This document shows, piece by piece, positions 1-64,000 of a DNA stretch of 64,000 nucleotides. The notes beneath the pieces were generated by a model. That model was not told the DNA's origin, searched no databases, and saw only the letters and a program-made list of their open reading frames with translations. The translations under genes and the position numbers were made by a program. The DNA is taken from NCBI GenBank assembly GCA_035533295.1, contig DATLUA010000054.1, forward strand, positions 5,002 to 69,001. Reading direction: 5' to 3'. How positions within the stretch are numbered: position 1 is the stretch's first letter; every line of letters starts with the position of its first letter. This DNA comes from Elusimicrobiota bacterium (GTDB lineage: Bacteria > Elusimicrobiota > Elusimicrobia > UBA1565 > UBA9628).

Positions 1-1194
1 ACCGATGCCGGTCGAGCGTAGATCGGTCGGGAATATCTCGGAGAAAGTCGGATAGGCCGAAATCCAAGAGCCCGTGGCGCAGAAATTGGCGACGATAAAG
101 GCCCAAGTCACGCCTGAAACGCTTCCGGTTCGCGAGGCCAAGCCCATCACTAGCATCGAAGCGGCGGCCAGAGCGTAGAAGCCCGTCACCGTGACCTTGC
201 GGCCGATGCGATCAAGAGCCCATGCAGCCAGAAGCCCCCCCACGGCGGCTCCCGCATTACCCACGATGAAGAACCACGGCACATGGTTTTCAGCGATGCC
301 CAGTTTCGGCAGCACGATCAGCGGCAAAAACGCGAAGATGCCGTAGTAGCCGGAAGCTTCCGAAAAATCGAGCGCGCAGCCCAAGGCCAGCCGGCCGGGG
401 CAGCGGCGGATGAGCTCGGTTATTTGGCCCCAAAATCCGGCGGACTGCGTGATCGCTAACGGAGCGGCGCGGGGGCCGGAGAACCAGAGCTCTCCGTCCT
501 CGATGCGCACCACCGCTTGACGCGCGTCCTCATTGAGGCCGCGCTTAGCCAGCCAGCGCGGCGATTCGGGAAGCGCTCGGCGGGCCCAAAGGGTGAAAAC
601 CGCGATGACGGCGCCGAAGCCGAAGGCCAATCGCCACCCAATGGAGGGCGGCAAAAGATTGATGAGGAGGCTCGTGATGAGCGCGGCCGCAATACCGCCC
701 ACGGGCCAGAAGTTCATGACCATGGCGTTGGCGCGGCCCCGGAAGCGCGCGGGAATGAGTTCGCTGATGGCCGAGTTGATGGCGGAGTACTCGGCGCCGA
801 CGCCGATGGCGCTGAAGAAGCGGAAGAACAGGAAGCTTAGGTACCCGGGCGCCGCTGCCGAGGCCAAAGTGAAGGCCGAATAAAGGCCCAAGGTCAGAAG
901 AAAGAGCCTGCGACGGCCGTAGCGATCGGCGAGATAACCGAAGAAAAGAGCGCCCAGCATGATGCCGACGAGCCACACGCTCACCAAAAGCGAACTTTCA
1001 AAACTGCTGATGGACCAGAGCTTCTTCAAAAGGCCCAGGACGTTGCCGATGATGTTGACTTCAAAGGAATCGAGGAGCCAAGCTATTCCTAAGGCCAAGC
1101 TCACCCGGGTGTGGAACGGACTCCACTCAAGTCGATCTAGACGTTCGCCGACGGACGGAGCCGGGCTTTGGGCTGCGGCGGAATTCGCGATCAT
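1..1194 (-). CDS. MFS transporter (sugar-porter / metabolite:H+ symporter-like); C-terminus runs off the left window edge
   Basis: Not in the ORF track (no stop inside window). Own reverse translation from ATG at 1194..1192: MIANSAAAQSPAPSVGERLDRLEWSPFHTRVSLALGIAWLLDSFEVN...GYLADRYGRRRLF...LPESPRWLAKRG. It has the MFS motif A (G-x-L-a-D-R-x-G-R-R) and the PESPRWL signature, with many hydrophobic helices. Confidence 0.8.
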   Translation of the reverse strand, partial: MIANSAAAQSPAPSVGERLDRLEWSPFHTRVSLALGIAWLLDSFEVNIIGNVLGLLKKLWSISSFESSLLVSVWLVGIMLGALFFGYLADRYGRRRLFLLTLGLYSAFTLASAAAPGYLSFLFFRFFSAIGVGAEYSAINSAISELIPARFRGRANAMVMNFWPVGGIAAALITSLLINLLPPSIGWRLAFGFGAVIAVFTLWARRALPESPRWLAKRGLNEDARQAVVRIEDGELWFSGPRAAPLAITQSAGFWGQITELIRRCPGRLALGCALDFSEASGYYGIFAFLPLIVLPKLGIAENHVPWFFIVGNAGAAVGGLLAAWALDRIGRKVTVTGFYALAAASMLVMGLASRTGSVSGVTWAFIVANFCATGSWISAYPTFSEIFPTDLRSTGIG

Positions 1195-1206
1195 TTCATT
1201 CTCCCC

Positions 1207-2304
1207 TTAGAAGTCGTAGCGCAGCACCGTATTATAGCTGCGATCAAGAAGGCTCTGCCCTCCGGTTCGCGGCAGAATCCTCCAGTAGTCGAACTCAGCG
1301 ATGAGGGACAAATTTTGAGTCAGGCTTATTACTGCGCCGGGGACGTATTCCTCCTCGCGGGCGTTTTTGCCCACGTAATTGGCCGAGCTGTAGTTGAAGC
1401 GGAGGTTGACTCGGGGGCAAATTTGCCAGCGCGTGCCGGCCAAAAGGTAGACCGCGGTATCGTAAGCTGGGCGTCCCAGTGTATTTTGCGCGGTATCGAG
1501 TTCCCCGTTCTGGCGCAGAATCTCGGCGTAAGTCACGGACGGCCCCCATGTTAGGGTCGCGTCGGCCGCGAGTTGGTTGATGTTGAAGTTTCCCGCCGTG
1601 GTGGTCGAACGGTCTAGACTGGCATTTAGAGCGGATAGTCCCAGGGCCAGCGAATCGGATTTTCCCCATTTCCAGGTCGGAACCACTCGCAGAGTCACGG
1701 TATTGCGCATCGTGGCCAGAGGGTCGCTGTTTACATCGCGCCCCGGGAGCGAGCCGTCGGTGTTGCCGTTGTTTGGGAAAAATTGCGCAGAATAGTCGAC
1801 GCTGAAGTTTCGGGCCAAAGCCTCGTTCCCCACCCATTCCGCGCCGTAGTTGGGATCGAGCTTCAAGCCGTTGAAATATTGGATGTTCCCGAAAAATGAG
1901 TCATCCCAAAGAATGCCGACCCTCCGATAGAATTTGCCGACGTGCATATCCCCCCAGGGCGTCTTGCGGTAGGCGTAGAGCTCTTGGAACCATACATTGG
2001 AGAGGTAATAGGAACGCAACCGCGTATCGCGGTAGCGGAATTGAGCGTGCAGGCCGGTCTTGCCGTCGGCCGAGGCGCCATCCAAGTTCAAGATGAAGGC
2101 GTAAAGATCGAAATTGTTGGCCGCGCCGGAAACGGCGGCCGGCGCGTAATCATAGAGGTAGACCGAACCGGAAAGGCCCAAGGAGCCATGGGACGTGGTT
2201 ACATATTGGGTCGTAGCCGTATCTCCCGGCGTATCGGCCCACAAGGACGGCAACGCGGCCAGCGTCAGGCATGCGGCCAGCGGCAAAAACTTCAATCTTT
2301 TCAT
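1207..2304 (-). CDS. Outer-membrane beta-barrel protein, porin-like
   Basis: 365-aa ORF. Signal peptide MKRLKFLPLAACLTLAALPSLWA. Alternating Y/F/N/G-rich strands and a C-terminal ...VLRYDF (terminal aromatic typical of BAM substrates). Family not recognised. Confidence 0.6.
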   Translation of the reverse strand: MKRLKFLPLAACLTLAALPSLWADTPGDTATTQYVTTSHGSLGLSGSVYLYDYAPAAVSGAANNFDLYAFILNLDGASADGKTGLHAQFRYRDTRLRSYYLSNVWFQELYAYRKTPWGDMHVGKFYRRVGILWDDSFFGNIQYFNGLKLDPNYGAEWVGNEALARNFSVDYSAQFFPNNGNTDGSLPGRDVNSDPLATMRNTVTLRVVPTWKWGKSDSLALGLSALNASLDRSTTTAGNFNINQLAADATLTWGPSVTYAEILRQNGELDTAQNTLGRPAYDTAVYLLAGTRWQICPRVNLRFNYSSANYVGKNAREEEYVPGAVISLTQNLSLIAEFDYWRILPRTGGQSLLDRSYNTVLRYDF

Positions 2305-2359
2305 CAGGAAAAACCTCTTATTGATGCGTCCTATCCCACCGCAAGTAAGTATGACAAAC

Positions 2360-2368
2360 TGTTAGAAT
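2360..2368 (+). promoter_or_regulatory. Extended -10 element TGtTAGAAT, 8 nt upstream of the ECF sigma ATG
   Basis: tg(2360-2361) t TAGAAT(2363-2368), then 8 nt gttacact, then ATG at 2377. No good -35. Confidence 0.35.
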
Positions 2369-2376
2369 GTTACACT

Positions 2377-2973
2377 ATGGCGACAATGGCGCACTTCGAT
2401 ACGGAAACGGAACTGGCTGCGCTCAAGCAGCGCCAAAACGGCGCGATGGAGAAGCTCATCCGCGAGCATACGCCCGCGCTCTTGGCGGCCGGCTTCGCCA
2501 TGGGATTCTCCCAGGCGGACGCAGAGGAGCTGGCCCAAGAAACTTTTTCCGCTTTTTTGGAGGCATTGGAGCGCTTCGAAGGCCACTCGCAGCTCAAGAC
2601 CTACCTTTTCGGCATCCTTTATAATAAGGCCGCCGATTGGCGCCGCAAAAGGCGGAAGGAAGAGAGTCTGGATGCCTCCGTTGAAGAAGAGTTTGAAAAG
2701 CGTTTCAACGCCGCCGGCATGTGGTCCGCGCCGCCCAAAGGTCCCGAGGAGTTGGCGCTGAACGCCGAAATGCAGGCTCTCATTGAGCAGTGTGCGCAGG
2801 GCCTTTCGGCCAGTCAGCGGACGGCGTTCTTCCTCAAAGAAGCCGAAGGCGAATCGGCGGAAGAGATTTGTAACGTTCTAGGCGTCTCCTACACTAATTT
2901 ACGGGTGCTTATGTATCGGGCGAGGATAAAGCTTAGGGAGTGCCTGGAAAGGAATTGGGAGAAGCGGTCATGA
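2377..2973 (+). CDS. ECF-type RNA polymerase sigma factor (sigma-70 family, group 4)
   Basis: In-frame ATG at 2377 inside track ORF 1942..2973. Region 2 (LIREHTPALLAAGFAMGFSQADAEELAQETFSAF...TYLFGILYNKAADWRRKRR) and region 4 HTH (LSASQRTAFFLKEAEGESAEEICNVLGVSYTNLRVLMYRARIKLRE). The upstream part of the ORF is antisense to the porin gene. Confidence 0.9.
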   Translation: MATMAHFDTETELAALKQRQNGAMEKLIREHTPALLAAGFAMGFSQADAEELAQETFSAFLEALERFEGHSQLKTYLFGILYNKAADWRRKRRKEESLDASVEEEFEKRFNAAGMWSAPPKGPEELALNAEMQALIEQCAQGLSASQRTAFFLKEAEGESAEEICNVLGVSYTNLRVLMYRARIKLRECLERNWEKRS

Positions 2974-3215
2974 TGGGTATGCCGTCCTGCCGGGAAGTCA
3001 CGCGCATGCTGGCCGAGGAAGAGTTCCAAAAGGCTCCCCGGCGCGCGCGCTGGATGGTGCGCCTGCATTTGGCCATGTGTCGCCACTGTAGCCGTTTCGC
3101 CCGCCAGATGGGCTTTATTTCACGGGCGCTTAAGACAGCGTTGACCCGCCATCCGACGGAATTCAACCGGCCCGACATCGCTGAGCGGATTATCGCCCGC
3201 CTCAAGCATCCGTAG
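2970..3215 (+). CDS. Anti-sigma factor, zf-HC2 type
   Basis: ATGA start/stop overlap with the sigma gene (ATG 2970, sigma TGA 2971-2973). MMGMPSCREVTRMLAEEE...RLHLAMCRHCSRF contains the H-x3-C-x2-C zinc motif of zf-HC2 anti-sigma factors. Confidence 0.75.
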   Translation: MMGMPSCREVTRMLAEEEFQKAPRRARWMVRLHLAMCRHCSRFARQMGFISRALKTALTRHPTEFNRPDIAERIIARLKHP

Positions 3216-3269
3216 CGAACGCAAGAAAAAACCAACCCTTTCAAAAAGAAGGGACCGGAGAAGTCTGTC

Positions 3270-3404
3270 AAGAAAAGCAAGCCCCCGCATCAGTGGGGCC
3301 GCAAAGTTGGTCATCCTGGAAGTTGGCGTCCGGTCCCGGATCATATCGATAAGGAAGTGGACCTAAGGCCAACCCATTGTCAAACATGCCGACATAAACT
3401 CACG
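3270..3404 (+). pseudogene. Remnant of an IS66-family transposase N-terminal / zinc-finger region
   Basis: Frame of track ORF 3357, read upstream without a start: KKSKPPHQWGRKVGHPGSWRPVPDHIDKEVDLRPTHCQTCRHKLT. From memory this resembles the IS66 pattern G-x-PGH-x-G-x-x-R-x(3-6)-P-D-x(6-10)-C-x2-C-G-x-x-L. The similarity stops after the Cys pair; the catalytic domain is absent. Confidence 0.35.
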
Positions 3405-3761
3405 CCGCAAATCCGCCTTTCGCGCGTCGTCGTAGACCACGACGGGTATTTTTTACGCGCAAGTCGCGATGAAGGCGTTGACCAGCAATTCTCCTATTTG
3501 AAAATCTCCTTCGGGACGCGCTTCGCGCATAGCGATGCCGTGAGCCATGGTCGGAGAGTATTCCATCCAATAAACTTTCAAGCGGGCGCCGGAAGCTTCT
3601 TCGCCCGACGGCGCCTCGCCGCCCTCGCTTGAGGAATGCAAGCGCGCCATCCCGCCCCAACCCTCATGGCCGTCCTATTTCCTGTCCGCTAAATGGCGCG
3701 GCCTCTGGCGCCGGGAAGGCCTTGAATACGGGTACGACATTGACGTCCTGGCCGAAAAAAT

Positions 3762-5132
3762 CTAAAGGGCGCGCGGCCTTATCCAGAGTCCGAAGCCCCA
3801 TACCGCCATGGAATAGATCAAGCCCGGGAACATGGGGTTCATTCCCAGCAGGGGGTGGCCTAAGATGTGCCCGGCGCCCACCCAGGTAAAGGAAATCACG
3901 CAAGCGCCGAGCGAGGCGGCGAAGGCGATTTTGACATCCGGGCGCAGGCGCGGGTAATAAGCGCTCAAGAGCGGCCACAAAAGCGCGGGGATGACGGCCG
4001 AGCCCAGCGCGTACCACAGCCCTACCACCGAGGGAATCCACACCGCCAGGAAGTAGCCCAGCACGGCGCTGGCAATCATGGCGATCATGGTCAATTTTTC
4101 TTTCGCCGCGTCCCCCGCCTTGGCCACGCGCCCCAGGGCATCCTTGCCCAGGCTGATGGCGGACTGCAGGATGCGTCCCTGCATCCCCGCCAGCACGGAT
4201 GAGGCCACGCCGCAGAAAAACAGCGCGCGAAAGCCCGGCGGTAAAACGTGATCGGCCAGCTTGGGATAGGCCATCAAGGGGTGGCTTAAGTGCGGCAGGG
4301 CCGCGCGCGCATAGAGCCCGGCCAAGGTGGTCATGGCGTCGATGGCCATCCAAAAGGGGATGCAGAGCAGGATGCCGCGCCGGGCGACGGCGGGGCTTCC
4401 GGCCGCGGCCGCGCGCTGGTGGAATATCGGATCGACGATGGTCCACGCCGCGATGAGCCACCAGCCCAGAATCTGCCAGAGGGAAAGCCCGCCGGCCAGG
4501 CTTAGGTAGCCCGGCGGCAAAAGCGTCGCCAAATGCGCGGGGCCGCCCACGCGCGCAGCGGCGAAAGGGAAAATTGCGGCAAATCCCAGCAGCACCAGCA
4601 GGAACTGGAGCGCGTTGGCCCACACGTCCGAGCGCAGCCCCCCTTTGAGCATGAAAAACAGGGACACTACGGCGCCCAGGGCCATGGCGGGCTTTAAAGG
4701 CATGCCGAAAAAATAGGACAGCAAAGTGCCGATCATCACGAACTCATCAGCGGGAGAGGAGAGCAGAAAAACCAGCAGCGCCGCGAAAATCGCGAACTTG
4801 ACGCCGTAGGCGCTTTCGATATGATCCGCGATGGTCAAGCCGGGCTTGGCGCGGATGCGCCCGGCCAAAAACAGGGCGTAGAACGCGGCGAAGACGTAGT
4901 AGGGCAGCGCCATCACCAGCCAGTTGGACAGGCCGTGGGTCCAGGTGAACTCGCCGATGCCCAGCACTCCGCCGTAGAATGAGGGCACCAGCGTGGCCAC
5001 GAAAAACGGCAGCGTCAGCGTGCGCCCGGCCAGCACGTAATCGCCCACGCCGCTGCGCCGCCGCCGCGCGCCGGCCCATTCCAGGCCGGCCACGAGGGCC
5101 AGATAAAAAACGAAGATGACGATGTCGATCAA
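3762..5132 (-). CDS. Sodium:solute symporter family (SSF) transporter
   Basis: 456-aa polytopic ORF with a TTG start. N-terminus ...GDYVLAGRTLTLPFFVATLVPSFYGGVLGIGEFTW is typical of SSF/SLC5-type permeases. Confidence 0.85.
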   Translation of the reverse strand: MIDIVIFVFYLALVAGLEWAGARRRRSGVGDYVLAGRTLTLPFFVATLVPSFYGGVLGIGEFTWTHGLSNWLVMALPYYVFAAFYALFLAGRIRAKPGLTIADHIESAYGVKFAIFAALLVFLLSSPADEFVMIGTLLSYFFGMPLKPAMALGAVVSLFFMLKGGLRSDVWANALQFLLVLLGFAAIFPFAAARVGGPAHLATLLPPGYLSLAGGLSLWQILGWWLIAAWTIVDPIFHQRAAAAGSPAVARRGILLCIPFWMAIDAMTTLAGLYARAALPHLSHPLMAYPKLADHVLPPGFRALFFCGVASSVLAGMQGRILQSAISLGKDALGRVAKAGDAAKEKLTMIAMIASAVLGYFLAVWIPSVVGLWYALGSAVIPALLWPLLSAYYPRLRPDVKIAFAASLGACVISFTWVGAGHILGHPLLGMNPMFPGLIYSMAVWGFGLWIRPRAL

Positions 5133-5221
5133 GCCGGTTATTTTAGCAATCGAAAAGCTTTTAGCCTACCTGCTCCTGCTCCTGGGGCCGGGGCGCGCGG
5201 AATTTTTTATAGGATCTGCGG

Positions 5222-5911
5222 ATGAAGGTGCTCATCTCCGGCGCCGGCATCGCCGGACCGACGCTGGCCTATTGGCTTTCGCGCCGCGGCTTTGAGCCGA
5301 CGCTTGTCGAGCGCGCCCCGGCGCTGCGCATGGGCCGGCTACGTCATCGATTTCTGGGGCGCGGGCTTCGACGTGGCGGAGCGCATGGGGCTCGTGCCCG
5401 AGTTGAGGCGCCTGGGCTACGCCGCCAAGGAGGTGCGCATCGTCGGCCAGGACGGTCGGAGAGCCAGCGGATTTCCAGTATCCTCCTTCGACAGGCTGAC
5501 CCGCCACCGCTACGTGAGCCCTCCGCGCGGCTGGACAAAAGCCCCGAGCTTTACTTCGACCGGGTCAGCCAGATTCAAATGCCGGAGTGGTCCCGCGGAC
5601 GCGTGGCCTTGGCCGGACAAGGCTCGGCCTTGGCGATGATCTCCGCCTACGCCCTCGCGGGAGAACTCGCGCGCGCCAGGGGCGATTACCGATGGGCGTT
5701 TTCACGCTATCAGGGGCTGCTCTCGCCGTTCATGGCGGACGAACAGAAAGCGGCGATAGGCTTCGCGGGCGTTTTCGCGCCGAAGTCGGCCGTGCGCTTG
5801 TTCTTGCGCGATCAGATCGCCAAAGCCCCGGCGCTTCCGTTCGTTGCCCGCCTGGTTTTTGGGCGCGGGCTTTTGGACGCCATCTCCCTGCCGGAGCACT
5901 CGGAATTCTGA
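5222..5911 (+). pseudogene. FAD-dependent monooxygenase/oxidoreductase, frameshifted and internally deleted
   Basis: N-terminus MKVLISGAGIAGPTLAYWLSRRGFEPTLVERAPALR (GxGxxG Rossmann). The expected continuation GGYVIDFWGAGFDVAERMGLVPEL... is in another frame (track ORF 5292). The C-terminal ELYFDRVSQIQMPEWSRGRVALAG-QGSALAMISAYALAGELA is back in the first frame. About 170 central residues and the GDAA motif are missing. Confidence 0.7.
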
Positions 5912-7533
5912 TGCCCGCCGAGCGGCGCAGGCAAGTTCTTATTTCCCTCGGCCTTGGCGCCGCGACGTTCGCGGCCTTCTGGCCCGTCCTGCACGCGGGC
6001 TTCGTCAATTGGGACGACGCCGCCAACCTGCTGGCCAACTGGCATTACCGCGGCCTGGGCTTGGCCCAGATCCGATGGATGCTGGCCACGTCCTTCGGCG
6101 GCTGCTACCAGCCGCTTTCCTGGCTGAGCTATTCCTTGGACTACGCGCTGTGGGGGCTCAACCCCTTCGGCTATCATCTCACCAACCTCATCTTGCACGC
6201 GGCCAACACCGTTCTGTTTTACTTCGCCGCCCGCATCCTCTTTCGCTGGGGAGCCGGCGAAGCGGACGAGGCCCGCACCTCCGCCGCCGCGGCATTCTCC
6301 GCGCTTTTTTTCGCGCTTCACCCTTTACGCGTGGAGTCGGTGGCCTGGGTGACCGAGCGGCGCGACGTTCTCTCGGGCGTATTTTATCTTGCCGCGCTGC
6401 TGTTTTATCTGCGGCGGCAATTAAAGGCGTCTCTCGCGTGCTTCCTGCTGGCGCTTTGCGCCAAGGCCAGCGGCGTCATGCTGCCCGCCGTATTTCTAAT
6501 TCTGGACGTTTACCCGCTGCGCCGGCTTCCCGAAAATATCCGCGGCTGGTTTTCGCCGCGGTGCCGGCCGGTTTTGCTGGAAAAAATTCCGTTCCTCATC
6601 CTGTCCGCGGTTTTCGGCGCGCTCGCGCTGGCCGGACAGCGCGGCGCCGGGGCGCTCTTGCCTTTGGCGCGGGAAAGCTTCGTGCCGCGAATTGGGCAAG
6701 TTTTTTTCGGCTTGGCGTTTTATCCCCTGAAGACGCTCTTTCCGGCGCACCTCTCCCCCCTTTATGAACTGCCGCCGGGCTTTCATCTTCCCTTCGGGGA
6801 GGTTTTGGCCGGCGTCGCGGCCGTGCTGGCGCTTTCCGCTCTGTTCATCGGGCTGAGGAAAAAATGGCCGGCGGGCTTGGCGGCGTGGGCGTGCTACATC
6901 GTCTTGATCGCGCCGCTCTCGGGAATTTTCCCCGTCGGCCGTCAGTTCGCCGCCGACCGCTACAGCTATCTGTCCTGCATGGCTTGGGCGGCGCTGGCCG
7001 GCGCCGCGGTTTTGGCCGGCTTGAACCGCCTGAGCCGGAGCGGCCGAAAAATTTTGGTGGCGGCGCTGAGCGTCCTTATTCTCGGCCTGGGGCGGCTGAC
7101 TTGGAGCCAAGCCGAAATTTGGCGCGACTCGCAGACGCTTTGGAGCCGGGCCGTCGCCGTGGATCCCGGCTCGGATGTCGCCCGCAACAATCTGGGCTTG
7201 GCCTTGGCCGCGCAAGGCAATGCCGCGCAGGCTTCCATCGAGTATACGGCGGCGCTGGCGATAAGCCCCGACTACGCCAGGGCTCGCAATAATTTGGGCG
7301 ATGCGTTGGCGTCGTTGGGCCAGACCGCGCGGGCCGTCGCCGAGTACCGCAGGGCCCTGGCGATTCAGCCCGATTTCGCCGCGGCACGGGTGAATCTGGG
7401 CAATATCCTCGCGAAGCAGGGAAAAATCGCGCGGGCCGAGGCGCTCTATGAGCAGGCGCTGGCCATTGATCCTGGTTTGGCCGCGGCCCGTCAAAACCTG
7501 CTTTATCTACGGCGCCGGACGCTCGGAAAATAA
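5911..7533 (+). CDS. TMTC/DUF1736-like polytopic membrane glycosyltransferase (GT-C fold) with C-terminal TPR repeats
   Basis: ATG at 5911 overlaps the TGA of the upstream pseudogene. FWPVLHAGFVNWDDAANLL...YQPLSWLSYSLDYALWGLNPFGYHLTNLILHAANT, about 10 TM helices, then 4+ TPRs (ARNNLGLALAAQGNAAQASIEYTAALAISPDYARARNNLG...). The track N-terminal extension (5587-5910) lies in the pseudogene. Confidence 0.75.
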   Translation: MPAERRRQVLISLGLGAATFAAFWPVLHAGFVNWDDAANLLANWHYRGLGLAQIRWMLATSFGGCYQPLSWLSYSLDYALWGLNPFGYHLTNLILHAANTVLFYFAARILFRWGAGEADEARTSAAAAFSALFFALHPLRVESVAWVTERRDVLSGVFYLAALLFYLRRQLKASLACFLLALCAKASGVMLPAVFLILDVYPLRRLPENIRGWFSPRCRPVLLEKIPFLILSAVFGALALAGQRGAGALLPLARESFVPRIGQVFFGLAFYPLKTLFPAHLSPLYELPPGFHLPFGEVLAGVAAVLALSALFIGLRKKWPAGLAAWACYIVLIAPLSGIFPVGRQFAADRYSYLSCMAWAALAGAAVLAGLNRLSRSGRKILVAALSVLILGLGRLTWSQAEIWRDSQTLWSRAVAVDPGSDVARNNLGLALAAQGNAAQASIEYTAALAISPDYARARNNLGDALASLGQTARAVAEYRRALAIQPDFAAARVNLGNILAKQGKIARAEALYEQALAIDPGLAAARQNLLYLRRRTLGK

Positions 7534-7557
7534 GCCGTGTTGGCCCCGCCCGTCGGT

Positions 7558-7586
7558 TTGACAGGCTTTCCCGCAGTTCGTATAAT
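7558..7586 (+). promoter_or_regulatory. Consensus sigma70 promoter TTGACA-17 nt-TATAAT for rpsO-pnp
   Basis: TTGACA 7558-7563, exact 17-nt spacer, TATAAT 7581-7586. The rpsO ATG at 7596 is 9 nt after the -10. Confidence 0.65.
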
Positions 7587-7595
7587 TTGGGCAAT

Positions 7596-7862
7596 ATGAT
7601 AACAAAAGAAAATAAAAGCGGAATCGTAAAGAAGTACGCGGTCAACGCGAAGGACGTGGGAAGCTCCCAGGTCCAAATTGCGCTGTTGACCGAACGCATC
7701 AAAAGCCTCTCCGGACACCTTAAAGGAAACAAGAAGGATTACTCCTCCCAGCGCGGCCTGCTCAAGCTCGTCGGACAGCGCCGCCGCCTGCTGGGCTACG
7801 TTAAACGCTCGGATTTCGCCGGCTACAACCGCCTGATCCAGCAGCTGGATCTAAGGAAATAG
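7596..7862 (+). CDS. rpsO: 30S ribosomal protein S15
   Basis: [71 protein letters not shown], a classic S15. The track start (TTG 7587) abuts the -10 box, so ATG 7596 is preferred. Confidence 0.95.
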
Positions 7863-7864
7863 CC

Positions 7865-10069
7865 ATGGACAACATTCAAAAAATCAGCCTGCAGGAAACT
7901 GTGGGCGGCAAGACCTTTTGCCTGCAGACCGGCACCATCGCCAAGCAGGCCGGCGGCTCCGTCACCGTGCACCTGGGCGAGACCGTTGTTCTCTCCGCCG
8001 CCACGGCGTCGTGGACGCCCAAGGACGTGGATTTCGTGCCCTTGACCTCCGACTACCGCGAGCGGACCTACGCGGCTGGGCGCATCCCGGGCGGATTCTT
8101 CAAGCGTGAGAACCGGCCGCGAGAGAAGGAAATTCTCTCCTCGCGGCTTATCGACCGGCCCATCCGGCCTTTGTTCCCCTCGGGCTGGAACTTCGAGACC
8201 ATGGTGCAGAGCATCGTGATTTCCACGGACTCCGAGAACGACGCGGACGTGGTGGCCATCAACGGCGCCTCGACCGCCCTGATTCTTTCCGACGTCCCGT
8301 GGAACGGGCCCGTGGGTGCTGTGCGCATCGTGCGCCGCAACGGCGCCTTCGTGCTTTTCCCCACCTTCGAAGAGCGGGAAGACGCTGAGCTGGAGCTCGT
8401 CGTGGCCGGCAAGAAGGGCGCGCTCCTGATGGTGGAAGGCAGCGCTAAAGAGGTCGGCGAGGACGTTTTCGTCCAGGCTTTGGAGGTCGCCTCCGAGGCC
8501 ATCGATCGGATTTGCGACCTGCAGCTGCGCCTGCTTAAGGAAAGCCAGGCGGCCGGACGCAAGGTGGCCAAGCGGGAGCCCTCCAAGTTCGAGCATCCCG
8601 CGGCGGTCGAAGCCTACGTCGCGCCCAAGGCCAAGGAAGCCATCAACGCGGCCCTGCACTCCAAGCTGGACAAAGCCGGCCTGGACGAGCGCGTCGACGA
8701 GGCCAAGGACAAGCTTAAGAAGGAAGTCGAGGAGCTCGCCAAGACCAAACCCGAGTTCACCGACGGCGTCAAGCACGTCTCGGCCATCATCGAGGACGTG
8801 GTCTACACCGAGAGCCGGCGCGTGAGCTTGGAAGAGCACGTGCGTCCGGACGGCCGGCGCTTCGATGAGATTCGCCCCATCACCATCCAGACGCCGGTGT
8901 TCAAGCGCCTGCACGGCTCGGTGCTCTTCACCCGCGGTCAGACCCAGGCCTTCGTGAGCGCGACCTTGGGCAGCCCGGGCGACATGCAGGTCATGGACGT
9001 CCTGGAGGGCGAGTACAAAGAACGCTTCATGATGCACTACAACTTCCCGGCCTTCTCGGTCGGCGAGGTGCGTCCGGAGCGCGGCCCCGGACGTCGGGAA
9101 ATCGGCCACGGCGCCTTGGCGCGCCGCTCGCTTGAGCCCCTGCTGCCGCCGGAAGAGGAGTTTCCTTATACCATCCGCCTGGTCTCGGACATCCTTGAGT
9201 CCAACGGCTCGTCCTCGATGGCGTCGGTCTGCGGCGGGAGCTTGGCGCTCTTCGACGCGGGCGTCCCCATGAAGGCGGCCTGCGCGGGCATCGCGATGGG
9301 CTTGGTCCTGGAGGGCGGCAAGTACGCCATCCTGACCGACATCGCCGGCGTGGAAGACCACAACGGCGACATGGACTTCAAGGTGGCCGGCACGACCCAA
9401 GGCATCACCGGCTTCCAGATGGACATGAAAATCGAGGGACTCTCCATCAAGATCATGACCGAAGCCCTGGAACAGGCCAAGAAGGCGCGGCTTTTCATTC
9501 TTGATAAGATGAACGCGGCCTTGGAGAAACCCCGCCCGGAGCTCTCTGAGTACGCGCCGCGCTTGATGCGCATCCAAATTCCGCAGGACAAGATCGGCGC
9601 CCTTATCGGCCCCGGCGGCAAGAACATCCGCCGCTTGACCGAAACCTACGGCGTCGAGGTGGAAGTCGAGGAGGACGGCTCGGTGTTCATCGCCGGCACG
9701 GACTCCGAGGCCTGCGAGCAGGCCAAGGCCGAAGTCGAGGCCTTGAGCCAGGAAGCCGAGATTGGCAAGATATACAAGGGGCGCGTGGTCTCCATCAAGG
9801 AGTTCGGCGCGTTCGTGGAGATTTTCCCCGGCCGCGAAGGGCTTCTGCACATTTCCCAAATCGACAAGACCCGCGTCGCGCGCGTCGAGGACGTCTTGAA
9901 GGAAGGCGACCAAGTCGAGGTCAAGGTCCTGGAAGTCGACGAAGGCGGCAAAATCCGCCTCTCGCGAAAAGCGGTGCTCTTTCCCGGCTCGGAGCTCGCC
10001 GACGCGGGACGGCCTCCGCGGCGTTCGGGCCCCAGCAACGGCGACAACGGACGCCGCCACCGCCGCTAA
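7865..10069 (+). CDS. pnp: Polyribonucleotide nucleotidyltransferase (PNPase)
   Basis: 734 aa. Two RNase PH domains (...[30 protein letters not shown]...), a KH domain ([20 protein letters not shown]) and an S1 domain ([20 protein letters not shown]). Conserved position after rpsO. Confidence 0.97.
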
Positions 10070-10639
10070 GTGCCGTCCGGACTGATGCCGAAAAAAAACG
10101 CCGCGGCCGGTGGGACCGGCAAAAGCACCGGCAACGGCGGAGCGCCTTTCCCCAAGAAAGGCGAGAGCCTTCTGGGCGAGCTTAAGTCGATTTACGACTT
10201 CATGCTCCAGAATAATCTCGAGAGCCTCGAGCTGAGCGAAACGGGCCGCCATGTGCGCTTGGCGCGGCGCAAGGCTCCGGCGCCGATGCCGGTTCCCGTG
10301 CCCGTGGCGGCCGCTGGAGCCTACGCGGCTCCTGCGGCCGCCGGATCGGCCGCCACGGCTCCCGCGGGGCCAAGCGCGCCCGCGGCCTTGCCTCCCGGCG
10401 GCGTGACGGTCAAGTCGGGCATGATGGGCATCTTCTACCGCGCGCCCTCGCCGTCGAGCCCGCCCTATATTAAGGAAGGCGACCATGTCTCGGCGGGGCA
10501 GATCATCGGCATGATCGAGGCCATGAAGGTCTTCAACGAGATCAAGGCCGAGTTCGACTGCACGGTCGTCAAGGCGCTGCTCGAGAACGGCAAGCCGGTC
10601 AAGCTGGGCCAGGATATTTTTCTCGTTCGCCGGGACTAA
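10070..10639 (+). CDS. accB: Biotin carboxyl carrier protein (BCCP)-like biotinyl-domain protein
   Basis: C-terminus VKSGMMGIFYRAPSPSSPPYIKEGDHVSAGQIIGMIEAMKVFNEIKAEFDCTVVKALLENGKPVKLGQDIFLV with the E-A-M-K biotinylation motif and an Ala/Pro linker. Start uncertain (GTG 10070 or ATG 10085). Confidence 0.75.
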   Translation: MPSGLMPKKNAAAGGTGKSTGNGGAPFPKKGESLLGELKSIYDFMLQNNLESLELSETGRHVRLARRKAPAPMPVPVPVAAAGAYAAPAAAGSAATAPAGPSAPAALPPGGVTVKSGMMGIFYRAPSPSSPPYIKEGDHVSAGQIIGMIEAMKVFNEIKAEFDCTVVKALLENGKPVKLGQDIFLVRRD

Positions 10640-10651
10640 GGCTGGAGCCTT

Positions 10652-12913
10652 ATGTGGAGAGCCTCCCGCCGCCTTTTCGCTAAAGCTTCCAAGAAGAGCC
10701 GGAAAAACAGCGCCTTTTCATCGGCTGCGCGCTGGCTTTTGGGGCTGTGCGCCTCGCTCTACTTCGCCGCGCTGGTCTACGCCCCCGCGCTTTCCGGCCC
10801 CTTCGGGCGCGCCGCGCACGAGGTCCTCATCCGCCTTCTGGGCCTCCCCACCTATTTCATCCCGGTTTTCCTGGCGGCCGTCTTGTTCCAGTACTTCCAC
10901 AAGGATTCCAGCCGCATGCGCCTAGCCGCCTTGGGCTCCCTCATAGCCCTGGCGGATTTGTGCGTGGCCGCGTCCTTGTTCGGGCAGTGGCTCTTTGCCA
11001 ATGCCGCGGCCGGCGGCGGCGCCTTCGGCAAGGCCGTGGAGCAGGCGTTCTACGGCTCGGTGGGAGGCTTTGGCACGCTGGCTATCGTTCTGACCCTTCT
11101 TCTCTTATCACTGCACCTGGCCTTCGGCATCCATTGGTCCCGGCTCTTGGTCCAGGGGTTCAAGACGTTGGCCGCGGACTACCGCAACTGGCAGAAAGCG
11201 CGTAAGGATTTGGCCCTTGAGTTAAAGCGCGCGCGCCTAGAGCGGGAAAAGAGCGAGGCAACGGCCGCGGTTACGGCCAAGGCCTCGGCGAAAGCCGCCG
11301 GGCCCATGCCGCAGAATTCAACCGCGTCCGAGCCCGCCAGGCCGGCGATGGTCATCCGTGAGGAAAAATCCAGGTCCGCCGCGCGCGCCCACGCTCCGGC
11401 CAAGGCGCCCCCGCCGCCGGCGCCGGGATCGCCTTACGCCAACTACCAGGCCCCGCCGCCCGACTTGCTCCAGCCGCCGCCGCCGTCTACGGAGCGCGGC
11501 AAACCCTCGCAGGAGGAGTTGACCCTGGCCGCCCAGGAGCTGGAGAAGACCTTGAAGAGCTTCGGCGTCGAGGCCAGCGTGAGCGGCTGCTCGCCGGGTC
11601 CCGTCATCACGCGCTACGAGCTTTCTCCCGCGCCGGGCGTCAAGGTGAGTTCGATCGTCTCTTTGGAGAACGACATCGCCTTGTCCATGAAGGCGCGCGG
11701 CATCCGCATCATCGCGCCCATTCCCGGCAAGGCCGCGGTAGGCGTGGAAATCCCCAACCACAAGCCGGCCATGGTCGTGCTGCGGGATATTTTGGGCATG
11801 CCGGTTCTCCCCTCGCAGGCGCCGCCCCTGTCCTTCGCGCTGGGCCTCTCCGCCGACGGCGAGCCCACGGCGGTCGATTTACAGAAGATGCCCCACCTGC
11901 TGGTGGCGGGCGCGACCAACAGCGGCAAGTCCGTGGCCCTGCACGCGCTGGTCATGTCCATCTTGATGCGCCGGCGCCCGGACGAGGTCAAGTTCCTGAT
12001 GATCGACCCCAAGCGCCTGGAGCTGACTTTCTACGACGGCATCCCCCATCTTTTCGATCCGACCGCGCCCTGCGAGGAAGCGGGCGTGATCACCAGCCCC
12101 AAGGCCGCGGCCAAGTCCCTGGGCGCCCTGGTCAAGCTCATGGAAAAGCGCTACGAGAAGTTCCAGCACATGGGCGTGCGCAACATCGACGCCTACAACG
12201 AGGAAGCTGACAAGAACGAGATGGAGAGGGAGTTCTTCGTCGTGGTCATCATCGACGAGCTGGCGGACCTGATGCTGGTCTCGCAGGAACGGGTCGAGGA
12301 CGCCATCCAGCGGCTGACCCAGATGGCGCGCGCGGTGGGCATCCACCTGGTGTTGGCCACCCAGCGGCCCTCGGTGGACGTCATCACGGGCGTCATCAAG
12401 GCCAATTTGCCCGCGCGGCTGGCGATGCAGGTGATTTCCCGCGTGGACTCGAAGGTCATCTTGGATGGCGTGGGCGCCGAGTCCTTGCAGGGCCGCGGCG
12501 ACATGCTCTACTTGGCCGCCGGCGCGCAGAGGCCCGAGCGCTGCCAGGGGGCGTACGTCAGCGAGCAGGAAATCCGCGCGGTGGTCAAGCACTTAAAGAC
12601 CCAGGGCAAGCCCAGCTACCCGATGCTGGAGACCATGGCCGCGGCGAGCAGCGCCGATGATTTGGCGTCTTTCGGCGTCGAGCCCTTGGAATTCTCGCAA
12701 GCCCTGAAGCTGGTTTTGGAGCGCCGGCGCGTCTCCCAGGATCTGCTCAAGTCCCAGTTCGGTTCCTCGGCGCGCGCGACCAATCTGCTTAGCCTGCTCG
12801 AAATCAAGGAGATGATTTTCAAGCCCGAAGGCTCCAACCGCTGGGAAATCAATTTCGACCGTATCGAGGACTACATGCGGCAGTATTTCCCCCAGGTTCC
12901 TCTGGGAAAGTAG
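10652..12913 (+). CDS. ftsK: DNA translocase FtsK/SpoIIIE
   Basis: N-terminal TM helices and a Pro-rich linker. Motor domain with Walker A (LLVAGATNSGKSVAL) and Walker B (FFVVVIIDELADL), plus a C-terminal gamma winged helix (VSQDLLKSQFGSSARATNLLSLLE). Confidence 0.93.
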   Translation: MWRASRRLFAKASKKSRKNSAFSSAARWLLGLCASLYFAALVYAPALSGPFGRAAHEVLIRLLGLPTYFIPVFLAAVLFQYFHKDSSRMRLAALGSLIALADLCVAASLFGQWLFANAAAGGGAFGKAVEQAFYGSVGGFGTLAIVLTLLLLSLHLAFGIHWSRLLVQGFKTLAADYRNWQKARKDLALELKRARLEREKSEATAAVTAKASAKAAGPMPQNSTASEPARPAMVIREEKSRSAARAHAPAKAPPPPAPGSPYANYQAPPPDLLQPPPPSTERGKPSQEELTLAAQELEKTLKSFGVEASVSGCSPGPVITRYELSPAPGVKVSSIVSLENDIALSMKARGIRIIAPIPGKAAVGVEIPNHKPAMVVLRDILGMPVLPSQAPPLSFALGLSADGEPTAVDLQKMPHLLVAGATNSGKSVALHALVMSILMRRRPDEVKFLMIDPKRLELTFYDGIPHLFDPTAPCEEAGVITSPKAAAKSLGALVKLMEKRYEKFQHMGVRNIDAYNEEADKNEMEREFFVVVIIDELADLMLVSQERVEDAIQRLTQMARAVGIHLVLATQRPSVDVITGVIKANLPARLAMQVISRVDSKVILDGVGAESLQGRGDMLYLAAGAQRPERCQGAYVSEQEIRAVVKHLKTQGKPSYPMLETMAAASSADDLASFGVEPLEFSQALKLVLERRRVSQDLLKSQFGSSARATNLLSLLEIKEMIFKPEGSNRWEINFDRIEDYMRQYFPQVPLGK

Positions 12914-13110
12914 GGGTGCGGAAAGAAAAAAGAAGGAATGGAAGGAAACGGATGGAAAAGAAAGGAAAGGACCGGAAAAGCGAAAAAACGCAGCGGAGAA
13001 ATTCTCCCCCGCTTCCCGTGCCGTCTTCTTTTTCTTTCCGTTTTCTTCCGTTCCTCTCCGTTGCGTTCCTTTCCCTTCTCTTCCTTCTGTTCCATCCTTT
13101 CCCCTCCTTC
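12914..13110. repeat. Purine-rich tract (12914-13000) switching to a pyrimidine-rich tract (13002-13110) around the palindrome GGAGAA-A-TTCTCC
   Basis: By hand count, about 86% A/G over 87 nt, then about 90% C/T over about 107 nt on the same strand. Perfect 6+6 palindrome centred on 13001 (12995-13007). The arms are imperfectly complementary (GGAA/GAAA versus TTCC/TTTC). Confidence 0.7.
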
Positions 13111-13743
13111 GCCGCTTCTGCGCCCCCCACGTTGGCCGACATCGCCGCTCACTTCGACGCCTTGGACTCCAGCATGACCTCCTTGACCTGCCGGTTCGTC
13201 GAGGAAATGAATTTGGGCGCGGGTGCCCCGTCCCAGAGCGTGTCCGGCTTCGTGCAGTACAAGAAGCCCGACTTGCTGCGCATCGAGTACAAGACGCCCG
13301 AGGCGCAGAGCGTGGTGCTGGACGGCAAGGACCTGTGGATTTGGCGCCCGTCCGCCGGCCAGGCCATCGAGACCAGTGTCGCGGACTGGAAAGAATCCCA
13401 GCCCATGGCCCGGCAGCTTCTTGATTTCGGGCATTATGGCCGGATGCTTGCGGACTACGAGGTCTCCATCGCGTCCGTGTCGGCGCCGGACGCGCGGGGT
13501 TTTTACGACGTGCTCCTGGACTTAAAGCCCAAAAATGGCGGCGGCTACACTTTGCGCCTGGGCCTTTCCACCCGCGATTACTTTCCCGCGCGGACCTGGA
13601 TGACGGTCGGAAGCGTCACCATGGAGTCGGTTTTCTCCGACGTGCGCTTGAACCCCGCGATTTCGGGCAACGCATTTCATTTCACGCCGCCGCCCGACGC
13701 CGACGTTTTTCGGAACTTCAAGCTCCCGCAGGCGGGCCAATGA
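12916..13743 (+). CDS. LolA-like outer-membrane lipoprotein carrier/sorting protein
   Basis: ...SVSGFVQYKKPDLLRIEYKTPEAQSVVLDGKDLWIWRPSAGQAIE... is typical of the LolA fold family. A signal peptide (FLPFLSVAFLSLLFLLFHPFPSFA/ASA) is encoded by the pyrimidine tract. The true start is probably the in-frame GTG at 13018 rather than GTG 12916, which would add a K/R-rich translation of the purine tract. Confidence 0.7.
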   Translation: MRKEKRRNGRKRMEKKGKDRKSEKTQRRNSPPLPVPSSFSFRFLPFLSVAFLSLLFLLFHPFPSFAASAPPTLADIAAHFDALDSSMTSLTCRFVEEMNLGAGAPSQSVSGFVQYKKPDLLRIEYKTPEAQSVVLDGKDLWIWRPSAGQAIETSVADWKESQPMARQLLDFGHYGRMLADYEVSIASVSAPDARGFYDVLLDLKPKNGGGYTLRLGLSTRDYFPARTWMTVGSVTMESVFSDVRLNPAISGNAFHFTPPPDADVFRNFKLPQAGQ

Positions 13744-14468
13744 CGGCGGGAGAACTTGCCGTCGCCGGGGACGCGCTCAAGCGCGCGCGCCTTAAAAAGG
13801 GCGAGAGCCTGGAGGACGCCGCCCGCCAGACGCGCGTTCCCAGGAAATTCCTGGCGGCGCTGGAAGACGGGCGCATCGACGATTTCCCCGCGCCCGTCTA
13901 CGCCGAGGGCTTTTTCAACATCTACAGCGAACACCTGGGGCTTTCGAAGGCCTCGCTGCGTGGCGAAGGCGCCGCGAACAGCGAGATGGAGAAGCCCGAG
14001 ACGCCGACGGCGAAAATGGATAACGCGCATGCCGGCGAAGAGATCTCGCACGCGGAAAACCACGCCGCTCCCCGCGGGTCGGACAGTTACCGGCTGCTCA
14101 TGACCGCCTCCATCGCGGTCTTGGCCGCCTTCGCGATTTGGCTGTGGCATGCGTCTTCGTCCATGTGGCTTCCCAAGCGCCCGGCTGAAGCCGTTCCGGC
14201 GGACGCCGCCGCGCCGCAAGCCGCCGCTTTTCCCGCCAAGGTGGATTTAACCATCATTTTCCATCATGAAGTCTGGCTCCGCGTCCTGGTCGATGGCAAG
14301 CCGGCTTTCGCCGGCAGGGTTCCGAAGGGAGGGATGCGCGAATGGAAGGCGCGCAAGAACGTCGTTCTCGAGACCGGCGACCCCCGGGCCTTCGATTTGA
14401 TGGTCAACGGTGCCCCCTATTCCATCATTCCCAACATGTCGGAACGATATCTCATACGGGCGCGCTGA
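13740..14468 (+). CDS. rodZ: RodZ-like cytoskeleton protein (HTH + TM + DUF4115)
   Basis: N-terminal HTH (GDALKRARLKKGESLEDAARQTRVPRKFLAALEDG), a central TM (LLMTASIAVLAAFAIWLW) and a C-terminal VWLRVLVDGKPAFAGRVPKGGMREWKARKNVVLETGDPRAFDLMVNG. ATGA overlap with the upstream gene. Confidence 0.7.
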   Translation: MTAGELAVAGDALKRARLKKGESLEDAARQTRVPRKFLAALEDGRIDDFPAPVYAEGFFNIYSEHLGLSKASLRGEGAANSEMEKPETPTAKMDNAHAGEEISHAENHAAPRGSDSYRLLMTASIAVLAAFAIWLWHASSSMWLPKRPAEAVPADAAAPQAAAFPAKVDLTIIFHHEVWLRVLVDGKPAFAGRVPKGGMREWKARKNVVLETGDPRAFDLMVNGAPYSIIPNMSERYLIRAR

Positions 14469-14492
14469 CGCGCTTTAACGATCCCCGAACCG

Positions 14493-15065
14493 ATGAATCT
14501 GGCCAACCGGCTGACCGTGGCGCGCTTCGTGATGGCCTGCGCCGTTTTCGCGGCGCTCCTGCGCTCCCGGCCCGCCTTCCACTGGACGGCGTTTTTCATC
14601 TTCGGGCTGGCCATCGCGACGGACTGGTTCGACGGGCAAATCGCGCGGCGCATGAAGAAAGTCAGCGCCTTCGGCAAGGTGGCCGACCCCATCGCGGACA
14701 AGGTCCTGGTCCTGGGCGCCTTGATGGCTTTGGAACGCTCTTACCCGCGGATGGTCCCTCTCTGGGCCGTATTCCTGATTCTCGCGCGGGAGCTCTTGAT
14801 CGGAGGCCTGCGCGTGCTCTCGGCCGTTTCCAACCGGCCCGTTGCCGCGGAGAAATGGGGCAAATGGAAGATGGGTTTTCAAAGCTTCGCGGTGCTGACC
14901 GTCATCGGCATCTTGGCCGCGATGGAAACCTGGCCCGCTGCCGCCCCGTCCTGGACGGGCGAGTTGGTCTACGGCCTGACCGTCATGTGCGTCGCGGCCT
15001 CATGGAGTTCCGCCTATTTTTACTATCGGAACTCCCGGAAGCTGCTGGAAACGTCGTGGAGCTAG
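14493..15065 (+). CDS. pgsA: CDP-diacylglycerol--glycerol-3-phosphate 3-phosphatidyltransferase
   Basis: CDP-alcohol phosphatidyltransferase motif DWFDGQIARRMKKVSAFGKVADPIADK (D-x2-D-G-x2-A-R...G-x3-D-x3-D). 190 aa, 4-5 TM. Confidence 0.88.
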   Translation: MNLANRLTVARFVMACAVFAALLRSRPAFHWTAFFIFGLAIATDWFDGQIARRMKKVSAFGKVADPIADKVLVLGALMALERSYPRMVPLWAVFLILARELLIGGLRVLSAVSNRPVAAEKWGKWKMGFQSFAVLTVIGILAAMETWPAAAPSWTGELVYGLTVMCVAASWSSAYFYYRNSRKLLETSWS

Positions 15066-15128
15066 CGCCGCTAAGAGAGAGCAGTTTCCTTGTTAGCCCG
15101 TTTTTATTTAAGCTATAGTGCATCGTCG

Positions 15129-16328
15129 ATGAAAAAATACATCTGGCTCGCGGCGACGGCCGCCGTCTGCCTTTTCCCGGCCCGGGCCGGCGCGCAGTCC
15201 TGGATGCACCCTGTCTCCACCGAGGCCGTGAGCGCGTCATCGGCGCCGGCCTTGAATCTGGGCCAGCCGCTTTCTCTGGACAAGGGCCCCTGGGTGCTGG
15301 GCGAAATCGTGTTTGTCTCCAACAACCAACTGGTCGCCAACATGACTTGGCGCGATCAGGTGCGCGGCGCGCCCGGCGAGCTCTACACCAAGGCCGACAT
15401 CCTTTCCGACGTGGACAACTTGAAGGGCCTGGGAGACTTCGCCGAAGTGACCCCCGCGGTCTACGCCATCCCCGGCTCGCCCACGCCGTCGGAATATTTC
15501 GGCATTTCGGCCTCGACCAACGAGGTGCGCCTGGTTTTCGACGTCCAGCAAAAATCCGTGGCGCAGTCCTCGGCCGCCGCAGCGGCCCTGCCGGTGCCGG
15601 TCTCGGGCATGATTTTGACGCCGACCGCCTACCGGGGCATGGGGCATTTCACCAACCCGGGTTTGAGTCTGGATTTCAACGGCACCTACTACATCGGCCG
15701 CCTCTACGGAAAGAACAACTACGCCAACGACCCCACGCACACCAACTACCTTGATCAAGTCGGCCTGTGGCTTTTGACCATCGACGGCAAGATGCAGGTA
15801 CAGTCCGAGACCAAATACCGGCCCGCCCTGGCCTTCGGCACGGAGGGCACGCTGTCCTTCCTAGACACCTCCCAGCCCACGCCGACAACCAACGCGCCCA
15901 CGGAAACGGTCACGGTCGCGAGCAATAAGACCAAGATTTTGACCGACGCCTACGTGGTGGCCAGCAAGAAGTTCGGGCCCGTGCGCACCAGCGTGGGCTA
16001 TATGCAGGGCGACATGGGCGACTTCGTCTCCCAACTTTCGGGCTTCTTGTCCCCCAGCGCCTTTATTTTCTACCACGGCGAGCCGGGCCAGACGGTGCAC
16101 ACCAACAGCGTGCCTTTCGCCAGCGTCTTTGGCTTTCCGCACAAGAACATGCCCCTGGGCATGGAGGTCATGGAGTTCAACGGCGCGGCGCTCCACCCGA
16201 TTCTCTTCAACTTCCGCGTGGGCTCCTTCCTGCACGCGAACTTCGACGTGGGCTACCTGCGCTTCGACGGCGGTTACGACGTGTTGGGCCTCATCAACTT
16301 CCGCTGGAGCGAGTTCCCCAACCGCTAG
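15129..16328 (+). CDS. Secreted / outer-membrane protein with an N-terminal POTRA-like module and a putative beta-barrel
   Basis: ATG 15129 gives signal peptide MKKYIWLAATAAVCLFPARAGAQS. GEIVFVSNNQLVANMTWRDQVRGAPGELYTKADILSDVDNLKGLGDFAEVTP resembles a POTRA/surface-antigen repeat. The rest is beta-strand-like. Confidence 0.5.
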   Translation: MKKYIWLAATAAVCLFPARAGAQSWMHPVSTEAVSASSAPALNLGQPLSLDKGPWVLGEIVFVSNNQLVANMTWRDQVRGAPGELYTKADILSDVDNLKGLGDFAEVTPAVYAIPGSPTPSEYFGISASTNEVRLVFDVQQKSVAQSSAAAAALPVPVSGMILTPTAYRGMGHFTNPGLSLDFNGTYYIGRLYGKNNYANDPTHTNYLDQVGLWLLTIDGKMQVQSETKYRPALAFGTEGTLSFLDTSQPTPTTNAPTETVTVASNKTKILTDAYVVASKKFGPVRTSVGYMQGDMGDFVSQLSGFLSPSAFIFYHGEPGQTVHTNSVPFASVFGFPHKNMPLGMEVMEFNGAALHPILFNFRVGSFLHANFDVGYLRFDGGYDVLGLINFRWSEFPNR

Positions 16329-16340
16329 GCCGTTCCGTTA

Positions 16341-17942
16341 TCACCGAACCCGGTATATCTCAAGGGCCGGCCGGCCCGTCGGATCGCGAAAAACCTTGAC
16401 CCGCGCCAAGGGCGCGTCCAGCCTTGCCGCTGCGGCTTTAAGCTCGCGGGCTATGTCCGATTCCGTGTCGTTCTCAACGAGGAAATAAGGCCTGTCCTTG
16501 CGGAGCAGCCACCTCCTCCAAGGAAGACGGTTGCTTAAAATCCGGTCAGGCCACGGAATAAGAACCGCCCGGCCCTGCGAAAAATAAGGCGCTGCGGCGG
16601 TGAATGGCACCGACAAGGAAATGATGGGAATCCGCGCTTCCTGGCCGGCCCATTGAGACGCTTGAATAATCAGCGGCGACATCTCGTACCAGTGCGCCGC
16701 GGCCACGTCGACATTATCCTTTCGAAAAAGCCGGGCATCGCCGGCGAACTGGGCGGCGCAGGCCAGGGCCAGCGCGCACCGGGCGGCCGCGCGCGGCCGC
16801 CCGGCGGGAACGTCGGCAATCCAGGAAACCGCCAGCACGGCCAGGATGGGAACCAAGGGGGTCAAATGGATGGCCAGCTGATCGGTCGGGCTTACGGCCG
16901 CGATGAGAAAATATCCGATGGCGATAATCCAGAGAGCCGCCGTGGCGCTCCAAAGCGTGCGCCGTCGCCAGGCGCTTCGAGCGGCAAAAGCCAAAGAGAG
17001 CAGAAGCGTCGCGGCATAGAGCCAGTGCCACGGCTCCGGGATCATGACGCCCTCTGGGCCGTCGCACAGGCTCACCAATTGGCTCGCGTTGAACTTCAGG
17101 TTCATCCAATACGCCAAGTTGCTGCAGGTCTCGTAGCCGGGCAAACCGCACGTTGGCGAGTCTCGATTGACGAGACGGCGGGCATAAAAAAAGACGCTGA
17201 ACCAGCCATGAGCCGCGTTCCAAGCAAGGATGGGCAGCAGGAAAATCCCGGCGCAGAGGAGGAATCCGGAGATGAGCCGGGCTTTGGCGGCATTGGACTT
17301 TGGCAGCAGGGCGATGACCTCGCGCCAGACCAGGGCCGCGTAAAGCGCAAGACCTGCGCCGAGGCCCGCCACCCAGGTCCGGGTGCAGAGCCCCATAAAA
17401 AAAGCGGCGCAGGCCGCCCAGGCATAAGCCGGCTTGCGCGCGCGGACGAATGACAGGGCGAAGCACAAGGCCCAGACGGACGCCGCCACGTCCGGCGCAC
17501 TGACATATTCGCTGCGCGTCATCGCCATTGCGGGACAGACGGCCAGCAGGACCGTCGAGAGAAACGCGGCCGCCTTGCTTTCCGTGGCGAGAAAAGTCAG
17601 CCGCCACGTTCCCCAGAGCGCGAGGAGAAACATGAGCGCGGAGTAGCTCCGCAGCGATGCCAGCGTGCCGCCGCCCAAGGCGACAAAGGGCGAGAGCAAG
17701 TAAATCCCCCACGGTCCGTGCGAGGGGTTTAACATCAGGGGCGTTTTCCAACCAAAGACCGCGGCGCTCGGCCCCGTGAACATGTTGGGAATCTGATGAA
17801 TCCAGGCGTAGGCCGCGATGCCGCTTAGCGCCTCGCCCGTGAATACGCCTTGATACGGCCAGAGGCGGCAAAGGAGAACGAGGAAGAGCCCCCAGGAAAA
17901 AAGCACGGCGGCCGGTTCTGAAAAACGCTCAAGCCGTTTCAT
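16341..17942 (-). CDS. Polytopic membrane protein, GT-C-like (ArnT/PMT-type glycosyltransferase family, tentative)
   Basis: Start MKRLERFSEP at 17942 overlaps the stop of the upstream gene (ATGA). More than 10 TM helices and a soluble C-terminal domain. Family assignment by architecture and context only. Confidence 0.55.
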   Translation of the reverse strand: MKRLERFSEPAAVLFSWGLFLVLLCRLWPYQGVFTGEALSGIAAYAWIHQIPNMFTGPSAAVFGWKTPLMLNPSHGPWGIYLLSPFVALGGGTLASLRSYSALMFLLALWGTWRLTFLATESKAAAFLSTVLLAVCPAMAMTRSEYVSAPDVAASVWALCFALSFVRARKPAYAWAACAAFFMGLCTRTWVAGLGAGLALYAALVWREVIALLPKSNAAKARLISGFLLCAGIFLLPILAWNAAHGWFSVFFYARRLVNRDSPTCGLPGYETCSNLAYWMNLKFNASQLVSLCDGPEGVMIPEPWHWLYAATLLLSLAFAARSAWRRRTLWSATAALWIIAIGYFLIAAVSPTDQLAIHLTPLVPILAVLAVSWIADVPAGRPRAAARCALALACAAQFAGDARLFRKDNVDVAAAHWYEMSPLIIQASQWAGQEARIPIISLSVPFTAAAPYFSQGRAVLIPWPDRILSNRLPWRRWLLRKDRPYFLVENDTESDIARELKAAAARLDAPLARVKVFRDPTGRPALEIYRVR

Positions 17943-20212
17943 CTGTGGGACGGGCGCTTGGCGAGGCGGCTCCGAATTTCCGGCAGGTAATGCAGCGCCG
18001 GCGCGTAACGCGGATCGACTTGCAGGGCCAAAGAGAGCTCGCGCGCCGCGATGCCCCAATCCTTGCCCCAATAGAGCACCGCGTAGTCGTAGTGGGTTTC
18101 GGCCAGAGGATAAATCGCGAGCGAGTTCTGGTAGCTCCGCTCGGCGCGGGCAGGATTCCCCAGATGCTGCTCGGCCACGCCCTCGTGCATCAAGGCATCG
18201 GCCTCCTGCTTTTTAATTTCGGCGACGACGCCGGGCAGCGCGGCGTATTGGCCGGCCAGAACGACCAAGCGCGCGCCGATTCGGGCCGCGAGCGCGTAAT
18301 TTTGGGCTGCGAGCGCGTAGTCGCCGCGCGAGAAGGCGTCGTAGCCCAAAAAGGCCGGCGCCTGTGGCGAAAGCCAGTCCATGGCCCAGCCCCATCTGAT
18401 TTGCGAAAGACCCAGGGACTTCAGGCCCGTCTCATAAGCGTCCGAGCCCGCCTTGTAGAGCGCCTGGCTGTAGTCCGCGACCACATCCGAGGTGAAAAAG
18501 TCGTGGTAGGCGTCGTAATCGTAATCGCCGCGAAAAGCCATCAAGCTCCAGGGCGCGACTGAAGCCCGTGCATCGTATTTTTGTTGCCATCCGATTAAAA
18601 ACCCTTGGGATTTCGCCGAGCCCGCCAGGTCCTGCGGAACGGCGGCGTCGGGCGTGGCGAAGGCCGGCGCATCAGCGGCCGCGAGCTGTTTTAAGCCCGC
18701 GTCGCTCTCCGCCTCGCCGATAAAGGCGTTGGGGTGATCTTTCTGGAAGCCGTTTTGGTACCATGGCGCGCCGGAGAGCCCCTGCGCCACCACGCGCACC
18801 TCCGGCCGCAGGCCCATCACGGTCTGGTAGAACCACAGGGTGTAGACCGGCACGTCTTCCTTGACGATGACCGTGCCGCGCGGCGGAACGCAGAGAAAAA
18901 CGTTGCGCGCGTAGTCGAGGCTAAAGAAGTGGCTCCTTCGGTCCATGGCGTGAACCCGCCCGGCCAAGAGCGGCGCCAGCGCCAGCGCCGCGACCGCGGC
19001 GGCGGCCAGCGCTGGACAAACGCTTTGCGCGAGCCAAGCGATGCCCTCAGCGGCCCACAGGATCAGGATGATGTCCGGAAGCAGGTAGTACGGCAGGACG
19101 ATGGCGGCGGCGTGCGGGTTGGGCGGCATGTTAGCGATGAAGAGAAAGAAAGGCCCGGTCCAATACCAGCAGGCCAAAAGCCCCAACCAGCGCCGGCGCT
19201 CATCCCTCCAACATTTGAAGAACCCCGCGGCGCAGGCGGCCAAGCCTACCAGGGAGAACTGTCTCCAAAGGTGCTGGGCGTAGAGGACCATGTTGACGCC
19301 GAAGAGCTGGCCGATGCGGTAGTTCTCGGAGATGAGATCCAGAGTGCCGCCGTACTTGGTGCGCAGCACGCTCGCGATCAAATTCCCGAAGACCGCGGGG
19401 TGGTGCCAGTCAAGCCACGGTCCCGCGGCCGAGCGCAGTGACAAGTAGGCGTAGACCGAGAGACCCAAAGCCGCGAAGACGGCGCTCCGCATGGCCCAGC
19501 GCAAGCGATCTTTCACGGGGCAGAGCCACAGGACCGTGCCTGCGATCAAGATCGCGAGGGGATAGTTTTTCTTGGACAAGGCCATTATGGCGGGAAAAAC
19601 CAAAAATGAAAACACCGACCAGAGCGCGGTTTTGTTTTTGTCCTCGTCGCCGAGCACCAGCCACAAGAGCCCGGGAATCAGCATAAGTATTTCGAGGCGG
19701 TTGCCCAAGAATAGGCCGAACAAGAAGACAAAGCCCAGCCAAACTTTTTCCCGATAAGCTCGGCCCAAACTCAGCGCCAGGGCGATCAAAATGACGGCGA
19801 GCAAAATGGAGAGCGAATACATCTCCTGGACCTGGGACACGGCCCAGAAATCCGAGTTCGGGCCCAGGAGCAGCGCCGCGCCCAGCGCCGCAATCGCGCC
19901 GAAGAATCTTTCGCTAAGAATATAGAGCGCCGAGACGGCCGCGGCACCGGCCAGGGCCGACAAGATCATCAGCCGGTAGGCGGGATTGCCCAGAGGCACA
20001 AGGTCCATGACGTGTCCCAGCATGATGTAGAGCGGGTATCCTGTCGGGTGGGACACGCCCAAGGTCCAGGCGCTGGTGGCCATCTCGCCCGAGTCGCGAT
20101 AGGGCGCCAAGGCCGGAAAGGCGGTGAACAGGTAAAGCGCGAAGAAGCCGAAGAACAGGCCGAGCGCGGCGCTCGCGGCGGCCAAGCGCTTGGCTACTGG
20201 CCGGTTGATCAT
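17939..20212 (-). CDS. DUF2723 (TMEM260-like protein O-mannosyltransferase family) membrane protein with C-terminal TPRs
   Basis: FPALAPYRDSGEMATSAWTLGVSHPTGYPLYIMLGHVM matches the DUF2723 N-terminal loop motif (D-S-G-E ... H-P-x-G-Y-P-L). Many TMs. C-terminal TPR-like AQNYALAARIGARL...YQNSLAIYPLAETHYDYAVLYW. Start taken at ATG 20212 (MINRPVAKRL...). Confidence 0.75.
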   Translation of the reverse strand: MINRPVAKRLAAASAALGLFFGFFALYLFTAFPALAPYRDSGEMATSAWTLGVSHPTGYPLYIMLGHVMDLVPLGNPAYRLMILSALAGAAAVSALYILSERFFGAIAALGAALLLGPNSDFWAVSQVQEMYSLSILLAVILIALALSLGRAYREKVWLGFVFLFGLFLGNRLEILMLIPGLLWLVLGDEDKNKTALWSVFSFLVFPAIMALSKKNYPLAILIAGTVLWLCPVKDRLRWAMRSAVFAALGLSVYAYLSLRSAAGPWLDWHHPAVFGNLIASVLRTKYGGTLDLISENYRIGQLFGVNMVLYAQHLWRQFSLVGLAACAAGFFKCWRDERRRWLGLLACWYWTGPFFLFIANMPPNPHAAAIVLPYYLLPDIILILWAAEGIAWLAQSVCPALAAAAVAALALAPLLAGRVHAMDRRSHFFSLDYARNVFLCVPPRGTVIVKEDVPVYTLWFYQTVMGLRPEVRVVAQGLSGAPWYQNGFQKDHPNAFIGEAESDAGLKQLAAADAPAFATPDAAVPQDLAGSAKSQGFLIGWQQKYDARASVAPWSLMAFRGDYDYDAYHDFFTSDVVADYSQALYKAGSDAYETGLKSLGLSQIRWGWAMDWLSPQAPAFLGYDAFSRGDYALAAQNYALAARIGARLVVLAGQYAALPGVVAEIKKQEADALMHEGVAEQHLGNPARAERSYQNSLAIYPLAETHYDYAVLYWGKDWGIAARELSLALQVDPRYAPALHYLPEIRSRLAKRPSHR

Positions 20213-20246
20213 CCTTGAATATTGCCAGATTGCCCGGCGGTTTTCA

Positions 20247-21014
20247 ATGAGGGCGAAGGCCGCTCCCCGGGCTTTACACGACGAGGGGGCCATTGATACC
20301 ATCTACCAATCCGTGGCGCTATTGCAAGAGGAACGGACGCTCGCGGGCCCGGGCCCGCGCGAAACGACGGGTTGGGGGCAAAGCGAGTTTGCCAGGGCCG
20401 CCGTGGCCCTGGTCGCCGCCGCTTTGCTGGTCGCTGGCTTTCTGAGGATGGAAAACTTCTGCGCGTCGCTGCAGAGCTTCCACCCCGCCGCGCTGCCCTG
20501 GGACGGCCTCATCCCCCTGGAGCCTGCCTGGGTTTGGATCTACCTGCTTTATTACCCGTTCTGCGTGAGCGCCGCTTTTTTTCCGGGGGTCTTTCGCAGG
20601 GCGCGTGTATTCTGGGCGATTCTGCTGGGCTTCCTTTTCCAGTTCGCGGCCGCCGGCCTGATTTTTTATTTTTTCCCCACGCGCATCGTCCATCCGTCCG
20701 TGCCGGGCGTGGGCTTAAGCGCGCAGGCCCTGCGCGAGCTCTACGCCGTGGACAGCGGCCACTGCATTTTTCCCTCTCTGCACGTGGCCAACACGGTTTT
20801 CGTCTCCCTGGTCGCGACCCGGATGCTCGCCAAGCGCTGGAGCGCGCTTTTTTTCATTGTGGCCGGGATCATCGCCGCGTCGACCGTGCTGGTCAAGCAG
20901 CATTTCCTGGTGGACATCCCCTCCGGCGCGCTTCTGGGAATTTTGGCCTACTGGCTCGCCACCCGGCCCGCGCTTGAAGGCCCGAAGGCCGGCGGGCTGC
21001 CGATAAAGGGCTGA
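20247..21014 (+). CDS. PAP2-superfamily membrane phosphatase / phosphotransferase
   Basis: ...CIFPSLHVANTVFVSLVATR...VLVKQHFLVDIPSGALLG contains PAP2 motifs C2 (S-x-H) and C3 (H-x3-D). 5-6 TM. Divergent from the DUF2723 gene. Confidence 0.7.
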   Translation: MRAKAAPRALHDEGAIDTIYQSVALLQEERTLAGPGPRETTGWGQSEFARAAVALVAAALLVAGFLRMENFCASLQSFHPAALPWDGLIPLEPAWVWIYLLYYPFCVSAAFFPGVFRRARVFWAILLGFLFQFAAAGLIFYFFPTRIVHPSVPGVGLSAQALRELYAVDSGHCIFPSLHVANTVFVSLVATRMLAKRWSALFFIVAGIIAASTVLVKQHFLVDIPSGALLGILAYWLATRPALEGPKAGGLPIKG

Positions 21015-21016
21015 TT

Positions 21017-22072
21017 TTAGCGGCGTGCCCGGCCCTTGGCGGCGCTTTCGCGCAGGAAGCGCGCCGCCTCCGCCAGGCAAAGGACCGCCGTCACGCAGAC
21101 GTCCTTGGCCGCAAAGCGCTTCATCCATTCTTCGCGGTCCGCCAATTTAAAAACTTTTTGAATTTTCCTGGAGAGCGCCGCGGCGTTTTTGAGCGGGTCG
21201 TCGGCCATGGGCTTGAGCTTGGCCAGATCCAGGAGATCGAGAAGGGCCAAGGCGAATCCCTTTTCAAGTGCGGCCACGGCCAGCAAGGCGCCGTCTTTAG
21301 TTTCGTAGAGGCGATAAAAGGGGTGGGCGCCGTTCCACCAATGCCGGCCCCGGCCCGGATCCTCTCCGGTCGCCCGCCAGTGCCCCAGGGCCGCGACTAG
21401 CCACGAGTGCACGGCGTCCGTCATTGAAATCCGGATGCGGCGCCCGCGCCGAGTCCGGTCTCTTTCCAACAGAGCCGCCAAAATTCCGGAAACGGCGGCC
21501 ATGCTGCCGGCCAAGTCCGCGATTTGCGCCGAGGGAAACGCGACTTGCCCCGCGGAGGTGCCCAGGCCTAGAAAGCCGCTCATGGCCAGGAAATTCAAGT
21601 CGTGCCCCGCTTTGCGGCCCCAGGCCGACGCGGGATTGTAGCCCGAAATCGAGCAGTAAACCAAGCGCGGGTTGACGCGGCGCACAGCCTCGAAACCCAG
21701 GCCGATGCGCTCCATGACCCCGGGCCGAAAGCCTTCCACCAGGACGTCCGCCTTGCCCAGCATGTCGCGCAGCCGCCGCAGTCCCGAGGGCTTACGAAAA
21801 TCGAGGCTCAGCGTCTTTTTCCCCCGGTTGATGAGCCGGTACATGGATCCAATCCCGCCAATCGCGGGAGAAAAAGCCTTCAAGGGGTCCTGGAAATAAG
21901 GAAGCTCGACGTGCGTGACGCGGCAGCCCATGTCGGCCAGGATTTGCGTCGCGTAGGGGCCGGGCAGCATGCGACTTAAATCAACGATGAGAATTTTTAA
22001 AAATCCATTAAAGGGGATCCCAATCCCGCCCAGGGGTCTCTCCGGCTCCGAGTGCCCGCGGCGATTTTTCAT
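21017..22072 (-). CDS. CoA-transferase family III (CaiB/BaiF-type)
   Basis: LKILIVDLSRMLPGPYATQILADMGCRVTHVELP...GRKAGHDLNFLAMSGF is typical of family III CoA-transferases / racemases. Start ATG 22072 overlaps the upstream stop by 1 nt (TAATG). Confidence 0.85.
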   Translation of the reverse strand: MKNRRGHSEPERPLGGIGIPFNGFLKILIVDLSRMLPGPYATQILADMGCRVTHVELPYFQDPLKAFSPAIGGIGSMYRLINRGKKTLSLDFRKPSGLRRLRDMLGKADVLVEGFRPGVMERIGLGFEAVRRVNPRLVYCSISGYNPASAWGRKAGHDLNFLAMSGFLGLGTSAGQVAFPSAQIADLAGSMAAVSGILAALLERDRTRRGRRIRISMTDAVHSWLVAALGHWRATGEDPGRGRHWWNGAHPFYRLYETKDGALLAVAALEKGFALALLDLLDLAKLKPMADDPLKNAAALSRKIQKVFKLADREEWMKRFAAKDVCVTAVLCLAEAARFLRESAAKGRARR

Positions 22073-24219
22073 TATTGACCGGCCCGCGCCGCCCGGAAGG
22101 CCGCTCCCCGCGCGAAATTCGCCCACGTCGCGTTGCCAGGGACAAGGCGTGACGCTTGCGAAAGCGCCGCGGCGGCTTCTTTCCAGCGCTTTTGCTTCCA
22201 GTAGAGCTCGCCCAAATCATAGTAAGCCTCGGCCCAGTTCAGATTCTTAGCCGTGGCTTCCAAGTAGAGCGCCTCGGCGGTTTTCGGTCGGCCCAAGTGC
22301 TCGTAGGCTACGCCCAGGTTGCACAACACGTCCGCGTCGCCGGGATACACGGCGCGCGCCAACTCCAAGGCGCCCTGCGCCTGGGGCCACAAGGATTTTT
22401 GCGCCGCGTCATAGGCGATAAATTCCAGCTGGTAGACGACCTGCTTTTGGGTCCACAAGGCGTCGGGCGCCAAAAGCCAGGTCTCTTCAAGGTCCGTGAT
22501 GGCTTGCGGAAAATCCCCCCGCGCCGCCAAGTCCGCCGCGCGCATGACGGGGTAGAACGCGACCAGGTCCCGGTCGCGGTAGTGGTTTTGCAACAGGCTC
22601 ATCTCCCAGCGCTCGGGATAAATCGCCCACAGGGCTTGGTCGACGGCAGCGCCGCCGGCCTTCGCGGCTGGGTGGTAGAGCAGCCCCGCGGGATTCAAGA
22701 CAAAGCCGGGCAGGATATGGGGATTGAGCGTGGCGTAATAGAGCCGGCCCGTGCGCGCGAGGGCGCTTTCCACCGCGTCGCGGCGGCTTTCCTTCATCTC
22801 TTTGGGCAAGTCGAGAAAGTCCGGACCGTAAGGGTTGGCGAAAACGAGACCTCCGCGGTCGTGCAGGTCCACGTCCGGCCGCAGGCCCTCGGCCCGGGTC
22901 AGAAAAGCCAACGAATAAAACGTGTCGTCCCCCCCGTCCATATATAAGGAGGAGCCGGGCGGCAGGCTGTGCAGAATCGCGCGGCCATAGTCGTAGGAGG
23001 CAAAATCTCCCCGCTCGTTCCAGGCCCCGGCCGAGCCGAAGGCCGCCAAGAGCGGGCACAGGCATAGGGCCCAAGCCGCGGCGCGCCCTGCCGCGCGCGG
23101 CAGAATCATTTCGAGGGCCTCCACGCCCGCGCCGGCCAGGAGCGCCGCGCCTAGCCACGAGGCCAGGTAGAAGCGCTGCAACGCGGAGCTGGTCTGCGCG
23201 TCGAAGGGCGGGTTGCCCAGCATCAGAAAAAAGGGCCCCGCGATAAAGAGGATGAGCAACGGAAAGGCGAGGCTTGAGCGCAGCTTCAACTTCGTCCAAG
23301 CCGCGGCGCCAATGGCCGATAGCGCCGCTGCGGGCCAGCCCAACTCGCGCAGGGAATATCGTCCGTAGCGCGCGAGCTGGAGGGCCCACGCGCGCACGCC
23401 GCGCGTCTGCGCGCCCTGCACGGTCAGCGAAAACGAGCCGTAGTCTCGGCGAAAAAACATGTGCCAGAAGCGCGCCCAGGTGGTGGGCTGGTCCCAATCC
23501 AAGGGCGGCACATGCGCCGCGCGCACCGGGAGATAAATGTACGCGCAGAGTCCCAGCACGAAAAATAGGCCGAACACCACGGCCGCGTGGGAAATTCGCT
23601 GCAGCGCCGCGCGGGTGTCTCCGTAGCGAACTGAGCCCGTGAAATCCCGCATCGGGGTGAGCGCAGGAGATGTCCGCGCGGCGCTGATCCACAGCTCCGC
23701 GGCCAGCGCCGGGAAAATCAGCACGATGGTCTGGTGGTTGGCCATGCCCAAGCCGAAGACCAGGCCCGCCGCGGCCATGGGCTTGTCGCCCCAGAGTTGC
23801 TCCCGGAACCGGAAGACCACCCAAATCGCGGCCGCGGCAAAGAGCATGTGCAGCGCGAAGACCTCGGTTACGGCCGATTCGTAGCGCCACAGGACGCAGC
23901 AGCCCAAAACAAGCGCGGCAAAGAGCCGCGCCGGGCGGCTTAAGCCCGCGCGCTTGGCGGCGTTTACGAAAATCGCCAGGGCCAGCGCGCCGCAGAGCGC
24001 GGAGAAAACGTTGGTGCGGTAGGCCCAGTTGCCCGCGGCCAAAAAGGTGCCCAGCGCCCGGGACATCAAGACGTAGATGGGATAGCCCGGCGCGTGGGGC
24101 AGGCCCAAGGCCGCCACGCTGGCCGCGTATTCCCCCGCGTCGCCGAAGGTCACGCTGGGCGCGGCGCTCCAAAGCCCGGCCGCGAAAAACCCCAGGAAAA
24201 TCAGGATGGGCTCAAGCAC
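22072..24219 (-). CDS. DUF2723 (TMEM260-like) membrane glycosyltransferase with C-terminal TPRs (second paralog)
   Basis: MLEPILIFLGFFAAGLWSAAPSVTFGDAGEYAASVAALGLPHAPGYPIYVLM... (D-x-G-E ... H-x-P-G-Y-P). Many TMs. C-terminal TPRs (ADVLCNLGVAYEHLGRPKTAEALYLEATAKNLNWAEAYYDLGELYWKQKRW). Confidence 0.8.
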   Translation of the reverse strand: MLEPILIFLGFFAAGLWSAAPSVTFGDAGEYAASVAALGLPHAPGYPIYVLMSRALGTFLAAGNWAYRTNVFSALCGALALAIFVNAAKRAGLSRPARLFAALVLGCCVLWRYESAVTEVFALHMLFAAAAIWVVFRFREQLWGDKPMAAAGLVFGLGMANHQTIVLIFPALAAELWISAARTSPALTPMRDFTGSVRYGDTRAALQRISHAAVVFGLFFVLGLCAYIYLPVRAAHVPPLDWDQPTTWARFWHMFFRRDYGSFSLTVQGAQTRGVRAWALQLARYGRYSLRELGWPAAALSAIGAAAWTKLKLRSSLAFPLLILFIAGPFFLMLGNPPFDAQTSSALQRFYLASWLGAALLAGAGVEALEMILPRAAGRAAAWALCLCPLLAAFGSAGAWNERGDFASYDYGRAILHSLPPGSSLYMDGGDDTFYSLAFLTRAEGLRPDVDLHDRGGLVFANPYGPDFLDLPKEMKESRRDAVESALARTGRLYYATLNPHILPGFVLNPAGLLYHPAAKAGGAAVDQALWAIYPERWEMSLLQNHYRDRDLVAFYPVMRAADLAARGDFPQAITDLEETWLLAPDALWTQKQVVYQLEFIAYDAAQKSLWPQAQGALELARAVYPGDADVLCNLGVAYEHLGRPKTAEALYLEATAKNLNWAEAYYDLGELYWKQKRWKEAAAALSQASRLVPGNATWANFARGAAFRAARAGQ

Positions 24220-24663
24220 GGCCTATCTCCGCTACCAACTGCTGCAAAACAGTCGTGGCACGCCGCCAGCGCTCGATCTCTCCCAGGCCCGCGCACGCGG
24301 CCGTGATGAAGCGCAGGCTCAAGAGTTTGGTCAAGCGCATGGGAAGTCCCTGGGCGATTCTACAAAACGAATAGGCTGGTGCGGGCGCGTCCGCAGGCGA
24401 ACCGCGCGATTTCGAGGCCTGGGAACTTTTGCAGCGCCTCCATCGCGGATGAGGTAGGGGTCGGGACAGAGAGCGCATCGAAGACGCGATGCGGAAAGTC
24501 GGCGTGCTTCTGCTCGCCATCGCGCCGCTTGACGTCGATTTAAACTCTTGATTTTCTTCGCTGTCGGGATAACAGTAATGACGGAGGCCTTCATCAAGGC
24601 GCCGCCACGCTTTTCGCCGCGGTTTTCGCGGTCTTCGCGCCCGCGCCCCATGCGGCTGCATCC

Positions 24664-25156
24664 ATGGATCAACTCTGCGCAGGCGAAATAAAGGCGGGCT
24701 CCGTGAAGAAGGCGCACGGATATCCGGTCGCGGGAGACTATCTCGAGGATATCGGCCGGGAGTGCTCGCATATTGCCGCCCTGGAAGTCGAAGTCGCGCG
24801 GAAATCCCCCGCCGCCTGCCCCGGCGCGACGGGGTGCATGGATTGCTTCAAGCGGGCCCTGCGCAGGAGCCCGCCGCGCTCTACGTCGGCCTTGCGGCAG
24901 AAAGCAGCAGGCCGCGCTGACGCGCCTTCAGGCGCTCGAGGAGGGATCGTTGGATTTGTTCCGGCAAAAGGCTCTGACCTCCATTGGGCAGGTGATGGCG
25001 AAGCCTTCCGCCCTCCAGCCGCAGTGCGGCAAGAGCGCCTGCGGAACCGCCGAGGTCAAGCGGCGCGCCGCCGTGTACGAGAAATTGAACGCGCGTCTGT
25101 TAAAGCTTCAAGCTGCGGCCGGTTTGGGCGGGGCCGCGCCTAACTCTCCGCGATAA
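24664..25156 (+). pseudogene. Hypothetical ORF with an apparent frame switch near 24890-24900
   Basis: Third-position GC is high in frame of 24664 up to about 24895, then drops. From there it is high in the frame of track ORF 24773 (…KQQAALTRLQALEEGSLDLFRQKALTSIGQVMAKPS…VYEKLNARLLKLQAA). No recognisable family. Confidence 0.25.
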
Positions 25157-25234
25157 GCCCCTGCGGGCGGGCGCGGAGAGTTCCGGATTCTGATTCTGGC
25201 GTTTACACCCGGCAAAATTTTATACTGAGCGCGC

Positions 25235-25837
25235 ATGGCACCCCGTTCAAAGCCCGGTCGCAAATTCTGGAGCGCCCTGCTTTTGGGCGCCGCGCTGGGC
25301 GTCTTGGCCGCCGTGAGCGCGGAAATCTCCGGAGTCTACCTCGCGGCCACGCGCGGCTGGCTGCCAGCCAACGCGGACGCGCCGCCGCCTGCCCTGGAGC
25401 GCTGGCTCGCGACCACGGCCTTAAACGCGCTTATCCTGCGCGAAGCCACCACCAAGCCCAACCCGGTCGCCTACACCGAGGCCAACTTCGTGGCGGGCGT
25501 GCGCATCTACGCCGCCAACTGCGCGATCTGCCACGGCGCGGCCGACGGCCGGGCCTCCAACGTCGCCCGCGGCCTCTACCAGAAGGCGCCGCAGCTCGCG
25601 CGCTACGGCGTCGCGGACGACAACCCCGGCGACGTGTATTGGAAAATCGCCCACGGCATCCGCATGACGGGCATGCCGGCCTTCGGCGGCGCCTTGACCC
25701 TAAAACAGATTTGGCAGCTTGTGCTTTTCCTGCAAAACATGCACTATCTGCCTCGGACGGCTCAAAAAGTTTGGGACGCCGTGCCTGACGCGTCCGCCAG
25801 CGACGCCCATCCGTCATCAAAGGAGAAACGCTCATGA
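25235..25837 (+). CDS. Membrane-anchored mono-haem c-type cytochrome
   Basis: N-terminal TM (FWSALLLGAALGVLAAV), haem motif CAICH in ...IYAANCAICHGAADGRASNV, and a distal Met (GIRMTGMPAF). A paralog starts at 63706. Confidence 0.75.
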   Translation: MAPRSKPGRKFWSALLLGAALGVLAAVSAEISGVYLAATRGWLPANADAPPPALERWLATTALNALILREATTKPNPVAYTEANFVAGVRIYAANCAICHGAADGRASNVARGLYQKAPQLARYGVADDNPGDVYWKIAHGIRMTGMPAFGGALTLKQIWQLVLFLQNMHYLPRTAQKVWDAVPDASASDAHPSSKEKRS

Positions 25838-26337
25838 AAACGCTTATCCGCAGCGCGCCGGTCCTCGCTCTCGTTTTGGCCGCGGCCGCGGCAGCCTCCG
25901 CGCAGGAGCCCAAGGTGAACTTCGCCCGGGACATCCAGCCCATTTTCCAGCAGTCCTGCATCAAGTGTCATGGCTTGGACCCGCACAAGCCGCACCACCA
26001 TCCGGATGCCCGGCTTCGCTTGGATGACCGCGCCGGTGCGATGAAGGGCGGACGCTCAGGCAAGGTCATCATTCCCGGTGACGCCATGGGCAGCCTGCTT
26101 TTCAAGCTCTTGAACGGTCCGGTGCCGCGCCCGGCCAAGGCCGCGGGCCTAAAGAGCGGCAAGGACATTTCCCCCATGCCCAAGGCCAAGCGCGGCGAGA
26201 AGTGGAAGCCCCTGCCGCAAAAAGAAATCGCGCTCATCAAGGCTTGGATTAACGAAGGCGCTCCCTGGCCCGAGCCCGCGCCGAAGAAGAAAGAACCGGC
26301 GAAAAAAACGGCCAAGTCCGGCAAGCGGACGGGATAA
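25834..26337 (+). CDS. Secreted PSCyt1-type (planctomycete cytochrome c domain) protein
   Basis: Signal peptide, then VNFARDIQPIFQQSCIKCHGLDPHK..., the F-x-R-D-I-x-P-I-x(4)-C-x2-C-H-G signature I associate with PF07635. ATGA overlap with the upstream cytochrome. Confidence 0.7.
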   Translation: MKTLIRSAPVLALVLAAAAAASAQEPKVNFARDIQPIFQQSCIKCHGLDPHKPHHHPDARLRLDDRAGAMKGGRSGKVIIPGDAMGSLLFKLLNGPVPRPAKAAGLKSGKDISPMPKAKRGEKWKPLPQKEIALIKAWINEGAPWPEPAPKKKEPAKKTAKSGKRTG

Positions 26338-26550
26338 TCCTCCCGCCCGCTTAGGCGAAGAGCCTAGGCGCTCCTAGGTCCACTGTCTCCTCAGCACGGA
26401 CTAATCGGTTCTGTCACAACGCCGCTCGGCGCCCTATCATTCGTTTCATGGAGGAAATCCGCGTCAAGGGGCAATTAGACAATTCTTGCCTATGCGCCGA
26501 AAATCGTGAATATTGTAAAATGCCTGCGAATACGGCAGAAAGGATCGAGC

Positions 26551-27402
26551 ATGCGCGCGCCCTATATCTCCGTCGTGATTCCATGCCACAATAGCGGGGA
26601 TTCCGTAGCCGACGCCGTCGACAGCGTTTTGAAGCAGGATTTCCCGGAAGCGGAGAGGGAAATTATTGTTGTTAACGGCGGTTCGACCGATCGGACCTCG
26701 GAAATTCTTCGCCACTATAAGGACAAGATACGAGTCATTGACTTGCCCGATTTGGGCCAAGGAGAATCTTATCGCCATGCCGTCCGCGCCGCTCGCGGTG
26801 AAATCATAGCGGCCCTTGACGGGGACGACGTTTGGCTTCCGCGCAAGCTTGAACTCGTGGCCGGCGCATTCGGGACGGTGAAGGAGACCGTCGTCTTCGC
26901 CCATCCCGGCCTGTCGGCCGATGCCGACCTTAGAGTGCGCGACGCAGAGGCGGCTGGGGCGCAGCCATCTGGCGAATTTCTAGAGACTGCCGAAATCCTC
27001 TCCTTGGCCCTGGAGCTAAAAAATGACGACCCCATGAAAAGACTTTCGCCGTTTTTTAAAGGCGGCGGTTCATGGTTCGCCGCCAAAAAATCGGTCGCGC
27101 GGTTGGACGGGGCCTTGAATCTTCCGCGATTTTGCGCCGACACATTATACAAGTGGATTGCGCTAAGCTACGGGGGACAAGCCGTCTTTTGGCCGGCTCC
27201 CCTCTATCTGCATCGTTGTCACGGGTCAAATTCCACGAACAGGGTGAGCGCCGAGCAATGGGAAAGCGCCGGCGTGGAAATAGCACATATTATCTCTCCC
27301 TTTGTCGAGCCTCATAAAACCCCCGCTTTGCACAGGGTGATGAGAATTAACATGTTGCATTTGGTCGCGAGAGAAATTCTTTCCTCAGCGAGGGGCCGCT
27401 GA
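26551..27402 (+). CDS. Family 2 glycosyltransferase
   Basis: MRAPYISVVIPCHNSGDSVADAVDSVLKQDFPEAEREIIVVNGGSTDRTSEIL...GEIIAALDGDDVWLPRKLE (GT-A fold, D-x-D as DGDD). SD-like aaagga upstream of ATG 26551. Confidence 0.8.
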   Translation: MRAPYISVVIPCHNSGDSVADAVDSVLKQDFPEAEREIIVVNGGSTDRTSEILRHYKDKIRVIDLPDLGQGESYRHAVRAARGEIIAALDGDDVWLPRKLELVAGAFGTVKETVVFAHPGLSADADLRVRDAEAAGAQPSGEFLETAEILSLALELKNDDPMKRLSPFFKGGGSWFAAKKSVARLDGALNLPRFCADTLYKWIALSYGGQAVFWPAPLYLHRCHGSNSTNRVSAEQWESAGVEIAHIISPFVEPHKTPALHRVMRINMLHLVAREILSSARGR

Positions 27403-27414
27403 GGAAAGCCCGGC

Positions 27415-29643
27415 TTACGCCATGCCTCTAATTCGCCGCAGAAAAATCTCCAGGGCGAAGAGAGTGCCCGTCAAGGCCAGAAACCACGGGCCCGCGAAAG
27501 GATGCAGGCGCCGGCTGGTCTCGGCGATAAGCTCGGGCGGCGGCAGTTTCGCGAGGAGCTTTGCCGCGTCGGCGTCCTTTAAGTTTTCGTAGTTGCCGCC
27601 GCCGCCCTTGGCGGCTTCCTTGAGCCAAGCCCGATCCAGGGGCGGCGCCGCGGCGCCGGGGCTCCAAAAAAACTTCAGGCGGTCGGTTCCCCACGCTTTT
27701 CCGCGGAAAAAGGCCGAGGCGCGCAGGCTTTGCGCTCCGGCCGGAATCCCGGTCAGGCGCACGCGGTAGAGCCCCGGTCCCGCGGCCCGAGGCGTCAATA
27801 TCTGGCGGCGCTTATTAGGCTTAGTCCAGGTGATGGAAACAGACGTGTCCGCGTCCGGCGCGGGCCTAAACTGCGCATCGAAAACCCGCAGGGTCACTTC
27901 CAGCGGCTCTTCGTCCGGCAAAGGCCGCGACAGAGGGACGAATTGCACCTTGGACAAGTCCAGGCTCCCGCTCAAGTATTCGACCGCGCGCGACCAGAAG
28001 CGCTGGTAGAAATCCGCGGTGGCCAAATTGCGCGCGCCGCCCAGTCGCCAGCGCCACGTGGAATCGGTCGTGATCATCATGACCTTGCCGCGGCCGTAGG
28101 GCCGCACCGCGACGACGGGCAGAGGCTGGCCGTCGTCGGTCTTCTCCTTGGGGTCGACGGCCAAGACCATGGTCCCCGGGTTGGCGGAGTCCAGGCGCGC
28201 GTAGCCGTCCAAGTCCGGCAGGGCGCCCCAGGCCGCGCGCGACTGGGCGGCTCCCCCGTAGAGGTCAATCATGGGGTGCGAATAATCCACGGGCTCGGCG
28301 TGGAAGAGCCCCGGCACGAAGTCCGGTTCAGCGGCGGAGAGCTTGGCGGGCAGCAAGTCCTCCAGCGGCGTTCCCCGGTAGCCGCCCACGTTGAAGGCGT
28401 TCTCGCCTCCGATGATGAGCAGCGCCCCGCCCTTGGCCACGTAGTTCCGAATCGAGGCAAGGTAGGCGGGCGGCAGGTAGAAGCGCGCCGGCGAGAAATT
28501 CTCCAAGATGAAGAGATCGAACTGCGAGATATCGCGCATGAAGATTTCGTTTTCCGGGAAAGGGATGAGCGAGAGCTCGTTGTCCGGGATGGGGACCATG
28601 TTGCCCGGGTTGCGCAGGATGACGAAGGAGACCACCTCGCGGTTGGGATCGGACTTCAGGAACTCGCGCAGGAAAACATACTCGGGGCTGGGCCGTCCGG
28701 CCAGGAACATGATGCGATATTTCTGGCGGATGACCTGGACCTGGATGCGCTTGGTGGACGCCAGGCCCGTTGCCGCGTTCGCGCCCTGCGTTTTCGCCTC
28801 GATGACGAAATTCTCGCCGCCCAGGCTCTGCGCCGCCGCGGTCAGACTCGAGGTGAACAGCGCGAAGGCGGAGTTCGGCGTGAAGGTCGCCTGGGCCACG
28901 GGAACGCTCTTGGCGCCGCCCGCTTCCTCATATAGGAAGACCGTCACGCGCCGCCCGGAGAGCCCCCAGGCCTTGAGCGAAAAAGAGATGGAGAAGCGCT
29001 GGTGCAGGAAGGCGAAGTCCGGTGGGCGCACGTCCATCAAGGACAACCCGGCGCCGCGCGGTTTTCGGCCCGCGGCCAGCACGTCCACGGGCGCGCCCAG
29101 GGCGGACAAGACGTCCTTGGGCGGCGGCTCGTCCGTCACGCCGTCCGATAAAAGCCACACGCGCTTGGCCGGTTCGCTCTGGGCGGAAATCATTTCCTGC
29201 GCCTGCGGGAGAGCGTTTTCCGGCTCGAAGGCTGCGTCGCCAGCGCTTAAGGAGCCCGTCTCATTCCAGTCCACGTTCTGCGCGCCGTCGGACAGGGCCA
29301 AGACCCGCGGACTCGCGGCGGCCTCGATGCGCCCGCGGTTGGACGCGAGCCAGTCCAGCGCCTCTTTAAGCCGGGAAGCTTTACCTCGTCCCGAAGAAGC
29401 CGCCATCGAATGCCCGACGTCAACGAGAATCAATAGCCCGGGTTTTTTAAGCACGCCCCGGCGCAAATCCACGGCGGGGTTGAGCAGGGCCAAAATCACG
29501 GCCGCCGCAGCCAAAAGGCGCAGGGCCAAAAGCCCTTTACCCGCGCGGGTGCGGCTGGCGTGCCACAGAGACGCCGCGGCCAGCGCCACGGCCGCGCCCC
29601 AGGCCCAGCCGCCAGCGGAAAATTCCATCCGCGGGAGAATCAT
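27415..29643 (-). CDS. Membrane protein with degenerate vWA and DUF1355/GATase1-like domain (Bat-operon component)
   Basis: N-terminal TMs; LLILVDVGHSMAASSGRGKASRLKEAL (vWA-like); VVSFVILRNPGNMVPIPDNELSLIPFPENEIFMRDISQFDLFILENFSP...GGALLIIGGENAF resembles DUF1355; C-terminal TM. 4-nt overlap with the upstream gene. Confidence 0.6.
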   Translation of the reverse strand: MILPRMEFSAGGWAWGAAVALAAASLWHASRTRAGKGLLALRLLAAAAVILALLNPAVDLRRGVLKKPGLLILVDVGHSMAASSGRGKASRLKEALDWLASNRGRIEAAASPRVLALSDGAQNVDWNETGSLSAGDAAFEPENALPQAQEMISAQSEPAKRVWLLSDGVTDEPPPKDVLSALGAPVDVLAAGRKPRGAGLSLMDVRPPDFAFLHQRFSISFSLKAWGLSGRRVTVFLYEEAGGAKSVPVAQATFTPNSAFALFTSSLTAAAQSLGGENFVIEAKTQGANAATGLASTKRIQVQVIRQKYRIMFLAGRPSPEYVFLREFLKSDPNREVVSFVILRNPGNMVPIPDNELSLIPFPENEIFMRDISQFDLFILENFSPARFYLPPAYLASIRNYVAKGGALLIIGGENAFNVGGYRGTPLEDLLPAKLSAAEPDFVPGLFHAEPVDYSHPMIDLYGGAAQSRAAWGALPDLDGYARLDSANPGTMVLAVDPKEKTDDGQPLPVVAVRPYGRGKVMMITTDSTWRWRLGGARNLATADFYQRFWSRAVEYLSGSLDLSKVQFVPLSRPLPDEEPLEVTLRVFDAQFRPAPDADTSVSITWTKPNKRRQILTPRAAGPGLYRVRLTGIPAGAQSLRASAFFRGKAWGTDRLKFFWSPGAAAPPLDRAWLKEAAKGGGGNYENLKDADAAKLLAKLPPPELIAETSRRLHPFAGPWFLALTGTLFALEIFLRRIRGMA

Positions 29644-32393
29644 GGGATGCCGTCCTCGCGCATCTTCATCAAAATGTAGGGCTGGTGCACGGCATCGTCC
29701 TTATAAGTGCCGGTCAAGGAGAACATGACCAAGTTCAAGGTAAGTCGCTTGGCCATCTCGCGCTGGATCTCGCCCCCGGGCAGGCAGGGATAAAGCGGCT
29801 TGCCCAGCGGATCGAGCGCCCAAGCGCCCAGGATGTCGTTGCGCGAGTAGATGACGGCCGTGCGGCCGCCCCAGACGATTTTCTCAAGAGTGCCGCGGGT
29901 CATGACCCGCCCGGCCGGGCCGCGCAGAAGAAAAAAGCTTTTGTAGATGACGTCATCGGGCGCGACGTCTTGGAAGGACGCGCCCGGCAGGACTTGCGGC
30001 AGGGTCTTGCGCGCCCAGTCGTCGAAGGAGCTGGTCCGCGCGCCGGAGACGTCCTCCAGCCACAAAAGCCCTCCGCCGTCGAAGTAGTCGCGCAGGTTCT
30101 TGCGTTCCGGCTCGGTCAAGGGCGGCGGCGCATCGCCGCCGGCGAGCACGATGAGCGGCGAGGAGAAAAGCGCGGGGTCGTCCAAGCCGATGACGCGTCG
30201 CTCGGGCTCGACCAAAATGCTGGTCAGCCGCGAGACATAGGCCAGGATTTGCGGGGGCACCTCGGGATAAGGGTCCCACGTGCCGCCGAGCTTAATTTGC
30301 GTCCAGACAAAACGGTCGCCCTGCTGGGCGGGCGCGGGCCGGGCCAGGACAAAGAGCAGCAGAGCCGCCGTCAGGACGCGGGGACCTAGAGCCATGAGCA
30401 TCTCGGCGGCCATGAGAAGGACGGTCGCGATCAAAATCCAGTCGCGCGCGCTGCGGCCATGGAGGAGCAAGGTGAAATACGAGGCGTTCTCGCGCGCGGG
30501 CACGGCCTTCCACGGCGGAGACGGGAGCTGGGATAAGTCGCTCTCGCCGCCGGAACGATCCAGATTGACGGCGTAAACCCAGCTTTGCCCCGCCGTCTTG
30601 TCCGAGACGGTGTAGAGCCCCGGCGTATCGGTGTCAGTGAAATCAAACGCGCGGTTCTTGAGCCAAACGGTCGCCGATCGGCCATCGGGCGACAAGACGC
30701 GCACTGATGCGGGCGCGGCCTCGGTCTCGGACCAGCGGCGCGCGATGGGTTGCCCCACGACTAGCGACAAATTTTCTTCGCTGGGCGCGGGCGGCGCCAC
30801 TTCGCCCAGCGCCGTCTGGGCCCAGGCCGCGAACACGGGCCTGATGACCAGGTTGCTCCGAGCGGCGTTCAGGCTCCCGGCCCAGACTTCGGTGCGGCCC
30901 TTGCCGAAACTTCCAGCGACCAAAAGCGGATAACCTGAGGCCGACTGCAGCACGATTCGCGCGTCGGGCTTGGGCTGAAGCAGACTGTAGCTTCCCAGCG
31001 AGACTTGGCCCAGATCAAAGCCGTCCCACGCGCCCTTGGGCGAGCCGGGCCCCGGCTTGATGCCGCCTTGTTCCGCCGGCACGGCCGGGCCCACGCCCGA
31101 AGAGAGCCAGGGCAAGAGCCGCGCCAAGGGCTCCGGATCGGCGGCCGCGCCGGAGACAACCAGCAGCCCGCCGCCTCCGGCGACGTAGTCCTTCAAACGC
31201 GCCGCTTCCTGCGCGCTCAATCCGCGCGCGTCGGCCAGCACCACGGCGGCGTAGCGCGACAAGCCGGCCTCGGAAATCCGGTCCAAGCCCAGGAAATCCG
31301 CGTCGAAGGGCAGAAGGCTTCCCTGCGGGCCGCCTAAGAGCGGGCGTAGGAAATAGCCGGGCTCGGGCACGGCGAAAAAATCTCCCGTGCCGTAGAGGCA
31401 GAGTACGCGCGGCCGCGCGGGACGGCGAAAGGAATAGAAATATTCGTCGTCCGCCTCCAAGGCGTCGGGACGCAGGGCGAGTTTTCCCCACCACGCGGCG
31501 GACTCATTCGCGGGCGCGGCGGGCAAAATCTCCCGCGCTTGGCGAATCGCGCCGCCGCCGCGCAAGGCGGCGTCCGGCAGCCGCTGGGAATCAAGATAAA
31601 CTTCGACCGCGTCGCGATTTTCCGTTTTGAAGCCCGAGGCAAAAATGCGCAGGGATGGCCCTGCGCCGGCTAGGCCCGGCTCGGGTGATGCGGAGTCGAT
31701 GGCCAAGTTTTGCGCCGCCGGCCAAGAAAGTCCCAGCCACAAGATGGTGGGCTCAAGTTGCGGCGGAGCGCCTTTAAAGCCGCTGCGGGTGTTGTCGCTC
31801 AAGATAAGCGTCGCGCGTCGGCGTCCGCCGCTGTCTTTGTCTAGAAAATCCTGCGCGGCCGAGAGCGCGGCGGCGTCATCGGTCGTGCCGTAGCCGGGCT
31901 TGGCCGCGGCGATGAGCGCGGCGGCCTTGGCCGGGCTCATCCAGGCGGGCCGGCCGCCGGGGAATTCCGGCTTGGCCGCGAAAAATTCCACGGCTGCGCG
32001 GTCGGAGCCGGAAAGCCGCGCCAAAATATTTTGGGCCAGGACCTGGGCCTGTTCGAAACGGGTTTTTCCCCCTTGGCGGCAGCGCATGGAGTAGGAGCGG
32101 TCGAGCAAAAACAAAACGTCCGTGCCGCGCGAGCCGGCGCCAGCGCCGCCGGAAGATTCCAGAATGGGCTTGGCGCAGGCGAGAATCAGGAGCAAAAGCA
32201 CCAGGCAGCGCAGCAAGACCAATATCCACTGCCGCAGGCGCGAAAGGGGCTTGGTGCGCGAGTAGGCGCGGCGCAGGAGCAGCGTGTTGCTAAACGGCAG
32301 GCGTTTGGCCCGCCGACGGAAGATGAGATGAAAGGCCAGCGGCACGGCCGAGAGGGGCAGAACCCACAGGAGGGCCGGCGCGCCGAAAATCAA
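29640..32393 (-). CDS. Fusion protein: BatA N-terminal double-TM domain + vWA + large middle region + DUF4159
   Basis: MIFGAPALLWVLPLSAVPLAFHLIFRRRAKRLPFSNTLLL (aerotolerance BatA_N); VLFLLDRSYSM (MIDAS D-x-S-x-S). C-terminal FVWTQIKLGGTWDPYPEVPPQILAYVSRLTSILVEPERRVIGLDDPALFSSPLIVLAGG...GGLLWLEDVSG matches DUF4159 as I recall it. Confidence 0.75.
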   Translation of the reverse strand: MIFGAPALLWVLPLSAVPLAFHLIFRRRAKRLPFSNTLLLRRAYSRTKPLSRLRQWILVLLRCLVLLLLILACAKPILESSGGAGAGSRGTDVLFLLDRSYSMRCRQGGKTRFEQAQVLAQNILARLSGSDRAAVEFFAAKPEFPGGRPAWMSPAKAAALIAAAKPGYGTTDDAAALSAAQDFLDKDSGGRRRATLILSDNTRSGFKGAPPQLEPTILWLGLSWPAAQNLAIDSASPEPGLAGAGPSLRIFASGFKTENRDAVEVYLDSQRLPDAALRGGGAIRQAREILPAAPANESAAWWGKLALRPDALEADDEYFYSFRRPARPRVLCLYGTGDFFAVPEPGYFLRPLLGGPQGSLLPFDADFLGLDRISEAGLSRYAAVVLADARGLSAQEAARLKDYVAGGGGLLVVSGAAADPEPLARLLPWLSSGVGPAVPAEQGGIKPGPGSPKGAWDGFDLGQVSLGSYSLLQPKPDARIVLQSASGYPLLVAGSFGKGRTEVWAGSLNAARSNLVIRPVFAAWAQTALGEVAPPAPSEENLSLVVGQPIARRWSETEAAPASVRVLSPDGRSATVWLKNRAFDFTDTDTPGLYTVSDKTAGQSWVYAVNLDRSGGESDLSQLPSPPWKAVPARENASYFTLLLHGRSARDWILIATVLLMAAEMLMALGPRVLTAALLLFVLARPAPAQQGDRFVWTQIKLGGTWDPYPEVPPQILAYVSRLTSILVEPERRVIGLDDPALFSSPLIVLAGGDAPPPLTEPERKNLRDYFDGGGLLWLEDVSGARTSSFDDWARKTLPQVLPGASFQDVAPDDVIYKSFFLLRGPAGRVMTRGTLEKIVWGGRTAVIYSRNDILGAWALDPLGKPLYPCLPGGEIQREMAKRLTLNLVMFSLTGTYKDDAVHQPYILMKMREDGIP

Positions 32394-32409
32394 AGCCGAG
32401 CCTCCCTGC

Positions 32410-33288
32410 TCATCGCATCGAGACCAGGAGATGCTTCAAGGCCGCGTCCCAGGGAATGTCGGTGGGGCAGGGCGCGTAGGCCGCGCCCATCGCCGCAAAG
32501 CTGGCCTCGTAGAGCGAAAAATCCCGCGCGAACTCTTCCCGGTAGGTTTGCCGTAGCACCGAGGCCTCGCAGAAAAAGCGCTCGCCGGTCTCCAGGCTCT
32601 CGAACTCGGTCGGACCGTCGAACGGAAAATCGCGCTCGGCGGGATCAATGACCTGCAGGACCAACACGCGGTTCTTGCGCGCGCGCAGGCCCCGCATCGC
32701 CGCGATGATCTGGTCCGGCGGGCCCAGCAAGTCCGAGATGACCACGATGAGCGAGCGCCGGCGCAGGCGCAGCGCGGTCTCGTCCAAGGCGCGGGGCAAG
32801 TCGGCTTGGCCGCGCGGCGAGATTTCGGCTAAGGCGTCATCCAAGGCGCTCAAGTGCGCCAGCGATTTTTTCGCGGGCACCTCGCGGCCCGCGCCCGCGC
32901 CGAAGGCCAGAAGCCCGGCCGCGTCGCCGCGGCTCAAGATCAGGTAGCCCAGCGCCATGGCCAGGCGGCAGGCGTAGTCCCATTTGGGCGTGCGGCCCTG
33001 CGCGGAAAATCCCATCGAGCCCGAGGCGTCCAAAAGAACGTGCCCGGAGAGCGCGCTCTCGCTCATGAATTCCTTGACGTAGAACCGGTCGGTGCGCGCG
33101 TAGACCTTCCAGTCGAGCGTGCGCGGCTCGTCGCCGGGCGCGTAGGCGCGGTGCTGGGCGAAATCGCGCGAGTAGCCCTTGAAGACGCTTCTGTGGCGGC
33201 CTTGGGCGTGGCTTTCGGAGGCGAGCCGCCCGAGCCTGAGGCTTAGGCTTTTAAGCTTGGCGAGCGCGACGGCGTCAAGAAATCTCAC
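32410..33288 (-). CDS. DUF58 protein (MoxR-associated, vWA-like)
   Basis: ...HRSVFKGYSRDFAQHRAYAPGDEPRTLDWKVYARTDRFYVKEF... is the DUF58 signature. Start set to GTG 33288, overlapping the MoxR stop by 14 nt. The longer track ORF runs antisense-free into moxR coding sequence. Confidence 0.85.
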   Translation of the reverse strand: MRFLDAVALAKLKSLSLRLGRLASESHAQGRHRSVFKGYSRDFAQHRAYAPGDEPRTLDWKVYARTDRFYVKEFMSESALSGHVLLDASGSMGFSAQGRTPKWDYACRLAMALGYLILSRGDAAGLLAFGAGAGREVPAKKSLAHLSALDDALAEISPRGQADLPRALDETALRLRRRSLIVVISDLLGPPDQIIAAMRGLRARKNRVLVLQVIDPAERDFPFDGPTEFESLETGERFFCEASVLRQTYREEFARDFSLYEASFAAMGAAYAPCPTDIPWDAALKHLLVSMR

Positions 33289-34276
33289 CCAGCAGGCGCT
33301 CGATGATCGTGTCGGCTTGGACGGCCTCGGCCTCGGCTTGGAAGTTGAGCACCAGGCGGTGGCGCAAAACGGGCTTGGCCACGGCCCGCACGTCGTCCTC
33401 GCCAGCGGCCAGGCGTCCGGAAAGAAGAGCCCGGGATTTGGCGCCCAGGACCAGGGACTGCGCCGCGCGAGGGCCGGCGCCCCAGGAAAGCCAGGACTTG
33501 ACCTCTTTGGAGGCCGCGGCATCGGCGGGGCGCGTGGCGCGGGCGAGGCGCACGGCCAGCTCCACGGCCGAGTCCGCCACGGGCACGCGGCGCACCAAGT
33601 CCTGCAGGCTTTCCATTTCCTTCGAGTCCAAAACTTTTTTCAAGTCCACGCGCCGCTCGCCCGTGGTCTCCATGACGATGCGCTTTTCCTCATCGCGCGA
33701 CGGATAATCCATCACGATTTGCAAAAAGAAGCGGTCCAGCTGCGCTTCGGGCAGAGGATAGGTGCCTTCCTGCTCGATGGGGTTCTGCGTGGCCATGACG
33801 AAAAAAGGCAGGGGCAAGTCGCGGGTCTCTCCGGCGGTGGTGACCTGGTATTCCTGCATGGCCTGCAAGAGCGCGGCTTGGGTCTTGGGCGGCGTGCGGT
33901 TGATTTCGTCGGCCAGGACCAGGTTCGCGAACACGGGGCCGGGGATGAAGCGGAATTCGCGCTTCATGGTCTCCGGGTTTTCCTGGATGATTTCCGAGCC
34001 GGTCACGTCCGAGGGCATCAAATCGGGCGTGAACTGAATGCGGGAAAATTTAAGATCGAGGATGCGCGCGAGGCTGGAGACCAAAAGCGTCTTGGCCAGG
34101 CCGGGCACTCCCTCGATGAGGCAGTGGCCGCGGGCGAACAGGGCGATGAGCATCTGCTCGACGGCCTCGTCCTGGCCCACGATGATCTGGCGGATCTGCG
34201 CGACGATGCCCGCCTTGGCCGCAGCCAGGCGCTCGGCTTGCAAGACGTCGTTTTTCTCTTCGGCGGCTTTAGCCAT
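33275..34276 (-). CDS. MoxR-family AAA+ ATPase
   Basis: GQDEAVEQMLIALFARGHCLIEGVPGLAKTLLV (Walker A), VFANLVLADEINRTPPKTQAALLQAMQE (Walker B / sensor). 333 aa, canonical MoxR. Confidence 0.93.
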   Translation of the reverse strand: MAKAAEEKNDVLQAERLAAAKAGIVAQIRQIIVGQDEAVEQMLIALFARGHCLIEGVPGLAKTLLVSSLARILDLKFSRIQFTPDLMPSDVTGSEIIQENPETMKREFRFIPGPVFANLVLADEINRTPPKTQAALLQAMQEYQVTTAGETRDLPLPFFVMATQNPIEQEGTYPLPEAQLDRFFLQIVMDYPSRDEEKRIVMETTGERRVDLKKVLDSKEMESLQDLVRRVPVADSAVELAVRLARATRPADAAASKEVKSWLSWGAGPRAAQSLVLGAKSRALLSGRLAAGEDDVRAVAKPVLRHRLVLNFQAEAEAVQADTIIERLLGEIS

Positions 34277-34335
34277 GTCGGGTATAGACTATCACATCGC
34301 GAATCGCGAAAAAAGATAGAATCTTGGCGCACCGA

Positions 34336-35064
34336 ATGAAACGCTTCCTCGTGCTCCTGGCTTCGGCGGCCGCGCTCTCGACCCTGGCCGGCTGCGGCCG
34401 AGCGCGCTTGGACTATACGCCCAACTCCCCGCTGACCAAGCGCGCGCCGCGTTTTCCGATTAAGGCCGCGCTCATGCCTTTGCGCGACTTGACGCTCTAC
34501 GGCCCGCCGCCGGCGGATCAAAGCGCGGCGGATCTTACCGCCATGGGCGATGGCAATTGCCCCAAGCTGTCCCCGACGGATTTGACCCAGGATCTCGCGC
34601 GCGACATCGCGGCCAGCGGCCTGGTGCAATCTGTCGAGGTGGCGCCGGACGAGTGGCAGGCCGTCAAGGACGGCGACAAACTGCTGATTGTGGGCCAAAT
34701 CGAGGACGCGAGCGACGCGGCGCCGGGCCCCGCCGCCGCGGGCCGGAAGGCAGGCAGTACCGGCGGCGATAAAGAAAGTGATCTGGCCGCCGGTAAGAAA
34801 AGCCTTAACCTGGACATCGAAATCCGCGCGCTCATGCGTTATGACGCCTCGGAGCCCTACAGCGATCAGATTTGGGAGCAGGACCTGCGCGAGCAGGTGA
34901 TCACGCCCGCGCCGCTGGAAGCCTCGGCGGTCGCGGACGCCCTGCGCCGGCTCTATCTGAAAATCGACAAGAGCGTCGAGGATGCGCTCAGGGATCAGGC
35001 CAAGTTTGCGCGCTTGGCGCCCAAGACTCCGCCCATCGCGAATCCCGCGATGCCGGGGATTTAG
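34336..35064 (+). CDS. Lipoprotein, function unknown
   Basis: MKRFLVLLASAAALSTLAGC (lipobox L-A-G-C). No family recognised. Confidence 0.6.
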   Translation: MKRFLVLLASAAALSTLAGCGRARLDYTPNSPLTKRAPRFPIKAALMPLRDLTLYGPPPADQSAADLTAMGDGNCPKLSPTDLTQDLARDIAASGLVQSVEVAPDEWQAVKDGDKLLIVGQIEDASDAAPGPAAAGRKAGSTGGDKESDLAAGKKSLNLDIEIRALMRYDASEPYSDQIWEQDLREQVITPAPLEASAVADALRRLYLKIDKSVEDALRDQAKFARLAPKTPPIANPAMPGI

Positions 35065-35071
35065 CGCGCCT

Positions 35072-35896
35072 TTATGCCGCGCCGCGGCGGCGCTCGGCCA
35101 GGGCCCAGAGCCAGCGGTCCTCGCGGTTTAAGTCCTCATCGGACTCGTGGCCCAAATCACGCAGAGGCTTGCCGTCGAGCAGAAGCCGCGCGCCGCGGTT
35201 CAAGGTCGCGGCCGTCGCGCGCTTGGCGATTTCGCCGAATAGAATCTTGAAGTTGGCCGCGGCGCCGTAGGTCTTAAGCGCCCCTAGGCTCGTGTAGTCG
35301 AAGCTGTCCGCGATTACGCGCAGGCATAGTCCGGGCGCGACCATATCGAAGACCAGCGTGATGTCCGAGGTGCGCACGACCTTGGTCTCCTCCTTTTTTC
35401 CCCCGCCCAGCATGGGAATGCCGGTGACCAAGGTCAGGCCCAGCTTCAAGGCTTCCTTGCCCAGGTCCATCTCGGGCGCGATCTTAATCGTTCGGGTGAC
35501 GGTCTGCGGCAAGGACGCGGCGGCCAAGACCGCGATGTCCGCCCAGGCCACCGGCTCCAACGCCGCGCCGCCCGCTACCGTGCGCAGCTCTGCGTCATCC
35601 CAAGAAAGGCTCTTGGTCGCCAAGGCGCGCGGCGGCGGCAAGATGAGGCGCTGCGCCACCGGCACGGCGGGCAGGCCGTTCTCGGCCAAGCTCAGGGATA
35701 AATCGTCCGCGGCTCGACGGTCCAAATTTTCCGCCAGGACGCCCCAGGCGCGGCGGGCGCGCGCGATTTGATCCACGGCCGGGGTCTTCAAGGCCGAGGC
35801 CAGGGCCTTGGCCGCGGCGGCCGCGTTCCAGGCTTCGGACTCGGCCGCGACGACCGCGAAGCGTTCCGCCTCGGCTGTTTGTTCGCCGTCGCTCAT
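35072..35896 (-). CDS. Hypothetical protein (274 aa)
   Basis: In-frame ATG 35896 (MSDGEQTAEAERF...). High third-position GC. The track ORF extends to 36337 only as antisense of the DEAD-box gene. Confidence 0.5.
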   Translation of the reverse strand: MSDGEQTAEAERFAVVAAESEAWNAAAAAKALASALKTPAVDQIARARRAWGVLAENLDRRAADDLSLSLAENGLPAVPVAQRLILPPPRALATKSLSWDDAELRTVAGGAALEPVAWADIAVLAAASLPQTVTRTIKIAPEMDLGKEALKLGLTLVTGIPMLGGGKKEETKVVRTSDITLVFDMVAPGLCLRVIADSFDYTSLGALKTYGAAANFKILFGEIAKRATAATLNRGARLLLDGKPLRDLGHESDEDLNREDRWLWALAERRRGAA

Positions 35897-35926
35897 AAGA
35901 TGATGATAATAAACTATAATAAGCCA

Positions 35927-37132
35927 ATGTCTTTCCAGAATATGAACCTTCATGCGGATCTCATGCGCGGCGTGCGCGCCATGGGCTATGTCGATCCCAC
36001 GCCGATTCAAACCCAGGCCATCCCCGTCGCGCTGGAAGGCCGGGACATCCTCGGCTGCGCGCAGACGGGCAGCGGCAAGACCGCGGCCTACGCGTTGCCG
36101 GTGCTCCAGCACCTCCTGCACAAGCCGGGGCCGGGCGTGCGCGCGCTCATTTTGGTGCCCACTCGCGAGCTCGCGGCGCAAGTCGAGACCTCTTTTCGCG
36201 ATTGCGGGCGCTTCACCCCCTTCAAGATTGCGGTGGTCATCGGCGGCGTGGGCTACCATGGGCAAAAGCAAGCGTTGGCTCAGGGCGCGTCTATTGTTGT
36301 GGCGACGCCGGGACGCTTGAAGGATCACATCCAGCAAGGCACGATTCGCTTGGACCGCATCGACATGCTGGTCCTAGACGAAGCCGACCGCATGCTGGAC
36401 ATGGGATTTTTGCCCGACATCCGCGCCATCATCGGCCGCCTGCCCAAGAACCGCCAGACCATGATGTTCTCGGCGACCTTGGGCCCGGACATCGATCGCG
36501 TGGCGGCGTTCGCCATGAAAGACCCGCGGCGCGTGGAAATCGCCAAGCCCACCACCGTGGCCACGGGCATCAACCAGATTGTCTATCCTGTCAACCAAGG
36601 CCAAAAGGGCGAGCTCTTGGTCGCCGTCTTGCAGGCCGCGCAGATCCGCTCGGCGGTGGTGTTCTGCCGCACCAAGCACGGCGCCGACCGCCTGTCCAAG
36701 CGCTTGAAGGAAAAAGGATTTTCCATCGGCGTGCTGCACGCCGACCGCACCCAGGGCCAGAGGACGCAGGCCATGGATTCATTCCGCGAGGGCAAAACCC
36801 AAATTCTAGTCGCCACCGACATCGCGGCGCGAGGCATCGACGTGCGCGATATCAGCCACGTGGTCAACTACGACGTGCCGCGCCACCCGGAGGACTACGT
36901 CCACCGCGTGGGCCGCACGGCGCGCGCCCAGGGCGTGGGTGACGCCATCACCTTGATGACGCCGGACGAGCAGCCCTTTTTGAGTTCGATTGAGCGCTTC
37001 GTGGGGACGGTGTTTCCCCGCGCTGTGCTGCCCAACTTTACCTACACGATAAAACCCGTGCTCACTCCGCCGCGGCCCAAGACCTTCCGCGACATGAACT
37101 GGAGCCGGTTCAAGAGACGCTCCCGCCGCTAA
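35927..37132 (+). CDS. DEAD-box ATP-dependent RNA helicase (RhlE-like)
   Basis: Q motif (GYVDPTPIQTQAIP), motif I AQTGSGKTAAY, motif II VLDEADRML, SAT, motif VI HRVGRTARA. Start ATG 35927. Confidence 0.92.
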   Translation: MSFQNMNLHADLMRGVRAMGYVDPTPIQTQAIPVALEGRDILGCAQTGSGKTAAYALPVLQHLLHKPGPGVRALILVPTRELAAQVETSFRDCGRFTPFKIAVVIGGVGYHGQKQALAQGASIVVATPGRLKDHIQQGTIRLDRIDMLVLDEADRMLDMGFLPDIRAIIGRLPKNRQTMMFSATLGPDIDRVAAFAMKDPRRVEIAKPTTVATGINQIVYPVNQGQKGELLVAVLQAAQIRSAVVFCRTKHGADRLSKRLKEKGFSIGVLHADRTQGQRTQAMDSFREGKTQILVATDIAARGIDVRDISHVVNYDVPRHPEDYVHRVGRTARAQGVGDAITLMTPDEQPFLSSIERFVGTVFPRAVLPNFTYTIKPVLTPPRPKTFRDMNWSRFKRRSRR

Positions 37133-37188
37133 GCCGCCAAACGCCGCCAAAAAAAACATCGCCAAAAAAACGCCGGAGGTGCCCCTCG

Positions 37189-37995
37189 ATGAAAGCCATC
37201 CCCAGCAAATTCTGCAACCGCTTCAAAGTGCTCTCCGCGTTGCTCGCGCCCGGCGCCGTCCTGGTTTTCTCCCTGGGATTGGCCGGCTGCGGCTACAACA
37301 TCGCGCCCCCGCCGCCGGTCTCCATGCCGCAATCGAACGAGGCGCCCCTGCCGACGCGCGCGGCCCTGCTCAACGTGGTCATCCAGGACGGCCAGCCGGA
37401 CGAAATCGACCAGAAGTCGAACGAAATCCTGACCGCGCTCAAGCAGACCGGCGTGTTCAAGGACGTCGAGCGCGCGGGCCAGGGCAGCGTGCTCGGCGCG
37501 AACCTTGTCCTCAGAACTTCTTATCTTGATAAAACGGATCAAAATCCCATTAGTTTTATTATTCCGCCCTGCATCGTTCCGTTTATTGATTTCTGCATAC
37601 TGCCCCTGGGTCAGGCGAGCAACGACATCAGCGCGGAGGTGCACCTGGAGGTGGACAACACACAGGGAGTCATGCTCAAGAGTTATTCTGAAACGTCCAA
37701 GGGCCAGTGCAGCTACTGGCCGTTTCCGGGGCTCTTCCCCTTCAACCTGTTCCTGATTCCTACGGTGGTCCACTGCACGGACGACGCCGGGCCGGAAGCG
37801 GCGTTCCAGATGGCGATGGCCCAAATCGCGAAGGACTTAATCGGAGATCGCGACGACTTGGCGGACTTGATGCGCCAAAGCGCGGCGGCGGCGCCCGCGG
37901 TCGCGCCCGAGCAGGCTCCGGCGCAAAACCAGGCTCCTTCGGACTCCCCCTCCCCGGCCGCGCCCGCGCAAAAGCCCTGGTGGCAGCAACAGTAG
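37189..37995 (+). CDS. Lipoprotein, function unknown
   Basis: Lipobox ...VLVFSLGLAGCGYN; SD ggaggtg 8 nt upstream; C-terminal Ala/Pro/Gln-rich tail. Confidence 0.6.
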   Translation: MKAIPSKFCNRFKVLSALLAPGAVLVFSLGLAGCGYNIAPPPPVSMPQSNEAPLPTRAALLNVVIQDGQPDEIDQKSNEILTALKQTGVFKDVERAGQGSVLGANLVLRTSYLDKTDQNPISFIIPPCIVPFIDFCILPLGQASNDISAEVHLEVDNTQGVMLKSYSETSKGQCSYWPFPGLFPFNLFLIPTVVHCTDDAGPEAAFQMAMAQIAKDLIGDRDDLADLMRQSAAAAPAVAPEQAPAQNQAPSDSPSPAAPAQKPWWQQQ

Positions 37996-38040
37996 CCTAG
38001 CACCCTGGCGGACGGGCCGGAAAGGGGTTATACTCCCATC

Positions 38041-38439
38041 ATGGCCGGCAAGGTCATGATTGTGGACGACGACGCGGACGTCCGCAAGACCCTTTCCTAT
38101 GTGCTTGACGGCTGCTGCGAGGCCATTATCGAAGCGGCCGGCGGCGAGGAAGCGTTGGGAATTTTTGCCTCCGCCGATCCCGCCCTGGTGCTCCTGGACG
38201 TATCCATGCCCGGCATGGGCGGCCTCGAAGTTCTTTCCACGCTGCACGCCTTGCGGCCCGCTCTGCCCATCATCATGCTGACCAGCGCCGACGACGTGGT
38301 CACGGCCAAGATGGCGCTGGACCTGGGCGCGGTCATGTACATGACCAAGCCCTACGACGTGAACGCGCTTAAGAAGGAAGTCCTCGTCCTGTTGAACGCC
38401 GAGCCGCCCGATCCGCTGCCCTGGAAGGTCAGCGGCTAG
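38041..38439 (+). CDS. Single-domain response regulator (CheY-like receiver)
   Basis: KVMIVDDDADVRKTL...LVLLDVSMPGMGGLEVL...IIMLTSADD...YMTKPYD: acidic pocket DD, phospho-Asp (LLD), T and K all present. Confidence 0.88.
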   Translation: MAGKVMIVDDDADVRKTLSYVLDGCCEAIIEAAGGEEALGIFASADPALVLLDVSMPGMGGLEVLSTLHALRPALPIIMLTSADDVVTAKMALDLGAVMYMTKPYDVNALKKEVLVLLNAEPPDPLPWKVSG

Positions 38440-39035
38440 AAGAGCGGATTCCAAACGGGCTTGGAGAATCGTCCAAGCCAGAATCCGACGGCGTATTTCT
38501 CGGCGTAGCGGGTCATCTGCCTTTTGGTGTGCTTCCCGTAGCCCGGATCGGAAACGACCGTCATGGCGCCGTCAGGACGGATATTCACGGTCATCTGAAG
38601 GGAGGAAAATTTGTCGAAGAGGCATTTTCCCGTGCCTAAGAACCGGGTGGTGCACTTGGTCTCGATTTTCCAAGGGCTAACGCCTATGACGATTGATTTG
38701 AGAACGAACTTGCCGCCCTTGTTGAGGCCGTCGACTTTGATGTCGCAGCGGGTATGCCACCAGCGGCCTTTTGCCCAGGCGCCGCCGTTTTTTTCGTATA
38801 TTTTTTGAGCGGCGCTCGCGAGTTCGGACATGGTCTTCGGATCAAGCGTCGCTTCCGCTTGATTCTGGCTTTGCTCGAAAGCGGCCTCGGTGCGGGCGGC
38901 CAGGGCCGCCGCGGCGGACGCTGAACGGGAAAAAAGAGCCGCGCCTGACACGCTATCCGCGGCTTGGCTTACTCCAGCCGCGGCGACCGTCAAAGAAATC
39001 GAGAGGGCGAATAAAAACGGCGTTCCTATTTTCAT
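38436..39035 (-). CDS. Secreted Cys-containing hypothetical protein
   Basis: ATG 39035: MKIGTPFLFALSISLTVAAAGVSQA signal peptide. 199 aa, four Cys, ends ...WNPLF. Visibly lower GC than its neighbours. Confidence 0.5.
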   Translation of the reverse strand: MKIGTPFLFALSISLTVAAAGVSQAADSVSGAALFSRSASAAAALAARTEAAFEQSQNQAEATLDPKTMSELASAAQKIYEKNGGAWAKGRWWHTRCDIKVDGLNKGGKFVLKSIVIGVSPWKIETKCTTRFLGTGKCLFDKFSSLQMTVNIRPDGAMTVVSDPGYGKHTKRQMTRYAEKYAVGFWLGRFSKPVWNPLF

Positions 39036-39105
39036 GGCATTATTGTAGGAGGTATCTTCGCTCCGTCCAAGAGTCTTTGGTCTTTTTAGGCAGGGCCCAA
39101 AAGGC

Positions 39106-40797
39106 CTAGTCGCGGGTGAGCTTCTTGTAGCGGATGCGCTTAGGCTGGGCGTCTCCCACGCGCGCCTTGCGGTCTTCCTCGTAGGCCTGGTAGTTGCCCT
39201 CGAACCATACCACTTGGGAGTCTCCCTCGAAGGCAAGAATGTGCGTGGCGATGCGGTCTAAAAACCATCGGTCGTGCGTGATGACCACGGCGCAGCCCGC
39301 GAAGTTGGTGATGGCCTCTTCGAGCGCGCGCAGGGTGTGCACGTCCAAGTCGTTGGTGGGCTCGTCCAGCAGGAGCACGTTGGCGCCTTCGCGCAGCATG
39401 CGCGCCATGTGCACGCGGTTTCTCTCGCCGCCGGAAAGATTCTTGACCAGCTTCTGCTGGTCCTGCCCGGCGAAATTGAAGCGGCCAACGTAGGAGCGCG
39501 ACGGCATCTGCACTTCGCCCAGGCTCACCACGTCCAGGCCGTCCGAGATGACTTCCCACACGTTTTCCTCGCCGTTTAATTCCCGGCCCTGGTCCACATA
39601 GCCGAGTTTGACCGTTGGGCCGACCGCGAAGGAGCCGGCGTCGGCCGTCTCCTTGCCGGTGATGAGCTTGAAGAGCGTGGTTTTGCCCGCGCCGTTGGCG
39701 CCGATGACGCCCACGACGGCGTTGGGCGGCAGGCGGAAGGACAAATCGTCGAAGAGCACCTTGTCGCCGTAGGCCTTCGTCACGCCCTTGGCCTCGATGA
39801 CCACATCGCCCAGGCGCGGGCCCGGCGGGATGTAAATCTCCAGCTCGTCCGCAACTTTTTCTTTTTTCGAATCCTCGAGCATCTTGTCGTAGGCGGAGAG
39901 ACGCGCCTTGCTCTTGGCCTGACGCCCCTTGGCGCCGGAGCGGACCCATTCGAGCTCCTTGGCCAAGGTCTTTTGCAGCTTGCCCTCGGATTTGGCTTCC
40001 TGCGCCAGGCGCGCCTGCTTCTGCTCCAGCCACGAGGCGTAGTTTCCTTTATAGGGGATGCCCTCGCCGCGGTTTAATTCCAAAATCCAGCCGGCCACGT
40101 TGTCCAAAAAATAGCGGTCGTGCGTGACCGCGATGACCGTGCCCCCGTACTGGCGCAAGTGCTGTTCCAGCCATTCCACGGACTCGGCGTCCAAGTGGTT
40201 GGTGGGCTCGTCTAAAAGCAGGATGTCGGGCTTGGATAAAAGCAGGCGGCACAGGGCCACGCGGCGCTTCTCGCCGCCGGAGAGCTCGCCGCACTTCTGA
40301 TCCTCGGGTGGGCAGCGCAGCGCGTCCATGGCCACGGCCAGGGTGTTGTCGATTTCCCAGGCGCCGGCCGCTTCAATTTTTTCTTGGAGTTTGCCCTGCT
40401 TGTCCAGGAGCTTCTCCATGTCCTCGGGCGATAAATCCGGCGAGCCGAGCTTGTCGCTCACGGCGTTGAACTCATTGAGCAGCTTCATGGTTTCGCCCAC
40501 GCCCTCGGCCACCGTCTCCTTGACGGTTTTGTCGGGGTCGAGCTTGGGCTCCTGCTCCAGAAGCCCGACGGTGTAGCCCTTGGACTGGGTGATTTCCCCG
40601 GTGTAGTCGGGGTCTTGCCCCGCCATGATGCGCAGTAACGTTGATTTGCCCGAGCCGTTGTCTCCCAGCACGCCGATTTTAGCGCCGTAATAAAAGGAAA
40701 GGTAGATGCCCTTCAAGACCTGCTTCTTGGGCGGGTGGATGCGCCCGACGTCTATCAAGGAATAGATGATCTGCTTGCTGTCGACGGTGGTAGCCAT
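39106..40797 (-). CDS. ettA: Energy-dependent translational throttle protein EttA (ABC-F ATPase)
   Basis: 563 aa. MATTVDSKQIIYSLIDVGRIHPPKKQVLKGIYLSFYYGAKIGVLGDNGSGKSTLLRIMAG... Two ABC cassettes (LSGGEKRRVAL, LSGGERNRVHM), no TM. Near-full-length resemblance to E. coli EttA/YjjK. Confidence 0.93.
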   Translation of the reverse strand: MATTVDSKQIIYSLIDVGRIHPPKKQVLKGIYLSFYYGAKIGVLGDNGSGKSTLLRIMAGQDPDYTGEITQSKGYTVGLLEQEPKLDPDKTVKETVAEGVGETMKLLNEFNAVSDKLGSPDLSPEDMEKLLDKQGKLQEKIEAAGAWEIDNTLAVAMDALRCPPEDQKCGELSGGEKRRVALCRLLLSKPDILLLDEPTNHLDAESVEWLEQHLRQYGGTVIAVTHDRYFLDNVAGWILELNRGEGIPYKGNYASWLEQKQARLAQEAKSEGKLQKTLAKELEWVRSGAKGRQAKSKARLSAYDKMLEDSKKEKVADELEIYIPPGPRLGDVVIEAKGVTKAYGDKVLFDDLSFRLPPNAVVGVIGANGAGKTTLFKLITGKETADAGSFAVGPTVKLGYVDQGRELNGEENVWEVISDGLDVVSLGEVQMPSRSYVGRFNFAGQDQQKLVKNLSGGERNRVHMARMLREGANVLLLDEPTNDLDVHTLRALEEAITNFAGCAVVITHDRWFLDRIATHILAFEGDSQVVWFEGNYQAYEEDRKARVGDAQPKRIRYKKLTRD

Positions 40798-40830
40798 GGC
40801 GCTATGATAACAAATCGCCTTGCGCGGAGG

Positions 40831-41934
40831 CTATTTCCGGCGCTTGGAACGGCGGCGCAGGACGAAAATAATCACGGCGGCGAGAATGAGGAGCAGAACC
40901 GCCGCGCCGATTTCGGCGGATTCACCCCAAGTCCAGGACGGCAGAGACGGCGTCGCCGCCACCAAGCCGGGGATGGCCGAGGATCCCAGCGTCAGGCTGG
41001 AAAAAAGCTCCCGCACCAGCTCCTCGGCGTTGGGTCCGCTGGCCAGCACGGAGTAGCCCAGATACGTCCAAGGCAGATACCCCACCACGTATTGCCCACC
41101 GTTCGATTTGTCTTGGGCCGCGGCGTAGATAAGCGTCGGGCCCGCCGGGGTCGGCAAAAAACGCGCCGCGTCGGCCGTCTTCGCGTCGGCTTCGGGGATT
41201 TCCCGCGTCATCTGCAGGACCACGTCGGGCTCTTCCGCGATGGGCACGTTCTCCGCGTCCTTGGCCTTGGTGACGCTGACCCGAGAACCCAGGGCCTTGG
41301 CCTCGAAGACGACGTCGGGGTCGGCGGCCTGCGCGAGGGCGTCCGGGACGCGCTGCCAATCGGGCTTCAAGGTGAAGGCCAGTTGGCCGTCCGAGCTCTG
41401 CCCCGCGGCTGGGCCCGCCGGCGCGGCGTTAGACGCGGAAACTCCCGGGGCGTTCAGGGATCCCACGATGGCGGGAAGCATCAAATCCGGGATGTTGCTG
41501 ATGAGCGTTCCGATGAAGTTCTTGTTGCCCACCTGCAGGGCGGCCAGGATGAGCGGCGGCTTGCCGGGCGCGGTGGCCTTCAGGTAGTGCGCGGTCAAGC
41601 CGTTGGAAAAGGTCTGGTTCTGCACGTCTCCCGCCGCGGTGAAATTGGCGAGCGTCCTGCGGTTGAAGGCGTCCAGGACGTCGGCCAAAAAGGCGCTCAA
41701 GCCCGGCCGGTCGGTCATGTCCACGGCCGCGGGGCTCAGAGCCAGGATAAACGAGCTTTGCGAGGGGCCCTTGAGGGCGATGACCACGGGCGCCGTGGCG
41801 CTTTGCACCTGCTGCCAGCCGGGCGGCACGGCCACGGTGATGGGCGAAATGGCGCGGGCGCGCACGGCGCCGATTAAAAGCGCCGCGGCCAGCGCAAAAA
41901 ACGCCGCCGTTTTTTTTGCGCTCGCCGCGATCAT
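40831..41934 (-). CDS. Secreted hypothetical protein with a C-terminal TM helix and basic tail
   Basis: Signal peptide (FFALAAALLIGAVRARA). C-terminus ...SLPSWTWGESAEIGAAVLLLILAAVIIFVLRRRSKRRK. Confidence 0.5.
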   Translation of the reverse strand: MIAASAKKTAAFFALAAALLIGAVRARAISPITVAVPPGWQQVQSATAPVVIALKGPSQSSFILALSPAAVDMTDRPGLSAFLADVLDAFNRRTLANFTAAGDVQNQTFSNGLTAHYLKATAPGKPPLILAALQVGNKNFIGTLISNIPDLMLPAIVGSLNAPGVSASNAAPAGPAAGQSSDGQLAFTLKPDWQRVPDALAQAADPDVVFEAKALGSRVSVTKAKDAENVPIAEEPDVVLQMTREIPEADAKTADAARFLPTPAGPTLIYAAAQDKSNGGQYVVGYLPWTYLGYSVLASGPNAEELVRELFSSLTLGSSAIPGLVAATPSLPSWTWGESAEIGAAVLLLILAAVIIFVLRRRSKRRK

Positions 41935-41961
41935 CTTGTGGACATTTTATCAGATCGGCCC

Positions 41962-41990
41962 TTGACAAAAACGAGCCGAAGGCTTATATT
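41962..41990 (+). promoter_or_regulatory. Near-consensus sigma70 promoter TTGACA-17 nt-TATATT
   Basis: TTGACA 41962-41967, 17-nt spacer, TATATT 41985-41990. In-frame GTG at 41997, 6 nt after the -10. Confidence 0.6.
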
Positions 41991-41996
41991 CGTTTT

Positions 41997-43793
41997 GTGA
42001 GTTTTAGGACCGCTGCGTTGCTCATTCTCGCTTTCGCGCCGGCCGCCTCCGCCGGCGCTTCTTTTTGCACGGCTCCAATCTACCCTCCGGCGGCGGCGCT
42101 GGCCGCCGGAGCGTCCCAGGCGCCTTACGTCGTTTCTTCCGCCAAACCCGCGCTCTCCAAGGACGACCGCGACGAACTGGCCTCGCTGTGCTGGAGCATA
42201 GACAAAAAAACCGGGCGTGTTACGGGACCGGGCGGCGCCATTTTGACGCGGGGAGGGATGGACGCTTTTCTGGCCGATTACGACACGGACAAATATCCCT
42301 TGACGTCCGATGAAAAAAGCGGCCTCTACCTCGGCGGCCGCTGCCGCTTCGATCCGGGCCGCGTCCTGTGCAAGGACGACAAGGGCAAGGTCTCGACGCT
42401 TTCCTATCTAGATGAGGCGTCTTTTCGCCGCCAGCAGTCGCTGCAGCAGTCCGAAGAGCTGGCGGAGCGCATCGGCTCCTTTTTGGCCCAACAGCCGTCC
42501 GGCAAGCCCTTGAGCGCTGCGGCACTGGCCGAAATCGGGCAGATTTCCTTCAACATCACCGGGAAAAAGACCCTGCCGCAGGCTTTGGCCGGGATGATCA
42601 GCCTGCGCGCGAAGCTCCCCGCCGGGACGCTGCAGGGCGACTTCCAGAACGCGGCGCGCGACCTGACGCGCTTTTTCGACGGACAGGAGTCCGTCAAGGA
42701 TTTCACGCAGGCCAATAATTTCCCCGCGGTGCATACAGGAGAGTGGGGCGCCAAGGCGTCGCAGTCCTATTTCGACGGGACCGAGGCCAAGCTGGGCGCT
42801 TTATGCGCGGCCAAGACCCGGGCGATTTTATCCCAGAACCCCGTGGGCGCGGAGCTCATGAAACGCTTCAAGGACAACAACGGCGCGATCAAGCTGCCCG
42901 CCTTTCTGATCGGCAACTTGGGCGATTTCGACGCCGCGGCCTACATACCCGGCACGGACACGGTGGTCTTTAACCGGAAGTACATCCTCAACGATCCGGC
43001 GTTCAACACTCTTTCCAATTCCGACAAGCAGGCGCTCTACGATGACTCGAATAAGATGAATGGGTGGCTTCTGGCCCACCCGGCCGTTTTCGACAGCTTC
43101 ATCGGCAACAACGACTTCACCATCGCGCACGAGCTCACGCACGCGGCGCTCGACCGCGAAATTCCCACTGGCCCCTATACGCAGGCCGACATCCTGGAAA
43201 ACGAGCACGAGGCCTACACGACCCAGATGCGCTACATGATGGCGCAAATCCTGGCCCACCCAAAGGCGTCCCTGGCCAACCCAAATTACGAGAGCTGGAT
43301 GCCGGAGCTCCAATCCATGCTGGCCAGCTACAACCAGTTCCTCCAGGGCATCGATCAGCAGTATCTAAATGGAGACTCGGTCCAGGCAGCCAGCATTCCC
43401 ACCGCCAAGCAGATCGTGGACCGGGAGGAAAGCATGTCTTCGGCCATCGGCCGCCAGGTCCGCTCCCTGCTTCCCAAGGAACTGCTCAAAATACTCGGCC
43501 TCAAGGAGACCGGCGCGGCCTTGGGGCAGTTTGAAAGCGACTACCAGGCGCGGACTAAAAAATTCCTGGGCGGCGACTATAAGAAAATGCAGAGCGAGGC
43601 CGAGGCCCGGTTTCCCGCCGTGGCCCAAGCGGCCTTGACGCGCAGCGCGAACGAATCGGCCGGCGCGGCCCAGAACGATTTGACGGGCGCCGACAGCCTG
43701 GCGGAAGCGGCCCTCGTGCTCGGCGCCAACGACGGCGCGCTCATCGCCCGCATTCAGGCCGCCGCGCAGCAAAAGGGCGTCATTTTGCCATGA
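41997..43793 (+). CDS. Secreted protein with an HExxH zinc-metallopeptidase-like motif
   Basis: GTG 41997 gives (M)SFRTAALLILAFAPAASAGA, a signal peptide. DFTIAHELTHAALDRE contains HExxH. No family recognised. The track ATG 41916 lies upstream of the promoter and inside the divergent gene. Confidence 0.55.
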   Translation: MSFRTAALLILAFAPAASAGASFCTAPIYPPAAALAAGASQAPYVVSSAKPALSKDDRDELASLCWSIDKKTGRVTGPGGAILTRGGMDAFLADYDTDKYPLTSDEKSGLYLGGRCRFDPGRVLCKDDKGKVSTLSYLDEASFRRQQSLQQSEELAERIGSFLAQQPSGKPLSAAALAEIGQISFNITGKKTLPQALAGMISLRAKLPAGTLQGDFQNAARDLTRFFDGQESVKDFTQANNFPAVHTGEWGAKASQSYFDGTEAKLGALCAAKTRAILSQNPVGAELMKRFKDNNGAIKLPAFLIGNLGDFDAAAYIPGTDTVVFNRKYILNDPAFNTLSNSDKQALYDDSNKMNGWLLAHPAVFDSFIGNNDFTIAHELTHAALDREIPTGPYTQADILENEHEAYTTQMRYMMAQILAHPKASLANPNYESWMPELQSMLASYNQFLQGIDQQYLNGDSVQAASIPTAKQIVDREESMSSAIGRQVRSLLPKELLKILGLKETGAALGQFESDYQARTKKFLGGDYKKMQSEAEARFPAVAQAALTRSANESAGAAQNDLTGADSLAEAALVLGANDGALIARIQAAAQQKGVILP

Positions 43794-44467
43794 GCCAAGC
43801 CTGCGTCCTTGACGCTTACGCATCTTCCCAAGCGCGGCAAGGACGCTCGCCCAAAACTTCCAGAGTCCGTAGGTTTTGGACGTCCCGAACCAACGCATTT
43901 CGGAAGCTCGGGACGCCCTCCGGGCTCGACCGCGTCCGGCGGCCTGCGGTCGTGGCGTGCCTGGCGGCGGCTATGACCTTGGCGGCCTGCTCGCGCACGG
44001 CCCCGAGCTTTCCCGGCGCGGTGACCTACCGGTCCCAATCGGACGGGTTTTCCTGCGACGTCCCCGGCGACTGGCGCGCCTTGGAAAACCAAGCCGGCTC
44101 CCTGGCGACTTTCTTCGGCCCCCCCGCGGGCGCTCATCCCGATTCCGCGTCCATCGCGGTTTACCGCTACACCCAGGCCGACTTCGCGGGCCCCGAGGAC
44201 TACTACCGCCGAGAAACGCTTTCCGCCGCGAGTTCGGTCCCCATGATCCAGGAGGACGTGGGCCGCGCCGACGCCTATTATTTCTCCATGGAATCTAAGC
44301 GCCCGAAAGTCCACTCGACCCAATTTGAGAAAATCAAGGAAGAGGATTATCTGATTTCCGCCAAGGGCGGCTTCTACGCGCTGGTTTACATGTGCCCGGA
44401 CGACGCCGTCAGCGAAAGCGAATCGGTGTTCCGCGACGTGGTGCAAAGCTTTACGCCCGCCCGCTGA
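43790..44467 (+). CDS. Lipoprotein, function unknown
   Basis: ...VVACLAAAMTLAACSRT lipobox. The start is uncertain and probably internal to the track ORF. ATGA overlap with the upstream gene if 43790 is used. Confidence 0.5.
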   Translation: MSQACVLDAYASSQARQGRSPKTSRVRRFWTSRTNAFRKLGTPSGLDRVRRPAVVACLAAAMTLAACSRTAPSFPGAVTYRSQSDGFSCDVPGDWRALENQAGSLATFFGPPAGAHPDSASIAVYRYTQADFAGPEDYYRRETLSAASSVPMIQEDVGRADAYYFSMESKRPKVHSTQFEKIKEEDYLISAKGGFYALVYMCPDDAVSESESVFRDVVQSFTPAR

Positions 44468-44480
44468 GGCGTCCTCCGGT

Positions 44481-44509
44481 TTGAATCCCGCCCCGGGATT
44501 TGGGATAAT
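44481..44509 (+). promoter_or_regulatory. Putative exbB promoter TTGAAT-17 nt-GATAAT, with the inverted repeat AATCCCG-ccc-CGGGATT in the spacer
   Basis: TTGAAT 44481-44486, GATAAT 44504-44509, ATG 44516 (6-nt gap). 7-bp inverted repeat at 44484-44500. Confidence 0.5.
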
Positions 44510-44515
44510 TCACGC

Positions 44516-45148
44516 ATGGAATTTCACGTCGGATTGAAGGAAATCATCGTCTCCGGGGGCGTGACCCTCGTATTCCTCATTTTTCTTTCCATTTATTCGC
44601 TGGCGCTCATATGGGAGCGCTGGCGCTACTTCGACACGGCCATCAAAGGGACCCAGGAGTTCCTGGAGAAAATCCGCAAGTTCATCGCCGCGCGGGATTT
44701 CTCGGAGGCCATGTCGGCGTGCCGCCGCCACCAGGGCCTGGCCCAGGGCGTGGTGATGGCGAGCCTGGCGGGCGCCAGCGCCCGGGATGAGCGCAAGCGC
44801 GGCGCCGAGCGGGCCAACGAACGGGCCGCGGCCCTCTTGCAAAAGCGCCTTTCGACCTTGGGCACCATTGCCAGCGTGGCGCCGTTCATCGGGCTCTTCG
44901 GCACGGTCGTGGGCGTCATGCGCGCTTTCCGGGACCTGGCCTCGGTCGCAGGCGCGGGGCCGGGCGTGGTCGCCATCGGCATCTCGGAAGCCCTGGTCTG
45001 CACAGCGACCGGGCTATTCGTGGCCATTCCGGCCGTCGCCGCCTACAACTATTTCAACTCGCGGACGGAGCGCTTCGCCGAGGAGATGGACTGGATTTCG
45101 GATGAAATCCTAGACAGCCTCTCGGACAAACCGCACAAGCTCTCGTGA
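44516..45148 (+). CDS. MotA/TolQ/ExbB proton-channel family protein
   Basis: ...LGTIASVAPFIGLFGTVVGVMRAF...IGISEALVCTATGLFVAIPAVAAYNYF is canonical TolQ/ExbB. I cannot tell tolQ from exbB. Confidence 0.9.
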   Translation: MEFHVGLKEIIVSGGVTLVFLIFLSIYSLALIWERWRYFDTAIKGTQEFLEKIRKFIAARDFSEAMSACRRHQGLAQGVVMASLAGASARDERKRGAERANERAAALLQKRLSTLGTIASVAPFIGLFGTVVGVMRAFRDLASVAGAGPGVVAIGISEALVCTATGLFVAIPAVAAYNYFNSRTERFAEEMDWISDEILDSLSDKPHKLS

Positions 45149-45555
45149 ACGCCGCGCGCAAGCCCGGCCGGCGGATCATCGCGGAGATGAACCTCATTCC
45201 GCTCATCGACGTGTCCCTCATCCTGGTCATCATCTTCATGGTCTTGACGCCCATGATGGTCCAGTCCGAACTGAGCGTCAAGTTGCCCAAGGCGTCCTCG
45301 GGGACTCCGGCGCCGGCCGCGACCACGATTCACGTGGAAATCGACCGCAACGGCGCGCTGATCATCGAGGGCCGGCCCGTCAACTGGGACGATTTGACGC
45401 GGGAGCTTTCCCTGCGCCTGGGCCGCTCGCGCAGCAAGACGGTCCTGGTTGAAGCGGACAAGAGCGTCGCCGTCGAGCGCGTCGTGGCCGTTCTGGACGC
45501 GGCCAAGCGCCTGGGCGTGGGCAAGATGGGCGTCGGCGTCGAGGCGCGGCCCTAG
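45145..45555 (+). CDS. ExbD/TolR biopolymer transport protein
   Basis: IAEMNLIPLIDVSLILVIIFMVLTPMM...VEADKSVAVERVVAVLDAAKRLG. 4-nt overlap with the upstream gene. Confidence 0.9.
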   Translation: MNAARKPGRRIIAEMNLIPLIDVSLILVIIFMVLTPMMVQSELSVKLPKASSGTPAPAATTIHVEIDRNGALIIEGRPVNWDDLTRELSLRLGRSRSKTVLVEADKSVAVERVVAVLDAAKRLGVGKMGVGVEARP

Positions 45556-45581
45556 ATGCCGGCAGACTTTCCTCGGACGAC

Positions 45582-48500
45582 GTGACCATCCACGATATCC
45601 TCGAAGAGTTCCGGCGGGAGGCGTCATCGAATCGGGAGCTCGGGGATAAGTTCGAGCGCCTCGTCGCCGGCTACCTAAAAACCGATCCGCTCTACCAAGC
45701 CAAGTATAGCGACATCTGGCTTTGGACCGAGTGGCCGGAGCGGAGCAAACGCCCCGATACCGGCATTGATATTGTCGCCAAGGAACGCGAGACCGGCGGA
45801 TACTGCGCCATTCAGTGCAAGTTTTTTGACCCCGCGCATAATCTCCAAAAAAGCGACATTGATTCATTCTTCACATCCTCAGGCAAGGAGCCGTTTACCA
45901 GCCGCCTGATCGTTTCAACCACGGATAATTGGAGCGCTAACGCCGAAGATGCTCTCAATAATCAACGGATTCCCGTCAGCCGCTTGCGCGTCCAGGATTT
46001 AGCCGAAAGTCCTGTTGATTGGAGCCGGTTCAGCCTCAATCGCCCCCAGTCTTTTAAGCTCAAAGAGCGGAAGAAAATCCTGCCGCACCAAGAGTCGGCT
46101 ATTAAGGATATCATCGCGGGATTTAAAACCGCCGACCGCGGCAAGCTCATCATGGCTTGCGGCACGGGCAAGACCTTCACCGCGCTTAAACTCGCCGAGC
46201 GGATGGTTCCGCTCGGCGGCCACGTTCTCTACTTGATGCCCTCGATTTCTCTGGTTTCTCAAACCTTGCGCGAATGGACGGCTGAAGCCGACAAACCGCT
46301 CCGCAGCTATATCGTGTGCTCGGATATCAAAGTCGGCAAGAAATTCGAGAGCGAGGATATCAGCGTCCACGATCTGGCTTTCCCGGCGACCACGAATGCC
46401 GCTAAACTGGCGAATCAGGTAAAAGCTTTCGCCGACAAAAAGCGCCTGGCCGTCATTTTCTCGACTTATCAATCCATCAAGGTTGTTTCAGAAGCCCAAG
46501 CCAAGGGAGCGCCCGCATTCGATCTCATCATCTGCGATGAGGCCCACCGCACCACCGGCGTCACGCTTGAAGGAGAAGACGAGTCCCATTTTGTCCGCGT
46601 TCACAGCCAAGATTTCATCAAGGCTAAAAAGCGCCTCTACATGACCGCCACCCCGCGCATCTATGGCGATGGGGCCAAGACCCAAGCGAAGGAAAAAGAC
46701 GCTCTTCTCTGCTCGATGGATGACGCGGAGCTCTACGGCCCCGAATTTCACCGCTTGGGATTTTCGGAGTCCGTAAGGAATGATTTGCTCTCTGACTACA
46801 AGGTCATGGTCCTCGCGGTGGATGAGAAATTCGTCAGCAGGACATTTCAAAGCCAATTAGCAGATAAGAACAATGAAATCAACCTTGAGGACGCGGTCAA
46901 AATCACGGGCTGTTGGAACGGCCTTTCCAAGCGCATGGCCAAGGACCCCACGGGCTACATCGCGGATGATATTACGGTGCCGATGCGCCGCGCGGTCGCG
47001 TTTTCGCGCTCTATTAGGGATTCAAAACGAATCAAGGATTTATTCGCCGCCGTCATTGAGCAATATCGAAAGATGGAGACAAGCGATGACGGCATGTTGT
47101 CGTGCGAGGTAGAGCACGTTGATGGCACCTTCAACGCTCTCAAGCGCAATGAGAAGCTCGATTGGCTAAAGGCCGATCTCGATCCGGAGAATAACGTTTG
47201 CCGCATTCTTTCCAATGCACGCTGCCTGTCCGAAGGCGTGGACGTGCCCGCGCTGGACGCGGTTTTATTCTTGAATCCGCGCAATTCCGTGGTCGACGTG
47301 GTGCAGTCCGTCGGGCGCGTGATGCGCAAGGCTCCCGGCAAAAAGTACGGCTACATTATCTTGCCGGTCGGCATACCGGCGGACGTGCCGCCCGAGGAAG
47401 CTCTTAAGGACAATCAGAGATACAAGGTGGTCTGGCAGGTTCTGCAAGCTCTGCGGGCCCATGATGATCGCTTTAGCGCGACCATCAATAAAATCGACCT
47501 CAATAAAACGCGGCCCGACCAAATACAAATCATCGGCATCGGCGGCGGAGCCAAAGGAGACGGTTCTGGAACCAGCGATGTGAAACCCGCCCAACTTGTC
47601 TTTAATTTCCCACAAATCGAGGAGTGGCGCAACGCGATTTACGCCAAAATCGTTTTAAAGTGCGGTGAGCGCCAATACTGGGAGAAATGGGCGCAGGACG
47701 TGGCGCAAATCGCGGAGCGGCACGTCACGCGCATCAAGGCTCTTTTGGATGGACCTAAAAATAAGAAACATCGCGAGGCTTTCGCCGGGTTCCTCAAGGG
47801 TTTACAGAAAAACCTCAACCCAAGCATTGACGAGTCCGCCGCCGTTGAAATGCTCTCCCAGCATCTGATCACCAGGCCCGTGTTCGACGCCTTATTTGAA
47901 GGTTACGAGTTTACCAAGCACAACCCGGTCTCTCTTTCCATGCAGAAGATGCTGGATTTGCTGGAGGATCAGGCGCTGGGAAAAGAAACCGCGGGCTTGG
48001 AAAAATTCTACGCCAGCGTCAAGGAACGCGCCAGCGGCGTTGACACTCAGGAAGGCAGGCAGCGCATCGTTATCGAGCTCTACGAAAAATTTTTCCAAGC
48101 GGCATTCCCGCGCATGAAGGAACGTCTTGGCATCGTTTACACGCCGGTTGAAGTTGTAGATTTCATCATCCATAGCGTGAACGACGCCCTGCGCCAGGAG
48201 TTCAACGTAAGTTTAAGCGATCAAGACGTTCATATCCTCGACCCCTTCACCGGCACGGGAACATTCATGGTCCGCCTGCTTCAAAGCGGACTAATCTCTT
48301 CCAAAGATTTGACGCGAAAATACGAGAGCGAGCTTCATGCCAATGAAATCGTCCTCCTGGCCTACTATATCGCGGCCATCAACATCGAGGAAGCCTACCA
48401 TAGCATCACACAGGAGAAATATCAGTCTTTTGAAGGCATCGTCCTGACCGATACCTTCCAACTGACAGAGGCCGGCGGGCCGCAAACGGAAACGACGTTC

Positions 48501-50342
48501 CAAGAGAATAATAAACGCGTTTCACGCCAGAACAAGACCGACATCCGTGTCATCATCGGCAATCCGCCGTATTCAGCCGGGCAGACCAGCGAGAACGACG
48601 CGAACAAGAATTTTAAATACCCGACCCTGGATACTCGAATTGAAACCACCTACGCGGCGAGTTCTTCGGCGGGCCTCAAAAAAACTCTTTACGATTCTTA
48701 TATTCGCTCAATCCGCTGGGCCAGCGACCGCATCAAGGACACGGGCATTATTTGCTTCGTAAGCAACGGTTCTTTTATCGACGGCAACGCCGCTGACGGC
48801 CTCCGCAAATGCTTGGCGGATGAGTTTTCCTCCATCTACTGCTTTAATTTACGTGGCAATCAGAGGACATCAGGCGAGATTTCTCGCATGGAAGGCGGCA
48901 AAATTTTTGGGTCAGGCAGTAGAGCAAGTATTGCCATCACCTTGCTTATCAAGAACCCCAAGAAGGATAAGTGCCGACTTTACTATCACGACATCGGCGA
49001 TTACTTGAGCCGCGAGGAAAAGCTGAAAATAATCCGGGACTTTCGAAGCTTCAAACAAGTTTCCTGGAAAGCCATCACCCCCAATAAAAGCCATGATTGG
49101 ATCAACCAGCGCGATCCGGCTTTCGAAAGATTTATCCCCATGGGTGATAAAGCGAAAGAAGAAAAGCAAATACCTCTTTGGTCGCTTTATTCGCTGGGGG
49201 TGGTCACCAACCGCGATGCCTGGGCATACAGCTTTTCCAAGAAGAATTTGACCGCGAATATGCGCCGGATGATTGATTTCTATAATCAGCAGGCTACCGG
49301 TTATAAGAAAGCGATCTCCAAGGGCAAAGCCGTTAAAGTTGAAGATTTCATTGATAATGATTCCAAAAAAATCAGTTGGACACGAAGCCTAAAAAACGAT
49401 CTTTCTAAAGGCAAGCAATACGAGTTTAACGCAGACTCGATAGTTCAAGGGATGTATCGCCCCTATTGCAAACAATGGATTTATTTCAATAGACGTTTTA
49501 ATGAAATGGTTTATCTGATGCCCAGCATTTTTCCAAATGAGTCGCTTCAGAATTTAGTTATCACAGCCAGTGGTATTGGCGCCAGCAAGGGCTTCTCTGC
49601 GCTGATGACGGATGCCGTTCCCAACCTGGACTTGCATGATAAGTGCCAATGCTTTCCGCTGTTCTCATACGAAAAATCCGAGGATTTGGGCGAACTCTTC
49701 GCGGCGCATGCAAAATCCAATGGATACTTCAAGAAGGACGCTATCAACGATGATATCCTGACGCTATTCGGGAAAACTTACGACGGCAAGATCATCAAGG
49801 AAGACATTTTCTACTACGTCTACGGCATCCTGCATTCGCCGGAATATAAACGGCGTTTTGAGTCTGACCTTAAGAAAATGCTGCCGCGCATTCCGCTGGC
49901 AAAGGATTTCTGGGCCTTCAGCAAAGCCGGCCGCGCTTTGGCCCAGTGGCACCTGAATTATGAAACCGTCGAGCCCTATCCGCTCAAAGAATCCGATGAC
50001 GCGCTCCGCCTTGAGCCGAAGAGACACTACCGGGTCGAAAAAATGCGCTTCGCCAAGCAAGGCAAGGACGAAGACAAAACCGCCATCATCTACAACAGCC
50101 ATCTGACCCTTGAGGGCATTCCGCTTGAAGCCTGCGAGTATGTCGTCAACGGCAAGCCCGCGCTTGAATGGATTATGGAACGCTACCAAGTCACCACGGA
50201 TAAGGACAGCGGCATCGTCAATGACCCAAATGACTGGTCGGACGATCCGCGATACATCTTAGATTTGGTCAAGCGCATCGTCCGCGTAAGCCTGGAAACG
50301 ATGAAGATTGTTAAGAGCCTGCCGGTGATTTCGGAACTTTGA
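45582..50342 (+). CDS. Type ISP restriction-modification enzyme (single polypeptide: Mrr-like nuclease, SF2 helicase-like ATPase, N6-adenine gamma-MTase, TRD)
   Basis: 1586 aa. N-terminal PD-(D/E)xK (PDTGIDIVAKERETGGYCAIQCKFF). Walker A ACGTGKTF (46161-46175 = GTGKT), DEAH (46536-46547), motif VI QSVGRVMRK. MTase motif I DPFTGTGTF (48240-48266) and motif IV NPPY (48561-48572). Long C-terminal TRD. Same order and size as LlaGI/LlaBIII-type enzymes (about 1570-1580 aa as I recall). Confidence 0.9.
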   Translation: MTIHDILEEFRREASSNRELGDKFERLVAGYLKTDPLYQAKYSDIWLWTEWPERSKRPDTGIDIVAKERETGGYCAIQCKFFDPAHNLQKSDIDSFFTSSGKEPFTSRLIVSTTDNWSANAEDALNNQRIPVSRLRVQDLAESPVDWSRFSLNRPQSFKLKERKKILPHQESAIKDIIAGFKTADRGKLIMACGTGKTFTALKLAERMVPLGGHVLYLMPSISLVSQTLREWTAEADKPLRSYIVCSDIKVGKKFESEDISVHDLAFPATTNAAKLANQVKAFADKKRLAVIFSTYQSIKVVSEAQAKGAPAFDLIICDEAHRTTGVTLEGEDESHFVRVHSQDFIKAKKRLYMTATPRIYGDGAKTQAKEKDALLCSMDDAELYGPEFHRLGFSESVRNDLLSDYKVMVLAVDEKFVSRTFQSQLADKNNEINLEDAVKITGCWNGLSKRMAKDPTGYIADDITVPMRRAVAFSRSIRDSKRIKDLFAAVIEQYRKMETSDDGMLSCEVEHVDGTFNALKRNEKLDWLKADLDPENNVCRILSNARCLSEGVDVPALDAVLFLNPRNSVVDVVQSVGRVMRKAPGKKYGYIILPVGIPADVPPEEALKDNQRYKVVWQVLQALRAHDDRFSATINKIDLNKTRPDQIQIIGIGGGAKGDGSGTSDVKPAQLVFNFPQIEEWRNAIYAKIVLKCGERQYWEKWAQDVAQIAERHVTRIKALLDGPKNKKHREAFAGFLKGLQKNLNPSIDESAAVEMLSQHLITRPVFDALFEGYEFTKHNPVSLSMQKMLDLLEDQALGKETAGLEKFYASVKERASGVDTQEGRQRIVIELYEKFFQAAFPRMKERLGIVYTPVEVVDFIIHSVNDALRQEFNVSLSDQDVHILDPFTGTGTFMVRLLQSGLISSKDLTRKYESELHANEIVLLAYYIAAINIEEAYHSITQEKYQSFEGIVLTDTFQLTEAGGPQTETTFQENNKRVSRQNKTDIRVIIGNPPYSAGQTSENDANKNFKYPTLDTRIETTYAASSSAGLKKTLYDSYIRSIRWASDRIKDTGIICFVSNGSFIDGNAADGLRKCLADEFSSIYCFNLRGNQRTSGEISRMEGGKIFGSGSRASIAITLLIKNPKKDKCRLYYHDIGDYLSREEKLKIIRDFRSFKQVSWKAITPNKSHDWINQRDPAFERFIPMGDKAKEEKQIPLWSLYSLGVVTNRDAWAYSFSKKNLTANMRRMIDFYNQQATGYKKAISKGKAVKVEDFIDNDSKKISWTRSLKNDLSKGKQYEFNADSIVQGMYRPYCKQWIYFNRRFNEMVYLMPSIFPNESLQNLVITASGIGASKGFSALMTDAVPNLDLHDKCQCFPLFSYEKSEDLGELFAAHAKSNGYFKKDAINDDILTLFGKTYDGKIIKEDIFYYVYGILHSPEYKRRFESDLKKMLPRIPLAKDFWAFSKAGRALAQWHLNYETVEPYPLKESDDALRLEPKRHYRVEKMRFAKQGKDEDKTAIIYNSHLTLEGIPLEACEYVVNGKPALEWIMERYQVTTDKDSGIVNDPNDWSDDPRYILDLVKRIVRVSLETMKIVKSLPVISEL

Positions 50343-50344
50343 TT

Positions 50345-51154
50345 ATGAACGGCTATATCGGATATTTCGATATTTTAGGCTACAGAAGTTTTCTTGAAAA
50401 CAACCCTCAAGAAGGCGTTCAAAAGCGCGTTCTTGGACTAATTGCGGATGTGAAAAAATCGCTGCCCGAAGCGATGAAAAAATATCGCTCCAAACTTTCT
50501 GAAGCCGCCGAGGAAATTATTGGCAAGACGAACTGGCTTGTTTTTTCGGACACGATTGTTTTTGCCATAGAAGAGCCTGACAACAAGAAGGATGAATTGC
50601 TCTATTTCCCGATCGCGATAATCACGGCTGGAGATTTGATGACGCGCATGTTTAATGACGGCCTGCCTCTGCGCGGCGCGCTTCATCATGGGCAATATAA
50701 TTTTCTTGAAAACAGCATGGCTGGAACAGGAGTGGTCCAAAGCATTAACGCGGGAAAAGATTTGGATTTGTCCGCCTGCGTTTTAACGGAGGAATTGGCG
50801 AAAAGAGCAGGAGAGCTAATTGAAGCAACCCAGCCTGATGAAGCCGACCGTAATTTCTGGGATCAAATATTATGCGACTACAGCGTGCCGATCTCCGGAG
50901 ATAAATGGGCTAAGCGGAAATGCCTGATGTGGTTTGACCTGAATCATATCGAAAACCTGAGAGGGGACGGAATCATGCAAGCGCTCAGCCGCCTCGACTA
51001 CCGTCAATATGTTCTGCTTTCTTTTTGGGCGCACAACAAAGGCATCTCCGATACTAAAACCGTGCGGAAGCTTGATGAAACCGAAAGATTCATTCGCTAT
51101 TGCGTTTTTAGGCGCGATGAAAATCAGCGAGCAAATCACCGAAGTAAGCCTTGA
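50345..51154 (+). CDS. Uncharacterised protein; N-terminal ~165 aa resemble a class III nucleotidyl-cyclase homology domain (palm fold), C-terminal ~100 aa unknown
   Basis: ATG 2 nt after the ISP stop. MNGYIGYFDILGYRSF (compare F-x-D-I-x-G-F-T), NWLVFSDTIVFAI (compare G-D-x-h-h-h-h-F), GLPLRGALHHGQYNF (compare h-R-h-G-h-H-x-G), GTGVVQSINAGKDLDLSACVLTEEL (compare G-x-x-V-N-x-A-x-R...hhhs). The spacing of these blocks fits a CHD. The Arg of the N-x-x-x-R pair is not obvious. Confidence 0.6.
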   Translation: MNGYIGYFDILGYRSFLENNPQEGVQKRVLGLIADVKKSLPEAMKKYRSKLSEAAEEIIGKTNWLVFSDTIVFAIEEPDNKKDELLYFPIAIITAGDLMTRMFNDGLPLRGALHHGQYNFLENSMAGTGVVQSINAGKDLDLSACVLTEELAKRAGELIEATQPDEADRNFWDQILCDYSVPISGDKWAKRKCLMWFDLNHIENLRGDGIMQALSRLDYRQYVLLSFWAHNKGISDTKTVRKLDETERFIRYCVFRRDENQRANHRSKP

Positions 51155-51197
51155 GACCATGAAAATCGTCAAGAGCGCGAAAAAGCAAAACTCATGA
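51117..51197 (+). pseudogene. Remnant of the 3' end of a second, diverged Type ISP gene
   Basis: MKISEQITEVSLETMKIVKSAKKQNS* versus the intact gene end ...LVKRIVRVSLETMKIVKSLPVISEL*. Nucleotides 51144-51176 versus 50286-50318 are 27/33 identical, and all six differences fall in third codon positions. It overlaps the last 38 nt of the cyclase-like ORF in another frame. Confidence 0.5.
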
Positions 51198-51385
51198 GCA
51201 CCGCGGTCAAATCGGTCAACGACATGCACAAAAAGGTCAACGTCGAATGCGAACGGATTCTAGAATCCCTGCGCGATTACTGGAAGACCGAAGCGAAAGT
51301 CCATCATGGAATCACGGCCTCTTTGGGGAACGAGTCCACGAAGCCGCTTCCGGCAATCGAATTCGAGAAGGATGGCGGACGATGA
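51194..51385 (+). CDS. Small hypothetical protein (63 aa)
   Basis: ATG overlaps the remnant TGA (ATGA at 51194-51197). Fairly high third-position GC. MSTAVKSVNDMHKKVNVECERILESLRDYWKTEAKVHHG... No family recognised. Confidence 0.4.
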   Translation: MSTAVKSVNDMHKKVNVECERILESLRDYWKTEAKVHHGITASLGNESTKPLPAIEFEKDGGR

Positions 51386-51422
51386 TGAAGGTCGGCTCAT
51401 TGCTGGAAAATAAAAACGAAAA

Positions 51423-51440
51423 GCCCCGGTTTCCCGGGGC
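51423..51440. terminator. GC hairpin GCCCCGG-tttc-CCGGGGC; the U-tract is only on the minus-strand side
   Basis: Stem 51423-51429 / 51434-51440. The plus strand continues ttgggc (weak). The minus strand continues ttttcgtttttatttt (strong intrinsic-terminator tail). Lies 38 nt after the 63-aa ORF stop. Confidence 0.5.
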
Positions 51441-51504
51441 TTGGGCAACTCGCATCCGTCCGCCGGAGGCTAGTGTGTCAGCAGACGGCATTTTTGTCAA
51501 TAAG

Positions 51505-51640
51505 CCCTATCAACCCCCTATCAACCCTCGGGCTAAGGCTTGCCCCAGGGCTAGCCACCCCCTAGCCACCTGGCTATCCAGACCTAGCCACCCCCTAGCC
51601 ACCCCCCGTATACCTAGGCCTGCCTATCTGCCTATCTGCC
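51505..51640. repeat. Cluster of short direct repeats rich in CTAG/CTAT
   Basis: CCCTATCAACC x2 in tandem (51505-51526). CTAGCCACCCCCTAGCCACC x2 (51551-51570 and 51584-51603), i.e. 4 copies of CTAGCCACC plus degenerate copies (ggctatcca, ggctaagg). GCCTATCT x2.4 in tandem (51622-51640). Confidence 0.85.
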
Positions 51641-51665
51641 GCCGGCTTTTTATCTGGATAAAGCT

Positions 51666-52370
51666 TTGAACAAAACGATAGTCCCCGCCGACTTGAAGCC
51701 TTATCTTCGCTACTCCGTCTTTCTGCACGCGGCCATCGGCTTCGCCATGGCTCTGGCCTTCATCAAGAGCGCGCCGCGGATGAGCGGCGTCTACACCATC
51801 GACGTCGTGGGCCCGGCGCCCTCCATCGCGGAAAACCAAAGCGCCGCGGCGGCCAAAAAGTCCGGCCCAGCCGCCGTTGCGAAGGCCGCCGCGGGCCACA
51901 TGGAGGAGCAAAGAAAAACGCGGGAGTTCGGCGCGCGGCGCCGCCCGCAGGAGGCCCTGCCGCCGCCCAGCCTTCTTGAGGGCTATCAAAACGTATCCGC
52001 GTCCAAGCCCGCGCCGGCGGCCGCGGCTCCGGCCGAGGAATCCGCTAAGCCCGCGGGCTCTGCCGCGCCCGGCTCGGTGAGCATGTCGCTCTCGAATTTC
52101 CCATACCCGTGGTACATCAGCCAAATCCGCATGGCGCTTTGGCGGCAGTGGTCGGAGCGCATGCCGGGCGGCGGCGGCAGCAGCGTCGTGGTCTTTTCCA
52201 TACTTCCCGATGGGAACGTCACGGATTTGCGCACCGAGGAAAGCTCGGGAGACGCGGCTTTCGATTTGACGGCCCTGGGCGCGGTCAAGGACGCGGCGCC
52301 CTTTCCGCCGCTGCCCGCGGGCTTCAAGAAGCCTTTCTTGACGATTCATCTGACCTTGACGTCCTCCTAG
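51666..52370 (+). CDS. TonB/TolA-like energy-transducer protein
   Basis: N-terminal TM (YSVFLHAAIGFAMALAFI), an Ala/Pro-rich linker, and a C-terminal FPYPWYISQIRMALWRQW...VVVFSILPDGNVTDLRTEESSGDAAFDLTALGAVKDAAPFPPLP (TonB_C-like). TTG start. Confidence 0.75.
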   Translation: MNKTIVPADLKPYLRYSVFLHAAIGFAMALAFIKSAPRMSGVYTIDVVGPAPSIAENQSAAAAKKSGPAAVAKAAAGHMEEQRKTREFGARRRPQEALPPPSLLEGYQNVSASKPAPAAAAPAEESAKPAGSAAPGSVSMSLSNFPYPWYISQIRMALWRQWSERMPGGGGSSVVVFSILPDGNVTDLRTEESSGDAAFDLTALGAVKDAAPFPPLPAGFKKPFLTIHLTLTSS

Positions 52371-52466
52371 CGCTCGTCGGCCGAGCCCGTTTCCTTACGG
52401 CTTCCCCTCGTGAAATAAATTCGTGACACGCTCCGCGTATTATTTCCCCGCAGGCCGGGAAATCCC

Positions 52467-52871
52467 ATGGCGATTCTCCGATTTACCTTCTACGGCGTCC
52501 TCGTCTACTTGTACTATCTCGTTGCCTATCCCGACTGGACCAGCGTCGGCTGGGGGCTCAAGTGCTTCCCGGCTATTTTATGCGCGGCGGGCGCGCTCTA
52601 TCTGCTCTTCAAGCTCATGAACTGGAGCCCGGGCTTGGCCAAGGTCGCGATGGAAGGGATCTTCATCGCCGGCGTCGCGGTCTACATGGGATATAGCATG
52701 CCGACCAGGCTCGGAGAGCCTTCCCCTGTCAAGCAGTGGATCAACGGCCGCCGTCCAACGCAGATCGACGCCGAAGTGGGCTTAAAACGCCTGGGCGTCG
52801 ATCCGGGATCCATTCCCGGGCAATGGGTCGTGGGGCTTTTTCCCTACCGGGCCGCAAGGCGCTTTCCTTAA
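52467..52871 (+). CDS. Small integral membrane protein, unknown function
   Basis: 134 aa, 3-4 TM helices, high third-position GC. Its stop overlaps the cinA stop (TTAA). Confidence 0.55.
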   Translation: MAILRFTFYGVLVYLYYLVAYPDWTSVGWGLKCFPAILCAAGALYLLFKLMNWSPGLAKVAMEGIFIAGVAVYMGYSMPTRLGEPSPVKQWINGRRPTQIDAEVGLKRLGVDPGSIPGQWVVGLFPYRAARRFP

Positions 52872-54187
52872 GCGGCCCGGCACTGCTTGGCTCCGCCGTG
52901 GAAGCGGCGCCGCTGAGCCAAAAAGCGCCAGAGGCGGTAGAGCGCCGCCGCGGCGGCGCGCTCCCGGACGGTCTGCCGCGAGCCCAGAAAACGGCCTTGC
53001 CACGCCTCCGTGCGGCCGTCCGGGCCGGCCAAGCCGATGTAGACCAAGCCCACGGGCTTGGCCTTCGTGCCGCCGGAAGGCCCCGCGATGCCGGTGATGG
53101 AGATTCCAATGGAGGCGCCGGCCGCGCGGCGCGCGCCTTCGGCCATCTCGCGGGCGCATTCGGCGGAGACCGCGCCACGGCGCTTGAGCGTTTTCGGCGA
53201 GACGCCCAGGAGCCTGATTTTTAAATCGTTGGAATAAGAAATCACGCCGCCCTTGAAATAATCCGAGCTGCCCGGAACGGCGGTCACGCGCCCGGAGAAA
53301 AATCCCGCGGTGCACGATTCCGCCGCGGCTAAGGTGAGGCGCCGGCGGCGCAGAAGATTGCCCGCGGCGGACTCAAGCGTCGACTCCCCCTCGCCGAAAG
53401 CGTGCGTGCCTACGGCGCGGCGGATGAGGCGGCGCACGCGGGTTATTTTTTGTTCGGCGGCGGCCGCGCTTGCGGCCCTTACGGCCGCGTGAAAGTCCAC
53501 CTGGCCGCGGCCGGCCAGGATGGTAAAGGTTTCGCCGGGCTGGGGCTTGCGCGTCAGGACTTGCAGGCGTTCATCGGCGGCCGATTCGGAGATTCCAGCC
53601 AAGTGCACGCTCAAGGCGCGCGAGAAAATTCCACGGACGTAGAGGGATTTTAAGCGCGGCAGGATTTCCCGCTCGAACATCGGCGAGAGCTCCGCGAAAG
53701 GCCCCGGCAGCAGGGCCAGCGTCTTGGGCCGGGAGCCGCCCGCGCTGGACAACTCAAGCCACTGCCCCGGAGCCGAGCCGAAGTCGTTTTTGAGCGCGCG
53801 GGCGCCCTCTATGACGAAGGCTTGGCGGCGGTTCTCCGCGGGCATCGCGGTGCGGAAACGCTTGAAGCGGCGCTTGATTTGCGCGAAAAGCTCCGGCTTG
53901 AAAATCAGCGGCCGCCCCAAGGCGTCCGCCGCGGCCTCGCGGGTGATGTCGTCGAAAGTCGGGCCCAGGCCGCCGCAGACGATGAGCGCGTCGGCGCGCG
54001 AGAAAGCCTCCGCGACGGCGCGCCGCAAGGGCGCCAAGTCGTCCGGCAGCGAGCTTTCGCGGGACAAGGGCAGCCCGAGCTTGGCCAGCGCCAGGGAGAT
54101 GTAGGCTTGGTGGGTGTTGACCTTGCCGCCTAGAAGTTCGCTGCCGACGCAGAGAAGCTCGACGCGGGGCTTGGGACGCCGGGTCAC
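52868..54187 (-). CDS. cinA: CinA-family protein (MoCF-like domain + nicotinamide-nucleotide amidohydrolase PncC domain)
   Basis: VELLCVGSELLGGKVNTHQAYISLALAKLGL...LIVCGGLGPTFDDITREA...LAAAESCTAGFFSGRVTAVPGSSDYFKGGVISYSN. Start set to GTG 54187 (GTGA overlap with the upstream stop). Confidence 0.88.
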   Translation of the reverse strand: MTRRPKPRVELLCVGSELLGGKVNTHQAYISLALAKLGLPLSRESSLPDDLAPLRRAVAEAFSRADALIVCGGLGPTFDDITREAAADALGRPLIFKPELFAQIKRRFKRFRTAMPAENRRQAFVIEGARALKNDFGSAPGQWLELSSAGGSRPKTLALLPGPFAELSPMFEREILPRLKSLYVRGIFSRALSVHLAGISESAADERLQVLTRKPQPGETFTILAGRGQVDFHAAVRAASAAAAEQKITRVRRLIRRAVGTHAFGEGESTLESAAGNLLRRRRLTLAAAESCTAGFFSGRVTAVPGSSDYFKGGVISYSNDLKIRLLGVSPKTLKRRGAVSAECAREMAEGARRAAGASIGISITGIAGPSGGTKAKPVGLVYIGLAGPDGRTEAWQGRFLGSRQTVRERAAAAALYRLWRFLAQRRRFHGGAKQCRAA

Positions 54188-54498
54188 TGGTAGAAGCCGA
54201 CGGGTTTTTGTCCGCCGGATGGGGCGGGCTCTCCGGCCGGGACGGCGCCGAAACGCGCTTCGTACTTCTCGATGTTGTCCTTGAGCGCCCACAAGAGCCG
54301 CTTGGCGTGCACCGGGGAGGACACGATGCGCGCGAGGACCTTCGATTTCGGGCTCTGCGGCTGCAGGAACAGGAAATCGAGCACGAACTCGGTCTCGCTG
54401 TGCGTGATGAGCGCCAAGTTGGCGTAGGCGCCCCGCGCCGTGGCGTCATCGATTTCGATCTTCAGCTGGGGCTGGGGAGCGGGCTTTTTTTCTTCCAT
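54184..54498 (-). CDS. DUF3467-family small protein
   Basis: MEEKKPAPQPQLKIEIDDATARGAYANLALITHSETEFVLDFLFLQPQSPKSKVLARIVSSPVHAKRLLWAL... matches my memory of DUF3467. Confidence 0.7.
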   Translation of the reverse strand: MEEKKPAPQPQLKIEIDDATARGAYANLALITHSETEFVLDFLFLQPQSPKSKVLARIVSSPVHAKRLLWALKDNIEKYEARFGAVPAGEPAPSGGQKPVGFYQ

Positions 54499-54510
54499 GG
54501 CCCGAGTGTA

Positions 54511-57500
54511 TTATTTTTTCTCTTTGATGAACAACGCCGCGGCGGCGGGCAACACGATCAAGGTTAATATCGTCGAGGTCAAGATGCCGCCGATGACGGC
54601 CACGGCCATAGGCTGCTCGAGCTCCGAACCCGTGCCCCAGCCGGTCGCCAGAGGCACCAGGCCCAGGACCATGACCGAGGCGGTCATCAAAATGGGGCGC
54701 ACGCGCTTCAAGGCCGCCGAGGAAATGGCTTCTTTTAATGGAACGCCTTCCGCGACCTGGGTGTTCATATAGTCCAAAAGCAAGATGCCGTTGCGGACTA
54801 CGATGCCGACGAGCAAAACCGCGCCGATCATGGAGGAGACGTTCACGGTCTGATGGCAGAGCCAGAGGCTGAAAACGGCGCCTACCCCGGCCAAAGGGAC
54901 GGTCAGGAGGATAATGAAAACCTGCGTCCAGGAACGGAACTCCAGCCACATGATGAGGGCGACCACGACGATCGCGAAGCCCAGCACCATCAGCAGGTTG
55001 GAGAAGGACTTCTGCTGGGCGGCGTATTTTCCGGTAAAGGCCCAGGAGTAGCCCGGGGGCAGGTGCAGGTCCTCGACAGCCTTCCGCACGTCTGCGGCCA
55101 CGTCCCGAGCGTTGCGGCCGCTGATGTTCGCGGTGACGGTGACCATGCGGCTTAAGTGCTCATGGTCGATTTCGCTTGGGATCTCGCTGTAGCTTAAGTT
55201 CGCCACCTGTTCCAAGGGCACGATGTTCCCCCCTGCGGTCCGCAAGGGCAGGCTGTCCATGGCCTCGAAATCGATGTTTTGGCCGGGGGTGGCGTAGTGC
55301 AGGGTCACGTTGATGCGCTTTAAGACTTGGTGGATGGTTGTGGCGACCAAGCCCACCGAGTAGGCGTCCAAAGTGTCGTAGATGGTTTTTTCCGAGATGC
55401 CCAGGCGGCCGGCTTCCTTTTTGTTGAGGGTCACCTGAAGCGAAGGCACCGGAATGGTGGCCGGAGGCATCAAATTGACGATGCCCGGAAGAGGCTTCAT
55501 GGATTTGACCAGTTTCTGCGCGTAGGAGTTGAGCTTTCCCAAATCCGGGCCAAAAATATTGACGCCCAAGTCGGCCGGCACGCCGCCCATGGCGTCGTTG
55601 ATCTTGTCCGCCAAAGGCATAAGATACTCGGCCGAGACGCTGGGCAAGGCGTCGGTCCTGGCGTTCATCATGGCGATGAATTCCTTGAGCGGGATGGGCC
55701 TCTTGGTCTTTGGCACGAGCTTGATCATGATGTCGCTGTGATTGATGTTGTCCGTGTCCTCCGCGCCCGCGGCATGCCCAGTGAGGCGGGCCACGGTCAC
55801 CACGCCCGGCAAGCTCTGCGCCCACTTCTCGATTTTTCGGTTGACCCGTTCGGCTTCGGTCAGGGAAACTCCGGGCGGCATGAGGGTCGACAATAAAACC
55901 GCGCCTTCGTCCAGGCTCGGCAGGAACTCCACGTTGAGCTTGCGGAAAAATCCCAAGGCGGCCACGGCGGGCAAAAGCCCTAGGACAATGGCCGCCAGCG
56001 GCCGCCGCATCGCGGCCTTGAGGATTTTGGAATATCCGTGCTTGAGCGGGCCTTCGGTTTCCTCGGGGGGCGCGTCCTTCTCCGTGAGCCAATAGAGAGC
56101 CAGGGTGGGGATGACGGTCACGGCGACGATCAGGGACGCGAGGATGGTGAAGGTCACGGTGAAGCTTACCGGCGAGAAGAGCCGGCCGGCGAAGCCCGCC
56201 ACGAACACCATGGGCAAAAAGATGCCGATGTTGGTCATCGTGGAAACCACGACGGGCTTGATGACTTCCTGGGTCGCGGCGATGACCAGGTCCTTATGGC
56301 CCAGCTTTCCGCGCAGGGCCGGCGTGGAGAGCCAGCGGAAAATATTCTCCAGCACCACGATGGCGTCGTCGACGATGATGGCCGTGCCGATGGCGAGTCC
56401 TCCCAGGGACATGACGTTTAGGCCGATGCCCAAAACACGCATGAGAATCAGCGCGGCCACGACCGAAATGGGAATGCTGATGGTGGCGATGAGCGTGGTC
56501 TTGGAGCTTCGCAAGGCGAAGGCCAGCACCAGGATGACCAAAAGCCCGCCGATCCAGACGTTCTCCTTGACGTTTTCGATGGAGTCCGAAACGAGCTGGG
56601 CTTGGTCGTAGTAGTTGTGGATGGTGACGCCTTCGGGCAGGCTCTTCGAAAATGTCTTGATTTCGGCGTCGGTGCGGGCGGCCACGTCAAGCGTGCCGAA
56701 GGAGGGCTGCTTGAATATCTGGATGAGCACGGCAGGATGCCCGTCCTCCGAAGTGTCCCCCCGTTCGTATTGGTAGGTTTGGGTCACACGCGCGACGTCC
56801 TTGACCCGCACGGGGATCCCGTCCTTGACCGCGATGACGACTTCCCCGATTTCCACCGCGCTGCTGAACTGCCCGTCCGAGTGGAGGACGAGCTCCTGGC
56901 TGTCGTGAACCACGGTGCCTGGGTTGGCCAGGATGTTGTTGTCTGCCAGCGCCGTGCGCACGTCCTCCAAAGTCACGCCGTACTTGATCATGAGGTAGGG
57001 ATTGAGGCGCACGGAGTATTCCAGCGCCTTGCCGCCAATGACCAGGACCTTGTAGACGCCCATAATGCGCTGGAGCTGCGGCCGCAGCTGATAAGCCGCG
57101 ATGTCGCGCAGCTCCGCGGGGCTGGTATTTGGGCCGCCGCTCAGGCTGTATCCCTGAATCATGGCCAGGGTGGCGCCCAAGGTCTCCACGCTGGGCTCGG
57201 TGTTGGGCGGCAGTTGGCCGCGGATGGAGGACAGCGCCTGGAGAATGAGTTCGCGGGCCTGAAGCATGTCGGTGCCCCAGGCGAACTGGATGGAGACCAT
57301 GGAAATGCCCGTAGCCGAGGCAGAGCGCACCTTGCGCACGCCTAAAACGCCGCTGAAGGCGCTTTCAAGGGGAACGGTGATCTGCCGCTCCATTTCCAAT
57401 GAGGAGTAGCTGGGCATCTGCGTGACTACGCTTAGGATCGGAAAATTGAGGGATGGAAACAGCCCCACCTGCAAACCCTTGTTGGACGCGAAGCCGGCCA

Positions 57501-57573
57501 GGAAAATCAGGGCCACGGCCATCGCGACCATCTTCGGAGCTTCGAGCAGCTTGGAGAGCAATTTTTTGAACAT
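54511..57573 (-). CDS. RND efflux pump inner-membrane permease (CzcA/CusA-like)
   Basis: 1020 aa, 12 TM and two large periplasmic loops. N-terminus ...VAMAVALIFLAGFASNKGLQVGLFPSLNFPILSVVTQMPSYSSLEMERQITVPLE. Confidence 0.93.
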   Translation of the reverse strand: MFKKLLSKLLEAPKMVAMAVALIFLAGFASNKGLQVGLFPSLNFPILSVVTQMPSYSSLEMERQITVPLESAFSGVLGVRKVRSASATGISMVSIQFAWGTDMLQARELILQALSSIRGQLPPNTEPSVETLGATLAMIQGYSLSGGPNTSPAELRDIAAYQLRPQLQRIMGVYKVLVIGGKALEYSVRLNPYLMIKYGVTLEDVRTALADNNILANPGTVVHDSQELVLHSDGQFSSAVEIGEVVIAVKDGIPVRVKDVARVTQTYQYERGDTSEDGHPAVLIQIFKQPSFGTLDVAARTDAEIKTFSKSLPEGVTIHNYYDQAQLVSDSIENVKENVWIGGLLVILVLAFALRSSKTTLIATISIPISVVAALILMRVLGIGLNVMSLGGLAIGTAIIVDDAIVVLENIFRWLSTPALRGKLGHKDLVIAATQEVIKPVVVSTMTNIGIFLPMVFVAGFAGRLFSPVSFTVTFTILASLIVAVTVIPTLALYWLTEKDAPPEETEGPLKHGYSKILKAAMRRPLAAIVLGLLPAVAALGFFRKLNVEFLPSLDEGAVLLSTLMPPGVSLTEAERVNRKIEKWAQSLPGVVTVARLTGHAAGAEDTDNINHSDIMIKLVPKTKRPIPLKEFIAMMNARTDALPSVSAEYLMPLADKINDAMGGVPADLGVNIFGPDLGKLNSYAQKLVKSMKPLPGIVNLMPPATIPVPSLQVTLNKKEAGRLGISEKTIYDTLDAYSVGLVATTIHQVLKRINVTLHYATPGQNIDFEAMDSLPLRTAGGNIVPLEQVANLSYSEIPSEIDHEHLSRMVTVTANISGRNARDVAADVRKAVEDLHLPPGYSWAFTGKYAAQQKSFSNLLMVLGFAIVVVALIMWLEFRSWTQVFIILLTVPLAGVGAVFSLWLCHQTVNVSSMIGAVLLVGIVVRNGILLLDYMNTQVAEGVPLKEAISSAALKRVRPILMTASVMVLGLVPLATGWGTGSELEQPMAVAVIGGILTSTILTLIVLPAAAALFIKEKK

Positions 57574-57579
57574 GGCGGT

Positions 57580-58239
57580 CTAGTCCGCCTCCGCTTTGAA
57601 ATCGGGATACAAGTATCCGATGCCGCCTTGAACCACGACCCGATCTCCGGGCTTCAAGCCGGATTTTATTTCCACCGCCTCGTTCGTGACTTCTCCCAAA
57701 GTCACCGCCGTCGGGACATAGTTCGTCTGCCCTGATGGATTTTCCGGCGGCTCGGCGCGGATGACCCAGGCCTGCCCGCTCTTGAAGAGCACCGCCGCGG
57801 GCGGAACGGCGAGGACATGGTGGCGCACCCGAGTTATGATGCGCGCGTCGACGAAATTGCCCACGGGCACGTCGCCGTCGCCGACGGGCCTTAGCCAGGC
57901 GATAGACTGTCCGGTCTCGGCGCTGACGGCGCGCAGGATCCGCGCTACGCGGCAATGGATGGGCGCGGTCGACGGCGCCACGTAAGCCGTGGCGCTTTCG
58001 CCGCGGAAAACTCGGGGCGTGTCCGCCGCCTCGATATTGACCGCGAACTCAAGCCGGCCGGTCTCCTCGGTTGAGATCCCGTAGCCGGGCACATATTCCT
58101 TAAGATCCTGCAAGCGCGCCCGTACTACGGCGGGCTGGTCATCAAGGGCGGGAAGCGCCGCCATGCGTTTTTCGGAGCAGCCCGCAAGGCAGAGGAGGGC
58201 CGTCGTCAATGCAGAGGTCGCGCGCAGTGCCCTATTCAT
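57580..58239 (-). CDS. Short RND periplasmic adaptor (MFP) lipoprotein
   Basis: Lipobox LLCLAGCSEK. C-terminal beta-barrel/MP-like ...HVLAVPPAAVLFKSGQAWVIRAE...VEIKSGLKPGDRVVVQG. Only 219 aa; no coiled-coil hairpin segment is evident. Confidence 0.7.
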   Translation of the reverse strand: MNRALRATSALTTALLCLAGCSEKRMAALPALDDQPAVVRARLQDLKEYVPGYGISTEETGRLEFAVNIEAADTPRVFRGESATAYVAPSTAPIHCRVARILRAVSAETGQSIAWLRPVGDGDVPVGNFVDARIITRVRHHVLAVPPAAVLFKSGQAWVIRAEPPENPSGQTNYVPTAVTLGEVTNEAVEIKSGLKPGDRVVVQGGIGYLYPDFKAEAD

Positions 58240-59518
58240 AAATCTTGGCGGCGGCGGGGCCGCCTTGTCCGGTCAAATCCTGCATGGCGGCCAAATCTTG
58301 AAGGTAGGAATAGTAGGCCGCGCGTTCCCCGAGCAAAGCGTTGAGCCAAATTTGCATGGCGCCAGTGGCTTCCAGAATGGTCGTGGCGCCGCGGCGGTAG
58401 CGTTCCACGGTTGATTGAGCCGAGCGGCGGCTCTCGGGCAAGAGGTTCTGGAGGCGCTTCATCTCGGCCAAGTCTGCTTGGGCTTGGACCTCCGCACGCG
58501 CAAAAGTAGCGGTAAGCGCCTGCTCCTTCGCCGCCAGCGCGTTGTCCGCTAGGGAGACTGAAGTTTGATTTTGGCGGATGCGCGAGGAAATTTGCCCCCA
58601 GTCGAAGATGTTGAGCCGCAAGCCAACGCTGAGCACGTGTCCCATTATGGTCTCTTTCATGGTCGGTCCGCCGTAGCCGTATTGATAGTTGGCGACCAGT
58701 TGGGGGTAGCGCTGGCCACGGGCTTCTTTCAGGCCCATTTTTGCGGCGTCGGCCTGCGCTTTGAGCGAGGCCAGAGCCGGGCTTCCTTCGACTTGACCGT
58801 AAGAGAAGCTGGGAATGGCGGGCAAGGCCGAGATGGGTTTGAGCGCCAAGCCCTCTTTCGTCGAGAGCCCGAGGATGAGGGCCAGCTGCGTTTCATCCGT
58901 CTCCAACTGGACGGAGAGCAAATCGTGCAGTCGGGCCAAGTTCGCCAGGCTGGATTTGACTTGAATCAAATCAAAAGGCGGCGCGCGGCCCATGGTGTAG
59001 CGCGGGATGACGGTCAGGCGCAGGCGATTAAAGCGCTCCTCGACCTTGTTCAAGTCCGCCACGGCGTCCTGATTATTAAGGATGGAGAAATAAAGGCTTT
59101 CGATCGTGAGCGCGACATCCTGCTTGGTCTGGATTTTGGCGTATTGGGCGGCGCGCGAAAGAGCGTCCAGACGCTCGCGCTCGTACCACTTCGGAGAGAA
59201 AGGAAAGCCGTCGTAGTTGACCGCGACCGCTCCGTTTTCCGAATTGTCCAGAATGGGGGCGTAAAGCGGGCTGTTGGTCTCCGTATACCCCCCCAACGCG
59301 GAAACGGCGGGCAGAAGGTTTCGCAGCGCCTCTTGTTTTTGCTGCCGGGCCAGAAGCGCCTGGAGTTGGGCCCTGACGCTTTGCGGCGACTTGGCTTCGG
59401 CAAGCGCCAGGCATTGGGCCAGGGTGAGTTCCTGCGGCTGAGCCGACGCGGAAAGGCAAAGCGAGAAAAGCGGGAGAATTAGGAGCGGCGGAATGATCTT
59501 GATGCCCGGGAACTTCAT
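58232..59518 (-). CDS. TolC-family outer-membrane efflux protein
   Basis: 428 aa. Signal peptide and two OEP repeats (LTLAQCLALAEAKSPQ..., ...ATFARAEVQAQADLAEMKRLQNLL...TILEATGAMQIWLNALL). Confidence 0.85.
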   Translation of the reverse strand: MKFPGIKIIPPLLILPLFSLCLSASAQPQELTLAQCLALAEAKSPQSVRAQLQALLARQQKQEALRNLLPAVSALGGYTETNSPLYAPILDNSENGAVAVNYDGFPFSPKWYERERLDALSRAAQYAKIQTKQDVALTIESLYFSILNNQDAVADLNKVEERFNRLRLTVIPRYTMGRAPPFDLIQVKSSLANLARLHDLLSVQLETDETQLALILGLSTKEGLALKPISALPAIPSFSYGQVEGSPALASLKAQADAAKMGLKEARGQRYPQLVANYQYGYGGPTMKETIMGHVLSVGLRLNIFDWGQISSRIRQNQTSVSLADNALAAKEQALTATFARAEVQAQADLAEMKRLQNLLPESRRSAQSTVERYRRGATTILEATGAMQIWLNALLGERAAYYSYLQDLAAMQDLTGQGGPAAAKIYE

Positions 59519-59844
59519 GGCCGAAATTCTATAAAAAAATTGCGGGCGCGGTAACCAAGGATTTCGGTGTTATAAGTAGAAGAAGAGCAAGGCATGCTTG
59601 TTCCTTTTTGGGAATACTCCATGAATACCAGAAGTGCGAGAACCAAATTCAAAGCGGCCAGCGCTGCCTTAATGAGGCCGTGGGCCATCAGGTAGAGTGC
59701 GGCGAGATGCTTGGAGTGGAGCGATAGATGGGCAGCCATGGCTCTTAAGTGGGTCGCGACGTAGTCGTCCGGATCCTCCATGAGCTCGTGCCGGGTCAGC
59801 AGCGCGACGCAGCGGTTCAACTCCGCTCGGGGGGCGGCCCACAA
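59515..59844 (-). pseudogene. DUF2127-like membrane protein fragment
   Basis: LTRHELMEDPDDYVATHLRAMAAHLSLHSKHLAALYLMAHGLIKAAL matches the central DUF2127 pattern (L-T-x-x-E-L-x-E-D-P-x-D ... Y-L-x-x-H-G-x-I-K). The open frame reaches only 59922 upstream (stop at 59923-59925), so the first TM helices are missing. The C-terminus diverges. Confidence 0.35.
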
Positions 59845-59922
59845 GAGCCGCCCCCCGACGATCTCCAGTATCCCATTGCCGCCCCAGCCCCATGCCGGCC
59901 ATGTCCGGTATATGGGAAGATG

Positions 59923-60435
59923 CTAGTTTCCCGATTTGGACTGGGGTTGAGATTCGGGCTGAGGCCGGGCCGGGGGCGCCCCGACTTGGCCGGGAGCCAA
60001 ATTGAGCGTTGGCACGGGCTGCGCGGCGGCGGCTTTATCCGCGGCTTTGTCCGCGCGTTCCTTCATTTCCTCGGCGCGCTCATCCTTCTTGGCCGCCTGC
60101 TGTCCGGAATGCTCGCCCATCATTTCCTGCTTTTCCTTGGCGGCGGACTCGGCCTGCTTTTTGATGACGGCGCCGGTGTGGGGGTTAAGCCAGACTTCCA
60201 TAATCCCGCTCGCGGACTCGACGTCGAAGGACCAGATGAGCTGGCCGGACTCTTTTTCGAGCTCGGCCTCGAGGATTTTCGCGCCTTTGACCTGTGCGCG
60301 GAGCGCGGCGGTTGCCTGCGCTCGCGTTAGGGCGGGCAGGGTGCGGTGAGTTCTCCGGCTCTGCTTGGCCGGCGCGGCGGCGAGCGCCGGCATAGCGGCG
60401 AGTAGCAATACGAGTGGTGCGACGGTGCGTTTCAT
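59923..60435 (-). CDS. PepSY-domain secreted protein
   Basis: MKRTVAPLVLLLAAMPALAA signal peptide. LTRAQATAALRAQVKGAKILEAELEKESGQLIWSFDVESASGIMEVWLNPHTGAVI is a PepSY fold signature. Lys/Glu/Ala-rich tail. Confidence 0.7.
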   Translation of the reverse strand: MKRTVAPLVLLLAAMPALAAAPAKQSRRTHRTLPALTRAQATAALRAQVKGAKILEAELEKESGQLIWSFDVESASGIMEVWLNPHTGAVIKKQAESAAKEKQEMMGEHSGQQAAKKDERAEEMKERADKAADKAAAAQPVPTLNLAPGQVGAPPARPQPESQPQSKSGN

Positions 60436-60558
60436 TGGTTTCTCCTTAATCATAGGTTCCCTACGCATTCAATCATACCGGGCTACCATTGCGGCGACCT
60501 TTCGGGAACATTACATTCGCGTAATGCTCGCGCCGAACTCGTTGGGCGGGGCCCGGAG

Positions 60559-61974
60559 CTAGGAAACAGTTTTGAGGCGCACGGTGAAGCGGGATCCCGA
60601 GCCAACGGCGCTTGAGACCTCGACGCTTCCATCGTGGGCTTGGACGATGGCCTTGACCAAACTCAGGCCCAGACCGAGCCCGCGCTGCGAGCGGCCCGCC
60701 TCGCTGCGGTAGAGGCGCTCCCAGATTTTGGACAAATCCTGGGGTGGAATGCCGATGCCGGTGTCGCGCACGATGACGGCAATAAATCCGTCTTCCCGCG
60801 TCGCGGTTAAGTTTATTTCTCCCCCGGGATCGGTGTATTTGACGGCGTTGTCCAGGAGATTGGCGACGACGCGGCGCATGCGGCCGCGATCGCAGAGGAC
60901 GCGGATATCCTCCCCCCCGGCGACATCGACGCGGAGTCCTTTTTCTTCGGCGGCATAGCGGTAGGCCTCGCGGGCCTCGCGCAGAAGCTCGGAGACGTTT
61001 GTCGGCTCCATCGAGAGCGCCATCGTCCCGGTCTCCGCCTCCGAGATGTCCATCAGCGTGTCGAGCATGCCCAGGACCTTGTCCGATTCCTCGACGCAGT
61101 CGGCGAGGGCCTCGCGGTAATCGGAGACGTCGGCTTCGGATCTTAAGGGAAGCTCGGCGACGGCCCGCAGGCGGGTCATGGGCGTGCGCAGATCGTGCGC
61201 GACGTTATCCAGGGCGCTCTTCATTCCGGAAACCAGCGCCTCGATGCGCTCCATCATGCCGTTGAAGAGTTCCGTGAGTTCCTGCAGTTCGTCACCCGTG
61301 TGGCGCAGAGGCGCCCGGGCGCCTATGGCGCCTGATTTGACGGCTTCGAGCGTTCGGACAAGCCCGCGGATGGGCGAGAGCGCCCGGCGGGACATGAGGA
61401 AGGCTCCGACCAACCCTAGAATAATCGCCAGCACGAAAACGGCCGCCAATATCCAACGGAAGCGCTCCAACACGTCTTCTCGGCGCGCCGTGCTCTGCCC
61501 TATCTGCAGAATTTCTCCGTTCGGCAGCGCCTGCGAGACTATCTCCATAGACTGATCGTCGGGCGGCGCCGGGATGGAAGTCCATGAGGGCTTTAAACCC
61601 GCCGGAGGCGTTATCCCGGGCAGGTTGAATTTACTCCAGCCGTTGGCTCTCAGATCGAAAATGCCGCGTCGGCCGGCGCCAAGAAGGCGGATGAGGCGGA
61701 TGTCTTGGCCGCCTTCCCAAATTTGGGTGGCGGCCTCTGATTTCAAGCCCGCCAAGCCCTCGTCCCGATACTCGTCGCGGAAGTGGACGAGATCGGAGGC
61801 GATGGCGGCGCGATCTCCGCGCCTAAGAGATGACGCGACGAAGAAGTAGGCCGCGGTCATGGCGGCGGCGTTGCCGAGAAGAAAAAACGCGGCGGACCAA
61901 GCCGCCAGCCGGAAGCTCAGAGATTTGGGTCGGGGCCGAAACGCCTCAGGAGCCTTTAAGGACATATCCGACAC
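60559..61974 (-). CDS. Sensor histidine kinase (2 TM, HAMP, HisKA, HATPase_c)
   Basis: H-box DNVAHDLRTPMTRL, N-box LLDNAVKYT, G1 VRDTGIGI, G2 GLGLGLSLV. Confidence 0.9.
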   Translation of the reverse strand: MSDMSLKAPEAFRPRPKSLSFRLAAWSAAFFLLGNAAAMTAAYFFVASSLRRGDRAAIASDLVHFRDEYRDEGLAGLKSEAATQIWEGGQDIRLIRLLGAGRRGIFDLRANGWSKFNLPGITPPAGLKPSWTSIPAPPDDQSMEIVSQALPNGEILQIGQSTARREDVLERFRWILAAVFVLAIILGLVGAFLMSRRALSPIRGLVRTLEAVKSGAIGARAPLRHTGDELQELTELFNGMMERIEALVSGMKSALDNVAHDLRTPMTRLRAVAELPLRSEADVSDYREALADCVEESDKVLGMLDTLMDISEAETGTMALSMEPTNVSELLREAREAYRYAAEEKGLRVDVAGGEDIRVLCDRGRMRRVVANLLDNAVKYTDPGGEINLTATREDGFIAVIVRDTGIGIPPQDLSKIWERLYRSEAGRSQRGLGLGLSLVKAIVQAHDGSVEVSSAVGSGSRFTVRLKTVS

Positions 61975-62632
61975 CGCGGATGGTCTGGATCATTTTTTCG
62001 GCAAAGGGCTTGTCTATCTTGTCGCGCAGGCGGCAGACGAGCACGTCGACCACGTTGGTCTGCGGATCGAAATCATAGTTCCACACATTTTCCAGGATCA
62101 TCGCTTTGGAAACTGGCCGCCCGGCGTTGCGTGCGAGATACTCCAGGAGGACGAATTCTTTAACCGGAAGGTCTATTTTTCCGCCGGATCGGACAACCTC
62201 GCGCGTGATAATATTGATGGAAAGATCGCCCACGGCCAGAAGCGCTGAACCCGCGGCGCCCTGGGCCGCGCCGCGGGTTCGCCTCACCAAGGCCTCAATG
62301 CGGGCGAGGAGTTCGGAGAAGGAGAAGGGCTTGGTGAGGTAGTCGTCCCCGCCGGCGCGCAATCCCTTGACGCGGTCGTCCACCGAGCGCTTGGCGCTCA
62401 AAATCAGGACCGGGACGCCGATTTTTTCCCGCCGGATTCTCTCGATGAGGGAGAGCCCGTCCAATTTTGGAAGCATGACGTCCATCACCGAGGCGGCGTA
62501 AGGCTCGCCGAGTAGGCGGCGGTAAGCCGTCTCACCATCGGCCGCGCGATCCACCACGAAGCCGGATCCCTTGAGCCCGCGGCCGATGAAAGCGGCGATT
62601 TTCGGGTCGTCTTCTACGACCAGTATGCGCAT
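61946..62632 (-). CDS. OmpR-family response regulator (CusR/CopR-like)
   Basis: ATG 62632: MRILVVEDDPKIAAFIGRGLKGSGFVVDRAADGETAY...DVMLPKLDGLSLI...LSAKRSVDDRVKGLRAGGDDYLTKPFSFSELLARI, plus a winged-helix C-terminus (...IQTIRGVGYVLK). Confidence 0.93.
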   Translation of the reverse strand: MRILVVEDDPKIAAFIGRGLKGSGFVVDRAADGETAYRRLLGEPYAASVMDVMLPKLDGLSLIERIRREKIGVPVLILSAKRSVDDRVKGLRAGGDDYLTKPFSFSELLARIEALVRRTRGAAQGAAGSALLAVGDLSINIITREVVRSGGKIDLPVKEFVLLEYLARNAGRPVSKAMILENVWNYDFDPQTNVVDVLVCRLRDKIDKPFAEKMIQTIRGVGYVLKGS

Positions 62633-62741
62633 GAGTGTCCGTGGATTTAACCATAGTTGGGAGCGGAAATGAAAACGCTCGCGGCCGGGCAGCAATGTCG
62701 CCCGGCCGCGCACTGACGCCGCTTTGTGGTTCCTGCTTCTT

Positions 62742-63231
62742 CTAGAAGCCCCAACCCACGATGAGGTGGTAGTATGCGTCGGCCACGAGCTGGTTTCCGT
62801 TGGAGTGCTGATAGACCGGAAAGCCCACGCCCGCGTCGACTTTCCAGGTGGGCGAGCCCAATTCCCGGTCGGGCCGCAACAGAATGCGCTGGTAGCCGGT
62901 GTCGGCCGAGTTCGCCGCGATCAAGGTGGGCTCGTCTCATTCGCCGTCGGCGAAATACATTCACTTGTTGTCCGACGTGATGGCGTCCGTGTGGTAGCCG
63001 CCCGAAAGGATTTGGGTGCTGCCGGTTCCCAACTCGGCGTCGCGATCGAAGTTGGCATAGGTGTCGTCGCCGGTGGGTAGCATGGAGTCGGTCTGGGTGT
63101 CGAAGACTCCGCAGCCGCAGGCGCGCAGCTCCAGGCTTCTCGGGGATGGGCGCCGCGGCGAGAAAGGCCGCGAGCGCCAAGAACGCGCTCGGGCGCGCCC
63201 AAGCGCGGATTTTTTTAAAAGGCAATGGCAT
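62742..63231 (-). pseudogene. Small outer-membrane beta-barrel-like protein, disrupted (one frameshift and two in-frame TGA)
   Basis: Signal peptide MPLPFKKIRAWARPSAFLALAAFLAAAP from ATG 63231 in one frame. The high-GC3 body is in another frame: ...GVFDTQTDSMLPTGDDTYANFDRDAELGTGSTQILSGGYHTDAITSDNK*MYFADGE*DEPTLIAANSADTGYQRILLRPDRELGSPTWKVDAGVGFPVYQHSNGNQLVADAYYHLIVGWGF (terminal F). Confidence 0.55.
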
Positions 63232-63339
63232 AAAGGCTCCTTGAATTAATCGCAAATCGAACGTCGGGCGATTATGCGAAATACTGCCGCGCTAACCGCG
63301 TACGGGGACGGCTCAATGGAAGGCGGGATTCAAGCGTTT

Positions 63340-63543
63340 TTAGGCGGCGGCGAGGGCGGCGCTCGCATGGCAACTCGTCGGCGGGAAAAATGGCGCGTAG
63401 GACTGTGACGGCCTGGCCGAGATCGTTTCGTGCGCGCCGATGCTGCGGCGGATTTTAAGGCACAGGGAGCAGGGGTGTCTGCCGTCGAAAGCCATGGCCA
63501 TGGCGCGTTGCGCCAAGTGGGTCCGCGAGTAGCGCCACGCCAT
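63340..63543 (-). CDS. Small hypothetical Cys/His-containing protein (67 aa), weak call
   Basis: MAWRYSRTHLAQRAMAMAFDGRHPCSLCLKIRRSIGAHE... High third-position GC. No family recognised. Confidence 0.25.
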   Translation of the reverse strand: MAWRYSRTHLAQRAMAMAFDGRHPCSLCLKIRRSIGAHETISARPSQSYAPFFPPTSCHASAALAAA

Positions 63544-63705
63544 GCGGCCCCACGCGCGGCCAGCAGAATCAATCGCAGACAACGGACTCCGCGGCCGCGC
63601 GTGGGCATCGGAGGCAGTTTGCAAAATCGAAGTTTTAATTTTCTATGATAATTTCGCCTGGAGTTTATCCGCGGCGGCATCGTTCGGAAAATGAGGAGGC
63701 GGAAC

Positions 63706-64000
63706 ATGAAGGGAATCATGACGGGGGCGGTTGGAGTTATCGTTCTGGGAGCGCTGGCGGCGCTGACCGCGGTGCATTTCGGGCTGGTGCCCGCGAACGC
63801 CGACGCAGCGCCCTCGGCGCTGGAGACTTGGGCGGCGCATACGTCTTTGCGCGCGACCATCCGGCGAGAGGCACCCCGCGGACCCAATCCCGTGAAACTT
63901 AATGAGAAAAATCTCCTGGCCGGCATCAAGCTTTACGCCCGCGATTGCGCCGTCTGCCACGGCGCGATAGACGGAAAAGCCTCCAACGTGGCGATGGGGC
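63706..64000 (+). CDS. Membrane-anchored c-type cytochrome, paralog of 25235..25837; runs off the right window edge
   Basis: SD aggagg (63694-63699) then ATG 63706. MKGIMTGAVGVIVLGALAALTAV...VPANADAAPSALETWAAHTSLRATIRREAPRGPNPV...LYARDCAVCHGAIDGKASNVAMG aligns with LPANADAPPPALERWLATTALNALILREATTKPNPV...IYAANCAICHGAADGRASNVARG. Confidence 0.7.
   Translation, partial: MKGIMTGAVGVIVLGALAALTAVHFGLVPANADAAPSALETWAAHTSLRATIRREAPRGPNPVKLNEKNLLAGIKLYARDCAVCHGAIDGKASNVAMG

Follow-up and report, generated by a model that had tools for sequence, protein, structure and literature searches.

Type ISP restriction-modification (RM) enzymes methylate an asymmetric target with a single polypeptide, and on unmodified DNA they carry out ATP-driven translocation, with cleavage upon the collision of two enzymes. 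RM genes have also been described as insertions: their entry into operon-like gene clusters at start or stop sites has been reported, and a class of RM insertion has been defined by long duplications of the target (tens of bp) on either side of the insert (Furuta et al. 2010, PMC2853133). Here we describe a Type ISP gene that is found with a short train of other sequences between the exbD and tonB genes of an Elusimicrobiota bacterium. The window, i.e., the whole 64,000-nt stretch of DNA that was analysed, is part of a 69-kb contig (C54) of a 91-contig genome assembly. The features of the locus are listed in the Table.

Taken as a whole, the island is best explained as a foreign cassette of ~6 kb that was acquired horizontally and inserted exactly at the exbD/tonB boundary, and we place the probability of this explanation at about 0.75. 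Such an event is of a known kind, in which RM genes act as mobile units. What is unusual is the right border.

Table. Positions of the features at the exbB-exbD-tonB locus (numbering of the window)
Feature	Position	Strand	Details
Promoter-like site upstream of exbB	44481..44509	+	TTGAAT-17-GATAAT with TG; sigma-70-type scan
exbB/tolQ-like proton-channel gene, native	44516..45148	+	Pfam MotA_ExbB 4e-31; GC3 0.85
exbD/tolR-like gene, native	45145..45555	+	Pfam ExbD 6e-27; stop TAG ends at 45555
Spacer	45556..45581	.	26 nt, 62% GC; between exbD stop and ISP GTG
Type ISP RM gene	45582..50342	+	1586 aa, GTG start; Pfam; PADLOC REase_MTase_IIG over full length; LlaBIII alignment
Gene for predicted class III nucleotidyl-cyclase-fold protein with C-terminal helical domain	50345..51154	+	269 aa (269/271); predicted structure
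3′-end remnant of another ISP allele	51117..51197	+	ends in …ITEVSLETMKIVKSAKKQNS and stop; different frame, overlaps last codons of cyclase-fold gene
63-codon ORF	51194..51385	+	orphan
Decayed copy of lineage-specific mini-gene	51410..51500	-	promoter, ~50-nt RNA, terminator hairpin then T-tract
Array of ~11-nt C-rich repeats	51505..51640	.	CCCTATCAACC x2, CTAGCCACC x4, GCCTATCT x2
New tonB 5′ region	51641..51665	.	…GGCTTTTTATCTGGATAAAGCT; TTATC-TG-GATAA palindrome; GGA 10 nt before TTG
tonB/tolA-like gene, native	51666..52370	+	Pfam TonB_2, TonB_C; GC3 0.83; TTG start

An island separates exbD from tonB

The host cluster carries MotA/ExbB, ExbD/TolR and TonB_C genes in one orientation, which is the arrangement of an ExbB-ExbD-TonB or TolQ-TolR-TolA system. 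None of the three genes reaches an NCBIfam equivalog cut-off, and their best matches are TolQ, TolR and TolA, so that the assignment is ambiguous between Ton and Tol. Three TonB_C genes are present in the genome, all of them with an exbB gene close by, and the tonB gene of this cluster is one of them. The layout put forward in the original prediction, i.e., a 4-nt overlap of exbB and exbD, a 26-nt gap from exbD to the GTG of the next gene and a tonB gene that begins only at 51666, is found exactly as described; the overlap reads GTGA. The TTG start of tonB is common to two relatives, G001 and L145.

In all of the relatives examined (14/14) exbD is directly adjoined by tonB, thus the predicted insertion is specific to this strain. 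The form of the empty junction varies: the two genes overlap by TTGA in G001, and they are separated by a 43-46-nt spacer in G002 and G003. L145, a contig without the island that comes from the same JGI sample and metagenome and is 91-93% identical, also has exbD and tonB adjacent with the TTGA overlap. A metagenome scan contained no empty site of the spacer type, and a second scan gave empty sites of the overlap type only. Neither the metagenome scans nor a set of 40 relatives yielded a congener with the island. L139 was considered as a second strain with the island; however it is identical to the window from 42345 to ~54345 only and ~12% divergent beyond, and thus provides no independent evidence for the island. 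Both junctions of the island are present in identical form in four further assemblies (JGI, two ENA and Logan), and the breakpoints in the blastn comparison are at 45551 and 51663. Since the insertion is at a gene boundary, both neighbours, exbD and tonB, are intact.

A break in composition had been predicted from a few hand-counted lines, and the sliding-window GC, GC3 and tetranucleotide checks all display it. The island (45556-51665) has 51.4% GC vs. 62.7% in the genome (z = -4.2), the third lowest value among 2124 genome windows of 6.1 kb, and its tetranucleotide distance ranks third among 734 windows. In windows of 500 nt, GC is 43-56% within the island and 58-69% in the flanks. GC3 is 0.50-0.70 in the island genes vs. 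0.83-0.93 in exbB, exbD and tonB. The relatives of the ISP gene have 47-52% GC irrespective of their host. The description of the whole interval as AT-richer foreign DNA stands for most of its length; the last ~260 nt, made up of a hairpin and repeats, are instead a lineage-native relic, as shown below.

The genes carried by the island

The first gene of the island is, to judge from its sequence, a motif-intact and complete single-protein RM enzyme of the LlaGI/LlaBIII type. Its Pfam domains follow one another in the order Mrr_cat_2, ResIII/Helicase_C, ISP_coupler, N6_Mtase and Type_ISP_C within one polypeptide, and residues 4-1582 align to residues 16-1573 of LlaBIII (4XQK). The catalytic motifs are intact, i.e., the nuclease D59…Q77-C-K79, GTGKT at 194, DEAH at 319, DPFTGTG at 887 and NPPY at 994. 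The closest ISP locus, L016, has 76% nt identity, and this homology begins at 45585, right after the GTG. It should be noted that the ISP proteins of L016 and L057 have a 16-aa N-terminal extension that is absent here, and that in most of the other ISP homologues listed an in-frame Met lies 0-2 codons further upstream. A mosaic ISP formed by a recognition-domain swap was considered for the two-step GC profile and the spare ISP tail. It was rejected since the identity to L016 is roughly even (70-86% per segment) and the spare ISP tails instead bound accessory cassettes.

The ATG of the second gene is 2 nt past the ISP stop codon, and the gene would thus be translationally coupled to that of the ISP. 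Its product is predicted to have a class III cyclase fold, in agreement with the “cyclase-like” label it was given at the outset. The AlphaFold model has a pLDDT of 92 and a pTM of 0.91, and the 50 best Foldseek PDB matches listed consist entirely of class III cyclases (adenylyl or guanylyl), with E from 1e-5 to 1e-3 and TM from 0.4 to 0.67. In the alignment of 41 homologues, D9, D69 and R110 do not vary (motifs F-DI-GY, FSDT and GLPLRG); they are candidates for the two metal-binding Asp and the transition-state Arg/Asn of such cyclases. No Pfam family (including Guanylate_cyc), NCBIfam family or PADLOC family matches the protein, and a PDB sequence search was empty. With respect to Pycsar, PADLOC gave no match at E <= 0.1 and there is no effector gene within the island. 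Members of the family elsewhere neighbour TIR, Fic, BrnTA and SLOG genes, and no neighbour or partner gene is conserved across the homologous loci.

Nucleotides 50295-51113 match positions 9951-10766 of L016 (71% nt identity), where an ISP-tail remnant is found directly 5′ of a homologue of the cyclase-fold gene. The pair of ISP and cyclase-fold genes probably derives from an array of ISP plus accessory genes such as that of L016. In the island the remnant of an ISP 3′ end follows the cyclase-fold gene and pairs with 50286-50318 in 27 of 33 nt; this spare tail is probably the mark of an earlier rearrangement. The 63-codon ORF has no homologue beyond its own genome in a search of 5.8 billion proteins, and six-frame comparison with the sequences that follow ISP genes showed no similarity; it is possibly not a gene. 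The name “defence island” that had been given to the interval is thus generous: one of its genes belongs to a proven defence family, Type ISP, and the other has no assigned function.

A tRNA-linked relic at the right border

Between the 63-codon ORF and tonB, on the minus strand, there is a decayed mini-gene. Its promoter consists of TTGACA (51500-51495), 17 nt and a degenerate -10, CACACT (51477-51472), and its terminator is a GC-rich 9-bp hairpin at 51442-51421. The adjacent repeat array is of one kind with those that precede tRNA-Asp in relatives and those at roughly a dozen further sites of this genome. Paralogous copies of this right-end module are found in the same genome and in G001-G003. 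Alignment of the copies gives a canonical locus with three parts: the 11-mer array, the tRNA and, antisense to the latter, a mini-gene that runs from promoter to terminator. The mini-gene unit lies 110-130 nt downstream of the tRNA, and its RNA is complementary to the tRNA 5′ half. The mini-gene RNAs display complementarity to tRNAs and covariation with the neighbouring tRNA-Asp, -Tyr or -Glu, with the D-loop skipped. As far as found, this lineage-specific locus is undescribed.

The copy in the island keeps the -35, the spacer, the terminator and the upstream array. It has no neighbouring tRNA and no tRNA complementary to it was found in the genome, and it is thus a relic of such a locus and not a functional copy. 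Rfam has no family for the hairpin or the module, with sub-threshold terminator-like matches only. The hairpin and repeats are thus native to the lineage, a decayed paralogue of a tRNA-linked locus that lost its tRNA, and not foreign DNA. The observation that no tRNA is present is literally true, there being none in the window, but the right border is a relic of a tRNA locus.

Within the genus, loci of this type may be places where low-GC, strain-specific DNA turns up repeatedly, with RM and ATPase genes among it. Of 15 genus mini-gene loci, 5 have a run of 600 nt or more with less than 48% GC no further than 1.5 kb away, vs. 3.7% of random windows (binomial P about 2e-4, with a background from one genome and loci that are partly non-independent). 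The cargo was identified at three mini-gene loci as a BglII-type RM and two AAA ATPases, and its side relative to the module differs between loci. In contig C61 of G001, a tRNA-Asp 5′ fragment precedes a second module beside the BglII-type RM.

A broader interpretation, which we offer as a speculation that is more likely wrong than right, is that the loci of tRNA, antisense RNA and 11-mer arrays are portable or recombinogenic landing pads for integrase-less RM/ATPase cassettes, that the island of the TonB operon has been caught after loss of the tRNA, and that the mini-genes are an undescribed class of RNA antisense to the tRNA 5′ half. If true, integrase-less islands would have a hot spot of a new type, and the mini-gene transcripts would be tRNA-directed small RNAs of a new kind.

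Route of entry, expression and relation to known systems

The absence of mobility genes and of clear flanking repeats, which had been noted from the sequence by eye, was borne out by the searches. Pfam scans of the island ORFs show no recombinase or transposase domains, and no tyrosine recombinase (PF00589) is encoded on the 69-kb contig. No convincing flanking direct repeat, target duplication or terminal inverted repeat was detected. When the left and right junctions are aligned with each other, the best result is a weak, gapped match of 55 nt, a part of which lies within the native module, and 35 of 3000 shuffles reach its score. The two junctions share a TGA microhomology. We infer that entry was by illegitimate or homology-assisted recombination without a resident recombinase. 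As a separate observation, classical pairs of an integrase and a tRNA occur elsewhere in the genome.

At the left junction, the 26-nt spacer aligns to the exbD-tonB spacers of G002 and G003 no better than shuffled sequences do (2164 and 3451 of 5000 shuffles, respectively, reach the score), thus a native origin of this spacer is unsupported. The 3′-terminal 18 nt of exbD, GTCGAGGCGCGGCCCTAG, show 7 differences from those of L145 and G001, the nearest island-free relatives, and only 1 from those of either G002 or G003. By this resemblance, the island may derive from homologous exchange with an island-bearing congener, in which case the original insertion happened elsewhere. Such a cassette would have been imported from a carrier with a spacer-type exbD, with the left crossover in the conserved 3′ part of the gene. 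We regard this as possible, with the odds against it: the exbD end is of the G002/G003 type and not of the TTGA-overlap type of L145 and G001, and the right-end module consists of genus-native DNA, but no carrier was found among the relatives and scans mentioned above, the 5′ end of tonB has the L145/G001 form as far as the junction and hence shows no matching exchange tract on the right, and a retained ancestral junction of the spacer type accounts for the same data. Somewhat less likely still is that the island is a decayed mobile element, with an odd tRNA-Asp, an antisense mini-gene and defence cargo, which later lost its tRNA together with any recombinase. The tRNA-less copy of an array/tRNA/antisense locus at the right border would fit such an element, as would the strain-variable occurrence of these loci beside low-GC RM or ATPase genes and the tRNA-Asp fragment in G001. 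However the island has none of the recombinase, transposase, terminal inverted repeat or target duplication of an element, the side of the module on which cargo lies varies between loci, and the module could have been at this site before the cargo. That an ancestral cassette disappeared from every relative, or that the cassette is an artefact of assembly or binning, is very improbable. The division of the assembly into 91 contigs is the one point for it; against it are the tight, cassette-free exbD-tonB junctions of the 14 relatives and L145, the strongly atypical composition and the recurrence of the same junctions in the four other assemblies.

How the inserted genes are expressed has also to be considered. 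The start of the L016 homology at 45585 places the beginning of the foreign DNA at the ISP start codon, and the gene thus has no leader of its own and, in agreement with the original prediction, no promoter of its own. Since the cassette brings no 5′ UTR, expression would be from the exbB promoter, and transcription of the ISP gene from this promoter is plausible and the most likely reading. The promoter-like site in front of exbB is the sole plus-strand sigma-70-type match from 43.7 kb to the ISP start, and no plus-strand promoter match or terminator was found between exbB and the ISP gene. A transcript of exbB, exbD, ISP and the cyclase-like gene would start there. No strong Shine-Dalgarno sequence is visible before the GTG; translation of the ISP would be from the 26-nt host-side spacer, which must then supply the ribosome-binding region. 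On the other side of the cassette, the relic module is now the upstream region of tonB. The predicted uncoupling of tonB from exbBD is plausible, and read-through into tonB is equally possible. Since the hairpin has no U-tract after it on the plus strand, tonB is probably still transcribed, either through read-through or from a weak promoter within the relic segment. Alternatively, the ISP gene and tonB may each have a promoter that was not recognised, in the exbD 3′ end or spacer and in the repeat array, respectively, giving three transcription units. Consensus scans are crude, the 11-mer arrays that immediately precede gene starts or tRNA promoters at several other loci (C14, C46 and C89; contig C59 of G001) could carry promoter or activator sites, and a GC-rich 9-bp hairpin separates the cargo from tonB. 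However no plus-strand -35/-10 match of at least 9/12 is present in 45301-45620 or 51381-51665, just 26 nt and no terminator separate exbD from the ISP start, and the lack of a plus-strand U-tract applies here as well. We therefore hold three units to be an unlikely arrangement, though one with some chance of being correct, and transcription from the exbB promoter remains the preferred reading.

The locus is a natural example of a defence gene without a promoter, leader or mobility gene that appears to use the expression signals of a housekeeping operon. The apparent cost of the insertion is the separation of tonB from its energising partners. The questions raised are whether iron- or envelope-linked regulation of the exbB promoter sets restriction levels, and how tonB expression is maintained. 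The right border in turn points to a lineage-specific tRNA/antisense-RNA locus near strain-specific low-GC DNA above chance, some of it with RM or ATPase genes.

Compared with known systems, the ISP protein is like LlaGI and LlaBIII in that an Mrr nuclease, an SF2 helicase-like ATPase, a coupler, a gamma-class adenine methyltransferase and a target-recognition domain are joined in one polypeptide. However LlaGI and LlaBIII are plasmid-borne, whereas the gene described here is chromosomal, has no promoter, is within a housekeeping operon, and is followed by a cyclase-fold gene to which it would be translationally coupled. We know of no description of a cyclase-fold partner gene for LlaGI or LlaBIII. 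The 269-aa protein resembles the class III cyclases, including those of Pycsar, in its predicted catalytic-domain fold and its invariant Asp, Asp and Arg, but differs from the Pycsar cyclases in that it has no adjacent effector, no model match and an extra C-terminal helical domain. The insertion is similar to those of Furuta et al. (2010) in that one genome carries an RM gene which its close relatives lack, and in that the insert is at a gene boundary with no linked integrase or transposase. It differs in that there is no long target duplication, the ORF starts at the junction, and the far end is a relic of a tRNA locus. The tRNA-associated genomic islands are another close likeness, since here also a low-GC foreign defence cargo abuts sequence that is derived from a tRNA locus. 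In contrast to such islands, there is no tRNA gene, partial tRNA repeat or integrase, and the relic at the border corresponds not to a tRNA 3′ end but to an antisense mini-gene with its upstream array.

Insertion between exbD and tonB

A TonB protein search covered 41 genomes, the window's own (G000) and 40 relatives, and one orthologue was found in 39 of them. Of these loci, 14 were inspected (three in the genus, eleven in the family), and in each of them exbB, exbD and tonB lie next to one another. In a blastn comparison with the closest same-genus genome, G001, the alignment stops at window position 45551 and restarts at 51663. The exbD and tonB genes of G001 overlap in TTGA, and in two further congeners, G002 and G003, a spacer of 43-46 nt precedes a tonB with a GTG start. 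A metagenome scan with the tonB 5′ end also recovered an island-free contig, L145, from the JGI sample series of the island-bearing contig; it displays 91-93% identity to the window and a tight TTGA junction. The expectation that tonB directly follows exbD in relatives is thus borne out at all these loci, and the cassette at 45556-51665 is an insertion between the two genes.

Four other assemblies (one from JGI, two from ENA, one from Logan) have identical island junctions, so the island is not an assembly chimera. One ENA assembly (L139) shows full identity to the window as far as ~54345 and ~12% divergence beyond that point, in the region of an ACR_tran transporter (window 54345-59154). This may mark a boundary of strain-level recombination, or the contig may be a chimera.

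The layout is as originally noted: exbB and exbD overlap by 4 nt (GTGA, 45145-45148), a Type ISP restriction-modification (RM) gene starts with GTG at 45582, 26 nt past the exbD stop, and tonB starts with TTG at 51666. The predicted compositional break was also found. In 500-nt windows GC is 43-56% across 45.5-51.5 kb and 58-69% on either side; the 6110-bp interval has 51.4% GC vs 62.7% for the 2.58-Mb assembly (z = -4.2), the third lowest of 2124 equal-size windows in the whole assembly, and ranks third of 734 windows in tetranucleotide distance. GC3 is 0.55-0.70 in the ISP gene and 0.50 in the cyclase-fold gene vs 0.83-0.93 in exbB, exbD and tonB. No recombinase or tRNA had been seen at first; likewise, there are no tRNA genes within the window and no tyrosine recombinase matches on the 69-kb contig. 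The rest of the genome has eight such matches, of which five adjoin tRNA genes.

Features of the island and of related loci (C, contig of G000 unless another genome is named; L, outside locus)
Feature	Location	Strand	Remarks
exbB	44516-45148	+	
exbD	45145-45555	+	
ISP ORF	GTG start 45582	+	1586 codons
Cyclase-fold gene	ATG 50345	+	2 nt past ISP stop
Further ISP tail copy	51117-51197		ends …EVSLETMKIVKSAKKQNS, stop; after cyclase-fold gene, another frame
63-codon ORF	51194-51385		
Mini-gene copy	window 51410-51500	-	
Mini-gene copies, G000	C21:11133-11227, C23:31412-31500, C46:89020-89100, C52:48474		
Mini-gene copies	L031-L056		
11-mer arrays, G000	window 51505-51640; C14:12305-12412, C89:3950-4074, C27:27511-27640, C46:89174-89282, C49:1020-1121, C78:12775-12848, C82:12328-12389		
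tonB	TTG start 51666	+	TonB_C domain
Canonical locus	G001:C59		11-mer array, tRNA-Asp, terminator, mini-gene
L016 array	GCA_027343145.1, DAHWMP010000008.1, 3139-10792		ISP, membrane protein, DprA/SLOG-like, PRTase-like, second ISP C-terminal tail, cyclase-fold gene
Type I RM island, G000	C27:27964-37788 (L026 9965-19789)		HsdM, DUF3800, unknown gene, HsdS, PIN-domain protein, HsdR, YgjP-like peptidase

Cargo and left junction

The large gene, first noted as Type ISP, is predicted to encode a complete Type ISP RM enzyme. It has Mrr_cat_2, ResIII/Helicase_C, ISP_coupler, N6_Mtase and Type_ISP_C domains, a full-length PADLOC match, an end-to-end alignment with LlaBIII (4XQK), and intact motifs (nuclease D…QxK, GTGKT, DEAH, DPFTGTG, NPPY). 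Its relatives are spread over many phyla and are 47-52% GC regardless of host. The closest (~80% aa and 76% nt identity) lies on locus L016, in a host of ~50% GC, together with the closest cyclase-fold homologue (65% aa), in an array of an ISP gene, accessory genes, a second ISP tail and the cyclase-fold gene. The second tail and cyclase-fold gene of L016 align collinearly with window 50295-51113 (71% nt), so the tail-stop-2 nt-ATG arrangement was inherited as a unit; the window cargo looks like the L016 array minus its three middle genes. The further tail copy in the window provides the last codons of the cyclase-fold gene, and in L016 copies of the conserved tail seem to bound accessory cassettes. 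The 63-codon ORF has no homologues beyond the window's own genome. A recognition-domain swap was rejected, since identity to L016 is about uniform along the protein.

The 269-aa product had been called cyclase-like. No Pfam, NCBIfam or PADLOC family was found for it; the name holds at the level of fold, where it is supported by an AlphaFold model from 41 sequences (pLDDT 92) whose 50 best PDB matches listed are, without exception, class III cyclases (adenylyl or guanylyl), and by invariant D9, D69 and R110 in the motifs F-DI-GY, FSDT and GLPLRG. It has roughly 100 homologues. Genes around homologues include TIR, Fic, BrnTA and SLOG/PRTase, with no conserved partner gene across their loci. A homologue with 54% identity occurs at L141 (2768-7179) and L143 (263-4128), in a small island that also holds TIR_2 and Fic proteins and a BrnT/BrnA pair, which suggests that the family is associated with defence islands.

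Homology to L016 begins at 45585, directly past the GTG. A 16-residue N-terminal extension in L016 and L057 (another outside locus) is missing from the window protein, and in most other homologues listed an in-frame Met stands 0-2 codons ahead of the TIHDIL motif. This start of homology and the homologue N-termini place the beginning of the foreign DNA at the ISP start codon, evidently without a leader, ribosome-binding site or promoter of its own. The 26-nt spacer resembles those of G002 and G003 only at chance level. The last 18 nt of exbD show seven differences from L145 and G001 and one from G002 or G003; the lineage may have retained an ancestral spacer-type junction, or a congener in which the cassette already followed exbD may have passed the cassette on by homologous exchange.

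A tRNA-linked locus at the right border

The hairpin and repeat cluster had been counted as island content. Instead, partial copies of segment 51404-51662 occur on four further G000 contigs and in G001-G003, and the segment is the relic of a lineage-native locus. The hairpin, with its T-tract on the minus strand, ends a tiny minus-strand unit, or mini-gene, with a TTGACA-17-TAnACT promoter and a predicted RNA of ~50 nt. Each copy in relatives follows a tRNA gene of the same strand at a distance of 110-130 nt; this is mostly tRNA-Asp, also tRNA-Tyr or tRNA-Glu. The 5′ part of the RNA (~22-25 nt) is an exact reverse complement of this tRNA in which positions ~5-13 are joined to ~22-38 and the D-loop is left out; it covaries with the tRNA from one locus or genome to the next. 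In the G000 orthologue of the canonical locus, on C21, tRNA-Asp and its terminator hairpin are cleanly deleted. In the window the tRNA is likewise absent, the array directly abuts the mini-gene promoter, the -10 is degenerate (CACACT), and no tRNA complementary to this copy was found in the genome. Neither a matching Rfam family nor, in a full-text literature search, a description of the locus was found. A 1.06-kb insert in G001 (C16; L053 5245-6306), lacking in G000 (C66:21976-22015), carries a mini-gene-like unit and an ORF of 238 aa whose N-terminus is hydrophobic, and ends in the same CCCCGGGAAACCGGGG hairpin.

About a dozen C-rich ~11-nt tandem arrays (CCCCTATCNAN, CTAGCCACC, TAGCCA-CC-TGGCTA palindromes) occur in G000, immediately ahead of gene starts or tRNA promoters, and look like phased binding sites for a putative DNA-binding protein. 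Foreign-looking neighbours recur at these elements. In G001:C61 a BglII-type endonuclease and methylase lie between two modules, the second with a 5′ fragment of tRNA-Asp ahead of it; AAA/ORC-like ATPase genes of 42-43% GC adjoin modules in G003:C1 and G001:C26; and C21 has a 1.8-kb strain-specific insert on the array side. The lowest-GC region of G000, a Type I RM island, begins at an array immediately past uvrA. A stretch of ≥600 nt below 48% GC lies within 1.5 kb of 5 of 15 genus mini-gene loci vs 3.7% of random windows (P ~2e-4), with a background from a single genome and loci that are not independent.

Expression and precedent

The sole plus-strand promoter-like site upstream of the ISP gene is that of exbB (TTGAAT-17-GATAAT, 44481-44509), and no terminator-like site was found from exbB to ISP. 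The four genes from exbB to the cyclase-like gene probably form a single transcript off this promoter, with the 26-nt spacer used for ISP translation. Transcription would reach tonB either through the hairpin, which lacks a plus-strand U-tract, or from a promoter within the array that went unrecognised. The genome has two other ExbB/TonB sets, and these may cushion any polar effect. Directly ahead of the tonB start, an AT-rich imperfect palindrome (51643-51662, GCTTTTTATC-TG-GATAAAGC) resembles the exbB promoter's GATAAT and is a candidate operator. The original observation is confirmed, and its interpretation partly supported.

Insertion of RM genes without mobility genes at start or stop sites of operon-like clusters is already on record (PMC2853133). 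A long target duplication is typical of that class, whereas none is present at the junctions of this island, in keeping with the earlier report of no clear flanking direct repeat. The island is another member of a kind already described; more unusual is the tRNA-antisense locus that borders it.

Follow-up and report, generated by a model that had tools for sequence, protein, structure and literature searches.

Does a gene that starts two nucleotides behind a Type ISP restriction gene encode a dedicated signalling partner of that enzyme, or a passenger that happens to be parked there? The question is raised by a locus of an Elusimicrobiota bacterium (assembly GCA_035533295.1, contig DATLUA010000054.1, positions 5,002 to 69,001); this stretch of 64,000 nucleotides is called the window below, and its numbering is used throughout. 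A sequence-only reading had proposed that the ISP enzyme and the cyclase-homology-domain (CHD) protein encoded behind it form an undescribed signalling module linked to restriction-modification (RM). The analysis reported here places the second protein in the class III cyclase fold, and its 269-codon gene resembles the many interchangeable passengers from defence islands that gather at the end of such genes, rather than a dedicated signalling partner.

Both genes lie, together with a 63-aa ORF, in a low-GC island of about 5.9 kb (45556–51500, given without strand, the right boundary being approximate), with a GC content of 0.43–0.58 over 45500–51500 versus 0.63–0.68 on either side. The island splits exbD from a tonB-like gene (the flanks encode ExbB, PF01618, ExbD, PF02472, and TonB_C), and its low GC and its position between these genes show that it was horizontally acquired. 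No tRNA gene that could have served as an integration site was found on scanning the window. At the right edge of the island, a GC-rich 9-bp hairpin with a T-run on the minus strand (51421–51442, minus strand) is terminator-like by consensus scan only, a scan whose count of terminator and promoter sites was not above that of shuffled controls.

The ISP gene (45582–50342, plus strand) starts with a GTG located 26 nt 3' of the exbD stop and encodes a complete enzyme of 1586 aa, in which an Mrr-type nuclease, an SF2 translocase/ATPase, a coupler, a gamma-type N6-adenine methyltransferase and the ISP C-terminal target-recognition domain follow one another. All five Pfam domains of the Type ISP architecture are matched in order and above threshold (Mrr_cat_2, 8.5e-51; ResIII, 1e-25; ISP_coupler, 8.4e-52; N6_Mtase, 1.3e-9; Type_ISP_C, 2.1e-116), Helicase_C is matched as well, and the PADLOC model REase_MTase_IIG scores 2343 bits.

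The TGA of this gene (50340–50342) is followed by a 2-nt spacer and then by the ATG of the 269-aa ORF (50345–51154, plus strand), just as the sequence-only reading had placed it. The ORF call reaches back to a TTG at 50339; since homologs begin with MNGYIGF, position 50345 is the likely start. Upstream, an AGGAGG-type Shine-Dalgarno sequence is lacking and a weak GGA near -13 is all that is seen, in agreement with the earlier remark on this point. Compared with its 65%-identical relative, the 269-aa gene has a dN/dS of 0.17 and a dS of 1.48, and the same comparison gives 0.075 and 1.77 for the ISP gene; as far as codon comparison goes, purifying selection is shown to act on the 269-aa gene. 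Both genes have counterparts at the locus that carries the closest relative of the 269-aa gene (L001), which lies at a different chromosomal site and whose ISP gene is 76% identical to that of the window at the nucleotide level. With their similar synonymous divergence, the two genes are shown by these alignments to have been co-inherited in two lineages. At L001, the ISP gene is separated by an insertion of three other genes from the homolog, which is still intact.

The AF2 model of the 269-aa protein (pLDDT 93.2, pTM 0.91) falls in the class III cyclase fold and not in an unrelated one. Its top 50 Foldseek matches in the PDB are all catalytic domains of class III adenylyl or guanylyl cyclases (E 1e-5 to 9e-4, about 200–220 aligned columns, with a target-normalised TM of 0.45–0.67 for isolated cyclase domains). 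Model and matches define a palm core of CHD topology (beta-alpha-beta-beta-alpha-beta) at residues 1 to about 195, followed by a helical extension (about residues 199–266) with a conserved SFWAHxK...K...T....R. An hhalign comparison with three PDB cyclases is weak (E 0.068) and served only as a register check; it sets D9, D69 and R110 in register with catalytic residues. The cyclase blocks recognised by the sequence-only reading within the first 165 residues or so are hence not due to chance, and the domain extends to about 195 residues.

The first metal-binding Asp position, the one in beta1, is D9 (GAT, 50369–50371, plus strand), which belongs to the motif FDILGY and aligns with the Asp of FSDIVGFT in CyaC, and the second, the one in the beta2-beta3 hairpin, is D69 (GAC, 50549–50551, plus strand), which belongs to the motif FSDT and aligns with the Asp of VGDAIM in the same protein. 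Both codons had been singled out from the sequence, and both residues are invariant in an alignment of 92 sequences, as are G3, G12, Y13, F67, G106 and G116. The beta4 phosphate-binding Arg position, R110 (50672–50674, plus strand; motif GLPLRGxxxxG), is conserved in 97% of this alignment and aligns with the Arg of RFRCGIHQG in CyaC; it is followed by G111 and the invariant G116, to be compared with the cyclase RxGxHxG. The Asp pair and the Arg are also kept in a sister family of about 25% identity, where the second-Asp motif reads FSDN in place of FSDT. Alignment and model show the predicted NTP/metal site, made of the two Asp and the Arg, to be intact in the 269-aa protein.

Other catalytic positions are occupied differently. 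The position of the transition-state Asn (131) is V or I in 96% of the family and N in none, and that of the transition-state Arg (135) is R or K in 53% and N in the window protein, the register of both being set by motif spacing (G127...A133; cyclase GxxVNxAxR) and model secondary structure rather than by residue-level superposition; the Arg had indeed been described as not obvious. The base-specifying Lys, four residues ahead of the second Asp (position 65), is absent, with L in 84% of the family. In addition, the window protein departs from the family consensus at semi-conserved alpha4 sites (K/R128T, E132Q, A133S, Y134I and R/K135N), which could mean altered or weakened catalysis. As for the C-terminal extension, assignment to HEPN was considered and rejected: the sole match, HEPN_Swt1 (E 0.024, 15 bits versus a cut-off of 27.5), spans 24 residues, and the extension, which conserves H230, K232, K242, T246 and R251, has no conserved Rx4-6H, the HEPN motif. 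Apart from this sub-threshold match, the protein has none in Pfam, NCBIfam, PADLOC or PHROGs, collections in which its family is undescribed, and a profile search of PDB sequences gave none at E<=10.

Several known systems provide points of comparison. With the class III cyclases (PF00211; CyaC, Rv1900c, Ma1120, soluble guanylate cyclase), the 269-aa protein shares the fold, the order and spacing of the motifs, the metal-binding Asp pair and the beta4 Arg. It differs from them by the V/I, N and L found at the Asn, Arg and Lys positions, by the additional conserved helical extension of about 70 aa and by the absence of a fused sensor or receiver domain, and it has no match to PF00211 even at E<=1. 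Pycsar (PycC with PycTM or PycTIR) is a defence system that likewise uses a class III cyclase fold, and its PycC carries class III motifs and assembles into head-to-tail homodimers (PMC11224242); in contrast, the canonical catalytic residues are missing from the 269-aa protein. The PADLOC PycC model does not match the window protein at E<=1 and gives no relevant match to ten of its relatives at E<=0.1. A gene for a cNMP-binding TM or TIR effector is neither present in the island nor conserved across about 70 homolog loci; as the sequence-only reading had pointed out, the island offers only the ISP gene, the cyclase-fold gene and the hydrophilic 63-aa ORF (51194–51385, plus strand), which matches no family of Pfam, PADLOC or NCBIfam and is without a relative among the loci fetched. 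Finally, mCpol of the Panoptes system is a minimal Cas10-type palm that synthesises cyclic nucleotides constitutively (PMC12657230), and thus a small stand-alone palm that serves defence as a nucleotide synthase and has no sensor domains upstream, to which the present protein bears some likeness. Unlike mCpol, however, it has no adjacent 2TM effector; the mCpol and GGDEF models of Pfam give no match at E<=1, the hairpin motif is FSDT and not GGDEF or GGDD, and the structural neighbours of the model are class III cyclases and not Cas10 or GGDEF proteins.

The family to which the 269-aa protein belongs is large, with at least 623 clusters at 50% identity (E<=1e-3), and its members are named only 'hypothetical protein' in sequence records. 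It is patchily distributed, with 25–35% identity between phyla. The sister family, found in Firmicutes, comprises at least 369 clusters at 90% identity and has the same catalytic core. Its PF00211 matches are sub-threshold (E about 0.002, 18 bits versus a cut-off of 21.9), and its model also matches class III cyclases, including the Pycsar uridylate cyclase 8jsz of Anabaena. With the window protein and one sister-family member as queries, tblastn gave no match in PLSDB plasmids or INPHARED phages; a pattern scan of IMG/VR confirmed no relative, and a fold search of BFVD returned generic cyclase-domain proteins only. As a result, the case for mobility draws on the island and the patchy distribution only.

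The genes around these homologs are diverse. Across about 70 homolog loci, no partner, effector or neighbour is conserved across phyla, and clustering of the four neighbours on either side by BLAST and phmmer at about 80 loci found synteny at the level of a lineage only, in Anaerolineaceae. There, the gene sits in a conserved order in more than 20 MAGs with a clade-specific upstream gene, a small gene that overlaps it by 4 nt. Of note, this synteny resembles that of a stable resident and not of fast-turnover defence cargo. Elsewhere in the close family, neighbours include BrnT/BrnA, a KAP NTPase, IS21 IstB, a TPR-GreAB-C-PIN protein and MNT-HepT with ParE-Phd, and many homologs lie beside housekeeping genes (rpsI, ribE, pyrC, pyrD, PNP, a racemase, GDP-mannose dehydratase). 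Members of the sister family (X) are found in the arrangements hsdM-X-hsdS (L089), hsdR-X (L086), MmeI-X, BrxL-X, helicase/REase-X-Dcm and HipA-X, and with a STAND NTPase, Abi_2 or an integrase-bearing element; 6 of about 15 distinct contexts adjoin RM or BREX genes. The linkage to RM that had been predicted is therefore borne out in part: in both families, the direct neighbours repeatedly include Type I, IIG, ISP and BREX genes and toxin-antitoxin pairs, but this linkage is not specific to ISP, and most close-family members have no RM neighbour.

The reverse view starts from the ISP genes. Among 80 related ISP loci, with C-terminal domains 42–74% identical, none carries a relative of the cyclase-fold gene, and an ISP gene lies nearby in only 2 of the approximately 70 homolog loci, namely the window and L001. 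The claim of a specific module of ISP enzyme and cyclase is thus not supported. On the other hand, about 30 of the 80 ISP genes are followed by an ORF on the same strand within 60 nt of their stop. Hardly any two of these ORFs are alike, and what they encode is typical of a defence island: AbiJ_NTD3 with Abi_C, AAA_15/AAA_21 (an OLD-type ATPase), a PIF1 helicase, an MTES_1575 REase, AlbA_2/Fic-like_C (Schlafen/AlbA), GMT-wHTH, UvrD-TPR-WYL, NA37, DUF5677 or HTH-M78. Type ISP enzymes had been described as self-contained, a premise that is incomplete as far as their genes are concerned.

The nucleotides at both ends of the cyclase-fold gene are also informative. The ISP 3' end contains a 33-nt stretch (50286–50318, plus strand) encoding VSLETMKIVKS, a peptide motif that most of the 80 ISP homologs conserve at their C-terminus, and a direct repeat of it, 27/33 identical (82%) and 858 nt away, is found at 51144–51176. 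This second copy belongs to a remnant of another ISP 3' end (51144–51197, plus strand), which reads VSLETMKIVKSAKKQNS up to a stop, in a frame other than that of the cyclase-fold ORF, and whose TGA overlaps the ATG of the 63-aa ORF in an ATGA. Since all six differences within the 33-nt repeat are synonymous in the ISP frame, the remnant appears to have once ended a functional ISP allele. Similar traces are seen elsewhere. At L001, an ISP 3' remnant reading ETMNIIKALPRILELLQ up to its stop overlaps the start of the homolog (ATGA), and another ISP locus (L100) has 3'-end direct repeats of 213 nt, 95% identical, around an insert of 2.2 kb; the same duplicated-end footprint thus accompanies other cargo at other ISP loci. 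Such duplicated ends would be the expected footprint of Campbell-type integration, in which a single crossover inserts a circular cassette that brings its own copy of the conserved ISP 3' end. Because the gene occurs in none of the 80 ISP loci and has no conserved partner, because the genes abutting ISP are different at about 30 of these loci, and because the ISP ends are duplicated, the 269-aa gene looks like cargo in a variable slot at the ISP 3' end. In defence-island hotspots, a constant anchor gene adjoins cargo that is highly variable, enriched in defence genes and exchanged horizontally. Here, in contrast, the anchor is itself a defence gene, the junction lies within its conserved 3' coding end, and gene-end remnants and stop/start overlaps are present. 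Literature searches on ISP with cyclase, on SLOG/LDcluster4, on accessory genes of ISP and on defence islands with class III cyclases turned up no earlier account, nor one of such a slot at ISP genes.

How do these observations bear on other explanations? If the cyclase-fold protein were dedicated to the ISP enzyme, making or sensing a nucleotide that gates the enzyme or backs it up in a two-component module, the 2-nt spacing between stop and start would be readily understood, as would the ATGA overlap through which L001 keeps the junction with its ISP remnant and the similar synonymous divergence, which suggests that the two genes travelled together. We nonetheless consider such a partnership improbable, given the near-total lack of co-occurrence in both directions, the three-gene cassette that separates the pair at L001 while leaving the homolog intact, and the tight abutment to an ISP stop that many unrelated cargo genes display. 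It is rather unlikely that the protein is a housekeeping or regulatory nucleotide-signalling enzyme without a role in defence, whose place behind ISP is an accident of island assembly. The Anaerolineaceae synteny would fit such a role, as would the many metabolic neighbours (pyrC, pyrD, PNP, ribE, with NUDIX or NDK nearby) and the lack of matches in phage and plasmid collections; this reading is harder to reconcile with a low-GC acquired island in which the gene has co-diverged with an RM gene, with the RM, BREX, toxin-antitoxin, STAND and Abi neighbours that recur in two sister families across phyla, and with the patchy distribution and low identity between phyla.

Two further possibilities concern what the protein itself does. 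An inactive NTP-binding sensor or pseudo-cyclase, in which fold and pocket are kept and only a ligand-responsive regulator is left, would account for the family-wide V or I at the Asn position, for the N and L that stand in place of Arg and Lys, and for the alpha4 departures of the window protein. Dead enzymes usually lose their metal-binding Asp and Arg residues. Here, the Asp pair is invariant, the beta4 Arg nearly so, and all three are kept in the sister family, while the additional basic cluster conserved in the C-terminal extension could stand in for the missing residues, so that we give loss of activity little credence. An addiction or toxin-like module, whose NTP consumption stabilises the island or kills infected cells and which needs a cognate inhibitor, is brought to mind by the toxin-antitoxin pairs among which the gene often lies (BrnTA, MNT-HepT, ParE-Phd, HipA, MazE) and by the small overlapping upstream gene of Anaerolineaceae. 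Yet no inhibitor or antitoxin candidate is conserved beyond one family-level clade, and the only small neighbour in the window, the 63-aa ORF, has its own junction with an ISP remnant and no homologs, which makes such a module highly improbable.

The reading that we favour, and to which we give about an even chance, is that of a stand-alone divergent nucleotidyltransferase of the class III cyclase fold, a passenger in the variable cargo slot behind the ISP gene. The gene would share a transcript with the ISP gene and its translation would be coupled to that of the latter, and the protein would bind an NTP with two metals and perform nucleotidyl transfer. The reaction may be a cyclisation or another one that releases pyrophosphate, a non-cyclising reaction being conceivable because the canonical Asn, Arg and Lys are replaced, and the basic residues H230, K232, K242 and R251 of the C-terminal extension may complete the site. 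Rather than regulating the ISP motor or nuclease, the protein would then provide an independent, Abi-like second layer of defence, like other genes parked beside RM systems.

A precedent for such an accessory role is the anticodon nuclease PrrC, which is encoded inside the Type Ic hsd locus EcoprrI, is kept latent by the RM enzyme and is set off by an anti-restriction peptide of a phage (PMC1484252, PMC3458546). In both cases, an RM operon contains or adjoins an unrelated accessory gene, an arrangement suggestive of a guard or of a backup layer, and the layout is matched by the sister family in hsdM-X-hsdS and hsdR-X. By analogy, a PrrC-like accessory defence role is plausible, because both families recur beside RM and BREX genes and toxin-antitoxin pairs. 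The two proteins have nothing in common in fold or chemistry, PrrC being an ABC-ATPase with an RNase and the present protein a cyclase palm. To our knowledge, prrC is always linked to RM, whereas this linkage is not obligatory here. A broader and more tentative view, whose chances we put well short of even, is that the FDILGY/FSD(T/N) cyclase-fold proteins of both families form an unrecognised superfamily of effector-less accessory defence proteins that ride on RM, BREX and toxin-antitoxin loci, with the ISP 3' end as a recombination anchor that shuffles cargo. These proteins could, for instance, guard the RM enzyme as PrrC does, activation could lead to a non-canonical nucleotide product or to a drain on the NTP pool, and the active site could be completed by the variable C-terminal module of each protein.

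Whatever its role, a large and wholly unannotated superfamily that recurs beside restriction, BREX and toxin-antitoxin genes is now exposed. If not involved in defence, the gene studied here would be no more than an ordinary island passenger. If active, its product would represent a new branch of class III cyclases, devoid of the canonical transition-state residues and of a partner effector, and would add to the chemistry and the logic known for nucleotide-based immunity. In addition, the variable slot at the ISP 3' end, marked as it is by duplicated gene ends, could guide a systematic search for new defence genes.

The Type ISP restriction-modification gene of the window (ISP; 45582-50342, + strand) encodes a 1586-aa protein whose domain order is complete by Pfam profiles, with Mrr_cat_2, ResIII/Helicase_C, ISP_coupler, N6_Mtase and Type_ISP_C following one another (E 2e-116 for Type_ISP_C), and which PADLOC scores as a Type IIG enzyme (2343 bits). 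Its TGA (50340-50342) is followed by an ATG at 50345, opening a 269-aa ORF (50345-51154, +), and a 63-aa ORF (51194-51385, +) lies downstream. The sequence-only reading had described this junction and two Asp codons in the 269-aa ORF, GAT at 50369-50371 (D9) and GAC at 50549-50551 (D69), both on the + strand; since all were found in the sequence as quoted, this observation is confirmed. Together, the ISP gene and these two ORFs make up a block of low GC (0.43-0.58, against a background of 0.63-0.68) that splits a cluster, between exbB-exbD (44516-45555) and a tonB-like gene (51666-52370), and this block is a horizontally acquired island. At its left end, only 26 nt separate the exbD stop from the GTG start of the ISP gene, leaving no obvious space for a promoter of its own. 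The stretch from the island to tonB contains repeats at 51501-51603: CTAGCCACCCCCTAGCCAC occurs without mismatch at 51551 and 51584, and in a degenerate third copy at about 51501. The sequence is absent from the rest of the 64-kb window (chance alone would give 0 copies), and the repeats may mark an island end or a recombination site. A strong GC hairpin at 51421-51442 carries its T-run on the minus strand and so resembles the terminator of a minus-strand transcript, with no convincing minus-strand gene upstream of it.

The 269-aa protein matches none of the profiles of Pfam, NCBIfam, PADLOC and PHROGs. It nonetheless belongs to a sizeable family, with 100 relatives at E<=1e-3 in a word-indexed search and at least 623 representatives at 50% clustering in an exhaustive HMMER search, nearly all stand-alone proteins of 250-280 aa whose only name is 'hypothetical protein'. 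In an alignment of 92 sequences, G3, D9, G12, Y13, F67, D69, G106 and G116 are invariant, and conservation is 92% or higher at R110, H230, K232, K242, T246 and R251. The AlphaFold2 model built from this alignment is confident (pLDDT 93.2, pTM 0.91), and its top 50 Foldseek matches in the PDB are exclusively catalytic domains of class III adenylyl/guanylyl cyclases, including CyaC, soluble guanylate cyclase, Rv1900c and Ma1120 (E 1e-5 to 9e-4, about 200-220 aligned columns). The fold proposed from sequence alone was thus the right one. A profile search of PDB sequences detected no solved relative; a weak profile-profile alignment with three PDB cyclases (E 0.068) aligns D9 and D69 with the pair of metal-binding Asp residues and R110 with the Arg of RxGxHxG. 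The cyclase domain spans approximately residues 1-195 and is followed by a helical extension (about residues 199-266) in which a separate motif, SFWAHxK...K...T....R, is conserved. The ORF is a genuine gene with a cyclase fold.

In class III cyclases, the dimer partner contributes Asn, Arg and Lys residues across the interface. The alpha4 register was set by G127 and A133, whose spacing matches that in the cyclase motif GxxVNxAxR. In this register, V or I takes the place of the transition-state Asn in 96% of family members, the transition-state Arg position holds R or K in just 53%, and the Lys four residues before the second Asp is replaced by Leu. The caution already voiced that no transition-state Arg was obvious proved justified, this position being Asn in the window protein. 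Class III cyclases and the Pycsar cyclase PycC are head-to-tail dimers with active sites at the interface (PMC11224242); by its residues, the window protein appears to retain the metal/triphosphate half of such a site without the other half. Both Asp residues and the Arg are strictly conserved despite an overall identity of 25-30%, and also in a sister family described below, which speaks for an active metal/NTP site. The window protein and its closest relative additionally depart from the family consensus in alpha4 (residues 124-135: C124S, K/R128T, E132Q, A133S, Y134I, R/K135N) while keeping all invariant residues, and these changes may reflect altered specificity or regulation in the ISP-linked clade. 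Such deviations notwithstanding, the gene is under purifying selection, as its dN/dS against this relative is 0.17.

This closest relative, P0002 (65% identity), is encoded on a MAG contig (locus L001). Its gene, again downstream of an ISP gene, has another chromosomal location, with an amine oxidase gene on one side and feoAB on the other. By blastn, window positions 45585-50315 are 76% identical to the L001 ISP gene and positions 50295-51113 are 71% identical to the homolog. As synonymous divergence is similar for the ISP gene (1.77) and the cyclase-fold gene (1.48), the pair has travelled together since the two lineages separated. In L001, a three-gene cassette (5947-7952) separates the two genes. 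One of its products has 211 aa and two predicted N-terminal membrane helices, another is of DprA/SLOG type (DNA_processg_A, weak LDcluster4), and the third resembles a PRTase (sub-threshold Pribosyltran/PRTase_2); the cassette may itself constitute a nucleotide-centred conflict system. Directly 5' of the homolog's ATG lies a remnant of an ISP 3' end (18 codons, approximately 7951-8003) that reads ETMNIIKALPRILELLQ up to a TGA overlapping this ATG, the two being joined by ATGA.

A similar duplication is found in the window, where the ISP 3' end recurs immediately after the cyclase-fold gene (51144-51176; 27/33 identical to 50286-50318). In the ISP frame, each of the six differences is synonymous; this second copy encodes VSLETMKIVKS and continues into a TGA overlapping the start codon (ATG) of the 63-aa ORF. 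A metagenome scan for relatives of the ISP C-terminal domain yielded 80 ISP loci (L090-L169, 42-74% identity). In one of them, L100, 213 nt of the ISP 3' end are duplicated with 95% identity (3274-3486 and 5481-5693) around a 2.2-kb insert encoding an AAA_15/AAA_21 OLD-type ATPase and a 199-aa ORF. Possible short repeats are also seen at the ISP 3' ends of L146 and L147. About 30 of the 80 loci have a same-strand ORF starting between -60 and +60 nt from the ISP stop, often overlapping it, and almost all of these ORFs are mutually unrelated. Those that were annotated encode AbiJ_NTD3+Abi_C (4-nt overlap), the AAA_15/AAA_21 OLD-type ATPase of L100, a PIF1 helicase, an MTES_1575/DUF559 nuclease (REase), AlbA_2 (Schlafen) with Fic-like_C or HATPase_c_4, GMT-wHTH, UvrD-TPR-WYL, NA37, DUF5677, HTH-Peptidase_M78, or an IS240 transposase that truncates the ISP gene in L153. 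These duplicated ends suggest Campbell-type cassette integration. In the simplest reading of the repeat architecture, the conserved ISP 3' end would act as a homology patch at which circular cassettes bearing a copy of it integrate by single crossover, duplicating the patch and leaving every cargo gene with its stop/start junction. The cyclase-fold gene would be one such cargo.

A signalling module specific to ISP enzymes, as had been proposed, is not supported: neither HMM nor tblastn searches found a cyclase-fold relative at any of the 80 ISP loci, and three genes intervene in L001. The pairing is hence not a general ISP module. Linkage to restriction-modification (RM) genes holds only in a weaker sense, in the protein's own family and in the sister family, a group of at least 369 clusters (E<=1e-5) of 350-380-aa proteins from gut/rumen Firmicutes that share the core YFDILGY, FSDN, RGG..KG and G..IEA and have a different, longer C-terminal half. 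They carry no Pfam domain, only sub-threshold PF00211 matches, and their model matches class III cyclases, among them the Pycsar uridylate cyclase 8jsz. Their contexts are strikingly defence-like, within or directly after Type I, MmeI-type IIG and BREX operons. With X as the sister-family gene, the orders include hsdM-X-hsdS, a PrrC-like arrangement (L089, 7857-12093), hsdS-KAP-hsdR-X-AlbA_2 (L086, 3591-12467), MmeI-X (L083, 64-3264), BrxL-X (L084, 8238-11281), helicase/REase-X-Dcm-GHKL (L072, 6413-14817), X-N6 methyltransferase...AAA_5 (L088), HipA-X (L073, L080, L081), Abi_2-X (L176), an NNH7 STAND NTPase two genes upstream of X (L175), and rpsI-X at the edge of an integrase-bearing element (L174). 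The link of the cyclase-fold core to RM/BREX loci of several types is real, if unquantified.

For the window protein's own family, no neighbour is conserved beyond one clade among some 70 homolog loci from one-genome-per-species contigs and exact-protein look-ups. Immediate neighbours are mixed, some related to defence or mobility (ISP in the window and L001, BrnT/BrnA, a KAP NTPase, IS21 IstB, TPR-GreAB-C-PIN, MNT-HepT with ParE-Phd) and others to housekeeping (ribE, pyrC, pyrD, PNP, a racemase, an OmpA-like protein, GDP-mannose dehydratase). In five loci (L067, L172, L021, L007, L171), the homolog adjoins nucleotide-metabolism genes, namely dihydroorotase, dihydroorotate dehydrogenase, PNP/UDP phosphorylase, NUDIX and NDK, and carA. 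In Anaerolineaceae (L027-L063), a clade-specific gene of about 135 aa lies directly upstream in 20 MAGs, often with a 4-nt overlap; its product, which has no Pfam match (e.g., L037, 9537-9983), could be a lineage-specific partner or inhibitor. Given the many metabolic neighbours and the conserved synteny in Anaerolineaceae, a housekeeping signalling role for the family is a serious alternative to a role in defence.

The best-supported reading is that the window protein is an independent cyclase-fold nucleotidyltransferase, whose gene occupies, as cargo, a variable slot downstream of the ISP gene and is co-expressed with it. It would plausibly provide an additional, Abi-like layer of defence. 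The nearest functional precedent, as an analogy and not as membership, is PrrC, whose gene lies within the EcoprrI hsd locus and which is freed upon inhibition of the restriction enzyme by a phage peptide (PMC1484252, PMC3458546). By fold, the nearest defence system is Pycsar, but on the two points examined the protein does not qualify: it matches no PycC model and no effector gene accompanies it. The window protein has a class III cyclase fold of divergent type and is set in a defence island. Neither its family nor the sister family is represented in the Pfam, NCBIfam, PADLOC or PHROGs libraries, has a solved relative that sequence comparison can detect, or is described in the literature searched. 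In place of an ISP-specific module, the analysis points to a large unannotated cyclase-fold superfamily around RM systems and to a cargo slot at the ISP 3' end, both of which are testable and of some general use.
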